A stretch of DNA of 64,000 bases from Alphaproteobacteria bacterium (GCA_041396705.1 JAWKYB010000012.1:933-64932), one strand, 5' to 3'. Positions 1 to 64,000 are shown, counted from the stretch's first letter. The notes: a model not told the origin generated them from the sequence alone. Numbers and translations are program-made.

Positions 1-279
1 GCGGTCGTCGAACGGCGGTACGCGGTTGTCGACCCGGCCGTCGGTGTCGAATCGCCACACCGAGCCCTCGAGGGCCAGCAGCAGCGTCGGCCGGCCCCGG
101 TCGGCCAGCATGAAGGCGTAGACGATCCTGACCGGATGGTTGGCGTATGCCGGACGGGAGGCGGTGCCGGCCTTCAGGGCCTGCCAGCTGCGCCGCGGCA
201 GGCGCGCAACTCGCGCACTGTCCGGCCGCACCAGGTAGACTCGCCAGTCCAGGGTTCGCGAGGGTGTGCTGCTTGTCAC
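1..279 (-). CDS. partial hypothetical protein (N-terminal part; gene continues beyond window start)
   Basis: Minus-strand frame is open from a GTG at 279 (alt GTG 321) to position 1. GC3 is very high (ctg/gac/gtc/ccg codons), unlike the plus-strand ORF 136-363. No recognisable family. Confidence 0.3.
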   Translation of the reverse strand, partial: MTSSTPSRTLDWRVYLVRPDSARVARLPRRSWQALKAGTASRPAYANHPVRIVYAFMLADRGRPTLLLALEGSVWRFDTDGRVDNRVPPFDDR

Positions 280-419
280 CGCGGGATTCGATCTTACCTT
301 GAGCCCGTGGACTATAGACACTCAGTCGACGGTGGCAATTCGCATTGCGTGCGCGTAATGTAATTTAATGTGTGCCTGTGCAAACATGGCGCACCGCTCA
401 GTCGTGACGGAGAATCGCG

Positions 420-1187
420 ATGCTCACGGAGGCCATAACGATTCCGAAGGATCTGCCCTTGGATCGTTTGGAGGGCCTGCTCGAGCGAAGATTCGAGGAC
501 CTCGGGTGTAACCGCTTCGCCTTCGTGGCGGTCCGCCCGCCGGCGGGAAGGCGCCAGGACTATCTGTCCAATTTTCCCCGCGAGTTCAGCGCACATTATC
601 TCAAGGAAGACCTGAAGAACTGCGACCCGACATTCCGGCTCGCCTTCGAATCGCTCAATCCGCTGCTTTGGCGCGATATCGTCGACCATGTCGAGGAGCG
701 CGAGCAGCGGGTCTTCCGCGATTCGAGCGAGTTCGGCATCAAGCGCGGCATGACCATCCCGATCCATGGTCCGTATCGTGTGATGTCGACGCTCAGCGTC
801 TCCAGCGACCTGCCGGACCGCGAGTTCGACCGTCTGCTGCCGACCATCGTCCCGCAGCTCGAACACCTCGGCAAGGCGATCCACCTGCATCTGCTCGAAC
901 GTCAGGACTTCGGACCGGCCGCACCGCCGCCAAGGCTGACGGAGCGCGAGCGCGACGTGCTGGCGTGGACGTCCGCCGGCAAATCCTGTTGGGAAATCAG
1001 TCAGATATTATCGCTTTCAGAGAAAACGGTAGAGCAACAGCTGGCGAGCGCGCGATCGCGACTGGGCGTCTACAAGACGGTCCATGCCGTGATCAAGGCC
1101 TATATGCTGGGGCTGATCGAGCCCGATCGCTTCGAGCCCAGCGAGGATTCCAGTCAGCTCTGGACCCGGCTCAAACCGCTAGACTAA
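420..1187 (+). CDS. LuxR-family transcriptional regulator (autoinducer-binding domain + LuxR HTH)
   Basis: C-terminal LuxR-type HTH (LTERERDVLAWTSAGKSCWEISQILSLSEKTVEQQLASARSRLGV). N-terminal region is typical of an AHL-binding domain. Sits directly upstream of and co-oriented with a luxI homologue. Confidence 0.9.
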   Translation: MLTEAITIPKDLPLDRLEGLLERRFEDLGCNRFAFVAVRPPAGRRQDYLSNFPREFSAHYLKEDLKNCDPTFRLAFESLNPLLWRDIVDHVEEREQRVFRDSSEFGIKRGMTIPIHGPYRVMSTLSVSSDLPDREFDRLLPTIVPQLEHLGKAIHLHLLERQDFGPAAPPPRLTERERDVLAWTSAGKSCWEISQILSLSEKTVEQQLASARSRLGVYKTVHAVIKAYMLGLIEPDRFEPSEDSSQLWTRLKPLD

Positions 1188-1196
1188 CGAGGAATT

Positions 1197-1216
1197 CACC
1201 TATCTTGCAATAGGGA
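1197..1216. promoter_or_regulatory. lux-box-like imperfect palindrome upstream of luxI homologue
   Basis: ACCTATCTTGCAATAGGGAA (CCTAT..ATAGG arms around a TTGCAA core), about 70 nt upstream of the GTG start at 1286. A GGAAGGAGG RBS lies at 1271-1279. Confidence 0.3.
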
Positions 1217-1285
1217 ACTCCCCGGATAGCGCCAGCCCGGCGCCGGCGCTTCCATCCTGGTCAAAACCAGGAAGGAGGCGATCAG

Positions 1286-1924
1286 GTGATCAGGGTGCTG
1301 ACGCCGTACGACTATCAGGCCTACGGCGACCTGATGCAGCAGATGTTCGAGCTGCGTTATCGTGTGTTCTACGAGCGTATGGGATGGGATGTCACGGTCG
1401 ACAACGGCCGCGAGATCGATCGCTATGACTCGCTGAGCCCGTATTATTTCCTGGCGCTCGACGATTCCGAGCGCGTCATCGGGACCTGGCGGCTGTTGCC
1501 GACCACCGGTCCCTACATGCTGCCCGACATCTTCTCGGTGCTGATGGACGGCGAGCCGGTGCCGCGCTCGGCGCGCATCTGGGAATGCAGCCGCTTTGCC
1601 ATCGAGGACGACGGCAACGGCGAGCATTCGGCGCAGCAGATCCATCGCATCACCGGCGAGTTGTTCTGCGGGCTGATCGAATACTGCCTCGAGATGGGCA
1701 TCGACGAGGTGGTCACGGTCTACGATCTGCGGATCGCCCGGCTGCTGCCCCGGATCGGTTGCCAGCCGGTCTGGAAAACCGCGATCAAGCGCATCGGCGT
1801 CACCGCCGCGCTGGCAGGTCGCTTCCTGATCAACCACCAGGTCCTCGACGCCTGCCGGCGGCGAAACGAGATCGTCGGCTCGGTGCTCGTCCGCGACGAC
1901 GTGCCGGCCATTGCAGCGGAGTAA
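1286..1924 (+). CDS. acyl-homoserine-lactone synthase, LuxI family
   Basis: 212 aa. Conserved LuxI blocks RYRVFYERMGWDV and WECSRFAI. GTG start with a strong RBS. Paired with the luxR homologue. Confidence 0.9.
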   Translation: MIRVLTPYDYQAYGDLMQQMFELRYRVFYERMGWDVTVDNGREIDRYDSLSPYYFLALDDSERVIGTWRLLPTTGPYMLPDIFSVLMDGEPVPRSARIWECSRFAIEDDGNGEHSAQQIHRITGELFCGLIEYCLEMGIDEVVTVYDLRIARLLPRIGCQPVWKTAIKRIGVTAALAGRFLINHQVLDACRRRNEIVGSVLVRDDVPAIAAE

Positions 1925-1930
1925 AGCATT

Positions 1931-2254
1931 ATGGACGCAAGGAATTTCGACAATCCGTTGAACGGGCTTATTGCGGACGACAAGGCGCCGTCGAAGGAGG
2001 CCGCGGCGGTTCAGCATTGCCTGGTCTATCTCTCGGGCGAGCTGCGCAAGCTCGGCCTGAGCCAGGCCGCGAAGCTGCTGGACGACGCCGTGCGCTCGGT
2101 CAGCGATGCACAGCGCTTCTGCGAGTTCGAGCGCGAGTACCACCTCGACGCGATGTCCGCCCGCCACCGCCCCCGGGATGCAGGCCAGAAGCGCGGGGCG
2201 GCCGACCGCGGCGACGAGCTGCACGGCACCGCCTACATGATTCCGGGAGAATAG
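1931..2254 (+). CDS. hypothetical protein (107 aa) wedged between luxI and P450
   Basis: ORF with high GC3. Lies 6 nt after the luxI stop and 4 nt before the P450 start, i.e. operon-like spacing. No family recognised. Confidence 0.4.
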   Translation: MDARNFDNPLNGLIADDKAPSKEAAAVQHCLVYLSGELRKLGLSQAAKLLDDAVRSVSDAQRFCEFEREYHLDAMSARHRPRDAGQKRGAADRGDELHGTAYMIPGE

Positions 2255-2258
2255 CGTC

Positions 2259-3755
2259 ATGGCCGATACCACCGTCGGCGACGTCGGCAACGGCCTGGCC
2301 GGTCTTGCCGAGGCGGCCGCGCCGGCCAGTCCGCCGTTCGAGCGCGGCCACTGGCTGCTCGGCGTGCTGCCGCAGATGCGGGCCGACCCGCTGGCATTCT
2401 TCGCGCGGCTGGCCAACCGACACGGGCCGGCCGTCGGGCTGAGCCTGGCCGGGCACAAGGCGCTGATGCTCAACGATCCCGCCGCGCTGCGCCACGTGTT
2501 CCAGGACAACTGGCAGAATTACCGCAAGTCCAAATTCTACGGCCCGCTGAAGCCCATGCTCGGCGGCGGCATCTTCATGGTCGAGGGCGAGCGCTGGCTG
2601 CGCCAGCGGCGCGTCGCCAACCCGGCCTTTCAGGGCTGCAAGATGCCGGCCCTGCTGGGCGCGATGGTGGCGGCCACCGGCGAGATGCTGGACCGCTGGT
2701 CGGGCCGGGCCGGTGCCGACCCGCAGACGGAATCGGCCGGGAGCGCGGCCGCCGGTGGTTGGGCCGGTGGTCCGTTCCCGGCCCGTGCCTGGGCCGGCGA
2801 CTTGGCGCCGGAGATGACGCGGGTGACGCTCGACATCATCCTGCGTTCGCTGCTCGGCTATCGCATGGACGGCGAGTATGCGGCGCTGTACGAGGCGCTG
2901 GCGACGCTGCTGGCCGACGCCGAGAAGCGGGCGTGGTCGTTCGTCTCGCTGCCGCCGTGGGTTCCGACCCCGCACAACCGGGCCTGCGCCAGGGCGCACG
3001 CGGTCATCGCCGAGCTGGTGGAAAAGGTGATCGCCGAGCGGCGCCAGTCCGGCGTCCCGCAGGACGACCTGCTCGACGCCTTCATCGCGGCCTATTCCGA
3101 CCCGAAGGCCGGCGGGTTCCAGCCGTCGATCCTGGTCGACGAGGTGCGGTCGTTCATCCTGGCCGGCCACGAGACCACGGCGAACGCCATGTGCTGGGTG
3201 TGGCTGGAGCTGAGCCGCAACCCGGCGGTGCGCGAGCAGGTGCTGGCGGAGATCGACCGCGAGCTCGGCGGCTCCGCGCCGACGCTGGAAAGCGTGCAGC
3301 GGCTGAAATACTGCCGCGCGGTGCTCGACGAGACGCTGCGGGTGCATCCGACGGTGTGGACCCTGTCGCGGCAGGCCAACGCGGCGGAGCGGATCCCGCT
3401 CAGCGACGGCCGCAGCCTGGCGGTGGCCAAGGACCAGACGGTCATCCTGTGCCCCTATGCGGTGCATCACCGCACCGCACTGTGGGGCGATCCGGAACGG
3501 TTCCGGCCGGAGCGCTTCCTGGAGCCGCGCCACGACCAGTTCGCCTATTTCCCCTTTGCCAAGGGGCCGCGCCACTGCCTCGGCTCGCGTTTCGCCATCT
3601 TCGAGGCGCTGATCATCATGGCGATGACGCTGCAGCGGTTCGACGTGACCGTCGACGACCCGTCGTCGGTTCAGGCCGCGCCGATGATTACCCTGCGTCC
3701 GGACGGGCCTGTTCGCGCACATGTCACCCCCCGACAGGTGCGCCAGGCGGCTTAA
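2259..3755 (+). CDS. cytochrome P450
   Basis: 498 aa. Heme-binding loop FPFAKGPRHCLGSRFAIFEA. ExxR motif (ETLRVHP). AGHETTAN I-helix. Contains a Gly/Ala-rich low-complexity insertion near residues 145-185. Confidence 0.9.
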   Translation: MADTTVGDVGNGLAGLAEAAAPASPPFERGHWLLGVLPQMRADPLAFFARLANRHGPAVGLSLAGHKALMLNDPAALRHVFQDNWQNYRKSKFYGPLKPMLGGGIFMVEGERWLRQRRVANPAFQGCKMPALLGAMVAATGEMLDRWSGRAGADPQTESAGSAAAGGWAGGPFPARAWAGDLAPEMTRVTLDIILRSLLGYRMDGEYAALYEALATLLADAEKRAWSFVSLPPWVPTPHNRACARAHAVIAELVEKVIAERRQSGVPQDDLLDAFIAAYSDPKAGGFQPSILVDEVRSFILAGHETTANAMCWVWLELSRNPAVREQVLAEIDRELGGSAPTLESVQRLKYCRAVLDETLRVHPTVWTLSRQANAAERIPLSDGRSLAVAKDQTVILCPYAVHHRTALWGDPERFRPERFLEPRHDQFAYFPFAKGPRHCLGSRFAIFEALIIMAMTLQRFDVTVDDPSSVQAAPMITLRPDGPVRAHVTPRQVRQAA

Positions 3756-3831
3756 GCCACCGGATGCAGGCTCAGCCGGCCGGCCCCTCGCAAGGGGGCC
3801 GGCCGGTCGCTTGCATGGCCGCGGGCCGGCG

Positions 3832-4170
3832 TCAGACCGGCTCGCCGGCGACCTGCAGCATCATGGTTTCCCAGTGCTCGCCGGCGCCGACCAGGCACGT
3901 CGGTCCGTCGGGTGTGGTCAGCAGAATGGTCCAGGTGCCGTCGGGCGAGCTGAACACCTCGTAGACGGCGCCGGTGTTCGACAGTCCGATCGCGGTGCGT
4001 TCCTCGTGCCAGCTGTCCGACAAAGTCGAGACGATGCCGTCGCGTTCGCCGCACAGCATCTGCTGCGCGGATGCCGGAGCGGCCGACACGACGGCTGCGC
4101 CGGCGAAGGCGAAGGCGGCCGCGGCCGCGCGGAACGGATTGAATGGGCTGGCGTTCGACGTGGTGCGCAT
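3832..4170 (-). CDS. small secreted hypothetical protein (112 aa, N-terminal signal peptide)
   Basis: ATG at 4170. MRTTSNASPFNPFRAAAAAFAFAGAAVVSAAPASAQQ is a signal peptide followed by a compact domain. The 1059-aa minus-strand ORF it sits inside is otherwise the antisense of the antiporter gene. Confidence 0.5.
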   Translation of the reverse strand: MRTTSNASPFNPFRAAAAAFAFAGAAVVSAAPASAQQMLCGERDGIVSTLSDSWHEERTAIGLSNTGAVYEVFSSPDGTWTILLTTPDGPTCLVGAGEHWETMMLQVAGEPV

Positions 4171-4491
4171 GGCAGTTCTCCCGTACGCGCCCCGACGGGC
4201 GTCGCCTGCTGAGCCGCTGTGTCGTGCGGCCGGCGCGGCCCTGTGCGGGGTATCGGGACTGAGATTGGGCGCCGCGCGCGGGCGTGGTGTGATCCGGCTC
4301 ACCGCGTGCGCACACATCGGAATACGATCGCGTGAACGGCCGCGCGGCCCCGGCGGCCGCGCATGGGCGCGGGCCGGCGCGGCGACCGTCATTGCCCGCC
4401 GCGGGGCGAGACGGTAAGCCATCCCTGCCGCGCCTGCTGCGCGACGTCGTGGAACAGGGGGCCTCGCTTCCCATGACCGGTCGGCGTTCCG

Positions 4492-7005
4492 ATGCCTGAG
4501 GTCGCATTTCTGGTCATTGCCGTGGCGCTGCTGCTGTTGCTGGTGGCGGTGCTGCAGCCGCTGGCCGAACAGCTGGCCGTGCCGCACACGGTGCTGCTGG
4601 CGGTGTTCGGGCTGGCCCTGGGCTCGGTCATCGTGCTCGGCGTCGCCTGGTCGCCGGACGGGTTCGGCGGCACGCTGCTGCACGCGTTGAGCGGCATCGC
4701 GTTGCCGTCCGACGCACTGACCTATCTGTTCCTGCCGACACTGCTGTTCGAGGTGGCGCTGGCGCTGAACGTGCGCCGGCTGCTCGACGATTTCTGGGCG
4801 ATCTTCGTACTCGCCGTGGTCGCCGTCGTTGTGACCACGCTGGCCATCGGCTTCGGCCTGGGCATGGCCTTCGACCTGGCCTTGTCGGTGTGCCTGCTGA
4901 TCGGCGCGATCGTCGCCACGACCGACCCGTCGGCGGTGGTCGGCCTGTTCCGCGATGTCGGTGCGCCGCGCCGGCTCGGCATCCTGATCGAGGGCGAAAG
5001 CCTGCTCAACGACGCCGCCGCCATCGCGCTCTATGCCATATTCTTCAACCTGACGCTCTACCTCGGCGCGGCGGACTGGGGCGACGTCACCTTCATGTTC
5101 AGCGTCGACCTGGCCGGCGGCCTGGTCGTCGGCGTGGCCTGTGCCTGGGTGGCGTGCCTGATCCTGCCGCATCTCCATGGCATGCGCTATGCCGAGGTCA
5201 CGGTCACGCTGGCGCTGGCCTATCTGGCCTATGCCGTCGCCGAGGCCGTGATCGGCGTTTCGGGGGTGGTCTCTGTGGTCGCGGCCGGGCTGTTCGTCGG
5301 CTCCTGGGGGCGCACGCGCATGACGCCGGAAAGCTGGCCGGTCATGCTCGACGTCTGGAGCCAGGTCGCCTACTGGGCCAGCGGCCTGGTGTTCCTGCTG
5401 GCGGCGATGGCGATGCCGCGGCTGGTCAGCACGATCGGCTGGGCCGAGGTCGCCATGCTGGCGGTGATGGTGGCGACGGCCTTCGCCGCGCGCTGGGCGG
5501 TGCTGGCGGTGTCGTTCCCGCTGATCGCACGCTTCCGCATGGGCCAGCGGCTGTCGCGCGGCTTCATGATCGCGATCTGGTGGGGCGGCGTGCGCGGCGC
5601 GCTGACGCTGGCGCTGGCCCTGGCGGTGACCGAGCACCCGGAGATCGACGCGGAGACGCGGCGGCTGGTCGCGACGCTTGCCACCGGCTTCGTGCTGTTC
5701 ACCCTGTTCGTCAACGCCACCACGCTGCCGGCGATGATCCGCTGGCTGGGGCTGACCAGGCTCAGCCGGGCGGACCGGCTGGTGCGGGCCCGTGCGATCG
5801 ATCTTGCCCTCGACAAGGTGCAGGACGACCTGCGCGAGATCGCGCGGCGCTACGGCGTCGAGCCGGCGATCACCAGCGCGGTGTGCGCCGTTTTCGACGG
5901 CCGCCGCACCCAGCTGGAGGGGGAGGCGGAGACCGTCGCCGGCCTGCCGCTCGACGACCGCGTCTATATCGGGCTGACCGCGCTCGCCGCGCAGGAGCGG
6001 CAGGTCTACGAGGACCTGTTCGCCCAGCGCATCGTGTCGCGGCACACCAACCGCGCCCTGCTTGCCTTCGCCGGCCGGCTGGCCGACGCGGTCAAGGCCG
6101 CCCGGCTCGACGGCTACGAGGCGGCGGTGGACCGCTCGCTGCGCTTCTCGCCGGCGATGCGGATCGCGATCTGGATCAACCGGCGCCTGCATGTCGAGCG
6201 GATGCTGTCGCGCGTGCTGGCCGATCGATACGAGACGCTGCTGGCGATGCGGGTGGCGGTGCGCGAGCTGGCCGCCTTCGCCCGCGGGCGGCTGACCGGC
6301 ATGACCGGCGCCGAGGCGCAGGCTGTACTCGACCGCACCCTGCAGGCGCGGATGCTGCGCATCGCCACCGGCCTGCAGGCGCTGGAGCTGCAGTATCCCG
6401 ACTATGCGATGGCGCTGAAGACGGTGCAGATGAACCGGATCGCCATGCGCATGGAAGATGCCGCCTATCGCGCGCTGCTCGACGACGCCATGATCGGCCA
6501 CGAGGTCCACACCACCCTGATGCGCGACTGGCGTTCGCGCTGGGCGCGGGCCGAACGTCGCCCGCGGCTCGACGTGTCGGCGCCGGTCGAGGAGCTGATC
6601 ACACGGGTGCCGCTGTTCGCCGATCTCGACCCGGCGCAGCGGCGGGGGCTGGCGGCCCTGCTGCGCAAGCGGCTGATCATGCCCGGCGAGCGTATCGTCA
6701 CCGCCGGCGAGCGCGGCGACGCCATGTTCTTTCTGCTGTCCGGCGCCGTCGAGGTCAGCGGCGGGGATGCCGCGACCACACGCCTCGGCTCCGGCGAGTT
6801 CTTCGGCGAGATCGCACTGGTGTTCAATCGCCCGCGCACCGCCGACGTCACCGCGCTCGGCTATTGCGAGGTGCTGGTGCTGCGCAGCCGCGACTTCTCC
6901 GCTTTCCTCGGCACCCAGCCGGAGTTGCGCGAGCATGTGTTCGAGGTGGCCCGCCGCCGCCTGGAGCAGAATCTGGGCATGGAAGAACAGGCCGCTGGCG
7001 CTTGA
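4492..7005 (+). CDS. Na+/H+ (cation:proton) antiporter, CPA1 family, with C-terminal cyclic-nucleotide-binding domain
   Basis: 837 aa. About 12 TM helices, N-terminal, typical of NhaP/CPA1. C-terminal cNMP-binding fold (GERIVTAGERGDAMFFLLSGAVEV...FGEIALVFNRPRTADV). Confidence 0.85.
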   Translation: MPEVAFLVIAVALLLLLVAVLQPLAEQLAVPHTVLLAVFGLALGSVIVLGVAWSPDGFGGTLLHALSGIALPSDALTYLFLPTLLFEVALALNVRRLLDDFWAIFVLAVVAVVVTTLAIGFGLGMAFDLALSVCLLIGAIVATTDPSAVVGLFRDVGAPRRLGILIEGESLLNDAAAIALYAIFFNLTLYLGAADWGDVTFMFSVDLAGGLVVGVACAWVACLILPHLHGMRYAEVTVTLALAYLAYAVAEAVIGVSGVVSVVAAGLFVGSWGRTRMTPESWPVMLDVWSQVAYWASGLVFLLAAMAMPRLVSTIGWAEVAMLAVMVATAFAARWAVLAVSFPLIARFRMGQRLSRGFMIAIWWGGVRGALTLALALAVTEHPEIDAETRRLVATLATGFVLFTLFVNATTLPAMIRWLGLTRLSRADRLVRARAIDLALDKVQDDLREIARRYGVEPAITSAVCAVFDGRRTQLEGEAETVAGLPLDDRVYIGLTALAAQERQVYEDLFAQRIVSRHTNRALLAFAGRLADAVKAARLDGYEAAVDRSLRFSPAMRIAIWINRRLHVERMLSRVLADRYETLLAMRVAVRELAAFARGRLTGMTGAEAQAVLDRTLQARMLRIATGLQALELQYPDYAMALKTVQMNRIAMRMEDAAYRALLDDAMIGHEVHTTLMRDWRSRWARAERRPRLDVSAPVEELITRVPLFADLDPAQRRGLAALLRKRLIMPGERIVTAGERGDAMFFLLSGAVEVSGGDAATTRLGSGEFFGEIALVFNRPRTADVTALGYCEVLVLRSRDFSAFLGTQPELREHVFEVARRRLEQNLGMEEQAAGA

Positions 7006-7076
7006 GCGCATTGCCTCCCGGCGGCGCCCGTGCCAATTGACGTTCCGGTCGGGTGAATCGATGGGGAGGATGACCG

Positions 7077-7640
7077 ATGGATGCCATGACGGCGCTGAAC
7101 ACGCGGGTGACCCCGGCGCGGCTGGTGGACCCGGCGCCCGCGGGTGCCGAGCTCGACGAGATCCTGGCGACCGCGCTGCGCGCGCCGGACCACGGCAAGC
7201 TGAAGCCCTGGCGCCTGTTCGTCATTGCCGGCGATGCGCGGGCCAGGCTCGGTGCGCTGATGGCCGACAACCTGCGGGCGCGCGAGCCGGATGCGCCGGC
7301 GCCGTTGCTGGAGCGGGAAGCCGAGAAGCCGCTGCGCGCGCCGTTGATCGTGGTGGTGGCCGCCAAGGTGCAGGCCGACCATCCGAAGATCCCGGTGGTC
7401 GAGCAGGTGCTGTCGGCCGGCTGCGCCGCGCAGAACATCCAGCTTGCGGCCCATGCCAAGGGCTATGGCTGCATGTGGAAGACCGGGCCGATCGCGCGCG
7501 ATGCGGCGTTCAAGTCCGCCTTCGGGCTGGCCGAGACCGACGAGCTGGTCGGCCTGCTCTACATCGGCACCACCGACGCCGCGCCGGCGCCGCGCCAGGT
7601 CGACACCGCCCCGTTCGTCTCCGCCTGGACCGGCGCCTGA
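7077..7640 (+). CDS. nitroreductase family protein
   Basis: 187 aa. Nitroreductase-fold motifs (RAPDHGKLKPWRLFVI, AQNIQLAAHAKGYGCMW). Confidence 0.8.
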   Translation: MDAMTALNTRVTPARLVDPAPAGAELDEILATALRAPDHGKLKPWRLFVIAGDARARLGALMADNLRAREPDAPAPLLEREAEKPLRAPLIVVVAAKVQADHPKIPVVEQVLSAGCAAQNIQLAAHAKGYGCMWKTGPIARDAAFKSAFGLAETDELVGLLYIGTTDAAPAPRQVDTAPFVSAWTGA

Positions 7641-7653
7641 GCGGCGCCGTCGC

Positions 7654-9708
7654 TCACGGCTGCTGCTGGGTCTCGACGAAGACGTAGCCGTATTGCGACC
7701 GGAAGTCGGGCGTCAGCGCCCGGCGCTGCAGTTCCTCTTCCAGCGCGGCGAGATAGCCTTCGGCCAGTTCCACGCGCGGGCGCGGCGGCGACAGGTCGAA
7801 CAGCGGTGCGCTGGTCGACAGCGTGACCACCATGCCGGTACCGTAGGGCGGGCCGGCCGGCACCGCGATCGAGCCCGGCTCGGCCGCGCTGATCGGAATG
7901 GTGGTGGCCGCCGCCGGGTAGTAGTTGGCCGGCGTCGGGTTCAGCTCGCTCGGCAGCAGGTGGACCACCTCGCCGTTCGGCTTGAAGAAGTCGATGTAGA
8001 CGTGGGCGGGGTAGTCCGGCGTCTCGACATAGACCTCGAGATACTGCGCTTCCGCGAAGGCCGCCCGGCCGCCCTGGATCATCCCGAACAGCGGGTCGGG
8101 CCGCAGTTCGGGCGGCAGGTGGTCCATCGGTTCGGCGTCGGGGGCGATCTCGGCGCCGGCGCCGGCATAGACACCGAGCCCGCTGCAGAGGCCGTCGCCG
8201 ACGACCACGACATTGTCGTCGGCGACGCCGGCGATGCCGTTGATCTCCGAAAGCCGCTGGCGCACTTCGGCCTGCTCGTCGCTGGACGTCATGAAGCCGC
8301 GCACGGCGACGCTGCCGTCGACGGTCACGTCGGCGTCGAGATGGCCGCAACTGATCTCGGCCAGGATGGCGGCAATCGCGCTTTCGGGCCCTTCCGGCCG
8401 GCCGGTCTGCACGGCGGCGAGCGCATCCTCGATCCGCGGGTCGTAGCGCGGCGGCGCGATCGGCTGCACCCATTCGACCGGGCCCGGCGGCGGGACGAAC
8501 TGCTCCGGCGGCGGCGGCTCGTCCAGCGCCGGCGGCTCCGGCGTAGCCGGCTCAGGCGGCAGTGCGATCGCCAGCGGCGCCTCCGGCTGCGTCTCGGTCG
8601 CGGCCTCGTCGGGCGTCGGCGCCGCCGGAACCGGCGAGGCCTCGGGCACGGCGGGCGCCGGGGCCAGGCTGCGCACGAAGGGTTGCGGCGGCTCCAGCGA
8701 CGCCAGCTGGGTGCCGGGCAGCGCAACCGGCTCCAGTGCGGCCGGCTCGGGTGCCGCCGGAGCCGGCGGGGCGACCAGGGCGGGAACCGGCGGGGCCGGC
8801 GTCGTTTGCTGCGCCGGCACGGCGGCGACGGGCTCGACGAATGCCGGCAGGGCCGGCGCCGGCACGGCGTCCGCCTGGGCGTCGACAGCGGCCGTCGGCG
8901 CGGCCGGTGCGTCGATCGGCGGCAGCGGCTGCAGCGGCGTCGGCGCGGCCTGGGCCGGCGGTGGGGACTCGGCGACGACTGGCACGTCGTCGACCGCCGC
9001 CGGCGGCGTTTCGAACGGCTCGATGCCGCGCGGTCGCTCGATCTGCTCCGGCAGGCCGTCGGACCGTTCCGGCAGGTCCAGTGCGGCCAGCTGCTGTGGC
9101 GGGGCGGCCGCAGGCGTTTCGATCGGCGGCACCGGCTGCGGGTCGTCGGGCAGCGGCTGCGGCGCCTCGGTCAGCTCCGGCGGCGGTTCCTCCAGCTCAT
9201 CGGGCACCGCTTCCGGCGCCGCGTCGGGCGGCGGCGCGTCGTCCGTCGGCGCGCGTTCGGCGAGCTCTTGCGGCGGGGCATAGCTGCGCCCGGCCATCGG
9301 GCCGCTGTCCAGGCCGCGGGTGTCGAGCACGATCTCGATGCCGGCGACGTCGCCGCCGCCCTGCAGCACCGCGCCGGCCGCCACCAGGGCCCCGCCGGCC
9401 AGCAGCACGCTGTGGAACGCGACCGAAGCGGTGAGCGCGAGCCGGAGCCGCCGTGCCTCGCGCGTGCGCGCGGGCGGCAGCCGCAGCAGCGGGCCGCCGA
9501 ACAGCGCATGCCAGATCGCCGCCGGCAGGGATTGCTCGTGCTGTGGGGACCGGGTCGTCACGCTTCTTCCATGGCCAAGGACGGCGGGCGCGAGGCCGCG
9601 CCAACCGGTGCATACACGATGCACGCTGGCTTCGAAATACGGCAGGAGTGCGGAGGTTCCGCGCCGCGAGCGGCCCGCGGGCTTGCTTTGTCGCACCGCT
9701 TGGCCCAC
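7654..9708 (-). CDS. proline/alanine-rich membrane-anchored protein with C-terminal BON-like and DUF4384-like regions
   Basis: Single TM (LALTASVAFHSVLLAGGALVAAGAVL), then about 350 aa of PxP/AP-rich low complexity, then a structured C-terminus (VTVDGSVAVRGFM...; YIDFFKPNGEVVHLLP). Start uncertain; the first about 70 aa of the ORF may not be translated. Confidence 0.55.
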   Translation of the reverse strand: MGQAVRQSKPAGRSRRGTSALLPYFEASVHRVCTGWRGLAPAVLGHGRSVTTRSPQHEQSLPAAIWHALFGGPLLRLPPARTREARRLRLALTASVAFHSVLLAGGALVAAGAVLQGGGDVAGIEIVLDTRGLDSGPMAGRSYAPPQELAERAPTDDAPPPDAAPEAVPDELEEPPPELTEAPQPLPDDPQPVPPIETPAAAPPQQLAALDLPERSDGLPEQIERPRGIEPFETPPAAVDDVPVVAESPPPAQAAPTPLQPLPPIDAPAAPTAAVDAQADAVPAPALPAFVEPVAAVPAQQTTPAPPVPALVAPPAPAAPEPAALEPVALPGTQLASLEPPQPFVRSLAPAPAVPEASPVPAAPTPDEAATETQPEAPLAIALPPEPATPEPPALDEPPPPEQFVPPPGPVEWVQPIAPPRYDPRIEDALAAVQTGRPEGPESAIAAILAEISCGHLDADVTVDGSVAVRGFMTSSDEQAEVRQRLSEINGIAGVADDNVVVVGDGLCSGLGVYAGAGAEIAPDAEPMDHLPPELRPDPLFGMIQGGRAAFAEAQYLEVYVETPDYPAHVYIDFFKPNGEVVHLLPSELNPTPANYYPAAATTIPISAAEPGSIAVPAGPPYGTGMVVTLSTSAPLFDLSPPRPRVELAEGYLAALEEELQRRALTPDFRSQYGYVFVETQQQP

Positions 9709-9797
9709 CTTCCCGGCGCCGGTGACGGGCCCGATGGCGCGCCGATTGCAGCGTGCGAACGGGGCCGAACCGCTGACTGCGACCCCGGGGGAAAGCC

Positions 9798-12700
9798 ATG
9801 TCCAAGGCTGCAGCGCGCCAGCAAGCGCCGACGACCGTTGCCGACCGAGGGTCGGACGAGGAGCTGCCGGCCCGGCTGCTGGCGATCGCGGAGGCGGGCG
9901 CGCCCGGCGGTGAGCTGCCGTCCGCCGCGGGCGCCTTCGGGCGAGCCGCGCCGGCCGAAAGCCTGGTGCTGCGGCGCCAGCTGGAGGACCTGCTCGACGG
10001 CTTCCGCATGGCGGCCGAGGCGGACCCCTACGGCAACCCGATCCAGCGGCTTGCGCTGGAGATCACCCGCATGCTGGAGCGCGGCCAGATCGGGCTCGCC
10101 CTCGTCGACGGGCTGGTCCAGCTGCTGTGTGCCGAGGCCTTCGCCGTCCGCGCCGAGCGCCTTGCCGGCTATCTCGGCAACCGCGACCCGGAGCGCAACG
10201 ATGCCGCGTTGCGCGACCTGATCCGCCGCGCCGCCCTGGAAAAGGGGACCGGCGACCAGCCGATCAAGGCGCCGTTCACCAGCTTCAAGCGGCGCATGGA
10301 GGCGGCGCCGTTCGGCGTGGTCTTCACGGCCCACCCGACCTTCTCGCTGGCCGAGCCGCTGCTGGTCTGCCTTGCCGAGCTCGGTGCCGGCGTCGGGGCC
10401 GACGGCCGCCGGCTCGACGACGGGGCGGTCGACAACCGCCTGCGCCAGCTGCTGGCCGCCGACCACCGGCCGGAACCCTCGATCGACCTTGCGCTGGAAC
10501 ACCGGTTGTCGCTGGTCGCGATCGCCAATGCCCGGTCCGCGCTGCAGCGGGTCTATCGCATCGTGTTCGAGGTTGCCGCCGAGCTCTATCCCGACAACTG
10601 GCGCCAGTTGCGGCCGCGCCTGGTGACCCTGGCCAGCTGGGTCGGCTACGACCTGGACGGACGCTCGGACATCCAGTGGTTCCACACCTTCAAGAAGCGG
10701 CTGCTGGTGCAGATCCGCCAGCTCGAACACTACTCCGCCTCCGCCCGCCAACTGATCGAGGCCCATGCCCGGGCGCCGCGCGACGAGGATCTGCGCCGGA
10801 CGCTGGAGCTGTTCGACACCCGCATCGCCCTGACCCTGCGCCACGCCCGCGACGAGCAGGCGGCGTTCGACGCCATCGCCGGGCGCGACGACGCCGATCT
10901 GGTGCGCGGCATCGCGCAGCGGATGTACGCCGAGCGCGGCGAGCGGCTGATCGAGGTCGGCGCGCTGATCGACCTGGTCGACCGGGCGGTCGGCCTGACC
11001 CGCGCCGCGGACGGCGTCGCCGCGCTGTGCGTGCTGCGGGCGGAGATCGCCAATTTCGGGCTGAGCATGGCCGAGACCCACGTCCGGCTGAACGCCAGCC
11101 AGCTGCACAACGCCATCCGCAAGGCGGTCGGGATGGAAAGCCCGCCGGACGACCCGACCAGCCGCAACACCTATCTGGCCGCCGTCAACGCGATGATCGA
11201 CACCGTCGAGCCGGTGACCATCAACTTCGGCTCGGTGATGGCGGAGCGCGCCTCGGCCAAGCGGCTGTTCATGATCGTCACCCAGATGCTGAAATACATC
11301 GACCGCACCAACCCGGTGCGCTTCCTGATCGCGGAGTGCGAGACGCCGTTCACCGTGCTGGCGGCGCTGTACTACGCCAAGCTGTTCGGCATCGAGCAAT
11401 CGATCGACATCTCGCCGCTGTTCGAGACCGAGGCGGCGCTGGAGCGCGGTCACGAGATCGTCGAGGAACTGCTCGCCCAGCCGCACTATGTCGACTATGT
11501 GCGGCAGCGTGGCCGGCTGTGCATCCAGACCGGCTTTTCCGATGCCGGCCGCTATCTGGGCCAGACCGCGGCATCGGTGGCGATCGAGCGCCTGCAGGGG
11601 CGGGTCGGCGCCACCATGGCCGCACATGGCCTGTCGGATGTCGAGCTGCTGATCTTCAACACCCACGGCGAGTCGATCGGCCGCGGCGGCCATCCCGCCA
11701 GCTTCGAGGACCGGTTGGACTATGTCTGCAGCCCGCATGTGCGCGAGGCGCTGGCTGAGGCCGGCATCGCGCTGAAGCAGGAGGTCAGCTTCCAGGGCGG
11801 CGACGGCTATCTCTACTACGTGACCCCGGCGATCGCCTTCACCTCGCTGTGCCGGGTGATCGAGCATGTGCTCGGTCCGCTGCCGGCGAGCGAGGGGCTG
11901 GGCGACCCGTTCTATGCGGCGCAGGCCCACATGCAGGAGTTCTTCACCGCGGTGGAGCGCTTCAACGCCGAGATCATGGACGATCCGGATTATGCAGCGT
12001 TGCTGGGGGTTTACGGGCCGAACCTGCTGTACAGCACCGGCAGTCGCGCGGTGCGGCGGCAGCACGACTTCGGCGACGATGCCGCGAGCCTGCATCCGTC
12101 GCAGATCCGCGCGATCCCGCACAATGCGATCCTGCAGCAGATGGGCTTCCTGGCCAACACGCTGGGCGGGCTCGGCCGGGCGATCCGGCGCGATCCGGGC
12201 CAGTTCCGCGCGCTCTATGCGGATTCGGCGCGGTTCCGTCGGTTGATCGGCATGATCGAATATGCCCGCGCCTTTTCCAGCCTGGATGCGCTTAAGGCCT
12301 ATATCGACACGGTCGACCCCGGGCTGTGGCTGCTGCTGGCGGCGCACGAGACCGACCGCGATCGCCGCATCGCCGCCCGCGCGGTCGCGACGCACCTGGA
12401 GCGCAGCCGTACCCACGAGCGGTTGGTCCGCATCTACCGCAAGCTCAGCCGCGACTGCGCCGACCTGGACGACGCCCTGGCCGACCTGCGCGCGGACGTG
12501 GTGCCGGCGGGCCATGCGCTGGGAGAGGCGGAGCGGCGCGGCAACCTGGAGCTGCTGCACGCGCTGCGCGTCGCGCTGGTCCAGCAGCTCTGCCGGCTGG
12601 CCGTGCACATTCCCGACTTCAGCGCCCAGCATGGCACCACGCCCGAGGCGCTGGTCGCCCAGATCCTGCATCTCGACGTGGAGCACGCGGTCGATCAGCT

Positions 12701-12893
12701 GGAGCGCATCTTCCCGCGCACCGATCCGACCGCCACCGACCAGGGCTTCGGCGAGCCGGCGAGCTATCGCAGCGAGGAGACGCAGTCCTATCTGCGCGAG
12801 CACATCGAGATCTTCCAGCCGATCGACGCGCTCTATCGCCTGATCCGGCGGATCAGCAGCGGCGTTATCTACGACATCGGCGCGCTCGGCTGA
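9798..12893 (+). CDS. phosphoenolpyruvate carboxylase-like protein (divergent PEPC superfamily member)
   Basis: 1031 aa. PEPC-like blocks VFTAHPTF, THGESIGRGGHP and GFSDAGRYLGQTAASVAIERLQ, but each deviates from the canonical VLTAHPTE / FHGRGGxxGRGGxP / GYSDSxKDxG. Extra N-terminal extension of about 150 aa. Confidence 0.7.
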   Translation: MSKAAARQQAPTTVADRGSDEELPARLLAIAEAGAPGGELPSAAGAFGRAAPAESLVLRRQLEDLLDGFRMAAEADPYGNPIQRLALEITRMLERGQIGLALVDGLVQLLCAEAFAVRAERLAGYLGNRDPERNDAALRDLIRRAALEKGTGDQPIKAPFTSFKRRMEAAPFGVVFTAHPTFSLAEPLLVCLAELGAGVGADGRRLDDGAVDNRLRQLLAADHRPEPSIDLALEHRLSLVAIANARSALQRVYRIVFEVAAELYPDNWRQLRPRLVTLASWVGYDLDGRSDIQWFHTFKKRLLVQIRQLEHYSASARQLIEAHARAPRDEDLRRTLELFDTRIALTLRHARDEQAAFDAIAGRDDADLVRGIAQRMYAERGERLIEVGALIDLVDRAVGLTRAADGVAALCVLRAEIANFGLSMAETHVRLNASQLHNAIRKAVGMESPPDDPTSRNTYLAAVNAMIDTVEPVTINFGSVMAERASAKRLFMIVTQMLKYIDRTNPVRFLIAECETPFTVLAALYYAKLFGIEQSIDISPLFETEAALERGHEIVEELLAQPHYVDYVRQRGRLCIQTGFSDAGRYLGQTAASVAIERLQGRVGATMAAHGLSDVELLIFNTHGESIGRGGHPASFEDRLDYVCSPHVREALAEAGIALKQEVSFQGGDGYLYYVTPAIAFTSLCRVIEHVLGPLPASEGLGDPFYAAQAHMQEFFTAVERFNAEIMDDPDYAALLGVYGPNLLYSTGSRAVRRQHDFGDDAASLHPSQIRAIPHNAILQQMGFLANTLGGLGRAIRRDPGQFRALYADSARFRRLIGMIEYARAFSSLDALKAYIDTVDPGLWLLLAAHETDRDRRIAARAVATHLERSRTHERLVRIYRKLSRDCADLDDALADLRADVVPAGHALGEAERRGNLELLHALRVALVQQLCRLAVHIPDFSAQHGTTPEALVAQILHLDVEHAVDQLERIFPRTDPTATDQGFGEPASYRSEETQSYLREHIEIFQPIDALYRLIRRISSGVIYDIGALG

Positions 12894-12945
12894 ACCGGAG
12901 AACCGACCCGCGGCTTGACGACCGGCGCGGCGATGCGGCGTTCTA

Positions 12946-13755
12946 TTGCCCGGGGTCGCGCGGAGCCGGGTGGGGACGGGCATGAACGCCAGGCAGGTTG
13001 AAGACCAGAAGCGGAAGAAGCGGCGCGGCGGGGTGTTCTGGCGCCTGCGGCGCTGGTTCATCGCCGGCCTGCTGGCGACGGCGCCGATCGGGCTGACCGT
13101 CTGGCTGGTGCTGGCCATCGTCGACTGGATCGACCGGGCGGTGAAGCCGTTGCTGCCGCCGGGTTGGTGGCCGAGCCAGTATCTGCCGTTCGAGCTGCCC
13201 GGCGTCGGCCTGGTGGTGGCGCTGGTCGGCATCACCGTCATCGGCGCGCTGACCACCGGCTATCTCGGCCGGCTGCTGCGCAACAGCTACGAGGGGCTGC
13301 TCGGCCGTCTGCCGGTGGTGCGCGGCATCTATGCCTTCCTCAAGCAGGTTCTGGAGATGGTGTTCCAGAACCAGTCGGGCTCGTTCCGCGAGGTCGTGCT
13401 GTTCGAATATCCCCGCCACGGCACCTGGACGCTCGGCTTCATCACCGGCGTCACCCAGGGCGAGGTGCAGAGCCTGACCGAGGACGAACTGGTCAATGTG
13501 TTCGTGCCGACGACGCCGAACCCCACCTCCGGCTTCTTCCTGTTCGTGCCGCGCAAGGAACTGGTGGTGCTCAGCATGTCGGTGGAGGAGGGCATCAAGA
13601 TGGTGGTCTCCGGCGGCATGGTGACGCCGGAGGACAAGCGCCCGGAGGAGGAGCGCGCCCAGCCGACGGTGGCCTCCTACCGCGACGGCGAGGCGCCGCG
13701 AATTGCCGCGCCCGGCGAGGACGCGGACGGGCAGGCCGAGAAACCGGCGGCCTGA
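12946..13755 (+). CDS. DUF502 domain-containing membrane protein
   Basis: Two N-terminal TM helices plus the conserved DUF502 core (GRLPVVRGIYAFLKQVLE...FVPTTPNPTSGFFLFVPRKE). Alternative start at 12982 (MNARQ). Confidence 0.75.
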   Translation: MPGVARSRVGTGMNARQVEDQKRKKRRGGVFWRLRRWFIAGLLATAPIGLTVWLVLAIVDWIDRAVKPLLPPGWWPSQYLPFELPGVGLVVALVGITVIGALTTGYLGRLLRNSYEGLLGRLPVVRGIYAFLKQVLEMVFQNQSGSFREVVLFEYPRHGTWTLGFITGVTQGEVQSLTEDELVNVFVPTTPNPTSGFFLFVPRKELVVLSMSVEEGIKMVVSGGMVTPEDKRPEEERAQPTVASYRDGEAPRIAAPGEDADGQAEKPAA

Positions 13756-13775
13756 GCGCGCCTGTCGCCCGGCGG

Positions 13776-15872
13776 TCAGCCGGAACGCAGCAGCGGAACC
13801 GCGGCGTCGCGCTCGAACAGGTACAGCAGCACCCGCAGCGCCTGGCCGCGCGGCGAGGCCAGCTCGGGATCGCGTTCCATCGCCAGCCGCGCGTCGTCGC
13901 GAGCCACCGGCAGCAGATCGGCGTGCGCCATCAGGTCGGCCACGCGCATCTGCGGCATGCCGGCCTGTTTCACGCCCAGCAGTTCGCCGCTGCCGCGCAG
14001 CCGGAGATCCTCCTCGGCGATGCGGAAGCCGTCGTCGGTCTCGCGCATCATCGCCAGCCGCGCCCGCGCGGTTTCGCCCAGCGGCGCCTGGTAGAGCAGC
14101 AGGCAGGTTCCGGGCCGGTTGCCGCGGCCGACCCGGCCGCGCAACTGGTGCAGCTGCGCCAGCCCGAAGCGTTCGGCAAGCTCGATCACCATGACGGTGG
14201 CGTCCGCCACGTCGACGCCGACCTCGATCACCGTGGTTGCGACCAGCACGTCGAGGGCGTCCGGGTCGTCGCGCGGCAGTGCCAGGCGCTGCACCGCCCG
14301 GTCCTTCTCCGGGCCCGACAGCCGGCCGTGCACAAGGCCGATCCGGTGCCGCAGCACGCGCGCCACCATCGCGTGCCGGTCGGCAGCGGCGGTCAGCGGC
14401 GACTGCTCCGACTCCTCGACCAGCGGGCACACCCAATAGACCTTGGCGCCCTCGTTCACCGCCCGGTCGATGCCGGCGACCACCTCGTCGAGCCGGTCCA
14501 TCGGCACGGCACGGGTGTCGACCGGCGCGCGTCCCGGCGGCTTCTCGTCCAGGATCGACTGGTCCATGTCGCCGTAGAAGGCCAGCGCCAGCGTGCGCGG
14601 GATCGGGGTTGCGGTCATCACCAGTGTGTCGGCGCGCTCGCCCTTGCCGGCCAGCAGCAGCCGCTGGTGCACGCCGAAGCGGTGCTGCTCGTCGATGATG
14701 ACCAGGGCAAGGTCGTGGAACGCCACCTCCTCCTGGAACAGCGCATGGGTGCCGATGGCGATGGCGGCGCGCCCGTCGGCGAGCCGGCCCAGCGCCTCGC
14801 GGCGCTCGCGGCTCTTGTCGCGCCCGGTCAGCACCGCCGCGGTCACCCCGCAGGCCGCCGCCAGCGGCGCGATGGTCTGGAAGTGCTGGCGGGCGAGGAT
14901 CTCGGTCGGCGCCATCAGCGCGGCCTGGCGCCCCGCCTCTGCCGCATTCAGCATCGCCATCAGCGCGACCGCTGTCTTGCCGCTGCCGACGTCGCCCTGC
15001 AGCAGCCGCAGCATCCGCTCGTCCGAGGCCATGTCGGCGACGATCTCGCCGATCGCGCGCCGCTGCGCGCCGGTGAGCGCGTAGGGCAGGGCGGCTGCGG
15101 CCTTCGCGCGCAGGCTGCCGTCGCCGGCGGTCGGCCGCCCGCGCTGCGTCCGCTGGCGGGTCCGCACCACCATCAGCGCCAGCTGGTTGGCAAGCAGCTC
15201 GTCATAGGCCAGCCGCAGCCGCGCCGGCGCGCGCGGATCGATCTCTTGCGGCGAACCCGGCGCGTGCACCGCCTCCAGCGCGGCCCGCCAGTCCGGCCAG
15301 CGGGTCCGCTGCCGGTGATGCGGCTCCAGCCACTCCGGCAGCGCGGGCGCGACCTTGACCGCCGCCTGCACCAGCTTGTGCAGGGTCTTCGGCGACAGGC
15401 CTTCGGTCATCGGATAGACCGGCTCGACCAGCGCCAGCCGGTCGAGCTCGGCCGGGTCGATGACATGGTCGGGATGCGCCATCTGCAGCTGGTCGTTGAA
15501 CGAATCGACCCGGCCGCTGACGATGCGCTCGGCGCCGACCGGCAGCAGGCGCTGCAGGTAGTCGGGCCGCGCGCGGAAGAAGACCAGCGCGATCTCGCCG
15601 CTGTCGTCGCCGCAATAGATCCGATAGGGCTGGCGCGACGTCGCCGGCGGGTGATGCTCCAGCACGCGCACCTGCAGGGTGACGACCGTGCCGATCCGCG
15701 CCAGCGAGACCTGCGGCCGGTCGCGACGGTCGATCACCTGGGTCGGCAGGTGCCACAGCAGGTCGATCACGCGTGCGATGCCCAGGCGCTCCAGTTTCGC
15801 CGCCACGGCCGGGCCGACGCCGGACAGGCGGTCGATCGGCTTGAACAGGTCGAACAGGATCGGCGGTCGCAT
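13776..15872 (-). CDS. recG: ATP-dependent DNA helicase RecG
   Basis: 699 aa from ATG at 15872 (MRPPILFDLFKPIDRLSGVGP...). Wedge domain, DEAH helicase motifs (GDVGSGKT, DEQHRFG). The 849-aa ORF in the track is an upstream-extended artefact. Confidence 0.95.
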   Translation of the reverse strand: MRPPILFDLFKPIDRLSGVGPAVAAKLERLGIARVIDLLWHLPTQVIDRRDRPQVSLARIGTVVTLQVRVLEHHPPATSRQPYRIYCGDDSGEIALVFFRARPDYLQRLLPVGAERIVSGRVDSFNDQLQMAHPDHVIDPAELDRLALVEPVYPMTEGLSPKTLHKLVQAAVKVAPALPEWLEPHHRQRTRWPDWRAALEAVHAPGSPQEIDPRAPARLRLAYDELLANQLALMVVRTRQRTQRGRPTAGDGSLRAKAAAALPYALTGAQRRAIGEIVADMASDERMLRLLQGDVGSGKTAVALMAMLNAAEAGRQAALMAPTEILARQHFQTIAPLAAACGVTAAVLTGRDKSRERREALGRLADGRAAIAIGTHALFQEEVAFHDLALVIIDEQHRFGVHQRLLLAGKGERADTLVMTATPIPRTLALAFYGDMDQSILDEKPPGRAPVDTRAVPMDRLDEVVAGIDRAVNEGAKVYWVCPLVEESEQSPLTAAADRHAMVARVLRHRIGLVHGRLSGPEKDRAVQRLALPRDDPDALDVLVATTVIEVGVDVADATVMVIELAERFGLAQLHQLRGRVGRGNRPGTCLLLYQAPLGETARARLAMMRETDDGFRIAEEDLRLRGSGELLGVKQAGMPQMRVADLMAHADLLPVARDDARLAMERDPELASPRGQALRVLLYLFERDAAVPLLRSG

Positions 15873-15944
15873 GGCGGTCCGGTGATGCGGCATTGGCGGG
15901 GCGTCCTGCTGGCTATATACCCTGCGGGCCTGAGGAGCACGAAG

Positions 15945-16219
15945 ATGGCGGACGCCGCCGACCTGGATATCCGCCGCAAGCGGCTGATCTATCGCAGCGA
16001 GCACACCGGCACGCAGGAGACCGACCTGCTGCTCGGCCAGTTCGCGCGCGCCCATGTGCCGGGTTTCGACGCGGTCGAGGTCGCCGAGCTGGAGCGCCTG
16101 CTCGACGCCAGCGACCCGGACCTGTGGCTGTGGCTCACCGGCCGGGCCGACCCGCCGCCGGCGCTCGACGGCCCGGTGTTGCGTCGCCTGCGCGCCCATC
16201 GCTACCGGCCTGCCGACCG

Positions 16220-16223
<4 letters not shown>
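15945..16223 (+). CDS. sdhE: FAD assembly factor SdhE (succinate dehydrogenase assembly factor 2, DUF339)
   Basis: 92 aa. RKRLIYRSEHTGTQETDLLLGQF signature. Classic recG-sdhE-mfd neighbourhood of alphaproteobacteria. Its stop overlaps the mfd GTG (GTGA). Confidence 0.8.
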
Positions 16224-19710
<3,487 letters not shown>

Positions 19711-19714
<4 letters not shown>

Positions 19715-20655
19715 GCCGCTGGCTGTGTGGTTTGGCGGCGTTGCCGACGCTGGCGGGCGTCGCGCTGGCGCAGCAGCCGACATGGTCGCCGGCTGCATTC
19801 ACCGAGCCGCCGCGGGTCGGCCGCTGCGCCGTGTTCCCGGCCGACAATCCCTGGAACTGGGACATCGCCGCGGCGCCGGTGGCCCCGGATTCGGCGGCGA
19901 TCGTCGCGCGGCTGACCGCCGGCGAGGACCGCATGCTGCGCGCCGACTTCGGCGAGGATCCGGACTATGGCATCCCCTATGCCGTGGTCGGCGCCGGCCA
20001 GCCGCCGGTGCCGGTGCGGTTCACCGACTATGCCGACGAGAGCGACCCCGGCCCCTATCCGATTCCGGACGAGGCGGTCGTCGAGGGCGGCAACGACGAC
20101 CATGTGCTGGTCGTCGACGCCGATGGCTGCCGGCTCTACGAACTCTACCGGGCCGCCCGCACCGGCGCCGGCTGGTCGGCGGAGTCCGGCGCGGTGTTCG
20201 ACCTTTCGTCGAACGCGCTGCGTCCGTTGGGCTGGACCTCGGCTGACGCCGCCGGCCTGCCGATCTTCCCCGGCCTGGTCCGCTACGACGAAGTGGCGTC
20301 GGGCACGATAAGGCATGCGTTGCGGGTGACGCTTCCGCAGACCCGGCGCGGGTTCGTCCCGCCGGCCACGCATTGGGCCTCGCAGTCCGACGATCCCGAC
20401 CTGCCGCCGATGGGCCTGCGGCTGCGGCTGCGCGCCGATTTCGACCTCGCCGGCTTCGAAGGCCAGGCGCGGGTTATCCTGGAGGCGCTGAAGCGTTACG
20501 GGCTGATCGTGGCCGACAACGGCACCGGCTGGTTCGTCAGCGGCGCGCCGTCGCCGGGCTGGGTCGACGACGATCTGGCGCAGCTTCGCCGGGTGCCCGG
20601 GACCGCATTCGAGGTCGTGGTGACGGGCCCGGTCTACGGACCGGGCGATTTCTGA
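19711..20655 (+). CDS. secreted hypothetical protein (314 aa)
   Basis: ATG overlaps the mfd stop (ATGA). Signal peptide MSRWLCGLAALPTLAGVALAQQ. No recognisable family. Confidence 0.6.
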
Positions 20656-20679
20656 GCCGGGCTTGGCGCCACGCCGGCG

Positions 20680-21348
20680 CTATGCGACCGCCTGGTCCCG
20701 CATCGCCAGGGCGTGGTCCAGCGCCGCGGCCAGCGTTTCCGGCGGTTGCGCGCCGGACACGGCGAATGCCCGGTCGACGATGAAGCACGGCACGCCGTGG
20801 ATGCCGGACTGGCGGGCGATCTCGTCCTCGGCCAGCACGTCGGCCTCGGCGGCGTCCGAGCCGCGCAGCTTTTCGATTGCCACCTCGGACAGGCCGGCGG
20901 TCTGCGCCAGCGCCGCCAGCTGGTCGAGCGATCCGATGTCGCGGCCTGCCCGGAAGTAGCCGTCGAACAGCGCCTCGACCACCGCGTCCTGACGGTCTTC
21001 CTCGGCGGCGAGGGCGATCAGGCGGTGGGCCGCCACGGTATTCGGCGTCCGCGCGATGCGGTCGAAGGCGAAATCGATACCGGCACGCTGGCCGGCCGCG
21101 GTGACCCGCTCATAGATGCCGCCGCCGTCGCTGCGCCCGAACTTCGCCTCCAGATAGGCGCGACGCTCCATGCCGTCGCGCGGCATGTCGGGGTTGAGCT
21201 GGAAGGCGCGCCAATGCACGTCGACCGCGATGTCCGGTCGGCTGGCCAGGGCGGCTTCCAGGTTGCGCTTGCCGATGAAGCACCAGGGGCAGATCACGTC
21301 GGAAACCACGTCGACGCGGACGCGCCGCGCCGCCTTGTCGCCTGTCAT
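20680..21348 (-). CDS. DsbA-family thiol:disulfide oxidoreductase (FrnE/2-hydroxychromene-2-carboxylate-isomerase-like)
   Basis: 222 aa. CPWC active site in VDVVSDVICPWCFIGKRNLE. DsbA_FrnE-like C-terminal region. Confidence 0.85.
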   Translation of the reverse strand: MTGDKAARRVRVDVVSDVICPWCFIGKRNLEAALASRPDIAVDVHWRAFQLNPDMPRDGMERRAYLEAKFGRSDGGGIYERVTAAGQRAGIDFAFDRIARTPNTVAAHRLIALAAEEDRQDAVVEALFDGYFRAGRDIGSLDQLAALAQTAGLSEVAIEKLRGSDAAEADVLAEDEIARQSGIHGVPCFIVDRAFAVSGAQPPETLAAALDHALAMRDQAVA

Positions 21349-21480
21349 CGCCGGCCTCCGTCATTTCGCCGCTGTTCCGCCAGGGTGAATTGCGGCGTTC
21401 ACCCCTAGACACTATAACCCGCAACCGGACAGTCAACGAACCCGGCGCCGGCTGGGACACCATCCCGGGGGAGGAAAGCC

Positions 21481-22977
21481 ATGCGGTCAGTGCAGCATTA
21501 CATCGGCGGCAAGCGGGTTGCGCTGAACGGCGGCCGTGTCGGCGACGTGTTCAACCCCGCCACCGGCGAGGTGCAGGCCCAGGTCGTGCTCGGCGCCGGG
21601 CCGGAGGTCGACGCCGCGGTCGAGGCCGCGCAAGCGGCATTCCCGCAATGGGCCGCCACGCCGCCGCTGCGCCGCGCACGGGTGATGTTCAAGTTCAAGG
21701 AGCTGCTGGAGCAGCACCGGGCCGAGCTCGGCGCCATCATCACCGCGGAGCACGGCAAGGTGCTGAGCGATGCCGACGGCGAGGTGACGCGCGGCCTGGA
21801 GGTGGTCGAGTTCGCCTGCGGCATTCCGCACCTGCTGAAGGGCGCCTACACCGAGAACGTCGGCACCGCGGTCGACAGCTGGGCGATGCGCCAGCCGCTT
21901 GGCGTCGTCGCCGGCATCACGCCGTTCAACTTCCCGGCGATGGTGCCGATGTGGATGTTCCCGGTGGCGATCGCCGCCGGCAACTGCTTCATCCTGAAGC
22001 CGTCGGAGCGCGACCCGTCGGCGTCGCTGATGCTGGCCGACCTGCTGAAGGAGGCCGGCCTGCCCGACGGCGTGTTCAACGTGGTGCACGGCGACAAGGC
22101 GGCGGTCGACGCGATCCTGACCCACCCCGGCATCGCGGCCGTCAGCTTCGTCGGGTCGACGCCGATCGCGAAATACATCTATGAGACCGGCTGTGCCCAC
22201 GGCAAGCGGGTGCAGGCGCTGGGCGGCGCCAAGAACCACATGGTGGTGATGCCCGACGCCGACATGGACCAGGCCACCGACGCGCTGATGGGCGCGGCCT
22301 ATGGCGCGGCGGGCGAGCGCTGCATGGCGATCTCGGTCGCCGTCGCGGTCGGCGAGCAGACCGGCGACCGGCTGATCTCGATGCTGAAGCCGCGGGTGCA
22401 GGGCCTGAAGGTCGGCGTCGGCACCGACCCGGAATCGGAAATGGGACCGCTGGTGACCCGGACCCACTTCGACAAGGTCACCGGCTACATCGACCTCGGC
22501 GTGGAGGAGGGGGCGGACCTCGTCGTCGACGGCCGTGGGCTCAAGCTGCAGGGTTACGAGAACGGCTATTTCATGGGAGGCAGCCTGTTCGACCGGGTCA
22601 CGCCGGACATGCGGATCTACAAGGAGGAGATCTTCGGGCCGGTGCTGTCGGTGGTGCGCGCCAAGGACTATGCCGAGGCGGTCGACCTGGTGAACGACCA
22701 CCAGTTCGGCAACGGTGCCGCCATCTTCACCCGCGACGGCGACAGCGCGCGCGATTTCGCCAACCGGGCCCGCATCGGCATGATCGGCGTCAACGTGCCG
22801 ATCCCGGTGCCGGTGGCCTATCACAGCTTCGGCGGCTGGAAAGATTCGCTGTTCGGCGACCACCACATGCACGGCGAGGAGGGCGTGCGCTTCTTCACCA
22901 AGCTGAAGACGATCACCTCGCGCTGGCCGACGGGCATCCGCGCCGGCGCGGAGTTCGTCATGCCGACCATGAAGTAG
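21481..22977 (+). CDS. mmsA: CoA-acylating methylmalonate-semialdehyde dehydrogenase
   Basis: 498 aa. ALDH superfamily with the MmsA-specific N-terminus (HYIGGKRV...), catalytic Cys region ([11 protein letters not shown]), [14 protein letters not shown]. Confidence 0.9.
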
Positions 22978-22982
22978 CGCCC

Positions 22983-24044
22983 GTGCGCCGGGTCCCGCTG
23001 CCCACGTTGTCCGCGCTGTACGTCGCCGGCGCCGCATCCGCGGCCTCGGCGCAGCAGCCGGATTTCGCCTTCTCGGTCGACCCCTGGGCCGGATCGGCAT
23101 TCTATGCGGCGGAATCGCAAAGCTTCAGCCACTGCATGATGGCCGCCCAGTTCGACCGCCAGATGTCGCTGGTGGTGGCGCTGGACGGGGGCGGCGGGGT
23201 TTCGCTCGGCGTGCGCAACCCCCGCTGGGCGCTGTCGCTGGCCGAGCAGCAGCCGATGGGCTTCCGGCTCGGCGGTAACAGCAGCTACGACGAGACCGCG
23301 ACCGCGGTCGATTCCACCCTGCTGCTGGTGCGCTTCGCCGACGGCGACGCCATCCTCGCCGAACTGGCGCAGGCGCCGGCGATCTCGGTGACCCAGGGCA
23401 GCCAGAATTTTCAGTTCGTCATCGTCAACGGGCCGGCAGCCATCGCCGCGCTGAAAGACTGCACGGTGGCGGCGCGCATCGGCGTGTCTGTCGAGCCGGT
23501 CGCAGTGGCGGACGAGGAGCCGGCGGCCGGCGCCATCGCGGATCCCGACGCCGACCCGCGCGACCGCACCATCCTGGTCGACCCGATCACGCTCGACCAG
23601 ACGGTCGCGCGCAGCTTCCTCGGCGCGGCCGGCCTCGACGATTTCGCCCTGCTGACGCCGGAGGAGCTGGACGACTTCCTGGGCGACGCCCGCGCCGCCT
23701 GGACCGACGGTGCCGTCTACGGCGCGCTTTACACCATCGCCCCGCGCGAGCGGCGCCTCGACCGCGCGATCGAGCGTATCCTCGCCGTGTTCACCGAAGG
23801 GTGCGGCGGCGAATACACCACCAGCCCGCTGGTCGAGCCGGGGGCGGGCGACGACATCCAGCGCCGCGCGGCATCGTGCGACGAGGACCAGCTCGGCATG
23901 CTGTTCCGGGTCTCGGCGCTGAACGGCGAATCGGGCACACTGGTCATTATCCACGCCGCGCTGCGCGAGGAGGCGGCCGAACTGGCCGACGTCGACGACC
24001 GCCTGATCGCGGCGATCCGGCGGGGCCAGATCGCGGTGCAATAG
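22983..24044 (+). CDS. secreted hypothetical protein (353 aa)
   Basis: GTG start 6 nt after mmsA. Signal peptide (LSALYVAGAASAASAQQ). Acidic C-terminal half. No family recognised. Confidence 0.55.
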   Translation: MRRVPLPTLSALYVAGAASAASAQQPDFAFSVDPWAGSAFYAAESQSFSHCMMAAQFDRQMSLVVALDGGGGVSLGVRNPRWALSLAEQQPMGFRLGGNSSYDETATAVDSTLLLVRFADGDAILAELAQAPAISVTQGSQNFQFVIVNGPAAIAALKDCTVAARIGVSVEPVAVADEEPAAGAIADPDADPRDRTILVDPITLDQTVARSFLGAAGLDDFALLTPEELDDFLGDARAAWTDGAVYGALYTIAPRERRLDRAIERILAVFTEGCGGEYTTSPLVEPGAGDDIQRRAASCDEDQLGMLFRVSALNGESGTLVIIHAALREEAAELADVDDRLIAAIRRGQIAVQ

Positions 24045-24073
24045 CGCGGCGCGCGGCGGGTCGGGCGGCAGCC

Positions 24074-25534
24074 ATGGCCGACGAACTGCTCAGCATCGGC
24101 GAGATGTATGCCGCCGACGCCGCGGCGATCGCAGGCGGCATCGACGGCATCGCGCTGATGGAGAATGCCGGCCGCGCGGTCGCCGATGCGATCTGCTTGC
24201 GCTGGGGAGCCCGCCGCACAGGATGACGGTGCGGCCCGGGCAACAACGGCGGCGACGGCTTCGTCGTCGCCCGGCTTCTGCGGCGGCGGGGCTGGCCGGT
24301 CACGCTTTGCCTGCTCGGCGCGCGCGATGCGCTGAAGGGCGACGCGGCGCATCATGCGGCGCTGTGGGACGGGCCGGTCGAGCCGCTGCGGGCCAACAGC
24401 GCGGCGGCGGCGGAGCTGGTGGTCGACGCGGTGTTCGGCGCCGGGCTGAAGGGGGCCGTGACCGGCGTGGTGCGCGAGGCGCTGGAAGGCGTGCCGCGCG
24501 ACGCCGCCACGGTCGCCGTGGACGTGCCGTCGGGGATCAGCGGCGACAGCGGCTGGGTGCTCGGCTACGCCCGCGCGGCCGACCTGACGGTGACCTTCTT
24601 CCGGCCCAAGCCGGGACACCTGCTGATGCCGGGCAGGGCGTTCGCGGGCGAACTGGTGGTCGCCGAGATCGGCATCCCTGCCGCGGTCCTGCATGGGGTC
24701 GGACCGCGGACCTGGCGCAACGGCGGCTGGCTGTGGGGGCGCCACCGGCCCGCCCTGCGCGCCGACGGGCACAAGTTCGACCGCGGACAGGTCGGGGTGG
24801 TCGGCGGGACCGAAATGACCGGCGCCGCCCGGCTGGCCGGCCGTGCCGCGCTGCACGCCGGCGCCGGCCTGGTCACGGTGCTCAGCCCGCCGGAGCGGGC
24901 CGCCACCTATCGTAACGACCTGGCCGGCCTGATCGTGCGCGAGGCCGCGGGCCCGGAGGCGATCGCCGCCTGGTTCGACGAGCCGCGCCGCAAGACCGCG
25001 GTGGTCGGGCCCGGTCTCGGCCGCGACGCGGCCGCGCGCGCGACGGTTTCCGCCGTGCTCGCCGCCGGCTGCGCGACCGTGGTCGACGCCGACGGCCTGT
25101 CGTGTTTCGCCGGCGCCGCGCCGGCGTTCGCCGGCCTGGTGCGGGCGGATTGCGTCGTCACCCCGCACGAGGGCGAATATGCCCGACTGTTCGGCGACCG
25201 GCCGGGCGCCGGCAAGCTGGACCGTGCGCGCGAGGCGGCGGCGTTCCTGGGCGCGGTCGTGGTCCTCAAGGGCCCGGACACCGTAATTGCAGCGCCGGAC
25301 GGTCGCGCGGCGATCAACGCCGACGCGCCGGCGGCGCTGGCCGTGGCCGGTAGCGGCGACGTGCTGAGCGGCATCGTCGGCGCGGCCATGGCCACGGGCC
25401 TGCCGGCGTTCGAGGCCGCGGCGCTGGCCGTCTCGTGCCATTCTCGCGCCGGACACGCCATGACGCGCAGCAGCGCCGATGCGCTGGCGGACGCGGTCGC
25501 GCCGCTGTGGGAGATGCCGCGCGGCGCCGGTTGA
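24074..25534 (+). pseudogene. nnr: bifunctional NAD(P)H-hydrate repair enzyme Nnr (YjeF_N epimerase + YjeF_C dehydratase) interrupted by an in-frame TGA at 24224-24226
   Basis: The N-terminal ORF (MADELLSIGEMYAADAAAIAGGIDGIALMENAGRAV...) and the 24419-25534 ORF are in the same frame. Only a single TGA separates them: ...RRTG*RCGPGNNGGDGFVVARLL... The dehydratase half is intact. Confidence 0.7.
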
Positions 25535-25649
25535 TACATGCCGTCACCCGGGCTCGCTTGACCCCGCTCGACCTGTTCCTATAGGAAGACCGGCGGCTCG
25601 CGGCCGAATTCTCCTCGGCCGCGCGCCGACGCCAATTGCCGCGGAATGC

Positions 25650-25734
<85 letters not shown>

Positions 25735-25809
25735 GCCGAAGCGACCCGATATCGAACGCCAGACCCGATCGCGAACAGCATCGGCCGACGCCGAGAAGGA
25801 CAAAAGACA

Positions 25810-27243
25810 ATGCAGGTTACGGAGACCGTCAACGAGGGGCTCAAGCGCGAGTTCAAGATCGTCCTGACGGCCGGGGAGGTCGGCCAGCGCATCGAGACGC
25901 GGCTGAACGAGCTGTCGCAGACCGCGCAATTGCCCGGCTTCCGCCGCGGCAAGGTGCCGACGGCGCTGCTGCGCAAGCGTTTCGGCCAGTCGCTGTTCGC
26001 CGAGGAGGTGCAGAACGCGGTGCGCGACAGCGTGCGCGACACCATCGAGGAGCACAAGCTGCGCCCCGCGCTGGAACCGAAGATCGACGTCCAGAAGCTG
26101 GAGCCGGAGCAGGACGTCGAGTTCACCATCGCGCTTGAGAATCTGCCCGAGATCGATGCGCCGAAGCTCGACGACCTCAAGCTCGAGCGGCTGACCGCCG
26201 AGGTCAGCGACGGCGCGGTCGACGAGGCGCTGGGCCGCATCGCCCAGCAGCAGCGACGCACCGAGCCGGTGAGCGAGGACCGGCCGTCGGCCGAGGGCGA
26301 CGTGCTGGTCATCAACTACAGCGGCTCGATCGACGGCGTCGCATTCGCTGGCGGCACCGCGGAAAATGTCAGTGTGCAGCTCGGCTCCAGCGGCCTGCTG
26401 CCGGAGTTCGACCAGAACCTGATCGGCCTGAAGGCCGGCACCCAGACCACCTTCGACGTGGCCTTCCCGGCCGACTATCCGTCGCCGGAGGTGGCCGGCA
26501 AGACGGCGCAGTTCGACGTCACCATCAACGAGCTGCGCGCCCGGGTCGACGTGCCGATCGACGAGGATTTCGCCAAGTCGCTGGGCGCGGAAAGCCTGGA
26601 GGCGCTGCGCACCACCATCCGCGACCAGCTGACCCGCGAATACCGCACCATGGGCCGCAGCAAGATGAAGCGCGACCTGCTTGACATCCTGGCCGAGCGC
26701 CACAGCTTCGACGTGCCGCCGACGATGGTGGACATGGAGTTCGGTCAGATCTGGCAGCAGGTCGAGCAGGCGCGGGAGCGCGGCGAGGTTGACGACGAGG
26801 ACAAGGACAAGTCCGAGGACCAGCTGCGCGACGAGTACCGCGCCATCGCCGAGCGGCGCGTGCGGCTGGGTCTGCTGCTGTCCGACATCGGCACCAAGAA
26901 CCAGATCACGGTCAGCGACGAGGAGCTGATGCGCGCCGTGGTCGCCGAGGCGCGGCGCTATCCGGGCCAGGAGCAGAAGGTGTTCGAGTTCTACCAGAAG
27001 CAGCCCCAGGCCCAGCAGGCCCTGCGCGGCCCGATCTTCGAGGACAAGGTGGTGGATTATCTGATCGACCGCGCCCAGGTCAGCGAGAAGACGGTCAGCT
27101 TCGACGAGCTCGCCGCCGCGGCGATCAGCCTGCCGGGGGCGATGGACGAGGCCGCCAACGTGCACGCCCATGACCACGATCATGACCACGATCATGATCA
27201 TGACCATGATCACGATCACGATCACGGGCATCACCACGGGTGA
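25810..27243 (+). CDS. tig: trigger factor (ribosome-associated PPIase chaperone) with C-terminal His/Asp repeat tail
   Basis: ATG at 25810 (MQVTETVNEGLKREFKIVL...). FKBP-type middle domain. Ends HAHDHDHDHDHDHDHDHDHGHHHG. Confidence 0.9.
   Translation: MQVTETVNEGLKREFKIVLTAGEVGQRIETRLNELSQTAQLPGFRRGKVPTALLRKRFGQSLFAEEVQNAVRDSVRDTIEEHKLRPALEPKIDVQKLEPEQDVEFTIALENLPEIDAPKLDDLKLERLTAEVSDGAVDEALGRIAQQQRRTEPVSEDRPSAEGDVLVINYSGSIDGVAFAGGTAENVSVQLGSSGLLPEFDQNLIGLKAGTQTTFDVAFPADYPSPEVAGKTAQFDVTINELRARVDVPIDEDFAKSLGAESLEALRTTIRDQLTREYRTMGRSKMKRDLLDILAERHSFDVPPTMVDMEFGQIWQQVEQARERGEVDDEDKDKSEDQLRDEYRAIAERRVRLGLLLSDIGTKNQITVSDEELMRAVVAEARRYPGQEQKVFEFYQKQPQAQQALRGPIFEDKVVDYLIDRAQVSEKTVSFDELAAAAISLPGAMDEAANVHAHDHDHDHDHDHDHDHDHDHGHHHG
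27166..27240 (+). repeat. (GAYCAY)n microsatellite encoding the (His-Asp)n tail of trigger factor
   Basis: gaccacgatcatgaccacgatcatgatcatgaccatgatcacgatcacgatcac, about 11 units in frame. Confidence 0.7.
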
Positions 27244-27297
27244 GGGGCTTTTTCATTTACGGTTCCGCGCTAGGCTGAAGCGCATTCCCGAGTCGTT

Positions 27298-27963
27298 TTG
27301 AAAGGCAAGGCCGTGTTCGACCCACGCGAGATGTACATGAATACCCTGGTGCCGATGGTGGTCGAGCAGACCAGCCGCGGCGAGCGGGCCTTCGACATCT
27401 ATTCGCGGCTGCTGAAGGAACGGATCATCTTCATCACCGACGGCATCAACGACACGGTCGCCAGCCTGGTCTGCGCCCAGCTGCTGTTCCTTGAGGCGGA
27501 GAATCCGAACAAGGACATCGCCATGTACATCAATTCGCCGGGCGGCATCGTCACGTCCGGCATGGCGATCTACGACACCATGCAGTACATCCGGCCCGAG
27601 GTGTCGACGGTCTGCATGGGCCAGGCGGCGTCGATGGGCTCGCTGCTGCTGGCGTCGGGTGCAGCCGGCAAGCGCTTCGCCCTGCCCAATGCGCGGGTGA
27701 TGGTGCACCAGCCGTCGGGCGGCTATCAGGGCCAGGCCACGGATATCGAGATCCATGCCAAGGAAATCCTGGCAACGCGCGAGCGCCTGAACCAGATCTA
27801 TGTCAAGCACACCGGCCAGACGTTGAAGAAGATCGAGGACGCGATGGAACGCGACAAGTTCTATACGCCCGAGGAGGCGGTCGCGTTCGGCCTGATCGAC
27901 GAGGTGGTGGCGCAGCGGCAGGTGCCGGAGGGCAAGGGCGCGGAAGGCGCGTCCAAGGCGTGA
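27298..27963 (+). CDS. clpP: ATP-dependent Clp protease proteolytic subunit ClpP
   Basis: Catalytic triad context ([19 protein letters not shown]). N-terminal [25 protein letters not shown]. Start may instead be the internal Met (MYMN.../MNTL...). Confidence 0.95.
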
Positions 27964-28143
27964 CCGGGGCGATTAACCCCATCTTGATGCCAAAGTGCTA
28001 CGGTTGAGCTACGACCGGGTTGCGCTGTACGGTGCTTTGCCGCAGGTTGCAATGTTGCATGGTCCGGTGCGCTGCGCCGAAGCTGCATCGGGACCACCGG
28101 CCGGGGCGACGACCCGGAGGATGGTGGCGGAACTGGAGCGGAT

Positions 28144-29406
<1,263 letters not shown>

Positions 29407-29581
29407 CGCCTTCGCCTGCCGCGGCCCGGGGTTGATCCCTCCCCGGGCCGGCACCATGTTTGCAGGGCTCGGGCCTCAGGGCCCGGCGTGTCGCGCCGAA
29501 CTGGTGCGAGGGCCGGCCACGGCCCAATCCGGCGCCTGCGCCCGACGGGGGCTCCCGCACGGGCGCGCAGATCGAGGAATC

Positions 29582-31993
<2,412 letters not shown>

Positions 31994-32138
31994 GCGTGCG
32001 GCGCCGGAACTCCGCCGGATTTCGCTGCCGCGCGGCCGAGTGCGAATTGACGCTATTCGGTGCGCTCAGTAGAGTGCGGGGCCCGGGTGACAGGGTTGCG
32101 ACGTTTCACGGACACATAATAGGAGGGGAGACCGCCTC

Positions 32139-32411
32139 GTGAACAAGAATGACTTGATTGCCTCCGTCGCCGAGAGTGGCGGGATGACACGCGCGGACGC
32201 GACGCGAGCGGTCGATGCGGTGTTTGACTCGATCACCGCCGCCCTGAAGAAGGGCGAGGAAGTCCGGCTCGTCGGGTTCGGCAGCTTCGCGGTGTCGAAG
32301 CGGGCGGCGAGCCAGGGCCGGAATCCGCGCACCGGCGAGCCGATCAAGATCCCGGCCTCCAAGCAGGCGAAGTTCAAGGCTGGCAAGGCCCTCAAAGACG
32401 CCCTGAACTAA
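32139..32411 (+). CDS. DNA-binding protein HU
   Basis: 90 aa (MNKNDLIASVAESGGMTRADATRAVDAVFDSI...RNPRTGEPIKIPASKQAKFKAGKALK). GTG start. Confidence 0.9.
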   Translation: MNKNDLIASVAESGGMTRADATRAVDAVFDSITAALKKGEEVRLVGFGSFAVSKRAASQGRNPRTGEPIKIPASKQAKFKAGKALKDALN

Positions 32412-32496
32412 GCTCTTCAAGTCCTGACCAATACGCCGGCGGCCGCAGCAGCCGGCGTATTGGATTCCGGGTCCCAGCTCGCGCGATGCGATGGCA

Positions 32497-32572
32497 GGGC
32501 GGTTAGCTCAGCTGGCAGAGCATCTCGTTTACACCGAGAGGGTCGGCGGTTCGATCCCGTCACCGCCCACCA
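32497..32572 (+). tRNA. tRNA-Val (anticodon TAC)
   Basis: 76 nt. GGGCGGTTAGCTCAGCTGGCAGAGC... Anticodon loop CTCG-TTTACAC-CGAG. T-arm GGTTCGATCC. Encoded CCA. Confidence 0.85.
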
Positions 32573-32651
32573 TGCCGCACCGCGCCGGGGCGCCGGCGGC
32601 CGGGCGGTAGAGCCCGCGCCTGTCTGACACGCCGTTGCGCCGGGCCCGGCG

Positions 32652-33566
32652 GTGCCGTATTCAGGCATCATGCGCACATCAGTCAGCCACGATTCGTGGT
32701 CGCCGCGCCGGCCGTTCGGCCGGGTCGCGGCGTTGGCCCTGCCCGCAATCCTCGCCATGGCCTGCTGGGCCACCGGCGCACGCGCCGACCGTCCAGGCGA
32801 CGAAGCGGAATGGGGTGCGGTCGCACAGCCGTCGAGCGGCCCGACCCACGTCATCGGCACCTACAGCAACGGCTGCATCGACGGGGCCGTCAGCCTGCCG
32901 CTCGATGGGGTAGGCTACTCGGTGATCAGGCCGCAGCGGAACCGCTATTGGGGCCACCCGTCGATGATCGCCTTCATCCAGAACCTTGGCTTCGCCATGG
33001 TCGGCAACGGCCTCGGCGTGCTGATGGTCGCCGACATCGGCCAGCCGCGCGGCGGACCGATCACCGGCCATGCCAGCCACGAGCTGGGCCTGGATGCCGA
33101 CATCTGGTTGCAGCTGCTGCCGGCGAACCTGCTGGCGATGGACGTGTCGTTGCGCACCGACCCGGTCTCCCGTTCCGCCGTGCTGCCCGGCACCACCCAG
33201 ATCGACCGCAGCTTCTGGTCGCCGGCCCATGTCGAGATGTACCGGCTGGCCGCGACCAACCCCTATGTCGACCGCATCTTCGCCAATGCGGTGATCAAGC
33301 GCGAGCTGTGCGAAACCGTGACCGGCGACCGCTCCTGGCTGGCAAAGATCCGGCCGTGGTACGGCCACGACGAGCACATGCACGTCCGGCTGGTCTGTCC
33401 GCCGGACAGCCCGGAGTGCCGCCCGCAGGCGCCGCTTCCGGCCGGCGACGGCTGCGGCGACGACCTGGCCTGGTGGTTCACCGATGGCCCGAACCAGCCG
33501 AGCACCGAGCCGGCGCCGCCACCGCCGCCGTTGCCGGCCAGCTGCATGCAGGTGCTGGCGCGTTAG
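32652..33566 (+). CDS. mepA: penicillin-insensitive murein endopeptidase MepA (peptidase M74)
   Basis: Signal peptide, then the M74 signature (GHASHELGLDADIWL; HDEHMHVRLVCP). Start could be the internal Met at 32670. Confidence 0.8.
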   Translation: MPYSGIMRTSVSHDSWSPRRPFGRVAALALPAILAMACWATGARADRPGDEAEWGAVAQPSSGPTHVIGTYSNGCIDGAVSLPLDGVGYSVIRPQRNRYWGHPSMIAFIQNLGFAMVGNGLGVLMVADIGQPRGGPITGHASHELGLDADIWLQLLPANLLAMDVSLRTDPVSRSAVLPGTTQIDRSFWSPAHVEMYRLAATNPYVDRIFANAVIKRELCETVTGDRSWLAKIRPWYGHDEHMHVRLVCPPDSPECRPQAPLPAGDGCGDDLAWWFTDGPNQPSTEPAPPPPPLPASCMQVLAR

Positions 33567-33600
33567 CGGTCCATCCGCTGGCAGGCCGGCCCGGGGTCGC

Positions 33601-35271
33601 TCAGGCGCTGCGGCGGCGGATCGCGGCCAGCGCTTCCGGGGTGTCGACGTCCATGAGAATGCCCGGGTCGTCGGTGCCGACCTCGCAGATCAGCTCGGCA
33701 TAGTCTGCCAGGATCTGGCGGCCGCCGCTGTCGCCGCGCACCTGTGCCAGGTCGTCGAAGAAACGCCGCCCCCACAGCACGGGGTTGCCGCGCCGGCCGT
33801 TGAAGGTCGGGATGCAGATCGCGCGGCCCTCAGCCGGGTTGAACGCGGCGATCAGCCGGTCCAGCGTGTCGCTGCGGATGTCCGGCATGTCGCCGAGCTG
33901 GACCAGGGCGCCGTCGGCCTCGGCCGAGACGATGCCCAGCCCGGTGCGGACAGAGGTGCTGAGCCCCTGGGCGAAGTCGGGGTTGTGCACCAGCTTCACC
34001 GGCAAGCCCGCCAGCGCGTCGGCCACGGCCGCATGCTCGTGACCGGTCACCGCCACCACCTCGGAAACGCCGCTCGCACACACCGTTTCCGCGACGCGCC
34101 GCACCATCGCAACGCCATCGAGCGGCGCCAGCAGCTTGTTCTCCGCGCCCATCCGGCGCGACTGGCCGGCGGCCAGCACGACGGCCGCGATCCGCGGCGC
34201 ATGCGGGGCCTTCACCACCGCCGCCTCGCTTTCCTCAACCGCCTTGTCGCGCGGCTGCGGACGGCTCGCGATCTCCTTCAGCAGGCCGCCGACCCCCATG
34301 GCCATGATGTCGGTGCGCCGCACCGGGACCCGCGCGATCAGTCGCTGCAGCACCCAGTCGAAGCCGTTCAGCTTGGGCGAGCGGGCACAGCCTGGCAGGC
34401 CGAGCACCGGCACGTCGCGGTCGGTCCGGGTGAGCGCGCCGACCAGCATCAGGTTGCCCGGGTCGACCGGCATGCCGAAATGCTCGATGCGGCCGCCGGC
34501 GGCCTCGATCGCGGCCGGCAGCGTGTCGCGTCGGTCGACGATGGCCGACGCGCCGGCGATCAGCACAATGTCGGGGCCGGCCGCCAGCGCCTGGTCCAGG
34601 GCCGCCGCCAGTGCCGCCGCGTCGTGGGCGCAGCGCAGGTCGGGCTCGATCAGGCTGCTGTCGGCCGCCGCCAGCCGGTCGCGGGTGACCGCCACGGTGT
34701 TGTCGAGGATCGATTCCTTCATCCCGTCGATCCGGGTCTGGATCAGGGCCGCCCGGGTCGGCACGAACCGCGCCAGCCGCGCCAGCGCTCCGCCCTCGCC
34801 GGCAATCGCGATTGCACGCTGCAGCGCGGCGCCGTCGGCGGCCAACGGGATGATCTTGACGGTCGCCGCCATCCGCCGGGGTTCGACGGCGTCGAAGGCG
34901 GGCAGGGTGGCGATGGTGATCGCCTCGTCGAGCTGGTTGATCCGGTCGACGCGCGCCGCGTCGAGCAACAGCAGCCCACGCCCCTCGGCAACCAGGTTGC
35001 AGCGGCCGGTGAACGGCGCCGTCACCGCCAAGCCTTCGCCGGCACAGGCTTCCGCCAGCCGGCGCGCGGCCTCGTCCTCGTGCACGTCCCCCGGGTCGAG
35101 CCGGGCCGCGATCACTTGCGCGATGCCGGCGGCGCGCAGTGCCGCGATATCGTCGGCGCCGAGCCGGCGCCCCTTCTTGAAGATGCGCGGTTTGCCGGCC
35201 GTCGCGACGCGCACGGAGTGGGCGAGATAGGCGCCCCCGGCGTCGTCGAGCGCGACCGGCCCGAATCTCAC
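33601..35271 (-). CDS. molybdopterin-binding (MoaB/MogA-like) / MobA-like nucleotidyltransferase fusion protein (CoxF/MocA-type molybdenum cofactor cytidylyltransferase family)
   Basis: GTG start at 35271 overlaps the XdhC stop (GTGA). N-terminal MoCF-biosynthesis domain (GMPVDPGNLMLVGAL...DVPVLGLPGCARSP). C-terminal MobA-like NTP-transferase (AAVVLAAGQSRRMGAENKLL). The 841-aa track ORF is over-extended. Confidence 0.8.
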   Translation of the reverse strand: MRFGPVALDDAGGAYLAHSVRVATAGKPRIFKKGRRLGADDIAALRAAGIAQVIAARLDPGDVHEDEAARRLAEACAGEGLAVTAPFTGRCNLVAEGRGLLLLDAARVDRINQLDEAITIATLPAFDAVEPRRMAATVKIIPLAADGAALQRAIAIAGEGGALARLARFVPTRAALIQTRIDGMKESILDNTVAVTRDRLAAADSSLIEPDLRCAHDAAALAAALDQALAAGPDIVLIAGASAIVDRRDTLPAAIEAAGGRIEHFGMPVDPGNLMLVGALTRTDRDVPVLGLPGCARSPKLNGFDWVLQRLIARVPVRRTDIMAMGVGGLLKEIASRPQPRDKAVEESEAAVVKAPHAPRIAAVVLAAGQSRRMGAENKLLAPLDGVAMVRRVAETVCASGVSEVVAVTGHEHAAVADALAGLPVKLVHNPDFAQGLSTSVRTGLGIVSAEADGALVQLGDMPDIRSDTLDRLIAAFNPAEGRAICIPTFNGRRGNPVLWGRRFFDDLAQVRGDSGGRQILADYAELICEVGTDDPGILMDVDTPEALAAIRRRSA

Positions 35272-35987
35272 GCCGCGGCGTCCCGCGCAGGCGGGTCGCT
35301 GCGCAGCGCGGCTGTGATCTCGGCCAGGATCGAGATCGCGATCTCCTGCGGCGACGCCGCACCGATATTCAGTCCGACCGGGCCGTGGATGCGCGCCAGC
35401 GCCGCCTCGCCATGGCCCAGCGTGCGCAGCCGCTCGACCCGCTTGGCATGGGTCTTCCGGCTGCCGAGCGCACCGATGTAGAACGCCTGCGAGCGCAACG
35501 CGGCGTCGAGCGCGGGGTCGTCCAGCTTGGGGTCGTGGGTCAGGGTGACGATGGCGGTGCGGCTGTCCAGCCCCAGGCCGGCGATCGCGTCGTCCGGCCA
35601 GTCGGTGCACAGGCTGACGCCCGGGAAGCGGTCGGCGGTGGCGAAGGACCCGCGCGGGTCGACCACCGTGACGTCGTAGCCGGCCATTGCCGCCATCGGC
35701 GCCAGCGGCTGGGCGATATGCACCGCACCGACCAGCACCAGCCGCAGCGGCGGTGCCCACACCTGGATGAAGAGCTCGCGGTCCTCGGGCGCCTCGACGC
35801 CGCTCTTGTCGTCGCGCTGGTGGTGGGCGACGGCCGTGCGCTCGGCGGCCGTCAGCGTGAGCGCGCCGGCCAGCGCATCGGGCCGCTCGCCCCAGGCCTG
35901 CGCGCCGCCTTCCAGCGCGGTGACGATGACGAAGCTGCGCTTGCCCGCGCGTGCCGACCGCAGGGCCGCCAGCGTCTCGGCCTTCAT
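35268..35987 (-). CDS. XdhC/CoxI family protein, C-terminal (Rossmann-like) half
   Basis: MKAETLAALRSARAG... then RLVLVGAVHIAQPLAPMAAMAGYDVTVVDPR (XdhC_C). Its ATG overlaps the stop of the N-terminal-half ORF (ATGA), in a different frame. Confidence 0.7.
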   Translation of the reverse strand: MKAETLAALRSARAGKRSFVIVTALEGGAQAWGERPDALAGALTLTAAERTAVAHHQRDDKSGVEAPEDRELFIQVWAPPLRLVLVGAVHIAQPLAPMAAMAGYDVTVVDPRGSFATADRFPGVSLCTDWPDDAIAGLGLDSRTAIVTLTHDPKLDDPALDAALRSQAFYIGALGSRKTHAKRVERLRTLGHGEAALARIHGPVGLNIGAASPQEIAISILAEITAALRSDPPARDAAA

Positions 35988-36349
35988 TCGACCGGCTCCA
36001 CATAGACCTCGACCCGCCCGCCGCAGGCCAGGCCCACATGCCACGCGTCCTCGTCGGAGACGCCGAATGCGAGCCGCCGCGGCGCGCCGTCCTGCATGGC
36101 GGCCATCGCCTGTTCGACGACGGCACCCTCGATGCAGCCGCCAGACACGGAGCCCACCATGGCGCCGGCCTGGTCGATGCCGAGCTGGCTGCCGACCGGG
36201 CGGGGCGACGAGCCCCAGGTGCGGATCACGGTGGCGACCGCGACCTTGCGGCCCTCGGCCCGCCAGGCGGCGATCCGCTCGATCACCGCGTCGGGCCCGG
36301 CGAAGAGGTTATCCTGTTCCGTTGCCTGCGCTTGCATCGTCCACCTCAC
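35984..36349 (-). CDS. XdhC/CoxI family protein, N-terminal domain
   Basis: XdhC_CoxI motif VAVATVIRTWGSSPRPVGSQL...GSVSGGCIEGAV...GLACGGRVEVYVEP. Confidence 0.7.
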   Translation of the reverse strand: MRWTMQAQATEQDNLFAGPDAVIERIAAWRAEGRKVAVATVIRTWGSSPRPVGSQLGIDQAGAMVGSVSGGCIEGAVVEQAMAAMQDGAPRRLAFGVSDEDAWHVGLACGGRVEVYVEPVE

Positions 36350-37608
36350 GCTGCCAGCCGCGGTTGCGGCGTCGTCATCGCCGGGGCGCTCAACGCCTCG
36401 GTCAGGGCCATCAGGCTGTTGAGATTGTGGACCGGCCGGAATTCGTCAACATGCGGCAGGATGGCGCGGATACCGCGCGACTTCGGCTCGAAGCCCTCGA
36501 AGCGCAGCAGCGGGTTGAGCCAGATCAGCTTGCGGCACGACTTGTGCAGCCGCTCCATCTCCTCGGCCAGGCCCTCGCCGGCGTCGCGGTCCAGGCCGTC
36601 GGAGATCAGCAGCAGGATCGCGCCCTGGCCCAGCACGCGGCGCGACCAGTTGACGTTGAAATCGCGCAGGCAGGCGCCGATGCGCGTGCCGCCTGACCAG
36701 TCCTCCACCGCCTCGGCGCAGGCGTCGAGCGCCACGTCGACATCCTTGGCGCGCAGGTGCCGGGTGACGTTGGTCAGCCGGGTGCCGAACAGGAAGGTGT
36801 GGACCCGGTCGTAGTCGTTGGTGATGGCGTGCAGGAAGTGCAGGAACAGGCGGGAATAGCGCGCCATCGAGCCGGAGATGTCGCACAGCACCACCAGCGG
36901 CGGGTGGCGCAGCTTGGCCTTCTTCATCTTCAGCGGAATGTCGTGGCCGCCGCTGCGCAGCGCGGCGCGCAGGGTGGCGCGCATGTCGGCGCGGGTGCCC
37001 TGCGCCGTGGTACGGAAGCGGCGTGTCGGCATCGCCATGATCGGCAGGCGCATGCGCGCGATCGCCTTGCGCGCCTCGGCCAGTTCCTCCGACGACATGT
37101 CCTCGAAGTCCATCTCCTGCAACAGCTCGCGGTCCGACATGGTCATCACCGCGTCGAGCTCGACCTCCTGCTCCTCCTGCTGCTCGCCTTCGGCACCGTC
37201 GGGCTGGTCGCGGTCCTTGCGGAACGCCTCCTCGACCCGCCGGCTGATCTGTTTTTCGTCCGGCTTCGGCTGGCCGGCGTCGGCCTCGAACGACGGCAGC
37301 ACCAGCGCCATCATCCGCTCCAGCAGCTGCGGGTTGCGCCAGAAGATGTGGAAGGCCTGGTCGAACAGGTCGCGCTGGTCGCGCCGGTTGACGAACACCG
37401 CATGCAGCGCCCAGTAGAAGTCGGCGCGGCGCTCCAGCCCGACCGTCTCCACCGCCCTGACCGCCTCGATCACCTTGCCCGGCCCGATCGGCAGGCCGGC
37501 CGCACGCAGCGCGCGGGCGAAGTGCATGATGTTGGCGACCAGCTTGCCCTGGCCGCCGGTGACATGGGCCCAAGCCTGGTCGTTTCGGGTCGCGTTCGGC
37601 GGCTGCAT
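36346..37608 (-). CDS. VWA domain-containing protein, CoxE family
   Basis: 420 aa from ATG at 37608 (MQPPNATRN...). C-terminal von Willebrand A domain with MIDAS (VVLCDISGSMARYS). The 646-aa track ORF is over-extended. Confidence 0.85.
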   Translation of the reverse strand: MQPPNATRNDQAWAHVTGGQGKLVANIMHFARALRAAGLPIGPGKVIEAVRAVETVGLERRADFYWALHAVFVNRRDQRDLFDQAFHIFWRNPQLLERMMALVLPSFEADAGQPKPDEKQISRRVEEAFRKDRDQPDGAEGEQQEEQEVELDAVMTMSDRELLQEMDFEDMSSEELAEARKAIARMRLPIMAMPTRRFRTTAQGTRADMRATLRAALRSGGHDIPLKMKKAKLRHPPLVVLCDISGSMARYSRLFLHFLHAITNDYDRVHTFLFGTRLTNVTRHLRAKDVDVALDACAEAVEDWSGGTRIGACLRDFNVNWSRRVLGQGAILLLISDGLDRDAGEGLAEEMERLHKSCRKLIWLNPLLRFEGFEPKSRGIRAILPHVDEFRPVHNLNSLMALTEALSAPAMTTPQPRLAA

Positions 37609-37610
37609 GG

Positions 37611-38528
37611 TCAGACGTTGGCGACCACGGCCAGTTCGGCGTTGACGGTGTTGAGGATGCGCTGCGCCTCGGACCCTTGCAGCTTGGCGATGTCGTCCTG
37701 GTATTTCAGCAGGGCGCCGATGGTGTCGTTGATCGTGTCGGGGTCGAGCTCGATCACGTCCAGCGTGGTCAGCGCCTTGGTCCAGTCGATGGTCTCGGCG
37801 ATGCCGGGCAGCTTGAACAGGTCCATCTTGCGCAGCTTCTGCACGAACATCACCACCTGGCGCGACAGCCGCCTGTCCGCCTCCGGCGCCTTCAGCCGGA
37901 CGATCTCCAGCTCGCGCTCGGCGCCGGGATAGTCGACCCAGTGGTAGAAACAGCGCCGCTTCAGCGCGTCGTGGATCTCGCGCGTGCGGTTGGAGGTGAT
38001 GATCACGATCGGCGGCGTCTCCGCCGCGATCGTGCCGATCTCCGGGATGGTGACCTGGAAGTCGCTCAGCGCCTCCAGCAGATAGGCCTCGAACGGCTCG
38101 TCGGTGCGGTCGAGCTCGTCGATCAGCAGCACCGGCGGCCCGCTCAGGCTCGGCTCCAGCGCCTGCAGCAGCGGCCGCTTGATCAGGAAGCGCTCGTCGA
38201 AGATGTCGCTGCCCAGATGCTCGCGATTGGCCTCGCCGGCCGCCTCGGCCAGGCGGATCTCGATCATCTGCCGGGAATAGTTCCACTCGTACACCGCCGA
38301 GGCGACGTCGAGACCCTCATAGCACTGCAGCCGGACCAGCCGCCGGTCCAGCGTCGTCGCCAGCACCTTGGCGATCTCGGTCTTGCCGACGCCGGCCTCG
38401 CCCTCGAGGAACAGGGGACGGCCGAGCTTCAGCGACAGGTAGACGGCGGTGGCCAGGCTGCGGTCGGCGACATAGTCGCCGCGGGCGAGAAGATCGACGG
38501 TCTCGTCGACCGATGTCGGCAGTGTCAT
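37611..38528 (-). CDS. MoxR-family AAA+ ATPase (CoxD-like)
   Basis: 305 aa. Walker A GEAGVGKT. Walker B LLIDELDR. MoxR architecture. Lies 2 nt upstream of the VWA partner gene. Confidence 0.9.
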   Translation of the reverse strand: MTLPTSVDETVDLLARGDYVADRSLATAVYLSLKLGRPLFLEGEAGVGKTEIAKVLATTLDRRLVRLQCYEGLDVASAVYEWNYSRQMIEIRLAEAAGEANREHLGSDIFDERFLIKRPLLQALEPSLSGPPVLLIDELDRTDEPFEAYLLEALSDFQVTIPEIGTIAAETPPIVIITSNRTREIHDALKRRCFYHWVDYPGAERELEIVRLKAPEADRRLSRQVVMFVQKLRKMDLFKLPGIAETIDWTKALTTLDVIELDPDTINDTIGALLKYQDDIAKLQGSEAQRILNTVNAELAVVANV

Positions 38529-38714
38529 CTACGCGCGGGTCCCCAGTCTGCGGCCGGCCCCGCGTCGTGGGTGCGACGTCGCGCCGGCGGAAAACGCATG
38601 CGCCGCCCCGATGGAGCGGCGCACGACAAGACTTAAGGCAGCGCGTCGGAAATTGCGAGGGTCAGCGACGCGGCAAACTGGCCTCCCACGCCGGTGCCGC
38701 GCCGGGCGGCCCGG

Positions 38715-39077
38715 CTATTTCCGATACCACTGGCCCGACTGGGACAGCAGGAAGGTGCCCGACGGGACCTCGCTGTAGATGCGCTGGGCCGCGATGATAC
38801 CGACCTGGTCGATCGGCGCACCGGTCTGGCTGGCCACATTCTGGTATGCGGCATAGCGCTGCGAGTTGATCTGGTCGACCAGCGCGCGGACGTCGCCCGG
38901 CGCTCCGTTGTCGACCAGCGCAACATAGCCGTCCGGCCGTTCGCCGATATACCCGGCCGCACGCGCGTCCGACAGGGCATCGGCGGCGGCGGGTCCGATA
39001 ATCAGGCCCAGCGCCAGCACGGCGGCAGACCCGCGCACCGCGAGCTTGTGCGCGATGCTTTTGATACCACCACTCAT
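38715..39077 (-). CDS. YdbL family protein (DUF1318), secreted
   Basis: 120 aa. Signal peptide. DUF1318 core (DARAAGYIGERPDGYVALVD...INSQRYAAY). Confidence 0.75.
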   Translation of the reverse strand: MSGGIKSIAHKLAVRGSAAVLALGLIIGPAAADALSDARAAGYIGERPDGYVALVDNGAPGDVRALVDQINSQRYAAYQNVASQTGAPIDQVGIIAAQRIYSEVPSGTFLLSQSGQWYRK

Positions 39078-39286
39078 TCCGAATCTCCCGACAATCCGAA
39101 GATGTCTCCTTGTTCAGCAAAAACGTCATCCAGCGCGCGATCGACCTTGATCAGGACCTCCTGTTGGATGGTCACGTTGATCTCGAGCTGGATCGGTTTG
39201 TCCGGAGCCTCAATCCGTACAACGGGATCACAGGCTGCGACCAACCCCAAAAAAGCCGCCAGAACCGATGCCTGATACACCCGCAT
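39074..39286 (-). CDS. YnbE family lipoprotein
   Basis: Lipobox LAAFLGLVAAC, then RIEAPDKPIQLEINVTIQQEVLIKVDRALDDVF, matching E. coli YnbE. Start taken at the internal Met (MRVYQ...). Stop overlaps the ydbL start. Confidence 0.7.
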   Translation of the reverse strand: MRVYQASVLAAFLGLVAACDPVVRIEAPDKPIQLEINVTIQQEVLIKVDRALDDVFAEQGDIFGLSGDSE

Positions 39287-39383
39287 GCACGCTAGATGAG
39301 CACCGAATGGGACCTTTCTGTGGCAATGCTTGGACAAATTGTGTCCTCCCTGTTATCGCCGTCGCGCCTGCACGCCCGGTTGC

Positions 39384-42300
39384 TCATTGCTGATCCACCG
39401 CCTCGAAGCCGTAGTCCAGGATCAGGTCCTGGATCGCCTCGGGTACGCGATAGATCTCAAGCGAGTTGCGGATCACGTCCTCGAGCTGGCCGTCCACATT
39501 CAGTGTCAGATCGACCGGGACGCCACCATAGACGTCCGGGTTGCGTCCGAGAATGCGAAATCCGGCCTGCATGTCGCCGGCGACCGGGCGCATCAGCCGC
39601 AGCGTCAGCTCGTCGAACATGAAGTTGCGCAGCAGGTCGACCATCAGCGCCACGCCCTCGTTGGAATCGCCGACGGCATCCAGGTTCTCGCCCGCATCGT
39701 AACGGATGAAGCCCGGTTCGCGCGCATGCAGGAACGCCTCGGGAATCACCACCTCGCCGTCGACGACGGTGATCGGGATCTCGCCGTCCAGCGTGCCTTC
39801 CGCCTGCAGGTCCTCCAGGTCGGCATACTCCAGCAGCGTCTGCAGGCTGACGCCGGTGACGATCAGGTCGATCGACTGCTGTTCCTTGCTGAACACCAGC
39901 GCTTGGTTCTCGGTGGAAACGACGCCGTCGGCGAGGTCGAAGGTCGCCCGGTCGATTCGCAGGGTGTCGCCGTTCTCGATCGCGAAATGCACCTCCGCAT
40001 TGCTGATCGGCACGCCGGGGTCGACGCTGGCGATCGAGAGCAGCTGGTCGGGCTGCGTGCGGAGCGGGTTGAGCCCGGCGATCTGCACCACCGCGTTCAT
40101 GCGGGTGAACTCGACGTCGTCGTAGGAGCCGCTGACGTCCCTGACCAGCACCGCCAGGTCCGGCGTGATCGTCGACCCGGCCCAGCTGATGCCGCCGTCG
40201 ACGTCGACCGTACCGGTTACGTTCTCAAAATCGGCCAGCACGGGGCTGACGTCCGATGGCTGCAGCACGCCGGGGGTGAAGATCAGGTCCTGCAGCTCGA
40301 CATCGGCGCGGCCGCGATTGGTGTTGACGTCGTGGGTCACCGTGACGTCGCCGATCAGCAGGTTGCGGTCGTCGAAGGTGCGCGCGGTGATGCGGATGAT
40401 GTCGTCGAGGCCGTAGCGCAGGTCGGCGCGCACGCCCAGCGGCGGCAGGTTGCTGCGGGTCTCGCTGGCGCTCATCCGCCGGGCCGATGTGCGGATGCGG
40501 ATCAGGTCGGTGGTATCGTTGTCGTCGTAGTCGATGGTGACGGTGGCGCCGTTGATGGTCCAGTCGCGCGACGGCATGGTGCCGTCGACGCCGTTGACCA
40601 CGATCTGCATCACGTAGCGGCCCTCCAGATAGCCGCCTTCCATGATGACGTCGCCGGTGGTCAGCGCGGTCTGCACCCGCTCGTCGCCCATGCGGATGGA
40701 GCCGCGCGCGTCCAGCGGCGCGATGTTCAGGCTGTGCCGCAGGCTCCAGCCCTCCGGCGTGTCCAGGTCCAGCTCGAGCGCCGGGCTTTCGCTGGCGGTG
40801 ATGCGCACGATCGAGGACTCCGGCAGCAGCACGTCGCCGTCGATGTCCATCGCGTCGACCTGGAACACCGCGTTCTCGGTGAAATAGAGCCTGGCGACGC
40901 TGTCCTGCCAGGACAGCCGGCCGGTCAGGTCGCCGGACAGCCCGGTCATGGCGACGTCGTCGATGGCGCCGCCGGCGTCGGCAAAGCTCATCGTCAACGG
41001 GCCGGCCAGGGCGCCGTCCGGCTGCGGCGCCAGCGCCAGCTCGACAGCCAGCCGCGGGAAGGCCAGGGCGGGGTCGGTGAAGCTCAGCTCGCTGAACGCG
41101 CCGGCCATGTCGAAATCCGGCAGGCCGTCGCGCCAGACGAAACGGCCGGCGACCTCGGCCACGCCGACCTTGGCGGCCGGCGTATCGATGTCCGAGGCAT
41201 AGAGCGACAGGTCGGTCAGCTCGACGGTCACGTCCTCGCCGGAATGCACCGTGCCGGTGAACTCCGCGGCGACCAGGGGGCCGCTTTCGGTCGCGGCCAG
41301 CACCGTCATGTCGCCCTCTGCGGTCCAGCCGTCCGCCGTGCCGGCCAGCGACAGGGTCAGCGACCGGGTCGGCCGGCCCTCGACGGCCAGATCGATCCGT
41401 CCGGCGAAGTCGCGGGCCAGGATCGGTTCCCATTGCGGGTCGGACTCGGCGAGGCCGGCGAGCGCGGCCGGGTCGAGCGCGCCGATGCGCAGCTCGACCG
41501 GATCGTCGCTGGCCAGGGTCGCCCTGCCTTCGGCGAGCGTGACCGTCACATCGCCGACCGAGGCGATGTCCTGGCCCAGCCCGGGCACGGTTGCCTCGCC
41601 GAGCAGCCACTGCAGGGTCAGCTTGCCCTCCGCCTCGGCCATTGCCGCCGCCGGGTCCGCCGCCAGCGCGGCGATCGGCGGCACGGTCACGGTGCCCGTC
41701 GCCGACGCGGTCAGGCTGCCGCCGCCGGTCCAGTCGGTGCGCAGCGGCCATAGCAGGGTGTCGCCGGCGCTGGCGAGGTCCACGGCCACGGTCGCCGAGC
41801 CGCCGGCGAACAGGTCGGGCGTGTCGATCTCGACCGAGAGGGCGTTCTCGCCGGTCGTGTCCGCCGCGGCCACCCTGGCCGCCAGGGCGGTTCCGTCGAA
41901 CGAGGCCGCGACGGCGACGTCGTGCAGGGTCATGTCGCCATCCGCCGTCGACAGTGCCGGCGGCAACAGCGCGCCGGGGATGCGCAGGCTGGCGAAGGCC
42001 AGGTCGGCAGTCCCCGTGGGCAGGCCTTCGCCCGGCCAGGCGACGGCGACGGTGCCGGTGCCGTCCTCGGCGTCGCCCCAAGGCGTGCGGGCGGTCAGGG
42101 CGCGCAGGGTCGCCTGGCCATCGATCGCACCGGTCGGGCCGACGGTCGCTGTCACGTCGGCGTCCAGCACGGCCGTCTCATTGTCGGCCTTGAGCGCGAG
42201 ATCGATCGCGAAGCCGCCGTCGCTCTCGCTGTCGATGGTGCCGCTGGCGTGCGCGGTGAGGCTGCCGTCGGGCGTGTCCAGCACGACCGTGGCGTCGTCG

Positions 42301-42806
42301 AGGACCAGCCGGTCGAAGGGCGCCGCCGCTGCGCCGCCGGACGGCGTCGTCGCCGGGCCGGTCTCATCGCTCGGCGCGCCGGCGCCGCCGAGCAGGGCGT
42401 CGAGCGAACCCAGCGAGACCGCACCGTTCTCGTCGACCGACAGATGGATCGTCGGGCGCGTCAGCCGGATGGTCAGGTCTTCGGGCGACAGGTCGATCAG
42501 GTCGAACAGGTCGTATTCCAGCTCGACCGCGTCGGCGACCAGCTCGTCGGCGTCGCCGATGCGGATATCGACCATGCGGCTGCTCGACAGGCCGATATGT
42601 TCGATGTCCAGCCGCGGGTTCGGCAGCGCGGCGTCGGTCAGCGCCTGGCGCACGATGTCGCCGGCATAGCGGTCGAGCACGAACACCGCGCCGCCGACCA
42701 GCACCAGCAGCAGGCCGCCGATCCCGCCGAGAATCCAAAGCCACCAGCGGCGCTTCTTGCGCCCTGCGGTCATGCCTTGCCGCGCTGTCGCCGTCTCTTC
42801 GTCCAC
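39384..42806 (-). CDS. YdbH-like AsmA-family intermembrane (phospholipid-transport-type) protein
   Basis: 1140 aa. N-terminal TM anchor (RRWWLWILGGIGGLLLVLVGGAVFVL). Long repetitive beta-rich periplasmic region. Sits upstream of ynbE-ydbL, as in the E. coli ydbH-ynbE-ydbL operon. Confidence 0.8.
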   Translation of the reverse strand: MDEETATARQGMTAGRKKRRWWLWILGGIGGLLLVLVGGAVFVLDRYAGDIVRQALTDAALPNPRLDIEHIGLSSSRMVDIRIGDADELVADAVELEYDLFDLIDLSPEDLTIRLTRPTIHLSVDENGAVSLGSLDALLGGAGAPSDETGPATTPSGGAAAAPFDRLVLDDATVVLDTPDGSLTAHASGTIDSESDGGFAIDLALKADNETAVLDADVTATVGPTGAIDGQATLRALTARTPWGDAEDGTGTVAVAWPGEGLPTGTADLAFASLRIPGALLPPALSTADGDMTLHDVAVAASFDGTALAARVAAADTTGENALSVEIDTPDLFAGGSATVAVDLASAGDTLLWPLRTDWTGGGSLTASATGTVTVPPIAALAADPAAAMAEAEGKLTLQWLLGEATVPGLGQDIASVGDVTVTLAEGRATLASDDPVELRIGALDPAALAGLAESDPQWEPILARDFAGRIDLAVEGRPTRSLTLSLAGTADGWTAEGDMTVLAATESGPLVAAEFTGTVHSGEDVTVELTDLSLYASDIDTPAAKVGVAEVAGRFVWRDGLPDFDMAGAFSELSFTDPALAFPRLAVELALAPQPDGALAGPLTMSFADAGGAIDDVAMTGLSGDLTGRLSWQDSVARLYFTENAVFQVDAMDIDGDVLLPESSIVRITASESPALELDLDTPEGWSLRHSLNIAPLDARGSIRMGDERVQTALTTGDVIMEGGYLEGRYVMQIVVNGVDGTMPSRDWTINGATVTIDYDDNDTTDLIRIRTSARRMSASETRSNLPPLGVRADLRYGLDDIIRITARTFDDRNLLIGDVTVTHDVNTNRGRADVELQDLIFTPGVLQPSDVSPVLADFENVTGTVDVDGGISWAGSTITPDLAVLVRDVSGSYDDVEFTRMNAVVQIAGLNPLRTQPDQLLSIASVDPGVPISNAEVHFAIENGDTLRIDRATFDLADGVVSTENQALVFSKEQQSIDLIVTGVSLQTLLEYADLEDLQAEGTLDGEIPITVVDGEVVIPEAFLHAREPGFIRYDAGENLDAVGDSNEGVALMVDLLRNFMFDELTLRLMRPVAGDMQAGFRILGRNPDVYGGVPVDLTLNVDGQLEDVIRNSLEIYRVPEAIQDLILDYGFEAVDQQ

Positions 42807-42909
42807 GGCCCCAGCCTATCGCGCATTTCATCGAACCGCCATGCCCAGCGGGGTGGGGTCGCGATGCGCGCTGCGAAGACCGCCGACGCGGGTCGCCGGC
42901 GCCGAACGG

Positions 42910-43668
42910 TCAGAACACGCCGACCGCCCACAGGACCAGCAGCAGGATCACGATGCCGATCACCGCGCCAACCCACAGGTAGGGGTTGGTCATGCTGACC
43001 TTTTCCTCGGTGCGCGCCTCCTCCATCTTGGCATGCAGGTGGCTGGCGACCGTGTTGCTTTCATCCTCCTCGGCGTCCGGCGCCGACGGCGGCGCGGCAG
43101 GATGTGCCGGCGCGGCCGGCGTGGCTGCGACCGCCGGCGCCGGCGGCACCGCCGGTTCGGCTGGCGCGGCGGGCACCGCGGGTTCGGCAGGCACCGGGGG
43201 CACGGGCGGCACCGGGGGCACGGCGGGCTCGGCCGGGACGGCGGCTGCGGCGGGCTCCGCCGCGGTCGCGGCGCCGCCGGCGACAATCTCGGCGAACTTG
43301 CCGAAGAACTGCTCGGCCATCTTGCGCGCGGTGCTGTCGATCAGCCGGCCGCCCAGCTGGGCGATCTTGCCGCCGACGGAGGCGTTGACCTCATAGGTCA
43401 GCACGGTTTCGTCGCCGTCCTCGGCCAGGTGGACCTTGGCGCCGCCCTTGGCGAAGCCGGCCGCGCCGCCCTTGCCCTCGCCGCTGATGGTATAGCTTTC
43501 CGGCGGGTTGAGGTCGGAGAGCGTGACGGCGCCGCCGAAGCGTGCCTTCACCGGGCCAAGCTTGGCGGTCACCTTGGCCGAGAAGCTGGTGTCGGACTCC
43601 TTCTCGATCTCCTCGCAGCCGGGGATGGCCTGCTTCAGGATTTCCGGGTCGTTCAGGGCATCCCACAC
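42910..43668 (-). CDS. carbon monoxide dehydrogenase subunit G-like protein (CoxG, SRPBCC fold) with Pro/Ala-repeat linker and C-terminal TM anchor; N-terminus apparently frameshifted
   Basis: WDALNDPEILKQAIPGCEEIEK... SRPBCC. (PAEPAVP/PPVP)n linker. C-terminal helix WVGAVIGIVILLLVLWAVGVF. The canonical N-terminus MDMTGEYRIPAP is encoded just upstream in another frame (43653-43712). Confidence 0.7.
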   Translation of the reverse strand: MWDALNDPEILKQAIPGCEEIEKESDTSFSAKVTAKLGPVKARFGGAVTLSDLNPPESYTISGEGKGGAAGFAKGGAKVHLAEDGDETVLTYEVNASVGGKIAQLGGRLIDSTARKMAEQFFGKFAEIVAGGAATAAEPAAAAVPAEPAVPPVPPVPPVPAEPAVPAAPAEPAVPPAPAVAATPAAPAHPAAPPSAPDAEEDESNTVASHLHAKMEEARTEEKVSMTNPYLWVGAVIGIVILLLVLWAVGVF

Positions 43669-43767
43669 CTTCTGGCGGGGGCGGGGATCCGATATTCGCC
43701 GGTCATGTCCATGATGCAGGTCCCCCTTCGTGGCGCGAGCCGTTTGCGGCGTTGATTCCGCAGAAAC

Positions 43768-45906
43768 CTATGGCGCGGAACGCCGGGCCGCAAGACGTCC
43801 GCGGACCAGGTGGCTGGCGAAGAACAGCGCGAAGGCGCCGATGCCGATGCCGTGCAGCCACAACGGCAGCGGCCAGATCAGCGCCACGGCCAGCGTGCCG
43901 GCAAGGATGCGCTCGACCGGGTTGAGGCGGTACTCCAGCCAGCCCTCCAGCGCGCCGACGCTGGCATAGACCGCGACCAGGCCCAGGCCGAACACCAGCA
44001 GGGCATCGTCCCAGTTGCCCGACAGGAACGGCTGGTAGGCGAACAGCAGCGGCACGACGTAGAGGCCCTTGGCGATCCGCCACGCGGCGAATCCCGTTGC
44101 CATCGGCGGTGTCTTGGCGATGGTCGCGGCGGTGAACGCGGCCAGGCAGACCGGCGGGGTGACGTTGCTGTCCTGCGACAGCCAGAAGATGATCATGTGG
44201 CCGGCGAGCAGGGCCGCGGTCACCTGCGCCAGCGACATCGACTCGTCGACGACCGATCCGTACAGCTCGGGCGGGATGGCGGCGACCACCTGGGCGGCCT
44301 GCGCCGCGCTCATCGGCTGGCCGAGCACCGACAGCAGGTCCGGCGCCGTCAGCATCAGCCCGGCCTGCAGCGTGCCCGGCGCCGACCCCGCCATCACCAG
44401 CTTGATCAGCTCGGCCTGGGTGATCAGGTCGCGCAGCGCCGGTGCCGCCAGGGTTGCCAGCACCACATAGGCGGCGACCACCGGCAGCCCCATGCCGAGG
44501 ACCAGCGACGCCAGGGCGATCAGAATCAGCGCGATCAGCAGGTTGCCGCCGGCCCACTGCACCATCATCAGCGAGATGGTGTTGCCCGCCCCGGTGCTCT
44601 GGATGACCATGGTCAGGCCGCCGACCGCCACCAGCAGGGGTGCCAGCCGGACCATGCCCTTGGCGCCCAGCTCCAGCGCCTGCACGATCTTGGCCGCGCC
44701 CATCGGCTCGCGCGACAGCCACGAAGCCGCGATGACCACGGCGATGGCGATGCCGGCCGCGTTGTTCGGGGTGTAGCCGTAGACCAGCAGGCCGATCAGC
44801 GTGGCCACCGGCAGGATGAACACCGCGCCGCGCTCGAGCAGCAGCCGGCCGAACGCCGGCCGCAGGCCAAGGTCGGGCTTCAGGTCGTGCTTGCGGGCCG
44901 CCGAGCGCACGTAGAAGCCGACGCTGAGGAAATAGAGCAGGGCGGGCAGCACCGAGACCGCCACGATGTGGCCGTAGGGGATCTGGGTGTAGTTCGCCAT
45001 GATGAAGGCGCCGGCGCCCATGATCGGCGGCATCAGCTGGCCGCCGGTCGACGCGGCCGCCTCCACCCCGGCGGCGAACTTGGCCGGGAAACCGGTGCGC
45101 TTCATCAGCGGAATGGTGATCACGCCGGTGGCCGCGGTGTTGGCGATGGCGCTGCCGGAGATGGTGCCCATCAGGCCGGAGCTGAACACCGCGACGAAGC
45201 CGGGGCCGCCGACCAGGCGGCCGACCGCGATGCGGGCGAAGTCGACCACGAAGTCGGATGCGCCGGACCGCACCAGGAAGGCGCCGAACACGATGAACAT
45301 GAACACGCTGGTCGCCGAGATCACCGCGACGCTGCCGAACATGCCCTCGTCGACGGAATAGAACAGCCGGAACAAGGTGTTGTCGAGCGGCCAGCCCGGC
45401 CAATGCAGCAGGCCCTCGATGTATTGGCCGAGGAACAGCATGTAGGCGAGCGCCACCAGCACGATGATCGGAATGATCAGGCCGGCCACCCGGCGGGCCA
45501 GCTCCAGCACCATCACCAGACAGAACAGCGTGGCCACCCAGTCGGACCAGGCGAAGGCCGTTCCGCGCTCGTAGACGGCGCGCTCGGCGAGCGCGATCGA
45601 CAGCGATGCGACCAGCACCAGGATGCCGAGCGCGACGTCGACGGCGATCAGCGCCCTGGGTCCGCCGTCCTGCCACCGCCGCCGCGGGGCCAGATAGAAG
45701 GCGGTCAGCAGCCCGAAGCCGCCGAAGTGGATCGCCGCCTTCCACAGGTCGGACACGATGCCGAAGGTGTTCCAGTAGATGTGGACCAGGACCAGCGCCA
45801 CCGCGAACACGGTGGTGGGACCGGTCAGCCAGCCCGGCAGGGTCCGCAACCCGGCGTCGTCGGCTTCGTCCAGCGGCGACACGGGCGTTGCTTGCGGGTC
45901 GCTCAC
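43768..45906 (-). CDS. TRAP transporter fused permease subunit (TAXI-type, DctQ/DctM fusion)
   Basis: 712 aa. About 18 TM helices. DctM-like core with an N-terminal DctQ-like extension. Adjacent to the TAXI binding-protein gene. Confidence 0.9.
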   Translation of the reverse strand: MSDPQATPVSPLDEADDAGLRTLPGWLTGPTTVFAVALVLVHIYWNTFGIVSDLWKAAIHFGGFGLLTAFYLAPRRRWQDGGPRALIAVDVALGILVLVASLSIALAERAVYERGTAFAWSDWVATLFCLVMVLELARRVAGLIIPIIVLVALAYMLFLGQYIEGLLHWPGWPLDNTLFRLFYSVDEGMFGSVAVISATSVFMFIVFGAFLVRSGASDFVVDFARIAVGRLVGGPGFVAVFSSGLMGTISGSAIANTAATGVITIPLMKRTGFPAKFAAGVEAAASTGGQLMPPIMGAGAFIMANYTQIPYGHIVAVSVLPALLYFLSVGFYVRSAARKHDLKPDLGLRPAFGRLLLERGAVFILPVATLIGLLVYGYTPNNAAGIAIAVVIAASWLSREPMGAAKIVQALELGAKGMVRLAPLLVAVGGLTMVIQSTGAGNTISLMMVQWAGGNLLIALILIALASLVLGMGLPVVAAYVVLATLAAPALRDLITQAELIKLVMAGSAPGTLQAGLMLTAPDLLSVLGQPMSAAQAAQVVAAIPPELYGSVVDESMSLAQVTAALLAGHMIIFWLSQDSNVTPPVCLAAFTAATIAKTPPMATGFAAWRIAKGLYVVPLLFAYQPFLSGNWDDALLVFGLGLVAVYASVGALEGWLEYRLNPVERILAGTLAVALIWPLPLWLHGIGIGAFALFFASHLVRGRLAARRSAP

Positions 45907-45988
45907 GCGACCGCGGCCGCGCGCAGGCCCGCGGGGCGGCCGGGGCCACCCCGCTGGCAGCTTCGGTGCATGAGCCGGATCGTGCGGG

Positions 45989-47026
45989 CTAGTTGGCCGG
46001 CCGCAGGCGGTCCGGAATGGTCAGCCCGACTTCCTCGTAGTAGCGGATCGCGCCCGGGTGCAGCGGCAACGGCAGGCCGTCGATCGCCTTGTCCAGTGCC
46101 ATCACCGTGGTGGCGGCATGGATGTTGTTGAGGAAGTCGAGATTCTCGTACATCGCCTTGGTGATCAGGTAGACGTGCTCTTCCGACACGTCGGCGTTGA
46201 CCGCCAGGAAGTTCGGCTGCGCGACGGTGGCGATCTCCGCGGTCTGGCCCGGATAGGTGTCCGCCGGGATCACGTATCGCGTCCACAGGCCGTCGAAGCT
46301 GCCGTTGGCCCGGGCCATCTGCTCGTCGGTGAAGTCGAGCACCCGGATGGTGTCGCCCATCGCCGCCGCAACCCGCGTCATCGCGCTGACCGGCACACCG
46401 GCCGGCACGTTCATGCCGACCACGTTGCCGTTCTGCAGCGCATCGGCGGTGGAGCTGTAGCCGCCCGCATCGACCAGGTTCATCGCCTCGATGTCGAAGC
46501 CGAGATTGCCGAGGATGGTGAGGCCGGAACCCTCGGTGCCGCTGTTCTTCGCGCCGATGGCGAACGGCTCGTCGCCGATCTGGCCGAGGTCGTCGATGGT
46601 GCCGGTCGGCGCCATGTGGCTGAGCAGCACGAAGTGCTCGACATTCTGCCACAGCATGCTGACCGAGCGCAGGTTCGCCTGCGGACCGTCCGCCGCCAGC
46701 GCGCCGCTGCCGTCGGCCGCCCAGGCGCCGTAGAGGCCCTGCAGGATCGAGAACTGCACATTGCCGTCGCGCATCAGCGCGATGTTCTCGGCCGAGCCGG
46801 CCGACGAGATCGCCGACAGGGTGAAATGCTGCGCCGCCTCCAGCTTGATCTTGACCAGGGTCGCGATCGCCACGCCGACCGGATAGTAGGTGCCGCCGGT
46901 GGTCGCGGTCGCCAGGATGTAGGAGGCGTCGTCCTGCGCATTGGCCGGCAGCGTCAGGCTGGTTGCCATCACTCCCGCCGCCAGGGCGGCCAGGCAGCCG
47001 CGTCGTGTCCGGTCGATCATGTCCAT
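45989..47026 (-). CDS. TAXI-family TRAP transporter solute-binding subunit
   Basis: Signal peptide. TAXI signature ATATTGGTYYPVGVAIA. Confidence 0.9.
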   Translation of the reverse strand: MDMIDRTRRGCLAALAAGVMATSLTLPANAQDDASYILATATTGGTYYPVGVAIATLVKIKLEAAQHFTLSAISSAGSAENIALMRDGNVQFSILQGLYGAWAADGSGALAADGPQANLRSVSMLWQNVEHFVLLSHMAPTGTIDDLGQIGDEPFAIGAKNSGTEGSGLTILGNLGFDIEAMNLVDAGGYSSTADALQNGNVVGMNVPAGVPVSAMTRVAAAMGDTIRVLDFTDEQMARANGSFDGLWTRYVIPADTYPGQTAEIATVAQPNFLAVNADVSEEHVYLITKAMYENLDFLNNIHAATTVMALDKAIDGLPLPLHPGAIRYYEEVGLTIPDRLRPAN

Positions 47027-47188
47027 CGCTCCCTCAATGAATGCTTGTGACCCATAATGGAGCGGCGTGCGGGTGCGTCAACCGCGCTGACCGTAGCGGC
47101 GGCGGCGCTGCCCAAGCTTTGGGCAAGGCGCGCGGCCGTGCCGCTTCGCCCTGGATCGTCGCGCGCGGTCACTCTATAAGGCGGGGCT

Positions 47189-48718
47189 TTGGGCTTCGCC
47201 GAGCCCGCACCGAGACCGACGGGGAGGCCGATGGCCATCGCTCCAACACGGATGACCATCGCCCGGCGCAGTGCCGCCGCGGCCGCGGGGGCGGCCGCGC
47301 TGTGGCTGACCGCAGGCGCGACCGCCGTGGCCGCCGAGGCCGAGGGTGCGCCGCACCTGGACGGCGCCGAGCTCGGCATCTTCTGGATCGTCCCGTTCGT
47401 CGGCATCCTGCTTTCGATCGCGCTGTTCCCGCTGTTCGCGCCGAATTTCTGGCACCACAATTTCGGCAAGGTCAGCGCGTTCTGGGCCTTCGCCTTCCTG
47501 ATCCCGTTCACCATCGCCTTCGGCTTCGACCTGGCGCTCTACGAGCTGATCCACGTCGCCCTGCTGGAGTATCTGCCATTCATCATCCTGCTGTTCGCGC
47601 TGTTCACGGTCTCCGGCGGCGTGCGGGTGACCGGCCGCCTGAAGGGCACGCCCGGGGTCAACGTCGCGATCCTGTTTCTCGGCACCGTGATCGCCAGCTG
47701 GATGGGTACCACCGGCGCTGCCATGCTGCTGATCCGCCCGCTGCTCAACGCCAACGAGGACCGTCGCTACAAGGTGCACACGGTCGTCTTCTTCATCTTC
47801 CTGGTGGCCAACATCGGCGGATCGCTGTCGCCGCTGGGCGACCCGCCGCTGTTCCTCGGCTTCCTCAAGGGCGTGTCGTTCTTCTGGCCGACCGTGCACA
47901 TGCTGGCGCCGATGGCGCTGTTGTCGGTCGCGCTGCTGGTGATCTACGGCGTGATCGAGTCGGTGCTGTTCGCCCGCGAGGGCAAGCACAACAAGCCCGG
48001 CATCGGCGACGACCTGGAGGAGGCCGCGCACGCGCTCACCCACCTCGGCGTGGAGGGCAAGGTCAACATCCTGCTGCTGGCCGGCGTGGTCGCCGCCGTC
48101 CTGCTCAGCGGCGTCTGGAAGCCCGGGGTCACGTTCGAGATCTATCACGTGCCGCTGGAGCTGCAGAACGTGCTGCGCGAGGCGCTGCTGGTCGGCGTGG
48201 CGCTGCTGTCGCTGTGGCTGACCCGCAACGAAAGCCGGCGCGCCAACGGCTTCTCCTGGTTCCCGATCCTGGAGGTGGCCAAGCTGTTCGCCGGCATCTT
48301 CATCACCATCGTGCCGGCGATCGCCATCCTGCGCGCGGGCTCGGCGGGCGCGCTCGGCGTGGTGGTCGACGCGGTGACCGGTGCCGACGGCCAGCCCGTC
48401 GACGCGGCCTATTTCTGGCTGACCGGAATCCTGTCCAGCTTCCTCGACAACGCGCCGACCTATCTGGTGTTCTTCAACACCGCCAGCGGCGACGCGACCG
48501 CGCTGATGACCGAACATGCGGGCACGCTGCTGGCGATCTCGGCCGGCGCCGTGTTCATGGGCGCCGTCACCTACATCGGCAACGCGCCCAACTTCATGGT
48601 GCGGTCGATCGCCGAGGAGCGCGGCGTCAAGATGCCGAGCTTCTTCGGCTACATGGTGTGGTCGATCGTCCTACTGATGCCGCTGTTCGGGCTGACCACG
48701 CTGGTGTTCTTCCTCTAG
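47189..48718 (+). CDS. NhaD/ArsB-superfamily sodium:proton antiporter-like permease
   Basis: About 12 TM helices. Conserved NhaD-like segments (IFWIVPFVGILLSIALFPL, FLDNAPTYLVFF). Start ambiguous (Met at 47189, 47231 or 47252). Confidence 0.75.
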   Translation: MGFAEPAPRPTGRPMAIAPTRMTIARRSAAAAAGAAALWLTAGATAVAAEAEGAPHLDGAELGIFWIVPFVGILLSIALFPLFAPNFWHHNFGKVSAFWAFAFLIPFTIAFGFDLALYELIHVALLEYLPFIILLFALFTVSGGVRVTGRLKGTPGVNVAILFLGTVIASWMGTTGAAMLLIRPLLNANEDRRYKVHTVVFFIFLVANIGGSLSPLGDPPLFLGFLKGVSFFWPTVHMLAPMALLSVALLVIYGVIESVLFAREGKHNKPGIGDDLEEAAHALTHLGVEGKVNILLLAGVVAAVLLSGVWKPGVTFEIYHVPLELQNVLREALLVGVALLSLWLTRNESRRANGFSWFPILEVAKLFAGIFITIVPAIAILRAGSAGALGVVVDAVTGADGQPVDAAYFWLTGILSSFLDNAPTYLVFFNTASGDATALMTEHAGTLLAISAGAVFMGAVTYIGNAPNFMVRSIAEERGVKMPSFFGYMVWSIVLLMPLFGLTTLVFFL

Positions 48719-48729
48719 CGGCCGGGCGC

Positions 48730-49557
48730 TCAGTTCGACATCAGCACCGGCACGTCGACGTTGCACAGCATGTGCCGCGTGGTGCCGCCGAAGATGAATT
48801 CGGACAGGCGCGAACGGCTGTACGCACCCATCACGATCAGCTTGCAGTCCAGCTCGCGGGCCCGCGCCCGGATGCGCTCGCCCGGCTCGCCGCGGTCGTC
48901 GTCCTCCGGCAGCACCTCGACGTCGGCGCCATGGCGGGCGAGGTAGTCGCCGATCATCACGCCCGGCGTCTCCAGCCCGCCCTTGCGTCGCGCCGGCAGC
49001 ACATAGACCTTCGGCGCCGTGGCGAGGAAGGCCAGGGCGCCGTGAACGGCCCGGCTCGCCTCCTTCGACGCCTTCCAGGCGACCAGCACCGGTCCGGTGA
49101 GGTCCGGCGCCGCCGCCACCGGGGGCATCACCATCACCGGGCAGCCCGCGGTCAGCACCAGGTCGTCGGGCCGGTGCAGCGTCACCAGGTCTGTCGCTTC
49201 CCGCTCCGGCGGCTGGCCGACGATCGCTAGGTCGACGAAATGGGAATACTCGGTCAGTACCTCGATGTGCTTGCCGCCGTCGATGCGGAATTCCCACGAC
49301 ATGTCCGGCCCGATCCGGGTGCGGGCCATCTCGGCCTCGATCTCGGCGGCGCGCTCGCGCGCCCGCTCGTGCGCCTCCTCCAGATACACGGCGGAGGCGG
49401 CGCGGCCGGCGGCGGCGGCCGGCATGTGCACCGGCGAGGTGATGTACAGCAGCAGCAGATGCGCCTGGTAGCGGCGCGCCAATGCCCGGCCGGCGTCCAG
49501 CCGGGCGCGATGCCCGGCGTCGTTGGCAAGGTGTACCAGGATCGTCTTGATGCTCAT
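48730..49557 (-). CDS. universal stress protein (tandem UspA domains)
   Basis: Two Usp domains (MSIKTILVHLANDAG...; ...LIVMGAYSRSRLSEFIFGGTTRHMLCNVDVPVLM). Confidence 0.85.
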   Translation of the reverse strand: MSIKTILVHLANDAGHRARLDAGRALARRYQAHLLLLYITSPVHMPAAAAGRAASAVYLEEAHERARERAAEIEAEMARTRIGPDMSWEFRIDGGKHIEVLTEYSHFVDLAIVGQPPEREATDLVTLHRPDDLVLTAGCPVMVMPPVAAAPDLTGPVLVAWKASKEASRAVHGALAFLATAPKVYVLPARRKGGLETPGVMIGDYLARHGADVEVLPEDDDRGEPGERIRARARELDCKLIVMGAYSRSRLSEFIFGGTTRHMLCNVDVPVLMSN

Positions 49558-49633
49558 GGTCTGGGCCGCTCTGCCGCTCCGGTCGGGCGACCCTAGTGTG
49601 CGCCTTCCCGGATTGCAATTCGCGCCCGGCCGG

Positions 49634-50578
49634 TCAGTCCAGGCCGACCGCGTAGCGCTCCACCGGCGGCGGCGCGTCGATCAGGCCGCGGCCGGCGAGG
49701 AAATCGGCGAAGCGCTGGTAGCGGCCGCGGTCGAGCGCGGCCGGTCGTAGTGCGAAGCGCACCAGCGTATCGCCCCAGGCCCGTCGGTTGAGCTCGTCGT
49801 CCAGCTCCGGATAGGCGGCCACGAACATCGCCCAGCTCTCGTCCGGGTGGTTGACCAGGTACTGCACCGCTTCGGTCAGCGCCTGCATGAAACGCCCGAG
49901 CCGCGGGTCGCCGGCCATGTCCGGACGGGCCAGGAAGATCAGCTCGTCGTAGCTCGGCACGCCCTCTTCCTCGACATAGAAGGCGCGGCCCGGCATGCCT
50001 TCGATGGCCATCTGGTTCAGCTCGAAATTGCGGAACGCGCCGATCACCGCGTCGACCTGGCCCGCCATCAGGGCCGGCGACAGCGAGAAGTTGACGTTGA
50101 TCAGCTCGACATCGTCGAGGCCGAGGCCGTTGTGCTCCAGCATCGCGCCGAGCAGCGCGTCTTCGAAGCCGGCGACCGAGTAGCCGATGCGCCGGTCGGC
50201 CAGGTCGGCGACGGACCGGATGTCCGAATCCGCCAGCACCACCAGCGCGTTCAGCGGGGTCGCCACCAGGGTGCCGACCCGCATCAGCGGCAGCCCCTCG
50301 TTGACCAGGAAGTGCAGTTGTGGCTGGTAGCCGACGGCAAGCTCGGCCTGGCCGGCGGCGACCAGCTTCGGCGGGTCGTTGGGGTCCGCCGGCGCCACCA
50401 GCTCTACCTCGAGCCCGTGCGCGGCGAAGATACCCCGTTCCTGCGCAACGACCAGCGGCGCGTGATCGGGGTTGACGAACCAGTCCAGCAGGACCGTCAG
50501 GCGGTCCTGTGCCGTCGCCACGGTGGCGACGAGCGAAAGCGTGGCGGCAAGGGCGACGGCACGGCAGGCTCGGGTCAT
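49634..50578 (-). CDS. ABC transporter substrate-binding protein (NMT1/ThiY, NitT/TauT family)
   Basis: Signal peptide. NMT1/SsuA-like periplasmic fold. Confidence 0.85.
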   Translation of the reverse strand: MTRACRAVALAATLSLVATVATAQDRLTVLLDWFVNPDHAPLVVAQERGIFAAHGLEVELVAPADPNDPPKLVAAGQAELAVGYQPQLHFLVNEGLPLMRVGTLVATPLNALVVLADSDIRSVADLADRRIGYSVAGFEDALLGAMLEHNGLGLDDVELINVNFSLSPALMAGQVDAVIGAFRNFELNQMAIEGMPGRAFYVEEEGVPSYDELIFLARPDMAGDPRLGRFMQALTEAVQYLVNHPDESWAMFVAAYPELDDELNRRAWGDTLVRFALRPAALDRGRYQRFADFLAGRGLIDAPPPVERYAVGLD

Positions 50579-50597
50579 CGGTGATTCCTCGTGCGGG

Positions 50598-51365
50598 CTA
50601 GGATGAGGCGGGACGCGGGGATTCGCCGCTGTCCGGCTGCCACGGCATCAGCCGTCGCAGGGCGTGGTCGAGCCCGAAGTAGAGCGCGACCGAGAAGGCG
50701 GCGAGCAGCGCCAGCGCGGCGAACATCAGGTCGACCTGGCCGCGGGCGTTGGCGTGCAGCATCAGATAGCCGAGCCCCGACGAGGCGCCGACCCACTCGC
50801 CGACCACCGCGCCGATCGGCGCCACCGCCGCGGCCACGCGCAGGCCCGAGGCGCAGGCGGGCAGGGCGGCCGGCAGCTGCAGGTGCAGCAGCGTGCGCCA
50901 GCGGTCTGCGCCCATCACCCGGGCCTGGTCCAGCCAACCGGGGTCGGTGCGGCGCAGGCCGTCGTAGAAGGCCGCGGTGACCGGGAAGAAGATGATCAGC
51001 GTGGCCATCGCGACCTTGGAGCCGATGCCATAGCCGATCCACAGCGTCAGCACCGGCGCCAGCGCGAACACCGGCACCGCCTGGCTGACCACCAGCGGCG
51101 GCAGCAGCCAGCGCCGGGCGCCGCGGAAATAGGCCAGCGCCAGCGCGGATGCGCTGCCGAGCAGCGCGCCGCAGACGAAGCCGAGCAGGATCTCGCCCAC
51201 GGTCACGCCGAAATGGCCGACCAGGATGTCGCTGCGTTCGACCAGCGTCACTGCGACCAGGCTCGGCGGCGGCAGGATGAAGGTCGGCTGCCCGGTCAGC
51301 CGGACGAACGCCTCCCAGCCGCCGATCAGAACGGCGGCAATGATCAGCGGACGCAGCAGGGTCAT
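50598..51365 (-). CDS. ABC transporter permease (NitT/TauT family)
   Basis: 6 TM helices. EAA-like loop region. Confidence 0.85.
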   Translation of the reverse strand: MTLLRPLIIAAVLIGGWEAFVRLTGQPTFILPPPSLVAVTLVERSDILVGHFGVTVGEILLGFVCGALLGSASALALAYFRGARRWLLPPLVVSQAVPVFALAPVLTLWIGYGIGSKVAMATLIIFFPVTAAFYDGLRRTDPGWLDQARVMGADRWRTLLHLQLPAALPACASGLRVAAAVAPIGAVVGEWVGASSGLGYLMLHANARGQVDLMFAALALLAAFSVALYFGLDHALRRLMPWQPDSGESPRPASS

Positions 51366-52174
51366 CAGCGCCCGCCCGCCGCGGCGCGGCCGGGCGCCGG
51401 TGCCGCATGACCGGCCAGCTGCGCCAGCAGCGCGCCCTGCTGGCGCAGCAGGATCGGGTCGTCCACCGGCCGCGGCCGCGCGCCGGGCGGGCCGATCGGC
51501 GGCGCGAAGCGCGCCGGCTGGCCGCTGAGCACCAGCACGCTGTCGCCCAGCCGCAGCGCCTCCAGCGGGTCGTGGGTGATCAGCAGCACCGTGCGGCCGT
51601 CCAGCAGCGTCGCCGCCAGGTCCTGCAGCTGGGCGCGGGTGACGGCGTCCAGCGCGGAGAAGGGCTCGTCCATCAGCACGATGGGCCGGTCTTCCATCAG
51701 CGTGCGGGCCAGCGCCACCCGCTGGCGCTCGCCGCCCGACAGTTCCGCCGGCCTGGCGTCGGCCCGCCGCGCCAGCCCGACGCGGCCGAGCAGGTCGCGC
51801 GCGCCCGCCCGGTCGGGGCGTTCGCCGCGCAGCCGCGCGCCGATGACAACGTTGTCGACCGCGCTCGCCCAGGGCAGCAGCAGGTCGGCCTGGGCCATCC
51901 AGGCGACCCGGCCGGCCAGCGGCCGGCCCTCGTCGTCGGCGACCTCGGCCCCGGGCTGCAACCCGGCGATCATGCGCAACAGGCTGGTCTTGCCGACACC
52001 GCTGGGGCCCAGCATGGCGGTCCAGCGCCCGCCCGGCAGGTGCAGCGACAGGTCGTCGAACAGCACCGTGCCGCCATAGTCCAGGTGCGCACGGCGCATG
52101 TGCACGCCCGGCGCGGCCGGGTTGCGAAGCGGGGTGATGTCGGACGGCTGGTCGACTTCGGTGTGCAACGCCAC
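51365..52174 (-). CDS. ABC transporter ATP-binding protein
   Basis: Walker A GPSGVGKTS. Signature LSGGERQRVALAR. Walker B VLMDEPFSALD. Start uncertain (possibly the internal Met MRRAHL...). Confidence 0.85.
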   Translation of the reverse strand: MALHTEVDQPSDITPLRNPAAPGVHMRRAHLDYGGTVLFDDLSLHLPGGRWTAMLGPSGVGKTSLLRMIAGLQPGAEVADDEGRPLAGRVAWMAQADLLLPWASAVDNVVIGARLRGERPDRAGARDLLGRVGLARRADARPAELSGGERQRVALARTLMEDRPIVLMDEPFSALDAVTRAQLQDLAATLLDGRTVLLITHDPLEALRLGDSVLVLSGQPARFAPPIGPPGARPRPVDDPILLRQQGALLAQLAGHAAPAPGRAAAGGR

Positions 52175-52274
52175 TATTCCTACGCCGGTGCGAACCGGAT
52201 CAGGTTCAAGGGGTCGCTTCTCTCACGAAGCCTCTCAGCCGCCCGGGCGGCTCCCCCTAGTGCTGGAAAAGAGG

Positions 52275-53450
52275 ATGGGACCCGACGACCCGTTTGGCAA
52301 GCCCGCCGTCACCGATGCCCTGCCGGCGGCCCGGCTGCCCGACCCCGCGGCGGCGCCGGTGTTCATCGGCAGCGAGATCTATCGGCTGTCGTCCTACGGG
52401 CCGAAGCACCCGCTGGCGATTCCGCGGGTGTCGACCACCATCGACCTGTGCCGCGCGCTCGGCTGGCTTCCAGAGGAAGTCTATGTCGACAGCCCGCGCG
52501 CCACACCGGCCCAGCTCGCGCGCTTTCACGACCCCGACTACATCCGGGCGGTGATCGAGGCGGAGGAGAGCCAGCAGGTCAGCGCAGCGGTGCGCGAGCG
52601 CTACAACCTGGGTCGGATCGACAACCCCGTCTTCGCCGAGATGTTCCGGCGGCCGGCCACCGCCTCCGGCGCTGCCATCCTGGCTGCCGGCCTGCTGCGC
52701 GACGGCGGCACCGTCTACAGCCCGGCCGGCGGCACCCACCACGGCCGGGCCGACCGGGCCAGCGGGTTCTGCTATTTCAACGACCCAGTGCTGGCGATCC
52801 TCGGCTTGCTCGACCAGGGTCTGCGCCGGATCTACTACGTCGACGTCGACGCCCATCACGGCGACGGGGTGCAGGACGCGTTTGCCGACGACGACCGCGT
52901 GCTGACCGTGTCGATCCACGAACAGAGCCGCTGGCCGTTCACCGGCGCGGCCGACGACCGCGCCGGCGGCATGGCCCGGAACCTGCCGGTGCCGCGCGAC
53001 TTCAACGACAGCGAGATGGCCTTGCTGATCGACGAGGTGGTGGTGCCGCTGGGGCGCACCTTTGCGCCGGAAGCGGTGGTGATCCAGTGCGGCGCCGACG
53101 CGCTGGCCGACGATCCGATGAGCAAGCTCGGCCTGTCGAACCGCGCGCTGTGGCATGCGGTGGCGCGGGCGATGGCGCTGGCGCCGCGCCGGCTGGTGCT
53201 GGGCGGCGGCGGCTACAATCCCTGGTCGGTCGGCCGCTGCTGGGCGGGGGTCTGGGCGACGCTGAACGGCCAGCCGATTCCCGACCGGCTGCCGCCGGCG
53301 GCCGAGGCGGTGCTGCGGTCGCTGACCTGGCACCGGCAGGCCGGCCGCAACCCGCCGGCGCACTGGTTCACCACGTTGGCCGATCCGCCACGAAAAGGTC
53401 CGATTCGCCCGGCAGTCGAGCAGGTGGCCGCTGCCGCGCTCGCGCCCTGA
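52275..53450 (+). CDS. histone deacetylase-family protein (acetoin utilisation AcuC-like)
   Basis: 391 aa from ATG at 52275. HDAC motifs GFCYFND and DVDAHHGDG. C-terminal GGGGYN. Confidence 0.85.
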   Translation: MGPDDPFGKPAVTDALPAARLPDPAAAPVFIGSEIYRLSSYGPKHPLAIPRVSTTIDLCRALGWLPEEVYVDSPRATPAQLARFHDPDYIRAVIEAEESQQVSAAVRERYNLGRIDNPVFAEMFRRPATASGAAILAAGLLRDGGTVYSPAGGTHHGRADRASGFCYFNDPVLAILGLLDQGLRRIYYVDVDAHHGDGVQDAFADDDRVLTVSIHEQSRWPFTGAADDRAGGMARNLPVPRDFNDSEMALLIDEVVVPLGRTFAPEAVVIQCGADALADDPMSKLGLSNRALWHAVARAMALAPRRLVLGGGGYNPWSVGRCWAGVWATLNGQPIPDRLPPAAEAVLRSLTWHRQAGRNPPAHWFTTLADPPRKGPIRPAVEQVAAAALAP

Positions 53451-53478
53451 GCGGCGCGCAACCGCCGAGAGGAAAAGC

Positions 53479-53943
53479 ATGATGAGCCTGATTCTGCGTC
53501 GAATGGCGGCGGCGATCGCCGTGCTTCTGGCCCTGGGCGCCGCGACCGGCGCGTCCGCCGTGGAGCAGGGCACGCTCGACATCGTCACCGCCGAGGGGGT
53601 GATGCACCGGTTCGAGGTGGAGGTGGTGCGCACGCCGCAGGACATGGCGGTCGGCCTGATGTTCCGGCAGGAGATGGCCGCCGACGCCGGCATGCTGTTC
53701 GTCTACGCACAGCCGCGCGAGACCTCGTTCTGGATGAAGAACACGTTGCTGCCGCTGGACATGCTGTTCATCGACGCGGACGGACTCGTGCATCACATTG
53801 CCGAGAGGACCGTGCCGCTGTCGACGACGCCGGTGCCGTCGCGCGGCCCGGTGCGTGCCGTGCTCGAGGTCAACGGCGGCACCTGCGAGCGGCTCGGTAT
53901 CGCGCCGGGCGACCGCGTGATCTGGCCGGAATTCGGCGGCTAG
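53479..53943 (+). CDS. DUF192 domain-containing protein
   Basis: Signal peptide. DUF192 core (FWMKNTLLPLDMLFID...VLEVNGG). Confidence 0.8.
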   Translation: MMSLILRRMAAAIAVLLALGAATGASAVEQGTLDIVTAEGVMHRFEVEVVRTPQDMAVGLMFRQEMAADAGMLFVYAQPRETSFWMKNTLLPLDMLFIDADGLVHHIAERTVPLSTTPVPSRGPVRAVLEVNGGTCERLGIAPGDRVIWPEFGG

Positions 53944-54098
53944 CCGGCGGAGTCCGTGACGGCGGGCACTGACGGCGAGCCCGCCGACGTGGTTAATCAT
54001 GATTAATCTTACAGAGAGGAACTCTTCATCTCGCAGCCAAGATCCCGCCTTATTGTGCACCTAACTGACGCGCCATCGAACCAAATGGGGAACCATTC

Positions 54099-55555
54099 AT
54101 GGTGGACATGACAACCTGCGGTACGACGCGCGTCAGCGTGCCGCTTCTCGCTTCGCTGGCGCTTTTCGGATCGGTCGCCGGCGCCCAGGCGCAGGCGATC
54201 GGGCCCGACTTCGCCGACATGGTCGAGCAGGTGCTGCCGGCCGTGGTGCATGTGGCGGTCGAATCGCGGCAGACCGGCGTGTGGAACCCGGGCGGCGGGA
54301 TGCCGGGCCAACCCGGGCCGTTCCGTTTCGGCCCGTTCGACCGGTTCGACGCGCCCGACGGCCCGGAATTCGACGACCGCGGCGGGCCGCGGGCGGTGAT
54401 GGCTCCGGCTCCGGCTTCATCATCGACGCCGAAGGCTACATCGTCACCAACAACCACGTGGTCGACGGAGCCGATTTCGTCGCCGTGACCCTGGCCGACG
54501 GTGCGGAATATGACGCGGCCATCGTCGGCACCGACCCGAGCACCGACCTGGCGCTGCTGAAGATCGAGGGCGACGGACCCTTCCCGACTGTGGCCTGGGG
54601 CGACAGCGATTCGCTGCGCATCGGCAACTGGGTGGTGGCCGTCGGCGGCCCGTTCGGCCTCAGCGGCACCGTCACCGCCGGCATCGTCTCGGCAACCGAC
54701 CGCGACCTGCATTCGGGTCCCTATGACGACTACATCCAGTTCGACGCGCCGATCAATCCGGGTAACTCCGGCGGCCCGGTGTTCGATGTCTCCGGCCACG
54801 TGATCGGCGTCAGCACCGCCATCGTCAGCCCCAGCCGGGGCAGCGTCGGCATTGGCTTCGCCGTGCCGGCGTCGATCGCCGAATCCGTCATCGATTCGCT
54901 GTTGAACGACGGCGTGGTCGAGCGCGGTTTCCTCGGCGTGCAGATCCAGGAAGTGACCGACGATCTCGCCATGGCGCTGGGCCTCGACGAACCCACCGGC
55001 GCGCTGGTCGCCGACGTGCGGGCCGGCACGCCGGCGGAACTGGCGGGCGTGCAGGTCGGCGACCTGATCACCGGCTTCGACGGGCATGCGGTCGAGCGGA
55101 TGCGCGACCTGCCCCGGCTGGTGGCGGCGACGGCGCCGGGCGCCACGGTGGACATGCAGGTGCTGCGCAACGGCGAGGCGATCGTGCTGCCGGTGACGGT
55201 CGGCACCCTCGATGCCGCCGGCCAGCAGGCGTCGGCCGAGCCGCCGGCGCAGGGCATGCTGCTCGGCCGGCTGGGCCTCGCCGTGGCGCCGGCCGAGGAC
55301 TATGGCTGGCGCGGCCAGGACGGCAAGGCGCGCGGCCTGGTGATCACCGAAGTCCGCCAGGATTCGGCGGCGGAAAAGGCCGACCTGCGCACCGGCGACG
55401 TGATCCTGGCCGTGGGTGGCCACGCCGTGGAAAGCGCAGAGGATCTGGCCACCGCGATCGGCGCGATCGCCGGCGAGGAGGGCCGGTCGGTCGCGCTGCT
55501 GATCGAGCGCGATGGCGACCGCCGCTTCGTCGCGCTGCCGGTCGACGCCTCCTGA
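54099..55555 (+). pseudogene. Do-family serine endoprotease (DegP/HtrA, trypsin domain + 2 PDZ), disrupted by a -1 frameshift near 54403
   Basis: Frame 0 carries the signal peptide and N-terminus up to ...PEFDDRGGPRAVM. From about 54405 the protein continues in frame 2 (GSGSGFIIDAEGYIVTNNHVV...GNSGGPVFD...). A single missing G in a G-run (atggctcc vs expected atgggctcc) would restore one 485-aa ORF. Confidence 0.75.
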
Positions 55556-55697
55556 CGGCGTGACCCATGCGGTGCCGGCGGGGCTGCATTGCCCGCCGGC
55601 GCCGGCCTCCCGCCCGGCGGCACAGGGCCGCGTCGGGCGGGTCAATCGAACCGAGACCGGCGTCGGCGCAGGCCGACGCCTAGCAGGGGATGCTGCC

Positions 55698-56378
55698 ATG
55701 CGCATGCTGGTGATCGAGGACGACAAGGAGACCGCAGCCCATCTGGTCAAGGGCATGAGCGAATGCGGCTACGTGGTCGACCGTGCCAGCACCGGCCAAG
55801 AGGGGCTGACCATGGCCCTGTCGCGGCGCTACGACGCGATGATCGTCGACCGCATGCTGCCGGGCCTCGACGGCCTGTCGATCATCTCCAAGATCCGCGA
55901 GGAGGGACGGACCACCCCGGTCCTGATCCTCAGCGCGCTCGACAAGGTCGACGAGCGGGTGACCGGGCTGCGCGCCGGCGGCGACGACTATCTGACCAAG
56001 CCCTATGCCTTTTCCGAGCTGCTGGCCCGGGTGGAATCGCTGATCCGCCGGTCTGAGCAGGCCGGCGCCGAGGCGACCAACCTGACCGTCGGCGACCTGG
56101 AAATGGACCTGCTGGCGCGGACCGTGAAGCGATCCGGCCAGACCATTCATTTACAGCCGCGCGAATTCCAGCTTCTGGAGTATCTTATGCGCCATGCCGG
56201 ACAGGTCGTGACGCGCACGATGCTGCTCGAGGGTGTTTGGAACTACCACTTCGATCCGCAGACGAATGTCATCGACGTCCACATCAGCCGACTACGCCAG
56301 AAGGTCGACAAGGGATTCGACACGCCCATCCTCCACACCGTCCGCGGCGCCGGCTACAGGCTCAGCATCCAGGGTTAG
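55698..56378 (+). CDS. OmpR-family two-component response regulator
   Basis: 226 aa. Receiver (MRMLVIEDDKETAAHL...DAMIVDRMLPGLDG) plus winged-helix (TVRGAGYRL). Confidence 0.9.
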   Translation: MRMLVIEDDKETAAHLVKGMSECGYVVDRASTGQEGLTMALSRRYDAMIVDRMLPGLDGLSIISKIREEGRTTPVLILSALDKVDERVTGLRAGGDDYLTKPYAFSELLARVESLIRRSEQAGAEATNLTVGDLEMDLLARTVKRSGQTIHLQPREFQLLEYLMRHAGQVVTRTMLLEGVWNYHFDPQTNVIDVHISRLRQKVDKGFDTPILHTVRGAGYRLSIQG

Positions 56379-57810
56379 GCTGTTCCGGACCACCGCCTTC
56401 CGCCTGGCGCTGGTCTACATCACGGTCTTCGGCACGTCGGCCCTGATTCTGGTCGGGCTGGTCTACTGGATCACGTTCAATTTCGTCGAGCGGCAGACGG
56501 TCGACACCCTGATCGCCGAGATCGAGGGGCTGGTCGAACACCCGAGCCTGGCCAACATCGACGAGTTCACCGACCTGATCGGCCGCCGCAGCGCGCCGGA
56601 AATCAGGGGCGACCGCATCTATGTGCTGACCAACCCCGACTACACCGTGCGCGCCGGCAACCTGGATGCCTGGCCGAGCGTGCCGGAGGACGTCGACGGG
56701 CTGGTCCGGTTCACCATCCTGCGCATCGAGGACGGCAAGGAGGTGATCCACCCGGTCGAGGCGATGACCGTGCTGCTGCCCGGACGCTATCGCCTGCTGG
56801 TCGGCCGCGACATGAACGAGCGCGTCGCGGTGCAGACCATGCTGCAGGAGTCCTTCGGCTGGCTGCTGATCGTGACGCTGAGCCTGGGCCTGGCCGGCGG
56901 CGTCTTCGTCAGCCGCCGCATGCTGGGCCGGGTCGAGGCGATCAACCGTACCACCGAGCGGATCATGCAGGGCGACCTGCACGAACGCATCGCGCTGAAG
57001 GGCGCCGACGACGAGTTCGACGAGCTGTCGTCCAATCTCAATGCCATGCTCGACCAGATCGAGCGGCTGATGGCCGGCATGCGCGACGTGACCGACAACA
57101 TCGCCCACGACCTGCGCAGCCCGCTGACGCGGATCAAGGCGCGGCTGGAACAGGTGCTGACGCGCGAGCGCACGCTGGAGGAATACAAGTCGGCGATCGA
57201 CCAGGCGATCCTCGACGCCGACCGCCTGCTGGGCGTCTTCTCCGCCCTGCTCAGCATCGCCACGGTCGAGACCGGGGCCTTGCAGTCGGAGCTGAAGCCG
57301 GTCGACCTCAACGACCTGGTGCAGGAGGTGGCCGAGCTCTACGAACCCGCGGTCGAGGATGCCGGCATGATGATGATCGCCCGCAGCCGGCCGGGCGCGA
57401 TCATCAAGGGCCACCGCCAGCTGCTGATGCAGGCGATGGCCAACCTGATCGACAACGCGATCAAATATGCCGGCGGCAGCCAGCGGGTCGACCTGGTGGT
57501 CTCGCAGCACGGCCACGAAGTTGACTTCTTTGTCGGCGACAACGGCCCCGGGATACCCGAGGACAAGCGCGAATATGTGCTGCAGCGTTCGGCCAGGCTG
57601 GACCCGGCGCGCTCGACCGTCGGCAACGGGCTCGGCCTGGCTATGGTCGCGGCCGTTGCCAAGCTGCACGGCGCCGCCCTGACCCTGGAGGACAACGAGC
57701 CCGGACTCCGGGTCCGGATGTCGTTCCGCCGCATGGAGAGCGACGGGCAGCGCGAGCCGCGCACGCACAAGGATCGTGGCAAACCCGATGAATTGGCCTA
57801 TGCCTCCTGA
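56233..57810 (+). CDS. HAMP-domain sensor histidine kinase
   Basis: Two TM helices and HAMP. HisKA (IAHDLRSPLTRI). HATPase_c (DNGPGIPED...GNGLGLAMV). Start uncertain: the only ATG/GTG/TTG codons upstream of TM1 (56233, 56266) overlap the regulator gene by more than 100 nt. Confidence 0.75.
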   Translation: MFGTTTSIRRRMSSTSTSADYARRSTRDSTRPSSTPSAAPATGSASRVRLFRTTAFRLALVYITVFGTSALILVGLVYWITFNFVERQTVDTLIAEIEGLVEHPSLANIDEFTDLIGRRSAPEIRGDRIYVLTNPDYTVRAGNLDAWPSVPEDVDGLVRFTILRIEDGKEVIHPVEAMTVLLPGRYRLLVGRDMNERVAVQTMLQESFGWLLIVTLSLGLAGGVFVSRRMLGRVEAINRTTERIMQGDLHERIALKGADDEFDELSSNLNAMLDQIERLMAGMRDVTDNIAHDLRSPLTRIKARLEQVLTRERTLEEYKSAIDQAILDADRLLGVFSALLSIATVETGALQSELKPVDLNDLVQEVAELYEPAVEDAGMMMIARSRPGAIIKGHRQLLMQAMANLIDNAIKYAGGSQRVDLVVSQHGHEVDFFVGDNGPGIPEDKREYVLQRSARLDPARSTVGNGLGLAMVAAVAKLHGAALTLEDNEPGLRVRMSFRRMESDGQREPRTHKDRGKPDELAYAS

Positions 57811-57811
57811 C

Positions 57812-59599
57812 ATGGCGTATCGCAGATTCGTTCGCAGCGCGGCCGACGCGGGCCGGCGCGCCGGTGCCGGGCTCGCTCTGGGCCTGGCGCTGGGCCTGGT
57901 CGCCGCCGGGGCCCATGCCGACGAGGCGGAGCGGCTGCAGCGCGCGCAGCAGATCCTCTCCGGCCTCGGCTACTACTCCGGCGCGGTCGACGGCCTTGCC
58001 GGGCCGGCGACCCGCAACGCGGTGCAGCGCTTCCAGGACGAGAACGGCATCACCCCCACCGGCCAGATCGACGACTACACCTGGGGGGTGCTGCAGTCGC
58101 GCGCCAGCGGCGTCACCGCCAGCTCCAGCAGTGCCGGGACAACTTCGAGCGACCTGGCGGAGGCGCAGCGCATCCTCGCCTCGCTCGGCTACGACCCCGG
58201 ACCGGACGACGGTGCCATGGGATCGCGCACGCAGAATGCGCTGCAGGCGTTCCAGCGTGCCGCCGGCATCGTCGCCAACGGCCAGCTCAACCCGGAGACG
58301 CTGAGCGCGCTGCGCAGCCGCGCCGGCGGCGGGGGCGAGGACGGCGCCGCCGGGGGCGACCCCGACGTGCGCGAGGCCCAGCTGCTGCTGACCGCGCTGG
58401 GCTATGGCGACCTCGACGCCGACGGCGAGATGGGGCCGGCGACGTCGTCGGCCATCGCTGCGTTCCAGCGTGCCGAGGGGCTGAACCGCAACGGCCGGCT
58501 GACGCCGGCGACGCTTGAGCGGCTGCGCCTGCGCGCGCCGCACGAGCAGACCCAGACCGACCCGATGGTCGCCGACGCCCAGGAATGGCTGAAGCTGCTC
58601 GGCTACGAGGTCAATACCGCCGACGGCGTGATGGGGCCGGAGACGGTGCGCGCCGTCAGCCGGTTCCAGGCCGACGAGAACCTGCGCCGTACCGGCACAA
58701 TCACGCCGGAGACGTTCGAGCGGCTGCGGGCGCGGGCGCGCGATGTGACCGACATCCCGCGCGAGAACCCGTTCATCGCCGAGGCGCAGCGCCTGCTCGC
58801 CGACGCCGGCTTCGATCCGGGCCCGGCCGACGGCATGAGCGGCAGCAAGACCGAGGAGGCGATGCGCCAGTTCCAGGCGGCCAACGGCCTGCGGGTGACC
58901 GGCACGCTGACCCTGGAGACCCTGAACGCGCTGCGCGGCGAGGACAACGCGGCCACCCAGATCATGGACTTCTGGAGCCTGCAGCGCGCCCAGCAGCTGC
59001 TGCGCGAGCTGGGCTACCTGTCGGCGGCGGCCGACGGCGTGCTCGGCCCGGCGACGGCGACGGCGATTGCGCGCTACCAGGCCGCCAACGGGCTGGTCAC
59101 CAGCGGCACGCTGACCGTGGAGACATACAACCTGCTGGAGGACCAGCGCGCCGCCCACCGCAGCACGGTGCAGAACGTGGCGATGGAGGCGTGGGACCAT
59201 CAGTTCGCCGATTTCCCGGCCGACGCACTGTTCGAAGGCGCCTTCGCGGCGCTCGACCCCGCCAGCCATCCGATGCTGGCCGAGGCCGATCCGCTGGACC
59301 TCGAGGCCCAGTACGAGACCCAGCCCAACTTCGCCGGCCACTATGTGGTGCTGCAGGTCAATCTGTTGAGCGGCGTGGCGCCGCTGGCGGTGGTGATCGA
59401 CTGCACGACCGGCGCGGCCGTCGCCTCGGTGTCGTCGACCTACGGCGTCGAGTTCCGGCCGGACAGCCGGTTGCTGGTGGCCGACCCGATCGACACGCCC
59501 GACGTGGTGCAGGAGGTCGAGCGCGGCCTCAGGGTGGCGCCAAGCTACTATGTGCTGGACGACGACGGCCGGCTCAGCGAGCTGCGCGAAGGCGGTTGA
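57812..59599 (+). CDS. secreted protein with about seven tandem putative peptidoglycan-binding (PG_binding_1) repeats and a distinct C-terminal domain
   Basis: Signal peptide. Repeated LxxLGYxxGxxDGxxGxxTxxAxxxFQxxxGLxxxGxLxxET units. C-terminal about 170 aa are non-repetitive. Confidence 0.75.
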   Translation: MAYRRFVRSAADAGRRAGAGLALGLALGLVAAGAHADEAERLQRAQQILSGLGYYSGAVDGLAGPATRNAVQRFQDENGITPTGQIDDYTWGVLQSRASGVTASSSSAGTTSSDLAEAQRILASLGYDPGPDDGAMGSRTQNALQAFQRAAGIVANGQLNPETLSALRSRAGGGGEDGAAGGDPDVREAQLLLTALGYGDLDADGEMGPATSSAIAAFQRAEGLNRNGRLTPATLERLRLRAPHEQTQTDPMVADAQEWLKLLGYEVNTADGVMGPETVRAVSRFQADENLRRTGTITPETFERLRARARDVTDIPRENPFIAEAQRLLADAGFDPGPADGMSGSKTEEAMRQFQAANGLRVTGTLTLETLNALRGEDNAATQIMDFWSLQRAQQLLRELGYLSAAADGVLGPATATAIARYQAANGLVTSGTLTVETYNLLEDQRAAHRSTVQNVAMEAWDHQFADFPADALFEGAFAALDPASHPMLAEADPLDLEAQYETQPNFAGHYVVLQVNLLSGVAPLAVVIDCTTGAAVASVSSTYGVEFRPDSRLLVADPIDTPDVVQEVERGLRVAPSYYVLDDDGRLSELREGG

Positions 59600-59615
59600 G
59601 GCTTCGGCTCGCGGT

Positions 59616-60239
59616 TCAGCCGAACGCCCAGTTGGCGAAGGCGATCAGTTCGTTGATCGCGAAGGTCCAGATCCAGACCAGGAAGACGATCCCGCCGATG
59701 CCGATCAGCCAGCCGAGCACGGCGAAGCGCCCGTCCTTCTCCAGCAGGCCGATGCCGAGCGCGGCCAGGCCATAGGCCGGCAGCAGGTTCGAGAACGGCA
59801 GCGGGGCGGCCAGCACCACCGCGAACACCATCGCGAAACAGCCGAAGAACACCTCGAACCGGCGCGACAGCACGCCTTCCATCGACGGCCGCGCCAGCCG
59901 CTCGACGCCGCGCAGCAGCGGCAGCACCTTGCCGATCGCCTTGTTGAACTTGGCGCGGCTGAACGCCTTGCGGCCGATCGAGCGCGGCAGGGTCGGGCGG
60001 TCGCGGCCCAGCGTCCACTGCAGCGCCAGGATGAACATCGGCACGCCGAACAGGGTGGACACGCCCGGGATCATCGGGATCGGCGGCAGGTTCGGGATCG
60101 CCAGCAGGATGAACAGCAGGCCGAACCCGCGATGGTGCAGGGCGGCCAGGATCTCGTCGATCGTGATGGTCTCGGGCTCTTGGTGCGCCACGACACCCTT
60201 CAGCACGGTCGAGGCGCTCTCGCTATGCTCGGTCGTCAC
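59616..60239 (-). CDS. exopolysaccharide synthesis protein ExoD family
   Basis: 207 aa membrane protein. ExoD-like pattern (GFGLLFILLAIPNLPPIP...). Confidence 0.8.
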   Translation of the reverse strand: MTTEHSESASTVLKGVVAHQEPETITIDEILAALHHRGFGLLFILLAIPNLPPIPMIPGVSTLFGVPMFILALQWTLGRDRPTLPRSIGRKAFSRAKFNKAIGKVLPLLRGVERLARPSMEGVLSRRFEVFFGCFAMVFAVVLAAPLPFSNLLPAYGLAALGIGLLEKDGRFAVLGWLIGIGGIVFLVWIWTFAINELIAFANWAFG

Positions 60240-60346
60240 GTCCTGCGGCCCGATCCCTGTCCTGCTGCCATGACCTGGCTGGATGAACTGCCGTTTAGGC
60301 TAGAGTTGTGGCACGGGCGGGGCAAGCGGTTCGCCGGGCCGTGCCG

Positions 60347-61327
60347 CTAAGATAGGTTGTGGTACGACCGGTACCAATCGATGAAGCGCGGGATGCCCTC
60401 GTCGATCGTGACCTTGGGGGCGAAGCCGAGGTCGGCCCGGCTCTCGGCGATATCGGCGAAGGTTTCGCGCACGTCGCCCTGCTGCATCGGTTCCATCCGC
60501 AGCTCGGCCTTGCGGCCGAGGCAGCGCTCGATCACCCCGATGAAATCGAGCAGCGCCTCGGCCCGGTGGTTGCCCAGGTTGTAGATCCGGTTGGCGAGCC
60601 CGTCCGAATCGGGCGGCAGCGGCCGCGTCAGCGCGCCGCAGATGCCGGCGACGATGTCGTCGACATAGGTGAAGTCGCGGCGCATGTCGCCGTTGTTGAA
60701 CACCGGGATCGGCCGGCCTTGCAGGATCGCCTCGGTGAACAGCCACGTCGCCATGTCCGGCCGGCCCCACGGACCGTAGACGGTGAAGAAGCGCAGGCCG
60801 ACGCAGGCGATGCCGAAGCTGTCGGCGTAGACCCGGGCGAGGTGCTCGCCACCCAGCTTGGTCGCCGCGTAGATCGACACCGGCTTGTCGGTGCACTGGC
60901 GCACGCTGAACGGGATGTCCTTCAGCGCACCGTAGACCGACGACGTGGAGGCGTAGACGAAGCGCTCCAGCCGCGGCAGCCGCCGCGCCGCTTCCAGCAG
61001 TACCAGCTGGCCCATGACGTTGCTGGCGACATAGGCGTAGGGGTCGACCAGCGAATGGCGCACGCCCGCCTGCGCGGCCAGGTGCAGAATGTGGCTGGCG
61101 TCGCCGTGCGGCTGCAGCGCCGCCTCGATCGCCGCACGGTCGGCGATGTCGGCCTCGACGAAGCTGAATCCCGGCCCTTCGAGCCGCGCCAGCCGGTCGC
61201 GCTTCAGCTTCACGCTGTAATACGGATTGAGGTTGTCGATGCCGACGACCGCATGGCCCTGGTCGAGCAGCGCCCGTGCCGCGTTCATGCCGACGAAGCC
61301 GGCTGCGCCGGTGACCACGATCTTCAA
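60347..61327 (-). CDS. NAD-dependent epimerase/dehydratase (UDP-glucuronate / UDP-GlcNAcA 4-epimerase-like SDR)
   Basis: GAAGFVG Rossmann motif, YxxxK (YAATKLGGE). TviC/Cap1J/LpsL-like. Confidence 0.9.
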   Translation of the reverse strand: MKIVVTGAAGFVGMNAARALLDQGHAVVGIDNLNPYYSVKLKRDRLARLEGPGFSFVEADIADRAAIEAALQPHGDASHILHLAAQAGVRHSLVDPYAYVASNVMGQLVLLEAARRLPRLERFVYASTSSVYGALKDIPFSVRQCTDKPVSIYAATKLGGEHLARVYADSFGIACVGLRFFTVYGPWGRPDMATWLFTEAILQGRPIPVFNNGDMRRDFTYVDDIVAGICGALTRPLPPDSDGLANRIYNLGNHRAEALLDFIGVIERCLGRKAELRMEPMQQGDVRETFADIAESRADLGFAPKVTIDEGIPRFIDWYRSYHNLS

Positions 61328-61440
61328 GCGCCGCCCCTTTCCGTCGACAATTCGCTGGAACAGGCGGGCCGATTACCATATCGAACGCTCACCGCAAATC
61401 CTGCCTCCGCGCCGGACATAACCATCGACCGCCGGGAAAG

Positions 61441-62733
61441 ATGCATCCTTCCGACGAAATCATCGCCGTGATCGGGCTCGGCTATGTCGGCCTGCCGTTG
61501 GCGCACGCCTTCGGCGGCGCGTTCGCCAACGTCATCGGCTACGACATCGCGCCATCCCGAATCGACGAGCTGAACAGAGGATATGACAGGACCGGCGAAG
61601 TCGGGGCAGAGGCGCTGCGCGCCTCCACCGTGCGCTTCACCCAAGATGCCGCCGCGCTGGCCGAGGCGACCGCCTTTGTGGTGACGGTGCCGACCCCGAT
61701 CGACGACAGCCGCCGTCCCGACCTGCGGCCGATCCTGTCTGCCTGCGACGCGGTCGGCAAGGCGATGCGGCCGGGCGCGGTGGTGGCGTTCGAATCGACC
61801 GTCTATCCGGGGTTGACCGAGACCGTGTGCGTGCCGCGGCTGGAGCAGGCCTCCGGCATGCGCTGGCGCAGCGACTTCGCCGTCGGCTATTCGCCGGAGC
61901 GGATCAATCCCGGCGACCGCGAGCACACCGTCACGCGGATCGTGAAGGTGGTGGCGGGCGACAGTCCGCAGACGCTGGACCGGCTATGCGCGATCTACGG
62001 GCCCGCGATCCCCGCCGGGCTGCACCGGGCGCCGTCGATCGCGGTCGCCGAGGCCGCCAAGGTGATCGAGAACACCCAGCGCGACCTGAACATCGCGCTG
62101 ATGAACGAGCTGGCGATGATCTGCGACCGGCTTGGCCTGCGCACCGCCGACGTGCTGGCCGCCGCCCGCACCAAGTGGAACTTCCTGCCGTTCACCCCCG
62201 GCCTGGTCGGCGGCCACTGCATCGGCGTCGACCCCTATTACCTGACTGCGCGGGCGGAGCAGGTCGGCTACCAGCCGCACGTCATCCTGTCCGGCCGCCG
62301 GGTCAACGACGGCATGGGCGCCTATGTCGCCGACCGGGTGCTGCAGCTGGTGTTGCAGACCTGCGGCTACGGCCGCGCGCCCCGTGTCGGCGTGCTCGGC
62401 GTCACCTTCAAGGAGAACGTGTCCGACATCCGCAACAGCCGGGTGCCGGATATCGTCGCCCGGCTTCGGGCCTATGGTGCCGAGTGTCTGGTCCACGACC
62501 CGCACGCCGATGCGGCGGAGACCGCGGCAGAATACGGCATCGCGCTGACGCCGGACCTCGCCGACCTGCACGGGCTCGATGCGCTGGTCCTGGCCGTCGC
62601 CCATCGCGAATATCTCGCGCTGGGTGCCGGACGGCTGGGCGCGATCCTCGGCGGACGCGGCGTGCTGGTCGACATCAAGTCGGCGCTGGAACCGGACGCG
62701 GTCGGCGACGGCGTCGCCTACTGGAGCCTGTGA
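61441..62733 (+). CDS. nucleotide-sugar dehydrogenase (UDP-glucose/GDP-mannose dehydrogenase family; TviB/WbpA-like)
   Basis: N-terminal NAD-binding (IAVIGLGYVGLP). Catalytic Cys (GGHCIGVDPYYL). C-terminal UDP-binding domain. Confidence 0.9.
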   Translation: MHPSDEIIAVIGLGYVGLPLAHAFGGAFANVIGYDIAPSRIDELNRGYDRTGEVGAEALRASTVRFTQDAAALAEATAFVVTVPTPIDDSRRPDLRPILSACDAVGKAMRPGAVVAFESTVYPGLTETVCVPRLEQASGMRWRSDFAVGYSPERINPGDREHTVTRIVKVVAGDSPQTLDRLCAIYGPAIPAGLHRAPSIAVAEAAKVIENTQRDLNIALMNELAMICDRLGLRTADVLAAARTKWNFLPFTPGLVGGHCIGVDPYYLTARAEQVGYQPHVILSGRRVNDGMGAYVADRVLQLVLQTCGYGRAPRVGVLGVTFKENVSDIRNSRVPDIVARLRAYGAECLVHDPHADAAETAAEYGIALTPDLADLHGLDALVLAVAHREYLALGAGRLGAILGGRGVLVDIKSALEPDAVGDGVAYWSL

Positions 62734-62748
62734 CGCCGCACAGCGGCG

Positions 62749-62982
62749 CTACGCCGGCGGCTGCGCCGGCGGACTTGCGTCGGCGGCCAGCCCGCGGCCG
62801 ATCAGGGCGCGGATCGCGGCGGCACGGGTCGGCATCCGGTTGGCAAAGCGCCAGTCGTCGATCAGGCCGAGTTCGGCCTCGCTCAACATCAGCTGGAACT
62901 TGACCGTCCGCACCTCGCGGGTCGCGTCTGCCATGCCTCGCCGCTCCGCCGGCCATTTTTCCATCAGTGACGTCAGTTCCAT
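62749..62982 (-). CDS. small hypothetical protein, possibly ribbon-helix-helix (CopG/Arc-like)
   Basis: VKFQLMLSEAELGLIDDWRFANRMPTRAAAIRALI fits the RHH beta-strand + helix pattern. Short and weakly supported. Confidence 0.3.
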   Translation of the reverse strand: MELTSLMEKWPAERRGMADATREVRTVKFQLMLSEAELGLIDDWRFANRMPTRAAAIRALIGRGLAADASPPAQPPA

Positions 62983-63039
62983 ATCCTATGCCACCGGTGC
63001 CGCATCCGCCAGTCGCGGAGCTGGCGCAGGTCGCTCATG

Positions 63040-63120
63040 ATATGGAACAGGACAATGAAGAACAGGTTGAGGTTCATAGTGTAGTGGTGCTGGTGCGTTA
63101 TAATGATGAACAGGTCCATC
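63040..63120 (+). promoter_or_regulatory. AT-rich putative promoter region upstream of the ECF sigma factor gene
   Basis: Local AT-rich island in 70% GC DNA. Perfect TATAAT at about 63099-63104. Three GAACAGG direct repeats (about 63045, 63060, 63108). GGAGGA RBS at 63192. Confidence 0.35.
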
Positions 63121-63201
63121 TGACCGACGCGAGTTTGATTGATTACGACATCGCGAAGAATCATCATTGCTTCATCAAGTTTTCAATACTTGGAGGAAGC
63201 G

Positions 63202-63726
63202 ATGAGCGCTACGTTGACTGTCGAGATTCAGGCCCTGATGCCCCGTCTTCTGGCCTATGCCCGGTCGATGACCCGTGGCGGCGACAATGCCGACGATCTG
63301 GTTCAGACCTGCCTTGAGCGGGCCCTGCGCAACATCAACCAGTTCAAGCCCGGCACAAATCTGCGGGCCTGGATGTTCACCATTCTGCGCAACACGCACA
63401 TCAACGAGATCCGCCGCCGCGCGCGCTGGGCCGGCAGCATGGATTGCACCGAATGCGAGGACCTGTTCCCGGTGTCGGCGACGCAGGAGAGCCGGGTCGA
63501 ACTGCGCGACTTCCGCCGCGCCTTCGCCAAGCTGTCGGACCAGGACCGTCGCGTGCTGACCCTGGTCGGCGCCGAGGGCATGAGCTACCAGGACGCCGCC
63601 GAGGCCCTCAGCGTGCCGATCGGCACCGTGCGCTCGCGTCTGTCGCGCGCCCGCAACCGGCTGCGCGAGCTGATGGACGACACGCCGGCCCAGGCGATGC
63701 CCGGCACCGGCGCCTACGTGCACTGA
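63202..63726 (+). CDS. RNA polymerase sigma-70 factor, ECF subfamily
   Basis: 174 aa from ATG at 63202. Region 2 (DLVQTCLERALRNINQF...AWMFTILRN). Region 4 (LSDQDRRVLTLVGAEGMSYQDAAEALSVPIGTVRSRLSRAR). Confidence 0.9.
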   Translation: MSATLTVEIQALMPRLLAYARSMTRGGDNADDLVQTCLERALRNINQFKPGTNLRAWMFTILRNTHINEIRRRARWAGSMDCTECEDLFPVSATQESRVELRDFRRAFAKLSDQDRRVLTLVGAEGMSYQDAAEALSVPIGTVRSRLSRARNRLRELMDDTPAQAMPGTGAYVH

Positions 63727-63803
63727 GCATCGCAGCGCTAACGCGATCGTCCGGCGCTTCCCGCGACGAGACCGTTCCCGCGCGCAGCCCCGTGCCGCTT
63801 ACC

Positions 63804-63829
63804 CGACGCCGGCGTCCCCGCCGGCGTCG
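63804..63829 (+). terminator. GC-rich stem-loop downstream of the ECF sigma gene (possible terminator; no U-tract)
   Basis: CGACGCCGGC-gtcccc-GCCGGCGTCG, a 10-bp perfect stem, about 75 nt after the stop codon. Confidence 0.25.
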
Positions 63830-64000
63830 GTACGATGCAGGACCAGCCCGAACGGAAGCGGTCATGACTCGGAGCGCACGGCAGTAACGGATCGAATTTG
63901 TCGGAGATGATCGAGACCTAACACTGATTTCACCCTGCGGCGCATCTGCGCTGATTTGCGTAACACCGCAGAATCCTTCGGTTTTTTCCGACCGGATCGA

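Follow-up and report, generated by a model that had tools for sequence, protein, structure and literature searches.

Why should a cytochrome P450 be encoded directly behind an acyl-homoserine lactone (AHL) synthase, and does it act on the signal that the synthase makes? The question is raised by a locus in a 64,000-nucleotide stretch of alphaproteobacterial DNA (the window; genome GC = 70%), in which genes for a LuxR-type receptor, a LuxI-type synthase, a small protein and a P450 follow one another. The coordinates, gaps and common strand given for these four ORFs in an earlier note on this DNA were exact to the base. The features are as follows.

420..1187, plus strand: luxR, AHL receptor/transcription factor of the LuxR type, 255 aa
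1199..1229, no strand assigned: candidate LuxR operator, consisting of the dyad CCTAT-N6-ATAGG (1199-1214) and an overlapping conserved block (1207-1229)
1247..1280, plus strand: luxI leader hairpin, pairing the luxI Shine-Dalgarno sequence, with arms CGCTTCCATCCTGGT and ACCAGGAAGGAGGCG
1286..1924, plus strand: luxI, AHL synthase, 212 aa, GTG start, LasI/TraI-like
1931..2254, plus strand: orf107, 107 aa, first member of an unannotated small-protein family
2259..3755, plus strand: P450 gene, soluble E-class cytochrome P450 of 498 aa without a fused reductase
2738..2781, plus strand: GC-rich palindromic stretch inside the P450 gene, an in-frame 16-aa insertion, AGGWAGGPFPARAWAG
3776..3806, no strand assigned: terminator-like hairpin 3' of the P450 stop, with a perfect 12-bp GC stem and a 7-nt loop
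4170..3832, minus strand: convergent small secreted ORF beyond the hairpin at 3776..3806, facing the P450 gene

About 21 distinct loci share the order luxI, small ORF, P450; their LuxI and P450 proteins are 39-84% and 35-77% identical to those of the window, respectively. The carriers are about 20 uncultured alphaproteobacteria and one cultured strain, Ferruginivarius sediminum WD2A32. The flanks of this module are wholly different between loci and no further biosynthetic gene is conserved next to it; because the arrangement recurs in so many loci with different flanks, the adjacency of luxI and the P450 gene goes far beyond chance. In scans of genomes and metagenomes by subfamily-specific peptide patterns, which same-subfamily P450s without those motifs would escape, linkage to luxI was exclusive: among species-representative genomes luxI lay immediately upstream in 11 of 11 loci with this P450 subfamily, and metagenomic P450s of at least 35% identity were preceded by luxI and/or the small ORF wherever the contig reached far enough. 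P450s at 32-34% identity had no luxI (L040-42, L044, L046 and a Skermanella plasmid). Seen from the synthase, every sampled LuxI relative of at least 45% identity was accompanied by the P450, which was absent in two sampled at 40-43%. LuxI and P450 divergence was correlated across 13 distant loci (Mantel r = 0.81, reached by none of 2000 permutations), as is also expected from plain co-inheritance of neighbouring genes. Linkage and co-divergence bear out the earlier note in treating the adjacency as meaningful, with the P450 dedicated to this LuxI clade and inherited together with it. In one locus (L029) an IS element separates luxR from luxI, and luxI, the small ORF and the P450 gene are contiguous. 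The arrangement also appears to be as novel as had been supposed, for no description of a luxI-P450 locus was found in open-access papers and bioRxiv.

From the short gaps on either side of orf107 (6 nt at 1925-1930 and 4 nt at 2255-2258) a luxI-orf-P450 operon had been proposed. Related loci keep tight or overlapping junctions, with -38 to +57 nt between luxI and the small ORF and -7 to +76 nt between the small ORF and the P450 gene; in one lineage the small ORF is missing and luxI and the P450 gene overlap by 8 nt. A consensus scan from luxI to the end of the P450 gene found no promoter-like or terminator-like site. The sole intergenic terminator-like hairpin is the one that follows the P450 gene (3776-3806; dG -36 kcal/mol), which has the lowest energy of all intergenic structures from 1180 to 3860 and was missed by the consensus scan because it lacks a T-tract. 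Conserved junctions and hairpin position support the operon, and luxI, orf107 and the P450 gene are probably co-transcribed.

The candidate operator dyad lies about 72-87 nt 5' of the luxI start. CCTAT-N6-ATAGG has a single match in the 64-kb window and is weak alone (at least one match in 14 of 100 shuffles). The conserved block beginning with GCAATAGGG is invariant across the four closest loci, and in more distant module loci this position is occupied by clear lux-box-type palindromes of 16-20 bp, such as ACCTCCCAATCCTGGGAGGT. Because lux-box-type palindromes precede luxI, the P450 would be co-produced with the signal. The Shine-Dalgarno sequence of luxI, GGAGG, 8 nt 5' of the GTG start, is paired in the leader hairpin (15-nt arms, 87% complementarity), the region from -45 to +3 folds with a dG of -29 kcal/mol (z = -5.7 versus shuffles), and SD-pairing stems of differing sequence precede luxI in 13-14 of 19 loci. 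An Rfam search with the leader hairpin gave no family match.

LuxR has the two domains of an AHL receptor, Autoind_bind (PF03472, 7.7e-25) and GerE (PF00196, 1.1e-13), and among solved proteins it is nearest to LasR (85 bits) and QscR (79 bits). Where LasR has Y56, W60, Y64, D73, W88 and S129 it carries F, F, Y, D, W and S, thus differing from LasR by Phe in place of Tyr56 and Trp60. In most other module LuxRs the canonical head-group residues are complete and, because these contacts are retained, the ligand of the module should be an AHL. Polar residues of the tail pocket are found in a P450-less relative as well. In its general design the module resembles LasR/LasI of Pseudomonas aeruginosa and TraR/TraI of Agrobacterium, which likewise combine a LuxR-type receptor (Autoind_bind and GerE), a LuxI-type synthase and a lux-box-like dyad before the synthase gene; no characterised relatives score higher than LasI, LasR and TraI. 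Unlike the module, those loci contain neither a P450 nor a member of the orf107 family.

The P450 matches PF00067 with 262 bits (1.6e-77), and its catalytic motifs are intact: the heme loop reported in the earlier note, FPFAKGPRHCLGSRF (FAKGPRHCLG), is accompanied by the I-helix motif AGHETT, the ExxR motif ETLR and PERF. The closest solved structures by profile score were 7WZL (272 bits), 3DBG (247 bits), CYP97 carotenoid hydroxylases (~239 bits) and CYP102 BM3 (~213 bits); the single-sequence score against CYP102A1 was ~130 bits. 7WZL is deposited as a putative P450 only, and a literature search for this string gave one paper, unrelated. 3DBG is CYP170A1, a terpene oxidase. By these scores the enzyme is likely to belong to a broad CYP102/CYP97/CYP170-like group oxidising lipids, terpenoids and carotenoids. 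As 7WZL, 3DBG and CYP97 all outscore CYP102, homology fails to single out acyl chains, and the gene contexts of outgroup P450s were uninformative about the substrate. We also considered a self-sufficient hydroxylase of the CYP102 type and rejected it, the 498 residues comprising a P450 domain alone, followed by the hairpin and the convergent gene. No ferredoxin or reductase gene was present in any module locus examined.

Because the flanks differ and no biosynthetic neighbour is conserved, only the LuxI product, the precursor of this product or a metabolite of general occurrence in cells can be the substrate. We infer, with about even confidence, that the P450 acts by oxidation on an acyl chain, either that of the molecule made by LuxI or that of its precursor, and the linked locus suggests an undescribed enzymatic modification of a bacterial signal molecule. 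The locus would form a self-contained quorum-sensing module of four genes, luxR and a LuxR-activated operon of luxI, small protein and P450. LuxI would make an AHL with a normal head group, and the co-translated P450, drawing on housekeeping redox partners, would oxidise the acyl chain of this AHL or of the acyl-ACP precursor, most likely by distal hydroxylation as CYP102A1 does on AHLs. An oxidised AHL would then be the signal that the module both sends and perceives, and the small helical-hairpin protein would be an adaptor or regulator produced alongside the signal, comparable to CinS and MmaP (see below).

The precursor-side variant of this mechanism has a parallel in BioI (CYP107H1), the bacterial P450 of biotin synthesis that oxidises a fatty acyl chain carried on ACP, although BioI belongs to another P450 class and family, cleaves a C-C bond and is unconnected with quorum sensing. 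CYP102A1 (P450 BM3), an E-class enzyme of the same broad group as the window P450, hydroxylates AHL acyl chains at omega-1 to omega-3 (Chowdhary et al. 2007, as summarised in PMC3355433). It is, however, a reductase-fused quencher of foreign signals, unlinked to any AHL synthase, from the Gram-positive, non-AHL-producing Bacillus megaterium, whereas the window P450 stands alone and is genetically tied to a synthase. Poly-hydroxylated AHLs of unexplained enzymology exist, and a P450 has been proposed as the explanation (PMC5479921). Tentatively, the P450 could be the first dedicated post-synthase tailoring enzyme for AHLs, a distally oxidised AHL (hydroxy, epoxy or further oxidised) being the true cognate ligand of LuxR; we consider this possible. 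If true, there would be a new class of AHL signal in a Rhodospirillales-like clade, and the hairpin protein would found a new family of signal-coupled regulators.

To our knowledge, AHL diversity is explained almost wholly by the choice of acyl-ACP or acyl-CoA by the LuxI enzyme, and the only known enzymes that modify finished AHLs act as quenchers, in other organisms. A P450 locked genetically to its synthase clade-wide would introduce tailoring as a second layer of signal biosynthesis, and could be the kind of enzyme that is missing for the poly-hydroxylated AHLs of marine Alphaproteobacteria. An oxidised AHL could also confer signal privacy, since the modification may escape recognition by ordinary LuxR receptors. 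The module is compact (four genes) and a cultured strain carries it, so that it lends itself to direct testing.

The P450 could instead be an output of quorum sensing rather than part of the signal chemistry, co-transcribed with luxI for production at high density and acting on some other lipophile, for example a membrane lipid, hopanoid, terpenoid, carotenoid or xenobiotic. This we consider unlikely, if a serious contender; the earlier note had not weighed a plain output role for genes transcribed with luxI. The studied genes that are co-transcribed directly 3' of AHL synthases (cinS, mmaP and BCAM1871) are outputs or regulators, not tailoring enzymes, and the P450 could therefore likewise be an output; the higher scores of the CYP97 carotenoid hydroxylases and 3DBG over CYP102 fit such a role, as does a LuxR pocket that does not clearly point to an oxidised tail. 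However, an enzyme acting on a general metabolite can be controlled in trans and would sometimes be expected away from luxI, whereas this P450 subfamily is luxI-adjacent in every assessable case, over 35-77% identity and many genomic contexts. There is no conserved neighbour gene for an alternative substrate pathway, and the overlap of the luxI stop with the P450 start in one lineage also counts against an output.

The arguments from linkage and co-expression for the AHL as substrate would apply equally if the P450 served to turn the signal over, oxidising the module's own AHL and so lowering its activity, as in-operon negative feedback or homeostasis, and oxidation by CYP102A1 does lower AHL activity in a bioassay, according to PMC3355433. 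It would, however, be wasteful to express a synthase together with its antagonist, in a fixed ratio, from a single transcript, and we regard built-in turnover as improbable. We also know of no AHL-degrading enzyme within a synthase operon, and biosynthetic operons typically join a scaffold enzyme with tailoring enzymes.

The earlier note had placed the synthase among the CoA-utilising RpaI/BjaI/BraI type, and the P450 could then make or tailor an unusual aryl or branched acid precursor. Such a role is chemically reasonable, as unusual acids are used by CoA-type synthases, and the window LuxI (Autoind_synth, PF00765, 2.6e-43, 148 bits versus a Pfam gathering score of 24; identical in sequence to an NCBI MAG protein) is of the same family as RpaI, BjaI and BraI, the CoA-dependent aryl-/branched-acyl-HSL synthases. 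The assignment did not hold. Against characterised synthases LuxI scored 112 bits with LasI, an ACP-type enzyme, versus 72 with TofI, 70 with BjaI and 60 with RpaI, leaving no basis for CoA dependence, and in a distance tree it branched near LasI. Its best NCBIfam match was TraI at 152 bits, below the curated cut-offs of 250 and 292 (NF052393 and NF010408, respectively). The motif that the earlier note had singled out, LLPTTGPYML...WECSRF, is common to LasI (ILDTTGPYML...WELSRF). The synthase is LasI-like and presumably acyl-ACP-dependent, in the manner of LasI and TraI, and with the CoA-type assignment the scenario of an aryl or branched acyl-HSL from an unusual acid loses its basis. As an acyl-CoA ligase is moreover not conserved in the module, one lying downstream in L029 only, we judge a precursor role of this kind highly improbable.

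That the luxI-P450 adjacency is fortuitous and orf107 no gene at all can practically be dismissed, for although long spurious ORFs are common at 70% GC, the same order stands in about 21 distinct loci and orf107 has a coding-type codon GC, a motif conserved over 62 clusters and a confidently predicted helical core.

The GC of orf107 at codon positions 1/2/3 is 0.71/0.44/0.86, compared with a GC3 of 0.51 for an overlapping 285-aa alternative frame; judged by this pattern and by conservation in other genomes, orf107 is a real gene. It has no match in Pfam, NCBIfam or PDB. Its family comprises 13 close clusters, or 62 with a broader profile, all annotated as hypothetical and without Pfam assignment, with no named relative among the 62; a plasmid-borne relative was not found either. 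The members share the core motif C-[LI]-x-Y-L-x-x-E-A...A-H-[LF]-I-G-x-A-A-E. AlphaFold2 places helices at residues 21-40 and 44-78, with mean pLDDT in 10-residue blocks of 94-98 over residues 31-60, so the protein is predicted to be a two-helix hairpin; a fold search returned generic hairpin matches only.

The family is found between luxI and the P450 gene in about 19 of 21 module versions. A strict tie to the P450 was rejected, since L016 and L048 keep luxI-P450 without the small ORF and L028 has two paralogous copies of the small ORF whose surroundings, out to 7 kb, lack luxI, luxR and P450 genes. In L026, where luxI is P450-less, the small ORFs after luxI match the family marginally (5 bits). 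We also rejected a LuxR anti-activator of the TraM/QslA type, to which there is no likeness in sequence or fold, the hairpin being too generic for an informative fold search. A ferredoxin was excluded because there is no conserved cluster of 3-4 Cys among family members and, at the sole position where Cys is widely conserved, at least four of them have Ala (L017, L022, P0173 and P0174).

By analogy, orf107 is most likely neither an enzyme nor a redox partner but a protein-binding adaptor or regulator made in step with the signal. It may be a regulator like CinS or MmaP, a reading left out of the earlier note. CinS (cinRIS, Rhizobium leguminosarum) and MmaP (mmaR/mmaI/mmaP, Methylobacterium fujisawaense) are small proteins that share a transcript with the synthase and bind PraR, a regulator (PMC4149787, PMC10790750). 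The likeness is one of position: a domain-less small ORF directly 3' of luxI in an alphaproteobacterium, with spacing of the co-transcription type. The small ORFs of the module encode 57-107 aa, versus 59 aa for MmaP, and the module differs from cinRIS and the mma locus by the P450 gene after the small ORF. Besides adding an uncharacterised family of 62 clusters, orf107 hints by this parallel that a 'synthase plus small adaptor' arrangement may be more general in Alphaproteobacteria.

A second hairpin, in the palindromic stretch inside the P450 gene (2738..2781), has the same folding energy (dG -36.1 kcal/mol) as the one after it. The two are not copies of a repeated element, each being unique in the 64-kb window, and the 16-aa insertion encoded by the stretch is specific to the window, being missing in all four aligned orthologues.

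Re-examination of the window returned exactly the four same-strand ORFs of the earlier note, with the same coordinates and the same gaps of 6 nt between luxI and the small ORF and 4 nt between the small ORF and the P450 gene. These genes and the associated sequence elements are:

420-1187, same strand as the other three genes: luxR, with Pfam domains Autoind_bind and GerE.
1199-1214: dyad CCTATCTTGCAATAGG, the weaker window equivalent of the lux-box-type palindrome of other loci.
1247-1280: stem-loop in the luxI leader, pairing the Shine-Dalgarno sequence (dG -29 kcal/mol, z -5.7).
1286-1924, same strand: luxI, with a GTG start, GGAGG 8 nt upstream and Pfam domain Autoind_synth.
1931-2254, same strand: small ORF of 107 aa, with coding-type GC and conserved elsewhere.
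2259-3755, same strand: cytochrome P450 gene, 498 aa, Pfam p450.
2738-2781: GC-rich stretch spanning a lineage-specific 16-aa in-frame insertion in the P450, AGGWAGGPFPARAWAG, missing in four aligned orthologues.
3776-3806: terminator-like hairpin with a perfect 12-bp GC stem, just past the P450 gene and ahead of a convergent gene, the strongest intergenic hairpin of the stretch.

The 107-aa ORF has no match in Pfam, NCBIfam or PDB. We consider it a real gene because it is conserved in other genomes and its codon-position GC is that of a coding frame (0.71/0.44/0.86; an overlapping 285-aa frame has a GC3 of 0.51, and the genome is 70% GC).

The gene order recurs well beyond the window. An NCBI MAG labelled "Alphaproteobacteria bacterium" encodes a protein identical to the window LuxI, and relatives of this LuxI at 83, 77, 74, 57, 52, 47 and 45% identity all lie on contigs with the order luxR-luxI-small ORF-P450 (7/7), the small ORF encoding 57-96 aa; two relatives at 43% and 40% identity are without a P450. 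Scans from the P450 side, over species representatives and over metagenomes, ran on subfamily-specific peptide patterns, so that "always linked" applies to P450s carrying those motifs: with one genome per species, luxI was directly upstream in all 11 loci found (P450 35-75% identical), and metagenome P450s of at least 35% identity were preceded by luxI, the small ORF or both if enough upstream sequence was present on the contig. Neither gene was present in the 2.1-3.5 kb upstream of five metagenome P450s at 32-34% identity, nor upstream of a Skermanella plasmid P450 that is 32% identical. With duplicates collapsed, the pairing of luxI and P450 is represented by about 21 distinct versions. The flanks differ wholly among module loci (for example SRPBCC proteins, TetR/GST, GntR/GlnA, EamA, a response regulator, or MFS with an acyl-CoA ligase). 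The luxI-small ORF-P450 arrangement is more than chance, and chance is excluded.

Ferruginivarius sediminum WD2A32 (Rhodovibrionaceae, Rhodospirillales), which has been cultured, carries one of the 11 loci, in the order transposase-luxR-luxR-luxI-small ORF-P450-P-type ATPase; the transposase gene occupies 1786-3159 of this locus, L013. Converted from L013 to contig NZ_QPMH01000009.1, the approximate coordinates are 7841-8482 for luxI, 8472-8702 for the small ORF and 8704-10068 for the P450 gene. In two near-identical contigs an IS element with a DDE transposase lies between luxR and luxI (L029 2817-4157, L030 2811-4157). The window luxR and luxI have a GC of 0.62-0.64 (luxR GC3 0.78) versus 0.71-0.73 (GC3 0.91-0.93) for their neighbours. 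The transposase and IS neighbours and this low GC (window 1-2000) point to mobility in the surroundings of the module.

The luxI-small ORF-P450 block was left intact in L029 and L030 despite the IS element beside luxI. Across 18 loci, luxI and the small ORF are spaced by -38 to +57 nt and the small ORF and P450 gene by -7 to +76 nt, stop and start codons overlapping at several junctions; in the sole lineage without the small ORF (contigs L016 and L048, from an organism of 43-44% GC), the end of luxI and the beginning of the P450 gene share 8 nt. A consensus scan of the window from luxI to the P450 stop found no promoter-like or terminator-like site, and both gene junctions are unstructured. 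Pairwise divergences of LuxI and P450 correlated across 13 distant loci (Mantel r = 0.81, reached in 0/2000 permutations), which shows co-inheritance and does not by itself prove functional interaction. In most loci a lux-box-type palindrome of 16-20 bp precedes luxI by about 70-90 nt, examples being ACCTCCCAATCCTGGGAGGT, ACCTCCCAAGGTTGGGAGTT and ACCTGTCAATTCTGACAGCT; part of the window dyad falls within a block that does not vary among the four closest loci. Taken together, the spacing, the intact block, the co-divergence and the upstream palindromes support a LuxR-activated luxI-small ORF-P450 transcript, transcription being what we infer from them.

Equivalents of the luxI leader stem-loop were found in contigs L001, L005, L006, L007, L010, L013-L015, L018, L021 and L026, with stem sequences that vary and pairing that is kept. 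As L026 is a P450-less relative, the structure belongs to the LuxI clade, not to the P450 module. It matches no Rfam family and may gate translation of the synthase or, as a 5' hairpin, stabilise its mRNA.

The window P450 is a soluble E-class enzyme without a fused reductase, and all its catalytic signatures are kept (AGHETT, ETLR, PERF and FAKGPRHCLG). Its closest solved relatives by profile are 7WZL (272 bits), deposited only as "putative cytochrome P450", and 3DBG (247 bits), which we take to be CYP170A1, a terpene oxidase; CYP97 carotenoid hydroxylases (~239 bits) and CYP102 BM3 (~213 bits) come next. Since the characterised solved relatives all oxidise lipophilic chains or rings, this homology is compatible with, and no proof of, an acyl-chain substrate. 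According to the account in PMC3355433 of Chowdhary et al. 2007, CYP102A1 hydroxylates AHLs at omega-1 to omega-3. No ferredoxin or reductase is encoded next to the module in any locus examined, and the P450 would therefore need housekeeping redox partners. The GC-rich DNA across the 16-aa insertion folds into a hairpin of -36.1 kcal/mol, as stable as the terminator-like one, and has no second copy within the window.

Among 5.8 billion proteins, a profile of close homologues of the small protein picked up only 13 clusters; a broader profile that included distant module copies found 62, of 57-130 aa, all "hypothetical" and none with a Pfam domain. The core motif is C-[LI]-x-Y-L-x-x-E-A ... A-H-[LF]-I-G-x-A-A-E. 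In the AlphaFold2 model, helices 21-40 and 44-78 run antiparallel as a two-helix hairpin and the tails are floppy; mean pLDDT per 10-residue block is 94-98 over residues 31-60. A ferredoxin-like protein is excluded, the sole widely conserved Cys position being Ala in several members. The P450 and the small protein are separable: luxI-P450 persists without the latter in L016 and L048, and the metagenomic contig L028 carries paralogous small-protein copies (1082-1354 and 2039-2290, ~0.7 kb apart) with no luxI, luxR or P450 within 7 kb, so that the family can occur as "orphans". Because of this separability, a protein-binding regulator fits better than an obligate enzyme subunit. By position, the small protein parallels CinS of Rhizobium leguminosarum, which comes from the cinIS operon and inactivates the repressor PraR (PMC4149787), and the 59-aa MmaP of Methylobacterium fujisawaense, which is co-transcribed with mmaI and binds PraR (PMC10790750).

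The exclusive, tight and context-independent linkage of this P450 subfamily to one LuxI clade, and the lack of another conserved biosynthetic gene that could supply a different substrate, argue for a P450 whose substrate would be what LuxI makes or the acyl-ACP from which LuxI makes it, the module emitting and sensing an oxidised AHL; this is the reading we favour, and we give it an even chance. The strongest rival makes the P450 simply a density-controlled output enzyme, as small regulators ride on other luxI transcripts; we consider it less likely than the first reading. Built-in signal turnover by the P450 would be an odd design, and we think it unlikely.

Against solved structures, the window LuxI scored 112 bits with LasI, 72 with TofI, 70 with BjaI, 66 with 6WNS, 60 with RpaI and 34 with EsaI, and its best NCBIfam model was TraI (152 bits, under cut-off). 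The resemblance to CoA-type synthases suggested in the earlier note does not hold against the LasI score and the TraI match, and the motif quoted for it is common to LasI as well. The idea that the P450 supplies a precursor for a CoA-type LuxI has lost its basis and is highly improbable. In a simple distance tree, built without bootstrap and with some partial sequences, the majority of P450-linked LuxIs formed one clade (L037 and L045 fell outside it), the sampled P450-less relatives were its sister group, and LasI lay near the base.

LasR and QscR are the nearest relatives of the window LuxR. The canonical contacts to the head group (LasR Y56, W60, Y64, D73, W88 and S/N129) are retained in most module LuxRs, which leads us to expect a ligand whose homoserine-lactone head group is normal. 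The window LuxR itself has Phe at both the Tyr56 and Trp60 positions, which are head-group hydrogen-bond donors; W60F is common to its four closest relatives and L016, and most other module LuxRs are canonical. These substitutions could alter ligand recognition in the window's sub-clade. In module LuxRs, polar or basic residues are frequent at the tail-pocket positions, and polar ones occur there in a P450-less relative too, so that the pocket gives no clear sign of an oxidised tail.

Searches of open-access papers and bioRxiv gave no account of a P450 linked to luxI. The nearest precedent is Doberva et al. (PMC5479921), who reported a marine alphaproteobacterium with poly-hydroxylated long-chain AHLs and speculated on a P450 origin, with no genetic link. 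We rate the module as a LuxR/LuxI circuit to which a dedicated P450 and a new family of small proteins have been added, and its occurrence in the cultured F. sediminum WD2A32 makes it testable.

Several minor features were seen around the module. A fatty-acid desaturase gene lies directly downstream of, and convergent to, the P450 gene in L001-L004, the sub-clade closest to the window (~8473-9660 in L001), and is absent from the window and the distant loci; it may be incidental, and desaturases have also been invoked for unusual AHL tails (PMC5479921). The P450 of L030 (5235-6508) was called as two pieces of 284 and 103 aa, which points to a pseudogene or to faulty assembly, and is intact (424 aa) in L029. 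Divergent from the window luxR is a domain-less ORF cut by the window start (2-277, minus strand); domain-less ORFs of 180-220 aa take the same position in L001 (4359-5021), L005 (4019-4660) and L006 (4309-4851), preceded there by two SRPBCC (Polyketide_cyc2) genes, a neighbourhood missing from distant module loci. Further along the window, a 684-aa ORF (7654-9708, minus strand) has a low-complexity, strongly proline/alanine-rich central region with a local GC of 78-81%. Downstream of the module, 4492-7005 encodes an 837-aa fusion of a Na+/H+ exchanger domain with a C-terminal cyclic-nucleotide-binding domain, which appears unrelated to the luxI-P450 finding.

Follow-up and report, generated by a model that had tools for sequence, protein, structure and literature searches.

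A divergent phosphoenolpyruvate carboxylase-like protein of an alphaproteobacterium and its clade of relatives with altered catalytic motifs

Few carbon-fixing and anaplerotic enzymes have been studied as intensively as phosphoenolpyruvate carboxylase (PEPC), whose catalytic motifs are deemed universal from E. coli to maize. Mutagenesis of the E. coli enzyme identified H138 and R587 as essential, and substitution of H579 or of the maize equivalent of K546 is tolerated with partial activity. The C-terminal NTG of canonical PEPC lies close to both the active site and the aspartate site, and the enzyme can take formate instead of bicarbonate. The archaeal-type PepcA, of ~540 aa, is a very divergent sequence of the PEPC superfamily, yet a true PEP carboxylase. 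Plants and algae carry BTPC, a divergent paralogue beside the standard PEPC, which forms hetero-oligomers with plant-type PEPC and, as far as is known, has retained both the canonical catalytic motifs and a C-terminal (R)NTG. Differently regulated pairs have a precedent in Ppc1 and Ppc2 of Methylosinus trichosporium; the 'non-regulated' serine-cycle Ppc1 of strain OB3b has lost the residues of the aspartate/malate site (PMC3615186).

Here we describe a PEPC-like gene from a 64-kb window, the whole stretch of alphaproteobacterial DNA that was analysed, together with its relatives. The product shares motif order, and fold over nearly the whole chain, with the bacterial/plant-type PEPC (EC 4.1.1.31; E. 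coli Ppc, PDB 1FIY/1JQN), and the same comparison holds for the maize C4 enzyme (1JQO/5VYJ/6V3O), which is of the same type. Relative to this type, however, its clade has lost the first GRGG (R581H, G580T, G583E) and also carries K546R, D394H, W717H, R725G and E141F (E. coli numbering). The product has roughly double the length of PepcA (PF14010), and its alignment to the bacterial/plant type extends over the whole chain. Like BTPC, the clade consists of divergent paralogues that can coexist with a standard PEPC, but unlike BTPC it has neither the canonical catalytic motifs nor the NTG C-terminus. Our literature search found no characterised member, including in work on PEPC of Azospirillum and Rhodospirillales, and this large, conserved branch of the PEPC family has apparently gone uncharacterised. 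Hundreds of alphaproteobacterial species carry a different, equally fixed version of the PEPC motifs.

The gene and its genomic surroundings

The open reading frame is real and, as a preliminary description had claimed, encodes 1031 aa; the product is identical to MEZ5669121.1 (NCBI). The start codon is preceded by a putative ribosome-binding sequence, and no sigma-70-like promoter was found in 9500-13200.

9787..9795, + strand: purine-rich, Shine-Dalgarno-like GGGGGAAAG upstream of the ATG, from direct reading of the sequence
9798..12893, + strand: divergent PEPC-like gene in the ORF list, from the ATG start, complete with stop codon

Around it lie housekeeping genes, recG and mfd, among which the PEPC-like gene stands alone. 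A gene for a DUF502 protein is present downstream, in agreement with the preliminary description. This arrangement recurs only in the three closest relatives among 84 loci, and a functional tie to DUF502 was dropped on that ground. The 64-kb window contains no second PEPC-like gene, no canonical ppc and no C1 or serine-cycle neighbours of the gene.

No conserved operon partner was found in Rhodospirillales, where the commonest neighbour family occurs in 12 of ~80 loci. A gene standing alone in this way, without a conserved neighbour, is as expected of central metabolism. Among distant members, the Sphingobium gene has as neighbours enolase, a 2-hydroxyacid dehydrogenase and an FAH-family protein, and the Burkholderia gene a RraA/oxaloacetate-decarboxylase-family protein and a glyoxylate/hydroxypyruvate reductase. 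In Phyllobacterium there is translational coupling to sucC/sucD-like genes, with oxlT and an acyl-CoA ligase nearby, and in Methylobrevis an MFS transporter and a family III CoA-transferase lie close to the gene. One relative, on a contig of ~1.8 Mb, adjoins argH and an arg cluster. The Sphingobium, Burkholderia, Phyllobacterium and argH contexts are compatible with conversion of PEP to oxaloacetate. For three representatives (P0199, P0179 and P0193) the contigs were too short to inform this survey.

Fold, chain length and active-site residues

The product matches the Pfam family PF00311 (PEPcase) at 74 bits (gathering cutoff 22.4; E 8.6e-21), the best stretch covering residues 309-634 only. 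Profile-profile alignment to canonical PEPC with hhalign gave a probability of 99.9% and an E of 9.5e-33 over ~800 columns (Q44-968 against E. coli 20-879), at an identity of 18-19%. The AF2 model (pLDDT 82.9, pTM 0.87) has a PEPC fold, predicted to span the full length, and all 50 listed top rows of a Foldseek search against the PDB were PEPC crystal structures (TM 0.53-0.71, E down to 2.7e-22). The match to PEPC is far above chance. The preliminary description had proposed alignment to both bacterial Ppc and archaeal-type PepcA; it is the bacterial/plant type that fits along the full length, and the PepcA model PF14010 gave no match at E<=1 in the Pfam search, which reported PF00311 only. 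The same description had read this as something other than the housekeeping ppc, and it is indeed a non-standard one: against NF000584, the NCBIfam equivalog model by which NCBI names ppc, it scored 70.8 bits, below the curated cutoff of 815, a shortfall that counts against a plain PEP-carboxylase reading.

The features of the protein are as follows, with residue equivalences in E. coli numbering.

9798..9926, + strand: variable N-terminal region, aa 1-43, without canonical counterpart (hhalign begins at Q44)
10326..10343, + strand: TAHPTF, aa 177-182; in the hhalign alignment H179 is the catalytic H138, and F replaces E141
10635..10670, + strand: SWVGYDLDGRSD, aa 280-291, counterpart of SWMGGDRDGNP; W281 is W248
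11076..11111, + strand: THVRLNASQLHN, aa 427-438; R430 is the PEP-binding R396, and H428 replaces D394
11415..11429, + strand: PLFET, aa 540-544; L541 is L504 and E543 the metal ligand E506, in 38 of 38 members
11526..11564, + strand: QTGFSDAGRYLGQ, aa 577-589; D582 is D543, R585 replaces K546 and Q577 replaces M538
11655..11696, + strand: rebuilt glycine-rich lid loop FNTHGESIGRGGHP, aa 620-633; R629 is the essential R587
11787..11807, + strand: SFQGGDG, aa 664-670, counterpart of TEQGE; Q666 is Q613
12039..12059, + strand: GSRAVRR, aa 748-754, a flexible loop; R750 is R699 and R754 is R703
12105..12140, + strand: IRAIPHNAILQQ, aa 770-781; R771 is the PEP-binding R713, and H775 replaces W717
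12702..12890, + strand: family-specific C-terminal extension, aa 969-1031 (hhalign ends at Q968, E. coli 879)

An N-terminal extension of ~150 aa had been reported and suggested as the seat of a new function. No such extension exists, and the suggestion falls with it: TAHPT is at residue 179 here and at 138 in the E. coli enzyme. The 148 extra residues are made up in the hhalign alignment of ~24 N-terminal, ~65 internal and ~59 C-terminal residues. The variable N-terminal part comprises about 25-45 residues; aa 1-20 have a pLDDT below 50 in the AF2 model, and ahead of P77 no column other than that of the start methionine, M1, is invariant in the family. At the other end, the canonical (N/x)(T/S)G tail that follows the last canonical helix is replaced by an unalignable extension of ~60 residues, which ends in GALG (G-x-x-G) where canonical PEPC ends in NTG. 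Conserved positions in the extension are F972, P973, F984, G985, A988, Y990, Y998, E1001, P1008, R1018, G1028 and G1031, and the model places a long helix at 998-1027. The C-terminal piece gave no match when searched alone. The substitution of a different, longer tail for NTG counts against a plain PEP-carboxylase reading.

Residue conservation was assessed in 38 family members and 11 phylogenetically diverse canonical PEPCs. Nearly half of the canonically invariant positions (35 of 76) are kept in at least 34 of the 38 members, including H138, W248, R396, L504, E506, D543, R587, R699, R703 and R713. H179 is present in all 38, with F at the E141 position in 37, and SWVGYDLDGRSD retains W, D and G. 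The arginines that bind the PEP phosphate (R396/R699/R713, here R430/R750/R771) and the metal ligands (E506/D543, here E543/D582) are invariant. GSRAVRR has a pLDDT below 50 and is mostly without regular secondary structure in the model. That the canonical positions are kept so strictly among members as little as 27% identical in pairs points to purifying selection on an active site and not to decay.

The preliminary description had held that each hallmark is changed. As to the motif strings this stands, since VFTAHPTF (aa 175-182), FNTHGESIGRGGHP (620-633) and GFSDAGRY (579-586) are all present, but the catalytically essential residues within them are mostly retained. In place of GYSDSxK(D/E) with its K546, the clade has G(F/Y)SD(A/S)GR, with R585 in all 38 members; D and R of QTGFSDAGRYLGQ are likewise invariant (38/38). 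The canonical lid loop, FHG(R/K)GGxxGRGGxP with both basic residues, is replaced by F(N/D)THGESIGRGGHP. Here H623 stands for R581, T622 for G580, E625 for G583, H632 for A590 and N621 for H579, and none of T, H, G and R varies among the 38 members; position 581 is R or K throughout the canonical set and H in every clade member. H579 and the maize equivalent of K546 tolerate substitution, so these two changed positions are not known as indispensable. Further changes are G668 for E615 in SFQGGDG, next to the conserved, family-specific D669, and G783 for the canonical R725 just past IRAIPHNAILQQ, in which N776 and Q781 are invariant; N432, Q435, H437 and N438 in THVRLNASQLHN are also conserved and family-specific. 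Five conserved histidines without canonical counterpart (H428, H437, H623, H632 and H775) sit in motifs that form the active site of canonical PEPC. Altogether 12 canonically invariant positions carry another fixed residue in the clade, and this, like the five histidines and the change at position 581, counts against the PEP-carboxylase reading. Fixed replacements of the clade include R581H, K546R, G580T, G583E, D394H and R725G. Of the aspartate/malate inhibitor site (K773, R832 and N881, together with R587), K773 and R832 are not conserved, aligning with F826 and D886, and N881 is unaligned, in a part of the alignment that is of lower confidence.

A deep clade that can coexist with canonical ppc

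A genome scan with two patterns, one of them the SWVGYDLDGRSD motif, recovered relatives from 573 or more species genomes, most of them of Rhodospirillales-type Alphaproteobacteria, and 323 cluster representatives were found at E<=1e-30. Members occur in Azospirillaceae, Dongiaceae, Inquilinaceae, Geminicoccaceae, Sphingomonadales and others, and are labelled in databases plainly as 'phosphoenolpyruvate carboxylase'. Identity within the clade is 34-75%, or 27-75% at its widest, against only local matches of 21-27% to canonical PEPC. As judged from sequence, the relatives form a coherent, distinct, strongly conserved and deep clade with fixed motifs of its own.

Canonical ppc and the variant occur together in Azospirillum halopraeferens DSM 3675, and Sphingobium sp. 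TomTYG74 has both on a single replicon, pTomTYG74a. This co-occurrence marks a separate paralogous lineage, in keeping with the earlier proposal of a PEPC-superfamily paralogue, and it shows that the variant is not simply redundant, or that it is kept for a different job, which likewise counts against the PEP-carboxylase reading. Core Azospirillum species have a canonical ppc on chromids, ~72% identical to betaproteobacterial ppc; none of these species figures among the 80 top-ranking variant loci, which do include genera of lower identity.

Probable function

The product is most likely a functional, divalent-metal-dependent PEP-utilising enzyme that still carboxylates PEP to oxaloacetate. More specifically, we favour a true PEP carboxylase that handles bicarbonate in another way and is differently regulated, representing an ancient, separately evolving clade of the PEPC family, and give this reading a probability of roughly 0.58; fold, residue conservation, clade structure and co-occurrence are observed, and substrate, product and regulatory difference are inferred. 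By homology, R430, R750 and R771 (R396, R699 and R713 in E. coli) would bind PEP, and E543 and D582 (E506 and D543) the metal. W281 and L541 would shield the enolate, and the carboxyphosphate step would fall to H179 (H138) and R629 of the lid loop (R587). The side of the pocket that faces bicarbonate and carboxyphosphate is rebuilt through R581H, K546R, G580T, G583E, A590H, D394H, W717H and R725G. Control is probably altered too, with K773 and R832 not conserved, no aligned counterpart of the NTG tail, and a conserved C-terminal extension of ~60 residues added. The clade would then be a second, differently regulated type of PEP carboxylase, found beside canonical ppc in some bacteria and possibly replacing it in others.

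The same rebuilt pocket side could also point to a new function, in which PEP and metal are still bound and the second substrate or the outcome is other than bicarbonate and oxaloacetate: the phosphoryl group might pass to a different anion, CO2 might be activated at a newly formed His-rich site, or PEP might undergo controlled hydrolysis or phosphotransfer. The eight replacements just listed are, with E615G, fixed clade-wide, several new His, Asn, Glu and Asp are conserved, the C-terminal extension has no canonical counterpart, canonical ppc can be present in the same genome and even on the same replicon, some distant members (Phyllobacterium, Methylobrevis) have oxalate- or formate-related contexts, and canonical PEPC itself accepts formate. 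One could imagine, tentatively, an undescribed chemistry on the PEPC fold in a His/Glu-rich pocket (H428, H437, H623, E625, H632, H775 and D669) that takes the place of the bicarbonate half of the site and is capped by the new C-terminal domain; a different acceptor or form of inorganic carbon in such a pocket would explain retention beside canonical ppc. We nevertheless regard a new function as unlikely, because all residues known to be necessary for the PEPC reaction proper are retained, the subclade of the gene described here has no conserved partner gene that would suggest a new pathway, and the contexts with enolase, hydroxypyruvate reductase and oxaloacetate-active families fit ordinary conversion of PEP to oxaloacetate. 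Paralogous PEPCs with identical chemistry and different regulation are, moreover, already known (PMC3615186).

That the gene is instead the sole housekeeping ppc of its organism, a fast-evolved orthologue with no special role, would agree with the absence of another PEPC-like gene from the window, with its solitary position among recG and mfd, and with the core Azospirillum species, whose possession of canonical ppc and absence from the 80 top-ranking variant loci hint that one type has displaced the other. This is distinctly improbable given that both types are found in A. halopraeferens DSM 3675 and on pTomTYG74a, and that the clade is no recent fast-evolving offshoot, being itself deep (members 27-75% identical) and marked by fixed motifs of its own; the search of the organism's own genome covered the 64-kb window. 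A catalytically inactive or regulatory PEPC-like subunit, for which the loss of R581, K546, H579 and the canonical C-terminus and the occurrence beside canonical ppc could be cited, is very improbable, since metal ligands, PEP arginines, catalytic His and lid Arg would not be expected to be invariant in 38 divergent members of an inactive family, and the clade is widespread, the ~1.8 Mb contig included.

If the favoured reading of a true PEPC is right, R581, K546, the first GRGG and the NTG tail would be shown to be dispensable, and the clade would offer a natural scaffold, insensitive to aspartate and malate, for engineering. If it is wrong, many soil- and plant-associated bacteria have an anaplerotic step mis-assigned in their metabolic reconstructions, and there is a new PEP-dependent reaction to be discovered.

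The clade resembles serine-cycle PEPC in being a second type able to coexist with a regulated anaplerotic ppc, in having lost residues of the aspartate/malate site, and in that some distant members lie in C2/oxalate-type contexts with sucCD-like genes. The idea of a serine-cycle PEPC had been prompted by a 38% tblastn match in Methylobacterium bullatum, by the sucC-sucD-PEPC order in Phyllobacterium and by published work (PMC3615186). It was rejected: the M. bullatum copy lies outside any serine-cycle cluster, and all motifs are canonical in the PEPC that adjoins glyA and N-methylglutamate-pathway genes on pAM01 of Aminobacter sp. MSH1. The 120 top-ranking relatives found for the Phyllobacterium protein included no Methylobacterium, Methylosinus or Hyphomicrobium, and neither Methylobacterium nor Methylosinus was named in four match lists, three of which gave source names or titles. 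Unlike the clade, the Aminobacter protein keeps TAHPTE, GYSDSNKD, FHGRGGSVSRGG, TEQGE and IPWVFAWSQNR. Over the full length it shares 30-35% identity with canonical PEPCs, whereas its match to the product described here is weak and local, and it gave no match to the Phyllobacterium and Sphingobium variant proteins. As this canonical PEPC barely matches the variants, the clade is a different and much deeper branch.

The divergent PEPC-like gene and its surroundings

The PEPC-like gene is a first-ATG ORF of 1031 codons, and its product is identical to MEZ5669121.1, annotated at NCBI as 'MAG: phosphoenolpyruvate carboxylase [Alphaproteobacteria bacterium]' on a 195-kb contig. The observations of the preliminary description were largely right: the quoted motif strings VFTAHPTF, FNTHGESIGRGGHP, and GFSDAGRY are all present in the product, and a DUF502 gene lies downstream. 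A longer antisense ORF overlaps the gene, as expected at a G+C content of ∼70%, and all homology evidence for the locus is on the + strand.

Features around the PEPC-like gene (window positions)
Upstream of the PEPC-like gene, + strand: nitroreductase gene
7654-9708, − strand: 684-aa proline/alanine-rich ORF, no Pfam match
9558..13256, − strand: longer antisense ORF
9787-9795, + strand: purine-rich GGGGGAAAG, preceding the PEPC-like ORF
9798..12893, + strand: divergent PEPC-like gene
12982-13755, + strand: DUF502 membrane protein, directly 3' of the PEPC-like gene (gap ∼90 bp)
13776-16325, − strand: recG, beyond DUF502, Pfam-confirmed
15893-19714, + strand: mfd-like long ORF (transcription-repair coupling factor), read from translation alone

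No terminator-like site was found in the ∼90-bp gap. The proline/alanine-rich ORF lies where the window is richest in G+C (0.76), and in the three closest relatives (loci L002, L006, and L007) a conserved counterpart of its C-terminal ∼270 aa precedes the PEPC-like gene. Synteny of this ORF and of DUF502 is confined to these three (DUF502 is found at 3 of 84 related loci), and a functional link to DUF502 is therefore unsupported. recG and the mfd-like ORF are arranged divergently, and because their calls overlap at the 5' ends, the real start codons probably lie more internally. Even the commonest neighbour family occurs at no more than 12 of ∼80 Rhodospirillales-type loci; the lack of a conserved neighbour is as expected of a stand-alone central-metabolism gene. 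Elsewhere, the window encodes an 837-aa fusion of a Na+/H+ exchanger domain and, C-terminal to it, a cyclic-nucleotide-binding domain (4492-7005, +), tRNA-Leu(TAG) (25650-25734, +), tRNA-Val(TAC) (32497-32572, +), and a TPP riboswitch (52160-52267, −; 72.9 bits).

A remote PEPC homologue in a large clade

The window protein is a remote homologue of PEPC. Pfam PF00311 matched residues 309-634 only (74 bits), the NCBI ppc equivalog model gave 70.8 bits (cutoff 815), and phmmer against PDB sequences reached E. coli and maize PEPC at only E ∼1e-10 (residues 500-635); the archaeal-type PepcA family gave no match. An AF2 model from a 21-sequence family alignment had a mean pLDDT of 82.9 and a pTM of 0.87, and Foldseek against the PDB returned PEPC structures in all 50 of the top rows listed (TM 0.53-0.71). 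Profile-profile alignment of 38 family members with 11 canonical PEPCs (from Gamma-, Beta-, and Alphaproteobacteria, Actinomycetota, Bacillota, Deinococcota, Bacteroidota, and Halobacteria) paired residues 44-968 with E. coli 20-879 at 99.9% probability and 19% identity. The 148 extra residues are therefore divided into ∼24 N-terminal, ∼65 internal, and ∼59 C-terminal, and the N-terminal extension of about 150 aa claimed previously is absent. The few N-terminal extra residues are variable and of low confidence. The C-terminal extension (aa 969-1031) is conserved in the family, and no counterpart was found in canonical PEPC.

A word-indexed search yielded 920 relatives, the best 120 of which are 46-75% identical and ∼1000-1090 aa long, bar three of 701-984 aa; named sources among these 120 are Azospirillum, Inquilinus, Dongia, Oleisolibacter, Arenibaculum, and 'Rhodospirillaceae'. 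Among 50%-identity representatives, searched exhaustively, 323 clusters passed E≤1e-30, with identities falling without a break to 27%. In a scan with a single genome for each species, at least 573 genomes encode a relative, including Azospirillaceae (Azospirillum, Niveispirillum, Nitrospirillum), Dongiaceae, Inquilinaceae, Geminicoccaceae, Magnetospirillaceae, Thalassospiraceae, Kiloniella, and Novispirillum. Remoter members are from Sphingomonadales, Hyphomicrobiales (Phyllobacterium, Methylobrevis, Labrys, Prosthecomicrobium), Iodidimonas, and Burkholderia. Pairwise identities are bimodal: family members share 34-42% over their full length even between orders, and canonical PEPCs 30-39% between phyla, whereas family versus canonical comparisons give local matches only (21-27%, E 1e-7 to 1e-15). 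In public records the members go by 'phosphoenolpyruvate carboxylase', more rarely by 'hypothetical protein', and a literature search for work on this clade found no paper. This clade is both large and sharply delimited, and its generic annotation masks it.

Retained and replaced catalytic residues

The family was mapped to E. coli numbering, and the 76 positions at which all canonical PEPCs of the set agree were compared. At 35 of these the residue is retained in at least 34 of 38 members (including H138, W248, R396, L504, E506, D543, R587, R699, R703, and R713), 12 carry another, equally fixed residue (K546R, M538Q, G580T, G583E, E615G, D394H, S475A, W721L, R725G, F678Y, V259I, and Q843R), and 29 are variable or unaligned. 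Position 581, R or K throughout the canonical set, is H in 38/38 members; H579 is changed to D or N, A590 to H, and W717 to H. In a region where the alignment is less certain, F826 and D886 of the window protein stand opposite the aspartate-inhibitor residues K773 and R832, and no equivalent of the canonical NTG tail was found in the family alignment. Canonical PEPCs and the clade thus have clean alternative signatures.

Signatures of canonical PEPCs and of the clade
TAHPTE in canonical PEPCs; TAHPTF in the clade
GYSDSxKD; G(F/Y)SD(A/S)GR
FHGRGGxxGRGGxP; F(D/N)THGESxGRGxHP
TEQGE; SFQGGDG
LRAIPWxFxWxQxR; (I/L)RAIPHNxILQQxG
C-terminal end ...NTG; ...G-x-x-G

Mutagenesis has shown H138 and R587 to be essential for the carboxylation step of PEPC, while substitution of H579, and of the maize equivalent of K546, is tolerated with reduced activity; we know of no mutagenesis test of R581. 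The essential PEPC machinery is intact despite the altered catalytic loop. The preliminary interpretation is partly right, in that the gene belongs to a distinct paralogous lineage in which this loop is changed. We predict that the enzyme is a true PEP carboxylase, of a second type under different regulation (probability just under 0.6). A changed second half-reaction or substrate is a doubtful alternative.

Relation to canonical ppc genes and distant gene contexts

No canonical ppc lies within the 64-kb window, and the gene could be the sole housekeeping ppc, simply fast-evolved; this is unlikely, as both types coexist elsewhere. A tblastn search of plasmid and chromid records with E. coli Ppc as query showed chromid-borne canonical genes in A. 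brasilense, A. argentinense, A. lipoferum 4B, Azospirillum sp. B510, A. ramasamyi, and Skermanella (35% identity over 99% of the E. coli length). The canonical PEPC of A. halopraeferens, WP_029009201, was recovered with the A. brasilense protein as query, with a longer gene call on Logan contig SRR896286_14; the variant WP_051340604 is on SRR896286_109 and GCA_000429625.1, so one isolate has both types. Plasmid AP027342.1 of Sphingobium sp. TomTYG74 also carries both (canonical 121566-124214, variant 912898-915651). The clade thus forms a paralogous lineage of its own and is not merely 'the ppc of Rhodospirillales'. A pseudoenzyme, given the retained residues, is very improbable.

The canonical Azospirillum gene (L086 2923-5730, A. 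brasilense Sp7 plasmid p3) is ∼72% identical to PEPCs of the betaproteobacterial Rhodocyclaceae, Azospira, and Zoogloeaceae, a likeness that suggests horizontal transfer. Core Azospirillum species were not found among the best 80 variant loci, though remoter genera are there. The pattern is compatible, tentatively, with a history in which the canonical gene was gained and the variant lost, and such a history would argue for overlapping function.

The contexts of remote members are more informative than the Rhodospirillales-type loci.

Gene contexts of distant clade members
Sphingobium: 2-hydroxyacid dehydrogenase, APH-type kinase, enolase (true equivalog), FAH-family protein, variant
Burkholderia pyrrocinia: RraA/oxaloacetate-decarboxylase-family protein, variant, glyoxylate/hydroxypyruvate reductase
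Phyllobacterium: oxlT, ADP-forming acyl-CoA ligase, sucC, sucD, variant; coding regions abut
Methylobrevis: MFS transporter, PAS protein, family III CoA-transferase, variant
TGHP-subclade member (L105 8001-10946, JGI metagenome contig of ∼1.8 Mb): argH and an argG-argF-argD-argB-argC cluster adjoining the variant

The last represents the most divergent subclade, with TGHP instead of TAHP, PLFED, and LPRAIxHNG, and 27-30% identity to the window protein. On the Phyllobacterium zundukense plasmid (L089 1-10814), a TPP enzyme, oxlT, the ADP-forming acyl-CoA ligase, and sucC/sucD-like genes accompany the variant, which is translationally coupled to sucD; this set could be an oxalate/C2 assimilation module using the variant enzyme. 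All these contexts are compatible with conversion of PEP to oxaloacetate, and none is proof of it.

A 'non-regulated' serine-cycle PEPC has been described for methylotrophs (PMC3615186). Identity of the clade with this enzyme was rejected, because the Aminobacter plasmid PEPC has all canonical motifs and groups with canonical PEPCs. On Aminobacter sp. MSH1 pAM01 (L098 1-13455), N-methylglutamate-pathway genes (glutamate-synthase-like, glnT, and four sarcosine-oxidase-like subunits) are followed by the PEPC gene and then glyA. This PEPC ends in GWTG and looks like the 'serine-cycle' type with an altered aspartate-site residue.
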